Positions 1-9,758 of a stretch of DNA of 9,758 bases are shown here, in pieces. Position 1 is the first letter of the stretch, and each line of letters starts with the position of its first letter. Position numbers and translations under genes: made by a program. The notes under the pieces were generated by a model. The model ran no database searches. It had not been told where the DNA came from and worked only from the letters and a program-made list of their open reading frames with translations. The stretch lies in assembly GCA_043228905.1 (NCBI GenBank), contig JBHGNT010001333.1, positions 1-9,758 of the forward strand, read 5' to 3'. The DNA comes from Azolla caroliniana (lineage: Eukaryota > Plantae > Polypodiophyta).

Positions 1-274
1 AACGATAAGGAAGTAGTTGATGGAGAAACAGAAAATAATGTTGACTTCACATATCAAGGACATGGAGATACTTTGAGTGATGTCTTAAATGTTGGGGATA
101 ATTTTGCTGTAAATGCAGAAGAAGGCAATTCAGAGGGTGTTGATTTCTATATATTGAAGTGCACGATTAGTAAACAGTGTGCAACGCAGAATATATTAGA
201 TGCTTGGGGAAATGTTGTATCTACCGGGCATTCTACATCGAAGGTATTTTTTATGCAAGACTAGATGATTACTA
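1..274 (+). pseudogene. 5' part of an ORF remnant interrupted by the copia insertion (unknown protein, possibly C-terminal region of a DNA-transposon protein)
   Basis: Frame 1 is open from base 1 (NDKEVVDG...LSDVLNVGDNFAVNAEEGNSEGVDFYILKC...DAWGNVVSTG). A 1-nt deletion in the GGG run at 226-228 moves the reading to frame 3 (AFYIEGIFYARLDDY), which runs into the TSD and continues in frame after 5908. Confidence 0.6.
270..274 (+). repeat. Left 5-bp target-site duplication TACTA
   Basis: TACTA immediately precedes the TG at 275, and the identical TACTA follows the CA at 5903. Confidence 0.97.
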
Positions 275-827
275 TGTTGAGAAGCAAGCTCAACATGGTA
301 TGTGATGCTTATTGGGAAATAAGCTATAGTAGCTATTTAGCTACTTGTGAACATAAAGGAGAAACAACTAATTAGCTACTGACAGCTAATTAGCTACTGA
401 CAACTATTTAGCTACTGACAGCTATTTAGCGACTGACAGCTATTTAGCGACTGACAGCTATTTAGCGACTGACAGCTAATTAGCTACTGACAACTATTTA
501 GCGACTGACAGCTAATTAGCTGCATACGTAAGTAACTTATTACTTAGGTAGAAAGTAAGAGAAAGGTAAGTAAGAAACACAGGAAGTAGAACTCTGAGAG
601 AGAGAGTGAGGAAAGAGAGGAAGAACTCAGAGAGTGAGAGAAAAAGAAAGAAATAGACGAGAGCAAGTAGAGCTTCGCGTATAATGAAATAGAAGAAGTT
701 TTGGCTGCTATAGAGGTAAGTCTCCTTCCCCCTTCCCTTCTGTGTTTGAGCACTAAACGATCTAGCACACCACGATCCGCCGCGCACATAAGAAGAGCCC
801 GAGTGCCTTCTTCACGTTTTCTTAACA
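275..827 (+). repeat. 5' LTR of element A (553 bp)
   Basis: Begins TGTTGAG, ends CTTAACA directly before the PBS. Matches 5404-5903 except for array copy number, 2 substitutions (675/5750, 711/5786) and a 1-bp indel near 768/5843. Confidence 0.97.
364..521. repeat. 18-bp tandem array in 5' LTR, consensus ACARCTAWTTAGCKACTG, 8 full units plus a 14-bp partial
   Basis: Units start at 364, 382, 400, 418, 436, 454, 472, 490, 508. The core AGCTAATTAGCT is palindromic. Confidence 0.96.
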
Positions 828-839
828 TGGTATCAGAGC
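828..839 (+). promoter_or_regulatory. Primer-binding site complementary to the 3' end of initiator tRNA-Met
   Basis: TGGTATCAGAGC immediately after the LTR-terminal CA; the canonical plant tRNA-iMet PBS. Confidence 0.96.
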
Positions 840-966
840 AGAGTTGCTCATAAAGAAGAGTACAAAAGTGCATAGATCTGAGAAAGGTATTTCTTTGTTT
901 GTTGATCTGAATCAGAAAGGTACTTGTTGAAGTAATCGTAGCAGAAACCCTTGTTTGGAAGAGATA

Positions 967-1620
967 ATGTTTGCAGAGAATGCGGGCCAAATAGTTACAG
1001 AGAAACTAGATAAAAACAATTTTCCGGCGTGGAAATTTAGAATGACAAATTTCCTAATGGGGAAAGGATACTGGGATTACATTGAAGGAGACCTAGAAGA
1101 GGCTCTGGAGATCCCAGAAGAAAATGCCACAGCAGCACAGATTAAAGCATTCAAAGATTGGAATCAAGGGGCAAGGAAGGTAATGCATTGGTTCTCACTT
1201 AGCATCTCAGATTCGATGCTTGGGCACATACAGGATGCTATGCTCCCAAAAGAAGCTTAGGACAGTTTGGTAAAACTGTTTGCAGTAAACACAAAAGCTA
1301 GAAAGCTACAGTTGAAGACTGAGCTAAATACCTTATAAAAAGGTAAGATGTCAATAAATGAGTATGCCTTGAAAATAAAGAGCATATGTGAATCACTTGC
1401 TTCTATCAATGTAAAGATAGAAGATGATGATAAGGTAGAAATATGCTTAAGAGGCTTAGGACCTCAATACAAAAGCTTTAAAACCTCTATGCTTACAAGG
1501 GATAGTATCCCAAGCTTTCTAGATTTGGTTTCAATGCTTGTAGTAGAAGAAAGCTATGCTTACAAGGGATAGTATCCCAAGCTTTCTAGATTTGGTTTCA
1601 ATGCTTGTAGTAGAAGAAAG
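967..1620 (+). pseudogene. gag: Copia Gag (capsid-like region), disrupted
   Basis: ATG at 967: MFAENAGQIVTEKLDKNNFPAWKFRMTNFLMGKGYWDYIEG... In-frame stops TAG 1258-1260 (EA*DSL, probably TGG) and TAA 1336-1338, then MSINEYALKIKSICESLASI...LRGLGPQY. Frameshifted by the 67-bp duplication. Confidence 0.9.
1487..1620. repeat. Perfect 67-bp tandem duplication within gag
   Basis: 1487-1553 is identical to 1554-1620 (CTATGCTTACAAGG...GTAGAAGAAAG); shifts frame 1 to frame 2. Confidence 0.97.
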
Positions 1621-3070
1621 GAATCAGATGGATGATGTAAATAAAGGAAATCTTGAGAATGAGGGGCAAGCCCTATATAATAGTGCTGGAAGAGGCCGAG
1701 GAAGAGGCCATGGAAGATTTGGCTCAGCAAGAACCAACAATAATGGTTATCAAGGAAGAGGACAACAAACCATTAGAGGAAGAAATAACAACAGAGGCAG
1801 GGGGAGCAACCAAGGTAGAGGTAAGCAAACATATGTAAATGATGATGGTTGTTGGTATTGTGGAAAACCAGGCCACACACAAGCTGAATGTTACAAGAAG
1901 CAAAATGATGAGCAAAGAGGAAAGAGACAGCAGAATAACTATGCCCAAACTAGTGAAGATTGTGAAAAAGATGGTGCATTTGTGGTACAACATGAGATAG
2001 CAGCAGTGGCTGAAAGCTCACAGAAATGTAATGAAGAGTTTACATGGTATGTAGACTCGGGGGCATCTAACCATATGATTGGACATGCAAACTCGTTTGA
2101 AAGGTTGAGAGAACCAGAGATTCCTGGCTATGTACAGACGACTGATAATAGTACTCACCAAATAGAACATGTTGGAGATATCCCATTGTGGGAAGAAAAA
2201 GGAAAGACTAAGTATATGTTGAGTGTAATGCATGTTCCAAATCTTGCTAAGAATCTGATTTCTGTTGGACAGATAGTAGAGCAAGGTATGCAAGTAAAGT
2301 TTAAGCAAAGTGGATGCTATATAGAAAAGAATGGGAAGCTCATTGCAAAAGGAAAACGACAAGGAAGAATGTTTATTTTGGATGTTGACATGCCTAGACA
2401 GATTTCAGCTATGTTTGCAAATGGAATGAGTGTAGTCTCAGATGTGGAAATGTGGCATAAAAGGATTGGCCACATAAGTATGCAAACCCTAAAGAATATG
2501 TTGAGAAAAGATGCAGTGGCTGGACTGCCAAAACTGAAAAATTGTGAAATGGGAAAGATATGTGAAGCATGTCAATATGGAAAGCAAAATAGGTTGTCAT
2601 TCCCTCATGAAAGACATGTAAGTAAAAATTTGTTGGATTTGGTACATACGGATGTATGGGGACCAACTAAGAATGCATCTATCGGTGGTTGCAGATTTTA
2701 TGTAACTTTTATTGATGATTGCTCAAGGAAAACATGGGTGTATTTCATGAAAGAGAAAAGTGAAGTGTTTGAATGTTTTCGTAAGTTTAAATGCATGGTA
2801 GAAAAGCAGGCAGGTACAAGAATAAAATGTTTAAGATCTGATGGAGGAGGAGAGTATTTCTCCAATGAATTTTCTGATTTTCTATGCAATCAGGGAATAA
2901 GAAGACAGTTCACATGTAGATATACTCCACAGCAAAATGGAGTTGCTGAGAGGAAAAACAGAACATTGGTGAACATTGCAAGGGCTTTGATGACAGAGAA
3001 GAATATGCCATTGTACTATTGGGCAGAAGCTGTAAATACAGCGAATTATATTCTAAATAGAGATGTATAA
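1556..3070 (+). pseudogene. pol: Gag C-terminus (RG-rich region, CCHC knuckle), aspartic protease, pre-integrase and integrase core
   Basis: CWYCGKPGHTQAEC (CX2CX4HX4C) at 1850-1891, WYVDSGASNHM at 2045, WHKRIGH...CEAC HHCC motif, catalytic D 2651, D 2840, E 2948 (D-35-E). Ends at a 2-bp GA insertion (about 3062-3063); the true frame continues CITSGIHEATPEECFYGRKPSLEHLKVFG. Confidence 0.95.
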
Positions 3071-5385
3071 CATCGGGAATACATGAAGCAACTCCTGAAG
3101 AGTGTTTCTATGGAAGGAAACCTAGTTTAGAACACTTAAAAGTGTTTGGATGCCTTGCATATGTACATGTGCCTGCAGAAGTAAGAAGTAAGCTGGATCC
3201 AAAAGCAGAAAAATGTATTTTTGTTGGCTATTCAGAAGAACAAAAAGGGTATCGATGCTATAACCCTGTAACAAAGAAGATTGTGACAAGTAGGGATGTA
3301 ATCTTTGATGAGTTAGCCAGCTGGTATAGTCCAAAACAAAATCCAGAGATTGATGAAGACAATGAGATTGAAGACAGAGACAAATCTGAAAATGTAGAAG
3401 ACTGCCACAGAGATGGAAGCAAGGTTGGACAGCAGAGTCCAACATCAACAGAATGTTCTGGACCATCAAAAAGCTCAGATGGTAAATCTGATCCGAATTC
3501 TTGGAGTGGAAAAAGTGGAGGACACAAAAAATGTGATGATAAAAAAGGAAAACAGAAAATGCCACAGTATGAAATGTTGGATGACTTATCTAAAAACATG
3601 GAAGATGAGGATTCAGATGTGTCATTGGATGATCTTCTTAGTATAAGAGGATTGAAAATCCCTGGTATGGAAAAAGCATTGAAGGATGCAAATCAGAAAC
3701 TGAGAAGATCAGATAGAGAGAAAAAAATTGTTGAAAGATTTGGTTATGATACATATATGGCTATGCATTATGCATATATGTCTAAGGTGGTACAGATCCC
3801 TGATCCAAGTAGTTTTGATGAGGCTAAAACTGAGAAGAAATGGGTGGATGCAATGCAAGAAGAGATTGATGCATTAGCTGAAAACAGAACATGGGATTTG
3901 GTGAAGTTACCAAAAGGAAAAAATGTGGTAGGTTGCAAATGGGTCTACAAGACAAAGCATGATTCCATTGGGAATGTAAGTAGACATAAAGCAAGATTGG
4001 TTGCAAAGGGATATGCCCAAATGCAAGGAATTGATTATGATGAGACATTTGCACCGGTTGCAAAGATGGCAACATTGAGGACATTACTGGCTGTAGGTGC
4101 AGCCAGAAGATGGTTTCTTCATCATATGGATGTAAAAAATGCCTTTTTACATGGTAACTTGGAAGAAGAAGTGCATATGTGTCAACCACCAGGTTTTGAA
4201 GATAGGAAGCATTCAGATTATGTATGTAAGCTGAAAAAGGCTCTCTATGGACTGAAACAAGCACCAAGAACATGGCACAGAGAACTTTCAGATTATCTGA
4301 AAAAACTTGACTTCAAAATGTCAAAGGCTGATTCATCATTGTATGTTAAAAGGAAAGATGATTGTATTGTTGTGATTCTGATTTATGTTGATGATCTCAT
4401 CATTGGAGGTGATTTCATGGATGAGATAAGTAAGTTGAAAAGAAATTTGGAAATGAAATTTCATATGAAAGATTTGGGAGATCTGAGATATTTTTTGGGT
4501 ATTGAAATCATCAGATCTGAAAGTGGTATATGTGTGTTGCAAAGACAATATGCAACAACTATGTTGAAAAAGTATGGTATGCTTGGATGCAAACCTATTG
4601 GAGTACCACTAGATAAAAACTACAAATTGAGGGCTGATTTGGGAGCCAAAATAGAAGATGTAAACATGTACAGGTCTATGGTGGGCAGCCTTATTTATTT
4701 GACCATAACAAGACCTGATTTGAGTTATGCAATTGGTTTAGTCAGCCAATTTATGCAACAGCCAAAAAAGCCGCATTTGGACTGCATTAGAAGAATTCTG
4801 AGGTATGTAAAAGCTACTCAGAACTATGGATTGTTTTACAGGGCTGATTTGGACATAAATCTGGAAGGATATACAGATGTTGATTGGGCTGGAAGCCAAA
4901 CAGATAGAAGATCCACAAGTGGATATATCTTTACATTGGGAAGTGCAGGTATTTCACGGAGTAGCAAGAAACAGGCTATTGTTGCATTGTCTAGTACTGA
5001 AGCTGAGTACAGAGGAGCTGCCATAGCCACTTGTGAAGAGGTATGGATCAGAAGATTGCTTGCTGATTTGGGAGAGTATATAGACGGTACTGTCACAATC
5101 TGGTGTGACAACATGAGCAACATTCAGCTTGCAAAGAACCCAGTGTTCCATGCAAGAACAAAGCACATTGAAGTGCATTATCACTTTGTTAGAGAAAAAG
5201 TGATTGAAGGAGAAGTTGATTTGGTGTATGTGAATACAAATCAGCAGGTTGCTGATATTCTCACAAAGGGATTGAGTGTGGAAAAGCATACACAGTTTCA
5301 GAACATGATGGGAGTTGTAGACATTGATATGATGGCTGAAAAGCATCATGGAAAAGAAGTTGTAGATAACCCCAAGAAAGGATAA
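3064..5385 (+). pseudogene. pol: Integrase C-terminus, reverse transcriptase and RNase H of element A (open frame, but downstream of frameshifts)
   Basis: FGCLAYVH...SKLDPKAEKCIFVGY, CKWVYKTK, KARLVAKGY, DVKNAFLHG, LYGLKQAPR, YVDDL at 4384, YTDVDWAG, STEAEY, CDN, HARTKHIEVHYHFVRE, ADILTK; stop at 5383-5385. Confidence 0.96.
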
Positions 5386-5394
5386 GTTGAGCTT

Positions 5395-5403
5395 GAGGGG
5401 GAG
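5395..5403 (+). promoter_or_regulatory. Polypurine tract of element A
   Basis: GAGGGGGAG abutting the TG start of the 3' LTR. Confidence 0.93.
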
Positions 5404-5903
5404 TGTTGAGAAGCAAGCTCAACATGGTATGTGATGCTTATTGGGAAATAAGCTATAGTAGCTATTTAGCTACTTGTGAACATAAAGGAGAAACAACTAA
5501 TTAGCTACTAACAGCTATTTAGCTACTGACAGCTATTTAGCGACTGACAGCTAATTAGCTACTGACAACTAATTAGCTACTGACAACTATTTAGCTGCAT
5601 ACGTAAGTAACTTATTACTTAGGTAGAAAGTAAGAGAAAGGTAAGTAAGAAACACAGGAAGTAGAACTCTGAGAGAGAGAGTGAGGAAAGAGAGGAAGAA
5701 CTCAGAGAGTGAGAGAAAAAGAAAGAAATAGACGAGAGCAAGTAGAGCTCCGCGTATAATGAAATAGAAGAAGTTTTGGCTGCTACAGAGGTAAGTCTCC
5801 TTCCCCCTTCCCTTCTGTGTTTGAGCACTAAACGATCTAGCACCACCACGATCCGCCGCGCACATAAGAAGAGCCCGAGTGCCTTCTTCACGTTTTCTTA
5901 ACA
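5404..5903 (+). repeat. 3' LTR of element A (500 bp)
   Basis: Direct repeat of 275-827, followed by the TSD TACTA. Confidence 0.97.
5493..5596. repeat. 18-bp tandem array in 3' LTR, 5 full units plus a 14-bp partial
   Basis: Units start at 5493, 5511, 5529, 5547, 5565, 5583; three fewer than in the 5' LTR. Confidence 0.96.
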
Positions 5904-5908
5904 TACTA
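5904..5908 (+). repeat. Right 5-bp target-site duplication TACTA
   Basis: Identical to 270-274. Confidence 0.97.
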
Positions 5909-6074
5909 TTATGTGTATAGGCTATTAGAAGACAAATCAGTGGCGTACATGTACTCTCATTTGGTCATGTGCATCAATGTCCTAATGTCGCAATACAATA
6001 GCTGCTCAGGTTTATACACAGTTAGTGCTAATGTGTATGAATGTATTTACAACAGTATGCCATGGAATTTGTAG
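5904..6074 (+). pseudogene. 3' part of the ORF interrupted by element A
   Basis: In frame with 228-274 once the element and one TSD are removed: YYYVYRLLEDKSVAYMYSHLVMCINVLMSQYNSCSGLYTVSANVYECIYNSMPWNL, stop TAG 6072-6074. Confidence 0.65.
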
Positions 6075-6619
6075 CTACAAGTAGCAATTACCAGTTTTCT
6101 TGTAAAACAAACAAAGCACATGTATTACAAATAAACAATTTAATGGACCTATTTGGAAGTTTTTTTTTTTATATACAGTCTACTTTTTGTGATTCTTTCT
6201 CAACAAAATTGTGTGTCATTTTTATATACAATCTTCTTTCTGATATACAGTTTAATAATATCGTTTAGGGTTCTTCTTTCTGAGATACAAATTAACTCAA
6301 GTGAACCATGTACAAGTTAAAATAGTTTGCATAATTTTAAGAAAAAGCACTGTCATGAAATCAACAATCCTGAACATACTCTTAAAATTACACAGTAGAT
6401 AAGTTACTCAAAACAAGCAATTTAATTCTTCATTGATTAAGTGGTAGCAAATTACATATTTATAACATCTCATTGCCAATGTCTATTAGAACAGCAGGGT
6501 CAATACCCTCGAGCGACAGACCATATATGTTCAGCACTCTAGGATAGGGAGGAACGAGCCACCTGAGATAGAAAATCAGTAATCAGAATTGGTGTAAAAA
6601 CAAAATTTTTAATGTGAAT

Positions 6620-6830
6620 TTGGTGCAAAATTACAACACTTTGAGACAGTAATCTGAAATTTGTAATCTGTCCTTTTCAACATGTATCTGAAATCAACCA
6701 CATCAAACACCCTAATCAGATTTTGTCATGAGAATTGGTGCAAAATTACAAGAGATTGCGACAGTAATAAGAAATTTGTAATTAGAAATTTGTAACCAGA
6801 AACTTGTAATCTGAAATTTGTAATCAGAAA
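6620..6830. repeat. Imperfect direct repeat (period 115) plus 14-bp tandem array GTAATCAGAAATTT
   Basis: TTGGTGCAAAATTACAA at 6620-6636 and 6735-6751; 14-bp units start at 6764, 6778, 6792, 6806, 6820. Confidence 0.85.
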
Positions 6831-6863
6831 CCCTAAACCACTTAAGGGAAAAACAAACCCTAA
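6828..6863. promoter_or_regulatory. Two telo-box motifs (AAACCCTAA)
   Basis: AAACCCTAA at 6828-6836 and 6855-6863, variant ACACCCTAA at 6707-6715. Function not demonstrable from sequence. Confidence 0.45.
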
Positions 6864-6977
6864 TCATCACTAAAGGCAAAAATCAACCGTACTATGAAAT
6901 TCTGTCAATCAGAAACACACTTGCTGCTACAGCCCGATCTTCGAGACATCCTTGTTTGGGACTCCAATGACTTCGCC

Positions 6978-7072
6978 CTATTCAATATTTGGGAAAGATG
7001 AACAAGCACCAAAGTTACAGACAGTTATCAAAAAGGAAAAAAAAAGTTTTTTAATATGTAACTGATACATAC
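6978..7072 (-). other. Candidate 95-nt spliceosomal intron on the minus strand
   Basis: Donor CAG|GTATGT at 7073/7072, T-rich interior, acceptor AATAG|GG at 6978/6977, flanked by GC-richer sequence. Confidence 0.5.
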
Positions 7073-7461
7073 CTGGACGAGGATCGACTTGCTCGTGTGT
7101 TGTAGCTCTAAAGGTGCAATGTGGATCTCAGAGTTTTTGTGCTGCTGCAGGGGCTTCGTCTGCATTCATGCTCAGAGTACTCCATCTATTTGGAGTTCGA
7201 ACTCGAACTCAAGATTATCAAGAATTTGATGACATTCAAGTCGACCTTAGATGATGGCACTATTCCCCATGTTCCACTACGTTAGAAACCAAAGTTCAAA
7301 TATTTGAGTATTCTCATAAATTAAATTACATGTATTTAACTAATAAAACATAAAATTTCGTAAACCATCCTTATGATTTTCCCACAAAAAACTAGCTAAA
7401 CAAATAGCTAATTAGATGTGGCCATTTTAGTAGCTAATTAGCTATAATAGTGTTTCCACGC

Positions 7462-8919
7462 TTATACGGTCTTAAGCAAGCCCTGCGAGCTTGGAACACG
7501 AAGATTACGCAACGGTTGGGTAGGATGGGGTTTACGATGTCCAAATCGGACTCTTCGTTATTCGGTCGGCAAGGTTGACATGGACCAGTTTGTCTTTTAC
7601 TTTATGTTGATGGTTTAGTCATCGTCGGTGCTGACTTGGAAGAAATCCGTTGTGTAAAGTCTCAGCTTGTGCGTCGTTCGAAATGAAGGATCTCGGCAAT
7701 CTTCATTACTTCCTTGGGATCGAAGTTATCCATTCCCTCGAAGGCATATTGATCAACCAACGTCATTACGTGTTGAATATGCTCTTCAAGTTCGGGATGG
7801 TAGATTGTAAGCCCATCTCAACCCCTCTGGATAGAAATGTAAGGCGTGCAACCCGACACGATTTCGACAGATTGTCGGAAGCCTCATTTACTTGACGATC
7901 ACTCGACCCGACCTCAACTATCCAGTCAGAATGATCAGTCAATTTATGTATCAACCCACAACTGAACACCTTCAATGCGCACAAAGAATATTAAGATATG
8001 TTATCGGCACGAAAGACATGGCGTTGTTGTATCGTGAAGGCATAGCCGAACAGTTAGTCGGCTACACGGATGCCGATTGGGCCGGAAATGCCCATGATCG
8101 TAGTCCACATCCAGATACGCAGTCTCATTGGGAAGTGCGGAGATCGCGTGGAGTAGTAAGAAGCAGCCAACAGTAGCGTTGTCGAGCACGGAGGTTGAAT
8201 ATCGAGGGGCGACTGTCACTACGTGCGAAGTCATCTAGCTGAAACGGCTATAACGGGATCTGCATGTCAAGGTGTTCGATTCAACAATGATCTATTGTGA
8301 CAACCTCAACAGCTTCCACCTTGCGAAGAACCATGTGTTCCACGCCCGGACCAACCACATTGAGGTGCATTATCACTTTGTCCGTGAGTGTGTCCTTTCT
8401 AGTGAGGTCGAACTGGCGTATGTTCCAACCAGTCGGCAGATTGCCAACATCTTCACCAAGCCCCTTGGTCTCGAAAAGTTAGGGCATGTCTCGGGTGAAC
8501 TGGGTTTGCATCACCTCGATATGCCAAACTTGAGGGGGAGACAAGAACAGGAACAAGAGCGTGAAAGGAGCGGTAGTGACCGTTATGCCGAAACGAATGA
8601 AGAATTCAATTTCAGGCTGGCTGAAGAAGCCAATGAAGAAGGAAACAAGGGTCGTAATCACAAGGAAGAGCCGAAGACAACCCAACAAAGGGGAAATACT
8701 ACCAAAAAGGGTGTAAAGGCCAAGGCCAAGACGTGGTCTGATGTTGTCAAGGGCCTAAAAACAAAAGATGAATTAGAGACAGCCAATTCGGGCGAAAGTG
8801 GAATTCAATCAGAAGTGTCTGATTTAATCGAAATGTTCGATTTGGATATACGAATCGACTCAGGGCCAAGTGGAGGAAAGGGCAACGAAAGAGGCGCCAA
8901 CACCGCGACAACAAGGTAG
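7462..8919 (+). pseudogene. pol: RT/RNase H remnant of element B with charged C-terminal extension
   Basis: LYGLKQA, YVDG (mutated YVDD, 7603-7614), MKDLGNLHYFLGIE, VGSLIYLTITRPDL, GYTDADWAG, WSSKKQPTVALSSTEVEY, HARTNHIEVHYHFVRE, ANIFTKPL. Stops at 7576, 8236, 8251; frameshifts near 7670, 7840 and 8104. Confidence 0.92.
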
Positions 8920-9065
8920 CTGAGAAGGGCCGCATGAGCAGACAAGCTGACCGGAAGGGTCGAAGCGCACGAAATCAAACGGGTCGAGGAGCGCGAGTGA
9001 GGCGTGAAGCCACGAGAAGCCGGAGCGAAGATCCAGCGGAGCACGCGGAATCTCAAGTTGAGCTT

Positions 9066-9074
9066 GAGGGGGAG
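9066..9074 (+). promoter_or_regulatory. Polypurine tract of element B
   Basis: GAGGGGGAG abutting TGTTGAG at 9075; identical to the PPT of element A. Confidence 0.9.
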
Positions 9075-9474
9075 TGTTGAGAGACAAGCTCAACATTGGG
9101 TACGTAACCCAGTACGTAGATTGGGTGCGTAAATCCATATGGAAAATATGGCCGTGGTAGTGTTTAAATCAAGAGGCCGTTAGAATGTTATTCCTCGTAA
9201 GGAATAGTTTTGGGAGTTAGTGTATAAGGCTCATTTATGAGTGGTCAAGTACTAGCAGTACTTGTGTCAGCCCGATAGTCAAGGCTTGTATAAAAGGTGC
9301 TCACAGAGCACGAAATATGTACAGAGAATTATTTCAATATAGTTTCGTATTTTCTACTCTCTCTATCTCTCCCTCCCTTTCTCTGTGTTTTTTGTGTTTC
9401 ACCGAACTGTCGTACTTCCAAACCGTGCACTCTGTGTTCTTACACATATGCTTCCGCACACATATTCTTTTACA
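9075..9474 (+). repeat. 3' LTR of element B (about 400 bp)
   Basis: Starts TGTTGAG after the PPT; TATAAAA at 9289-9295; CT-rich tract at about 9350-9385; ends TTTTACA at 9474 where the gypsy reading frame is cut. No partner LTR in the window, so the end is inferred. Confidence 0.8.
9289..9295 (+). promoter_or_regulatory. Putative TATA box of element B LTR
   Basis: TATAAAA(GG) in mid-LTR, upstream of a pyrimidine-rich tract. Confidence 0.55.
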
Positions 9475-9758
9475 TGGGGCCACTAGAATGATCGTTGTAC
9501 TAAATCTAATGTTTTAGTACTACCAAAATGCCCAGTTGTATATGTGTCATTTTGGACATTTGAATTGTCAATAATCCATACCTGGTTGTTGCGACTGTGA
9601 ACAAGATGACTGAGAGGGGTCAATTTGTGCTAGAATGGCTTGAGCGAAAGCATCTGTCTCCAAGTCCTCACGTATGGTATCGATAATGTGGGAATCCGAT
9701 GGCATATCGAAAACCCGCGTTGCTTGCAGTTGTGTCGGTCCCAGGATTACTTGCTTTT
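9475..9758 (-). pseudogene. pol: Ty3/gypsy pol fragment (RNase H-integrase linker and start of the integrase zinc-binding domain)
   Basis: Minus strand reads KQVILGPTQLQATRVFDMPSDSHIIDTIREDLETDAFAQAILAQIDP...MDY*QFKC, then after a frameshift/deletion near 9552 NDTYTTGHFGSTKTLDLVQRSF*WP. This matches the gypsy (H)D....GHFG..KT..LV.R.FWWP motif. Not in the ORF track. Confidence 0.82.

What the first reader, a model, noticed from the sequence alone, without database searches (positions are those of the whole stretch)
768..785. U5 sequence complementary to the D-arm of tRNA-iMet (bipartite primer binding), element A
Seen: CACCACG-A-TCCGC-C-GCGC lies 42 nt before the LTR end (also 5843-5861, where the extra C adds a pair). 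The plant tRNA-iMet sequence as I recall it (AUCAGAGUGGCGCAGCGGAAGCGUGGUGGG...) can form 7+5+4 bp with it. Established: yeast Ty1 and Ty3 use extended or bipartite tRNA-iMet contacts outside the PBS. Inference: the same tRNA is held at both the PBS and this upstream U5 box.
Basis: partly seen in the sequence, partly recalled or inferred. Interest (0 to 1): 0.72.

Follow-up and report, generated by a model that had tools for sequence, protein, structure and literature searches.

The report
Second tRNA grip upstream of PBS
A branch of plant jumping genes with a short primer-binding site keeps, just upstream inside its terminal repeat, a 20-base stretch matching the other end of the same initiator tRNA, which likely gives the primer a second grip when copying starts, as in yeast and HIV elements but not found described for plants.

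Summary
768-785 (and 5843/4-5861) lies 42 nt before the end of the LTR of a Ty1/copia element (LTRs 275-827 and 5404-5903, 12-nt Met PBS at 828-839). It is complementary to nt 7-28 of initiator tRNA-Met; the recalled tRNA equals a published plant sequence. One copy alone is modest evidence (energy z -1.9; alignment score matched at 3 unrelated sites in 463 kb). Relatives add more: all 11 PBS sites of one gag clade keep the box, a small hairpin and a 12-13-nt PBS; the other 48 sites (mostly near-copies of one family) lack the box and have a 17-nt PBS. Across ten clade members 79% of box bases pair Watson-Crick with the tRNA in register (90% with G-U), against at most 48% in 259 other registers. 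Best reading: a split primer site, functionally like Ty1/Ty3 extra boxes, placed like the HIV primer activation signal. Against: one evolutionary event, no compensatory covariation, box-PBS self-pairing in 3 of 11, host tRNA not seen, no experiment, and Ty1's comparable box 2.1 was not confirmed in particles. New variant of a known kind.

The parts
275..827 (+). 5' LTR of Ty1/copia element A (TG...CA)
   Evidence: direct repeat of 5404-5903, 491/499 identical, TSD TACTA at 270-274 and 5904-5908
758..763 (+). CGATCT, possible third contact with the T loop of the initiator tRNA (weak, 6 nt)
   Evidence: GATC(C/T) at this place in 7 of 10 clade members examined, GATTT in 2, absent in 1; inference only
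768..787 (+). D-arm box: complement of initiator tRNA-Met nt 7-28 (core 768-785)
791..811 (+). predicted hairpin between box and PBS
   Evidence: centroid fold; 4-pair consensus helix with one G-C/U-A compensatory pair, 97.9% of 48 cells paired; probability 0.95 when the PBS is occupied
828..839 (+). 12-nt primer-binding site for the 3' end of tRNA-Met
   Evidence: sequence; complement of the 3' end of the tRNA plus CCA
967..5385 (+). gag-pol region, broken by stops, a 67-nt duplication (1487-1620) and a frame change near 3061-3070
   Evidence: Pfam Retrotran_gag_3, Pol_BBD, gag_pre-integrs, rve, SH3_retrovirus, RVT_2 in copia order
5395..5403 (+). polypurine tract
   Evidence: sequence
5404..5903 (+). 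3' LTR
5843..5863 (+). 3' LTR copy of the D-arm box, one C longer

Best explanation
The box is a conserved 20-base complement of the D-arm region of initiator tRNA-Met inside the LTR of one copia clade, and it likely serves as the second half of a split primer-binding site. Shown: position, complementarity, clade-wide conservation, co-occurrence with a 12-13-nt PBS. Predicted: the hairpin at 791-811 folds out the spacer so that box and PBS lie close. Inferred: the tRNA 3' end pairs at 828-839, the freed 5' part (nt 7-28) pairs at 768-787 with help from the Gag zinc knuckle, which would stabilise selection, packaging or activation of the primer in place of the longer PBS that the relatives use; reverse transcriptase would displace the contact 27-40 nt after starting.
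For: In-register pairing of ten clade members with a proxy initiator tRNA: 79% Watson-Crick, 90% with G-U; best of 259 other registers on five tRNAs 48% Watson-Crick. Where the window mismatches the tRNA, relatives often pair (nt 14: 9 of 9 others; nt 20: 3 of 9). In ten comparisons across deep branches the box is 55-86% identical, the 23 nt upstream 26-52%, the first 23 leader nt 30-48%, four-fold gag sites 42-61%. Box in 11 of 11 clade PBS sites and 0 of 48 others; 17-nt extended PBS in 0 of 11 and 48 of 48; clade support 100/99. The box pairs better with the proxy (-23.4 kcal/mol) than with any of 553 40-mers of its own element (best -15.6). Co-folding gain with the PBS blocked: -12.7 to -17.7 with three initiator proxies, -1.4 to -6.5 with four other tRNAs. 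D arm nt 8-25 invariant in 5 of 5 proxy tRNAs and the same in the plant sequence. Precedents in Ty1, Ty3 and HIV-1.
Against: Box gain and PBS shortening map to one branch, so they are one event, and the 48 outgroup sites are mostly near-copies. The tRNA is invariant, so no compensatory covariation is possible; C>T (27 of 95) versus G>A (6 of 40) is not significantly asymmetric (p 0.13) and fits methylation decay. The register has hand-placed gaps taken from the window. Against L040/L060 the box is only 55-59% identical, near the shuffled baseline of 48.5. For L005, L066, L073 an Ile tRNA co-folds about as well, and outgroup L003 reaches -16.6 with one proxy. Net gain is small once the box (+4.8) and the tRNA arms (+13.6) are opened. 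In 3 of 11 the 5' half prefers the element's own PBS. Ty1 box 2.1 formed in vitro but was not confirmed in particles (PMC3592414). Close outgroups do without the box.
Confidence: 0.58

Rival explanations
1. The box binds initiator tRNA sequence, but not the primer held at the PBS in cis: a second tRNA, the primer of the partner genome, or a 5' tRNA fragment (packaging, dimerisation or host silencing).
For: Sequence evidence cannot tell which molecule binds. A 19-nt 5' MetCAT fragment cleaves Athila6A RNA, and 5' fragments accumulate in moss (PMC5605234 passages); the plant 5' 19-mer is present in wheat small RNA (PMC5411081).
Against: The box covers nt 7-28, not nt 1-19, so a 19-nt fragment would pair over only about 11 nt with a mismatch; an element would not be expected to conserve a silencing target; the fixed 27-40-nt spacing with a hairpin and the link to short PBS fit a cis contact better.
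Confidence: 0.14
2. The box is kept for folding of the element's own RNA: its ACCA mimics the tRNA 3' end and masks the PBS/LTR junction, and the tRNA match is partly a by-product because the tRNA also holds UGGU at nt 24-27.
For: Box-PBS pairing probability 0.83-1.0 in L040, L060, L068 and 0.39 in L004.
Against: 0.08 in the window and at most 0.02 in six others; the base after ACCA is C in 7 of 10 and the base before it C in 9 of 10, fitting tRNA G and not the PBS junction; it does not explain the TCCG..TG..GC half.
Confidence: 0.12
3. Relic: a piece of antisense tRNA (copied primer or an old half-tRNA-Met PBS) was captured once into the LTR of the clade's ancestor and is decaying or kept for an unrelated reason.
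For: Single origin; departures from the tRNA complement are mostly transitions; half-tRNA-Met priming exists in Osser, Bryco and Gymco-II (PMC6317226).
Against: The box is better conserved than adjacent LTR and leader sequence while four-fold sites are near saturation; no match to the anticodon loop that a half-tRNA PBS would start with was found in the window or 80 loci. Capture as the origin is compatible with the best explanation.
Confidence: 0.1
4. Chance likeness of a GC-rich motif conserved for protein binding (integrase, Gag, transcription).
For: Single-copy energy z only -1.9; control tRNAs reach similar z; unrelated sites scoring 24-26 exist (3 in 463 kb).
Against: The matched RNA is the very tRNA that the neighbouring PBS uses; register test 79% versus at most 48%.
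Confidence: 0.06

Closest known systems
S. cerevisiae Ty1 extended PBS (boxes 0, 1, 2.1; PMC3592414 and PMC4974528, passages read)
   Same: Ty1/copia element, initiator tRNA-Met, short PBS (10 nt) plus extra complementarity to T and D arms
   Different: Ty1 boxes lie 3' of the PBS in GAG; here the box is 5' of the PBS inside the LTR, so reverse transcriptase must copy through it
S. cerevisiae Ty3 5'-3' bipartite PBS (PMC5371799 and PMC4974528, passages read)
   Same: short PBS; D arm held by a separate segment
   Different: Ty3 is gypsy and its extra segments are about 4.8 kb away at the 3' end; here the box is 27-40 nt upstream (a 3' copy would be in the RNA only if the box is in R, unknown)
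HIV-1 primer activation signal (PMC13191261, passages read)
   Same: tRNA-complementary sequence upstream of the PBS
   Different: PAS pairs with the T arm of tRNA-Lys3; this box is about 20 nt and matches the D arm and anticodon-stem 5' strand of tRNA-Met
Plant Ty1/copia lineages of REXdb (PMC6317226, passages and two supplementary rows read)
   Same: domain order, 5-bp TSD, PBS for the 3' end of whole tRNA-Met
   Different: that survey scored PBSs within 50 bp downstream of the LTR; no upstream tRNA match appears in the passages seen; lineage of this element not assigned

Membership tests
Ty1/copia LTR retrotransposon | gag-PR-IN-RT-RH order with RVT_2 | tested here: met
Ty1/copia LTR retrotransposon | two TG...CA LTRs, TSD, PBS, PPT | tested here: met
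Half-tRNA-Met primed lineages (Osser, Bryco, Gymco-II) | PBS complementary to the 5' half of tRNA-Met | tested here: not met
   PBS matches the 3' end of the whole tRNA; no anticodon-arm complement in window or loci
Split/extended primer-binding site (Ty1/Ty3 type) | short PBS (under 18 nt) | tested here: met
   12 nt in the window; no extension in 11 of 11 clade sites
Split/extended primer-binding site (Ty1/Ty3 type) | separate conserved segment complementary to the D or T arm of the primer tRNA | tested here: met
   (proxy tRNA; plant tRNA by eye)
Split/extended primer-binding site (Ty1/Ty3 type) | extra segments 3' of the PBS (Ty1) or in the 3' UTR (Ty3) | tested here: not met
   box is 5' of the PBS in the LTR; no site scoring 21 or more in the window's leader or 3' UTR
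Split/extended primer-binding site (Ty1/Ty3 type) | pairing occurs and is needed for priming or tRNA packaging | not testable with these tools
   no experiment; no RNA holder listed
HIV-1 PAS-like element | upstream of the PBS | tested here: met
HIV-1 PAS-like element | pairs with the T arm | tested here: inconclusive
   main box matches the D arm; only a 6-nt T-loop complement at 758-763
Embedded tRNA gene or Pol III unit | tRNA fold or Rfam match in the window | tested here: not met

The most novel reading that the evidence does not exclude
One seedless-plant copia clade swapped its long PBS for a reversed-order, three-part primer cradle inside the LTR (T-loop box, D-arm box, hairpin, short PBS) that unfolds nearly the whole initiator tRNA; if the box lies in R, the 3' copy could let the primer bridge both genome ends and guide first strand transfer.
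Probability: 0.25. Interest if true: 0.72.

Novelty: new variant of a known kind. Interest (0 to 1): 0.5.

Why it matters
Plant LTR elements are assumed to prime like yeast Ty1 on the basis of a simple PBS (PMC12786077 passages). A conserved second tRNA contact inside the LTR, with sister lineages that use a long PBS instead, gives a natural contrast for testing how primer-binding energy is split, and suggests that PBS-only annotation misses part of the primer site. It also marks a possible target for 5' tRNA-Met fragments.

Tried and rejected
No own genome is held. Pattern scans for a plant initiator tRNA gene found 0 stretches in viral contigs and 0 in genome contigs; the bare 16-base pattern gave 91 viral stretches, 0 of 91 with a tRNA, so they are taken as chance. 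Gag profile found no relative in viral contigs. No tRNA gene or Rfam family at gathering level in the window: embedded tRNA/Pol III unit rejected. U5 folding is not stronger than shuffles in the window (z 0.63; 1 of 8 sequences below -2). Cyclisation partner inside the element: best own 40-mer -15.6 versus -23.4 for the proxy tRNA; whole element tested only for the window and L004, partial for L008 and L040. Contigs of seven runs laid on the region: at 80% likeness the whole LTR end is conserved, so they do not single out the box; listed box changes were C>T at 771 (6.5-28% of summed depth), 781 (0.4-5%), 783 (0.1-6.8%) and G>A at 784 (0.4-2.2%); depth is no copy number. No RNA holder listed. 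C>T/G>A asymmetry as proof of selected wobble: rejected (p 0.13). The looped-out nt 9 would fit a methylated G9, but that modification in plant initiator tRNA is recalled; one search showed only that m1G9 is general. Earlier-findings look-ups gave nothing on this motif. Supplements of bioRxiv papers, and files 6 and 13 of PMC10344777, were not seen.

Full report
Context. The window holds a complete but broken Ty1/copia element: LTRs 275-827 and 5404-5903 (491 of 499 aligned bases identical), TSD TACTA, PBS 828-839, PPT 5395-5403, with gag, protease, integrase and RVT_2 domains in copia order. The best named gag relatives are Adiantum and Ceratopteris proteins at about 66-73%; the best named RT/RNase H relatives are angiosperm proteins near 50%. 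A seedless land plant host is inferred, not shown. No genome of the host is held.

The observation. The motif is at 768-785 and 5844-5861, 42 nt before the LTR end. By eye the window pairs 7+5+4 with tRNA nt 28-22, 19-15 and 13-10, plus 2 at nt 8-7. For computation I used five initiator-type tRNA-Met genes from giant-virus contigs (5 of 9 loci, confirmed as tRNA); nt 8-25 are invariant in all five, and L083 differs from the plant sequence at one position of nt 7-31. With this proxy, the window's score of 24 was reached by 4 of 4000 random windows that include the box loci and at 3 unrelated sites in 462,768 bases. By energy the single copy is weak: z -1.9, with control tRNA windows reaching -2.8 and -2.9.

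Relatives. A gag profile found 137 relatives in metagenome contigs; the best 80 were kept. They and the window hold 59 Met PBS sites. Eleven (window, L004-L008, L040, L060, L066, L068, L073) form one gag clade with 100/99 support, 72-93% identical to the window (34 loci and 8 proteins in the tree, most near-copies of the large outgroup family left out). All 11 have the box, 10 the hairpin motif and none the PBS extension; of the other 48 none has the box and all have a PBS extended to 17 nt with one mismatch (the box pattern was derived from the clade, but alignment scores agree: 7 of 11 versus 2 of 48 at 17 or more). The long-PBS elements fall in two separate groups around the clade, so the simplest history is one gain of the box with one shortening of the PBS. 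That is a single event and not a statistical correlation.

Conservation and specificity. In ten comparisons across deep branches the box is 55-86% identical, the next 23 nt (hairpin) 48-87%, the 23 nt upstream 26-52%, the first 23 leader nt 30-48%; four-fold gag sites are 42-61% (8 pairs) and the shuffled baseline is 48.5. In ten members (3' LTR copy and L008 dropped as near-copies; nt 26 and nt 9 skipped) 149 of 200 cells pair Watson-Crick, 27 G-U, 19 mismatch, 5 gap; mismatches gather at nt 20-21. The true register gives 79% Watson-Crick, the best of 259 other registers on five tRNAs 48%; the register has hand-placed gaps, which favours it. C>T is not significantly more frequent than G>A (27 of 95, 6 of 40, p 0.13), so G-U tolerance is not shown to be selected. 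Laid contigs from runs labelled with four organisms and a leaf metagenome show a high-copy family with few changes in the box, but equally few around it.

Structure. Between box and PBS sits a predicted hairpin with one compensatory pair (G-C in 6, U-A in 5 of 12 rows), which is one change on the tree. With the PBS blocked it forms with probability 0.78-1.0 in 9 of 11. The spacer is 27-28 nt in eight of ten members measured and 40 nt in two. Opening the box costs 3-8 kcal/mol and the proxy's arms 13.6, against duplexes of -15.7 to -26.8: favourable in the best members, marginal in others, so a chaperone would be needed (a zinc-finger hit below cut-off lies in gag). Co-folding favours initiator over control tRNAs in the window, L004, L006, L007, L008, L040, L060, L068, not clearly in L005, L066, L073. 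In L040, L060 and L068 the 5' half of the box instead pairs with the LTR end and PBS when no tRNA is present; this may be an alternative function or a switch that the tRNA opens.

Mechanism. Most likely (0.58) the box is the second part of a split primer site: 3' end of the tRNA on the 12-nt PBS, nt 7-28 on the box, hairpin folding out the spacer, perhaps a T-loop contact at 758-763. Rivals: a different tRNA molecule or fragment (0.14), intramolecular PBS masking (0.12), relic of a captured tRNA piece (0.10), chance (0.06). Nothing here shows binding.

Comparison with what is known. Ty1 has a 10-nt PBS with T- and D-arm boxes 3' of it, Ty3 has segments at both genome ends (PMC4974528, PMC5371799; passages). 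Ty1 box 2.1 formed in vitro but was not confirmed in particles, where the sequence pairs with CYC3 (PMC3592414; passages), a warning against reading complementarity as contact. HIV-1 PAS lies upstream of the PBS and pairs with the T arm (PMC13191261; passages). The plant survey (PMC6317226; passages and two supplementary rows) and a 2025 review (PMC12786077; passages) mention only the PBS downstream of the LTR in what I saw. PMC5605234 (passages) supports the tRNA-fragment rival; PMC7694415 (passages) gave general modification facts. Friant 1996/1998 and Gabus 1998 were seen only as references. Searches found no plant description of an upstream D-arm box; the library lacks most subscription and older papers, so this is weak evidence of novelty.

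Verdict. Real, conserved, tRNA-specific feature; a new variant of known extended primer-template contacts, differing in place (inside the LTR, upstream of the PBS) and length, with a natural long-PBS control lineage. Interest 0.5.

Noticed in passing
window 9448-9457 (3' LTR 9075-9474 of a second, degraded copia element): ATGCTTCCGC pairs with tRNA nt 15-24 (10 bp, one G-U), 17 nt before the LTR end; score reached by 184 of 4000 background windows. This element lies outside the box clade on a long branch, so it may be an independent case or chance.
   Followed up: partly
window 714-721 and 904-915: A splice-donor-like AG|GT(A/G)A at the same place in 6 of 10 clade members examined and a branch-point/CAG-like stretch in the leader; splicing would remove box and PBS from the gag mRNA. 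No RNA data.
   Followed up: partly
window 5385-5423; also 9056-9094 and many loci: GTTGAGCTT before the PPT and AAGCTCAAC at the LTR start form an inverted repeat around the PPT; these 40 nt are 87-95% conserved across both clades and the second element.
   Followed up: no
window 275-301 and 5404-5430: The LTR begins with a mini inverted repeat TGTTGAG...CTCAACA followed by TGGTAT, resembling an LTR end plus the first six PBS bases.
   Followed up: no
window 366-522 and 5495-5597: 18-nt tandem repeats in U3 with different copy numbers in the two LTRs and most of the LTR differences.
   Followed up: no
window 1-274 and 5904-6053: The element interrupts an open frame that continues on the other side of the TSD; no Pfam family at cut-off.
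   Followed up: partly
L011:1849-1870, L018:336-357: In a long-PBS subfamily a stretch about 190 nt downstream of the PBS scores 22 against the D-arm complement; may be chance.
   Followed up: no
L082, L083, L085, L086, L088: Giant-virus contigs carry eukaryote-type initiator tRNA-Met genes in tRNA clusters.
   Followed up: partly

What the first reader, a model, noticed from the sequence alone, without database searches (positions are those of the whole stretch)
5384..5425. 42-nt PPT-enclosing alternative-hairpin block conserved between two divergent copia elements
Seen: AAGTTGAGCTTGAGGGGGAGTGTTGAGA-AG-CAAGCTCAACAT (5384-5425) matches 9055-9096 at 40/42 positions, while the flanks and the rest of the LTRs do not align. 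GTTGAGCTTG (5386-5395) pairs perfectly with CAAGCTCAAC (5414-5423), presenting the PPT and U3 start in an 18-nt loop. Alternatively TGTTGAG (5404-5410) pairs with CTCAACA (5418-5424), which is mutually exclusive and the only option in the 5' LTR. Both differences fall in positions unpaired in both folds. In element A the block lies after the pol stop, so protein constraint cannot explain it. Inference: a cis-acting switch for plus-strand priming, PPT protection or att-end formation.
Basis: partly seen in the sequence, partly recalled or inferred. Interest (0 to 1): 0.8.

Follow-up and report, generated by a model that had tools for sequence, protein, structure and literature searches.

The report
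Known hairpin around retrotransposon priming site
Two decayed jumping genes share a 42-letter stretch in which a short inverted repeat brackets the site where second-strand DNA copying starts; this arrangement was described in 2010, related elements keep its pairing, and it likely helps define the primer, while the proposed two-state switch is not supported.

Summary
The blocks match at 40 of 42 bases, a perfect 10-bp stem encloses the AGGGGGAG polypurine tract (PPT) and the LTR start, and both differences are unpaired. It is not local gene conversion. An 8-bp or longer stem borders the PPT in 43 of 78 related loci (mostly two decayed families) and in 0 of 118 chance motif matches. Among 10 hand-picked junction types, 5 of 11 pairs show two-sided changes. 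These come from three loci. Relatives read the junction in all three frames or not at all, so the constraint is on nucleotides. This anatomy is the inverted repeat around the PPT/3'LTR junction that Bousios et al. 2010 described in Sireviruses and almost half of classic copia elements, with the same proposed role. The alternative LTR-start hairpin shows 0 of 7 compensated pairs and is lost in 4 of 10 junction types. It likely arises because the left arm repeats the integrase-fixed LTR start. An earlier, unchecked scan note on another genome reports an LTR-start hairpin in gypsy elements. Verdict: new member of a known kind; the switch is unlikely.

The parts
275..827 (+). 5' LTR of copia element A (TGTTG...AACA)
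   Evidence: aligns to the 3' LTR with 8 differences in 499 columns; TACTA target duplication at 270-274 and 5904-5908
275..295 (+). LTR-start hairpin in A's 5' LTR (the alternative fold; no left arm upstream)
   Evidence: fold
828..839 (+). primer binding site TGGTATCAGAGC, tRNA-Met 3' end type
   Evidence: sequence; type as given in PMC2829016 passage
931..5385 (+). interrupted gag-pol of element A (gag, protease, integrase, RT, RNase H)
   Evidence: ORFs, Pfam
5386..5395 (+). left arm of the inverted repeat, bordering the PPT
5396..5403 (+). PPT octamer AGGGGGAG
   Evidence: identical to the octamer of PMC2829016
5404..5410 (+). 3' LTR start / integrase attachment end TGTTGAG; 5' arm of the alternative hairpin
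   Evidence: fits consensus TGTTRNR of PMC3601003
5414..5423 (+). right arm of the inverted repeat, 10 nt inside the 3' LTR
5404..5903 (+). 3' LTR of element A
7601..8532 (+). decayed RT/RNase H of 5'-truncated element B (start approximate)
   Evidence: Pfam RVT_2; RNase H 54% identical to A over 140 residues
8533..8540 (+). internal PPT-like octamer at the RNase H end of B, without TG start and without a full inverted repeat
9057..9066 (+). left arm, element B
9067..9074 (+). terminal PPT octamer, element B
9085..9094 (+). right arm, element B
9075..9474 (+). 3' LTR of B (end inferred from TTTTACA and weak likeness to A's LTR end; no 5' LTR in the window to confirm it)

Best explanation
[quoted passage not shown] Shown: the left arm borders the PPT, the right arm lies 10-17 nt inside U3, the pairing covaries, and the reading frame over the block varies. 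Inferred: once RT has copied U3, the PPT and the left arm, and RNase H has nicked the RNA, the two arms of the new minus-strand DNA would snap together. That would strip RNA fragments from both sides of the PPT and leave only the G-rich octamer annealed in the loop, with its 5' end against the stem. Priming would then start exactly at the TG that integrase needs. The alternative hairpin is likely a by-product: the LTR start is fixed by integrase, the left arm contains the same GTTGAG, so the right arm complements both.
For: Stem of 8 bp or more (Watson-Crick) bordering the PPT in 43 of 78 related loci, 7 bp or more with G-T in 69 of 78. Controls: at most 4 bp in 118 of 118 chance motif matches, and 7 bp or more with G-T in 4 of 118. 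Ten junction types: 89% of cells paired, 5 of 11 pairs changed on both sides, covariation score 0.283 against 0.092 +/- 0.031, 0 of 500 shuffles, slid controls at most 0.145; RNAalifold finds the same helix unprompted. Block identity 0.83 against 0.29 for both flanks. Junction read in three frames or non-coding. Summed contig depth over the block is about 15-100 times that of the flanks in 4 of 4 runs, with loose ends at the block edges. Internal octamers lack the stem (L126, L171, L176: 2-3 bp), as published for upstream PPTs. The enclosing stem is favoured on the minus DNA strand in all 12 contexts tested (0.73-0.99), but variably on RNA (0.11-1.00). Same anatomy and proposed role in PMC2829016. 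PMC3616985 argues RNA structure itself is unlikely to control PPT priming because the PPT acts hybridised to DNA.
Against: No experiment; the function is inferred, and my five searches listed no direct test of this inverted repeat. The 9 two-sided cells come from only three loci (L127, L193, L196), two of them close relatives, and the 10 rows were hand-picked, with undecayed copies chosen for the two big families. 67 of the 78 loci belong to two families. In L127, L122, L136 and L198 both arms are also coding. L197 and L154 have a mismatch in the inner stem. SHAPE puts the Ty3 PPT in a paired region, not a loop (PMC11381356), and HIV/SIV PPTs are partly paired, so a looped-out PPT is not universal. 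The data cannot separate action on DNA from action on RNA.
Confidence: 0.6

Rival explanations
1. The stem acts on the genomic RNA: it exposes the PPT or pauses RT there (the wording of Bousios et al.), or serves packaging or 3'-end handling, rather than folding on minus-strand DNA.
For: The RNA stem is stable in isolation. Covariation does not tell RNA from DNA. This is the published proposal.
Against: RNA occupancy depends on the window (0.11-1.00). The RNA stem must be unwound before the PPT can act as primer (argument in PMC3616985). Only 1 of 110 cells is a G-U pair, weakly unlike a typical RNA helix.
Confidence: 0.2
2. A true two-state switch: the right arm pairs with the left arm before priming, and with the LTR start afterwards (5' end of plus-strand strong-stop DNA, or the cut U3 RNA), aiding release or strand transfer.
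For: The hairpin of 6-7 bp is kept in 6 of 10 junction types (A, B, L122, L136, L197, L154) against 6 bp or more in 2 of 118 chance matches. In wider RNA windows it reaches 0.76-0.88 in A and 0.83-0.84 in B because upstream bases take the left arm. LTR base 7 is G in all six types that keep it and not G in the four that lose it. An unchecked scan note reports U3-start hairpins in gypsy elements.
Against: 0 of 7 pairs compensated; pairing 74.3% against 73.2% shuffled, 175 of 500. Absent in L127, L198, L193, L196. All five covarying pairs of the main stem change bases that this hairpin needs, while CAAG, used only by the main stem, never varies. The upstream competitor is not a conserved feature (significant in 2 of 11, not in A or B). 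Both halves have independent constraints (integrase end; pairing with the left arm).
Confidence: 0.12
3. The arms are kept matched by template switching or conversion between them, or the A/B identity reflects exchange of the junction between families in one host, with little selection on structure.
For: Two-sided changes are all Watson-Crick to Watson-Crick. A and B share spacer length and outer bases that other types lack. Loose ends suggest A-type and B-type linkers are related just upstream of the block.
Against: In 64 genomic copies of two families the arms decay independently: 11 left-only, 25 right-only, 1 both against 1.33 expected in 602 cells, so no homogenisation after insertion. 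The same block occurs in distant hosts' elements at 52-66% RNase H identity, and the fixed position is shared with Drosophila Copia, Tnt1 and BARE-1. Correction during reverse transcription itself is not excluded.
Confidence: 0.08

Closest known systems
[quoted passage not shown] 2010, PMC2829016; repeated in Benachenhou et al. 2013, PMC3601003)
   Same: Same octamer AGGGGGAG; left arm borders the octamer; right arm inside the 3' LTR; PPT at the 5' side of the loop; left arm may lie in the pol end; upstream octamers lack the repeat; same proposed role in primer formation.
   Different: Arms are 10 bp and perfect (published means 19 bp classic, 28 bp Sirevirus); right arm starts 10 nt into the LTR (means 18 and 28); no AT between PPT and TG; the right arm also complements the LTR start in part of this lineage, which the sections I read do not mention.
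LTR terminal short inverted repeats / integrase attachment ends, TGTTRNR...YNYAACA (PMC3601003)
   Same: TGTTGAG fits the 5' consensus, and CTCAACA of the alternative hairpin fits the 3' consensus.
   Different: Here the 3'-like heptamer lies 14-20 nt inside U3, not at the LTR end.
PPT structural context in HIV-1/SIV (PMC3616985) and Ty3 (PMC11381356)
   Same: Conserved or defined secondary structure at the plus-strand primer site.
   Different: There the G-rich part (HIV/SIV) or the whole PPT (Ty3) is base-paired; here it is predicted to be looped out.

Membership tests
PPT/3'LTR inverted repeat of Ty1/copia (Bousios 2010) | Left arm ends at the first base of the PPT octamer | tested here: met
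   arm 5386-5395, octamer 5396-5403; same in B and relatives
PPT/3'LTR inverted repeat of Ty1/copia (Bousios 2010) | Right arm inside the 3' LTR; loop holds PPT, attachment site and LTR start | tested here: met
   right arm 10 nt inside the LTR; 10-17 nt in the intact junction types
PPT/3'LTR inverted repeat of Ty1/copia (Bousios 2010) | Upstream PPT copies lack the repeat | tested here: met
   B 8533-8540 and L126, L171, L176 with 2-3 bp only
PPT/3'LTR inverted repeat of Ty1/copia (Bousios 2010) | Facilitates RNase H primer formation (proposed, not shown, in the paper) | not testable with these tools
   needs biochemistry
Ty1/copia (Pseudoviridae) | Order gag-protease-integrase-RT-RNase H, RVT_2 RT, TG..CA LTRs, 5-bp target duplication | tested here: met
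Sirevirus | [quoted passage not shown] | tested here: not met
   octamer abuts TG directly; feature
Sirevirus | Several octamers in a long linker; large element (means 10.6 kb, LTR 1.3 kb) | tested here: not met
   A has one linker octamer, is 5.6 kb, LTRs 0.50-0.55 kb, like the classic means; B has two octamers
Bryco lineage (REXdb) | PBS complementary to half tRNA-Met | tested here: not met
   A's PBS is of the tRNA-Met 3'-end type; lineage feature from PMC6317226 passage
Other REXdb lineages (Lyco, Gymco, Ale, Alesia, Ivana) | Placement among reference RT/RH/INT domains | not testable with these tools
   REXdb fasta and table too large to read; my tree has no lineage references
Conformational switch | Both alternative helices conserved, with compensatory change in each | tested here: not met
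   main helix 5 of 11 pairs, alternative 0 of 7

The most novel reading that the evidence does not exclude
In this copia lineage the right arm is a real toggle. It first closes the PPT loop with the left arm, then, after RNase H cuts at the PPT/U3 border, pairs with the freed LTR start to form a capping hairpin on plus-strand strong-stop DNA that drives release and second-strand transfer. The three-way pairing would explain why the arm sequence has stayed nearly frozen across families at about 55-65% RNase H identity.
Probability: 0.12. Interest if true: 0.6.

Novelty: new member of a known kind. Interest (0 to 1): 0.28.

Why it matters
The structure is known, but its function appears untested in the papers I could search, and a 2013 paper called for a systematic search for PPT-containing hairpins (PMC3601003). 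This lineage gives a compact 42-nt, perfectly paired example with natural compensatory variants (L127, L193, L196) and natural loss of the alternative hairpin. That makes it a handy substrate for testing how copia RT selects its plus-strand primer. It is also a practical marker for 3' LTR borders in these genomes. It does not reveal a new kind of system.

Tried and rejected
No host genome is held, so copies in the window's own assembly could not be counted. The exact 24-nt pattern gave 0 hits in viral contigs, and the RNase H alignment found no relative there (32 pattern matches, none confirmed). Rfam at gathering threshold over 5200-9600: 0 matches. No RNA holder was listed; run X19 (RNA only by guess) has 7 contigs on B's junction and is not used as evidence. 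The 1% variant scan over B's junction listed no variant at all, not even the known spacer difference, so that blank is uninformative. In one search the only listed variants within 5384-5425 were at 5413 and 5425, both unpaired, but 27 rows were not shown. An upstream third arm completing a switch: significant in 2 of 11 junctions, not A or B; rejected as a conserved feature. Homogenisation of arms after insertion: rejected. Protein constraint: rejected as the sole cause. Sirevirus and Bryco membership: rejected. The 10 genome-contig loci (24-45% identity) were read but not aligned or counted. Earlier-findings search by sequence: nothing. The host was not identified; nearest source-named relatives are Adiantum nelumboides proteins (50-59%) and flowering-plant proteins (up to about 56%).

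Full report
Setting. The window holds one complete but interrupted Ty1/copia element, A (275-5903). Its LTRs are 275-827 and 5404-5903, with 8 differences in 499 aligned columns, a TACTA target duplication and a PBS at 828-839. Gag, protease, integrase and RVT_2 domains lie in copia order. It also holds the 3' part of a second element, B, whose RNase H is 54% identical to A's over 140 residues. No host genome is held and the host was not identified. A plant is inferred from the named relatives.

Observation. The two blocks match at 40 of 42 positions, and the differences (5412-5413) are unpaired in both folds. The 10-bp stem with an 18-nt loop is the minimum-energy fold as RNA (z -3.3, -3.8) and as DNA on both strands (z -4.5 to -6.1). 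The 7-bp LTR-start hairpin is real but about half as stable (-7.2 against -13.9 kcal/mol). The LTRs do not otherwise align.

Not local conversion. Contigs of four runs under four organism labels were laid on 5200-5560. Summed depth over the block was about 15-100 times that of the flanks (X1: 808,926 against 8,400-10,000 in RNase H), with loose ends at 5384 and 5423-5427. Depth is not a copy number, but many unrelated flanks clearly join this block. An RNase H alignment fetched the best 80 of 494 confirmed loci from a partial scan of metagenome contigs. I located junctions by the PPT and LTR start alone, without the arms; 78 of 80 gave a call. Three of these (L126, L171, L176) are internal octamers rather than LTR junctions and stay in the count. 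A Watson-Crick stem of 8 bp or more borders the PPT in 43 of 78, and 7 bp or more with G-T in 69 of 78. In 118 of 120 chance motif matches from viral contigs (2 too near an end) the stem never exceeded 4 bp, and reached 7 bp with G-T in 4. The loci are not independent: 13 and 54 belong to two families. In 64 copies of those families (3 with a 1-nt PPT deletion left out), 31 of 38 arm changes are C>T or G>A and the arms decay independently (1 double change, 1.33 expected). The perfect stem is therefore a property of replicating lineages, not of repair in the host genome.

Not protein constraint. Eleven of 120 homologous proteins, among them three Adiantum proteins, end in an SLRGSVE-x-SSS-like tail that the block would encode, 23 of 120 have an LRG-type tail and 32 of 120 an EGEC-type tail. 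At DNA level the junction is translated through in L122, L136, L127 and L198, carries the pol stop in the left arm in another frame in L193 and L196, and is non-coding in A, L197 and L154. Among ten junction types the block is 0.83 identical against 0.29 for either flank.

Covariation. I aligned ten junctions chosen by hand, one per type. Undecayed copies stood for the two large families. L200 (near-identical to L198), L171 (cut), L126, L176, L188 (no terminal junction found in the contig) and the ten genome-contig loci were left out. The enclosing stem has 89% of cells paired and 5 of 11 pairs with two-sided changes; its covariation score is 0.283 against 0.092 +/- 0.031, reached by 0 of 500 shuffles, and slid controls reach at most 0.145. 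RNAalifold finds the same helix. The nine two-sided cells come from L127, L193 and L196. The last two group with a Hibiscus protein in the tree, so this is about three independent branches. The alternative hairpin has 0 of 7 compensated pairs and pairs no better than shuffles (175 of 500). It is absent from L127, L198, L193 and L196. All five covarying pairs change right-arm bases that it needs, while CAAG, used only by the main stem, is invariant. For the switch: it is kept in six types, LTR base 7 is G exactly in those six, and in some RNA windows it dominates (up to 0.88 in A, 0.84 in B) because upstream bases capture the left arm. That result flips with window size, and the upstream competitor is not conserved (2 of 11).

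Mechanism. Shown: geometry, conservation and covariation of the enclosing stem. Inferred: it folds on the new minus-strand DNA after RNase H has nicked the flanking RNA, clears competing fragments and leaves the octamer as primer with its 5' end against the stem, so plus-strand synthesis starts at the TG. This fits the fixed left arm and the variable right-arm distance (10-17 nt), and the steady minus-strand occupancy (0.73-0.99 in 12 of 12 contexts, against 0.11-1.00 for RNA). It also fits the argument in PMC3616985 that a PPT primes while hybridised to DNA (passages). An RNA-level role remains open. The alternative hairpin is most simply the result of the left arm repeating the integrase-fixed start TGTTRNR (PMC3601003, passages).

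Known. PMC2829016 (abstract and outline; passages including section 8; section 6; part 1 of section 15; supplement 2, one page unreadable) describes this repeat. Its left arm always borders the AGGGGGAG octamer, its right arm is inside the 3' LTR, and it occurs in Sireviruses and almost half of classic elements, including Copia, Tnt1 and BARE-1. The authors propose that it exposes the PPT to RNase H. PMC3601003 repeats this and asks for a systematic search. A is a classic element, not a Sirevirus (no AT spacer, one linker octamer, 5.6 kb). Its REXdb lineage could not be assigned because the reference files were unreadable (PMC6317226: passages and supplement list). Ty3's PPT is paired in SHAPE models (PMC11381356, passages). 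Five searches of the open-access library (listings only) showed no experimental test of the repeat and no description of the alternative hairpin; subscription papers are not covered. One unchecked scan note on another genome reports U3-start hairpins in gypsy elements; I treat it as a lead only.

Verdict. A real, conserved, covarying cis element, and a new member of a kind described in 2010. The switch, which is the novel part, fails the covariation test and gets about 0.12. Interest 0.28.

Noticed in passing
window 8533-8540 and 9067-9074; L197:2302 and 2734; L154:939 and 1079; L171, L126, L176: B belongs to a well-supported clade in which an octamer at the RNase H end is followed by 140-530 nt of linker before the true junction. 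In several members the internal octamer is followed by TACTGAAG or similar, resembling a worn LTR start, as if the junction had been duplicated. It parallels the multiple PPTs of Sireviruses.
   Followed up: partly
window 8541-8919: B's RNase H frame runs on for about 125 codons of charged, low-complexity sequence with a KTWSDV motif shared with L197; no Pfam match.
   Followed up: no
window 366-522 and 5495-5597: U3 of A carries an 18-nt tandem array of partly palindromic units, three more units in the 5' LTR than in the 3' LTR; reminiscent of the palindromic U3 arrays in the title of PMC4728375 (search listing only).
   Followed up: no
window 7406-7450, minus strand: Short inverted match to A's U3 repeat units directly upstream of B's truncated end; possibly a fragment of an A-related LTR.
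   Followed up: partly
window 1258-1260, 1487-1620, about 3061-3070: A's gag-pol is interrupted by an in-frame stop, an exact 67-bp tandem duplication and a frame change, although its LTRs differ by only 1.6%.
   Followed up: no
window 6620-6833: 14-nt tandem repeats and a 48-nt duplicated stretch in the AT-rich spacer between A and B.
   Followed up: no
L201-L210: Ten contigs filed in bacterial genomes or MAGs encode copia-type RNase H (24-45% identity), probably eukaryotic contamination.
   Followed up: no
L196 and L136, 15-45 nt upstream of the left arm: A second exact copy of the right arm (8 and 9 nt) lies upstream in the pol tail (shuffle p 0.010 and 0.001, 2 of 11 tested).
   Followed up: partly
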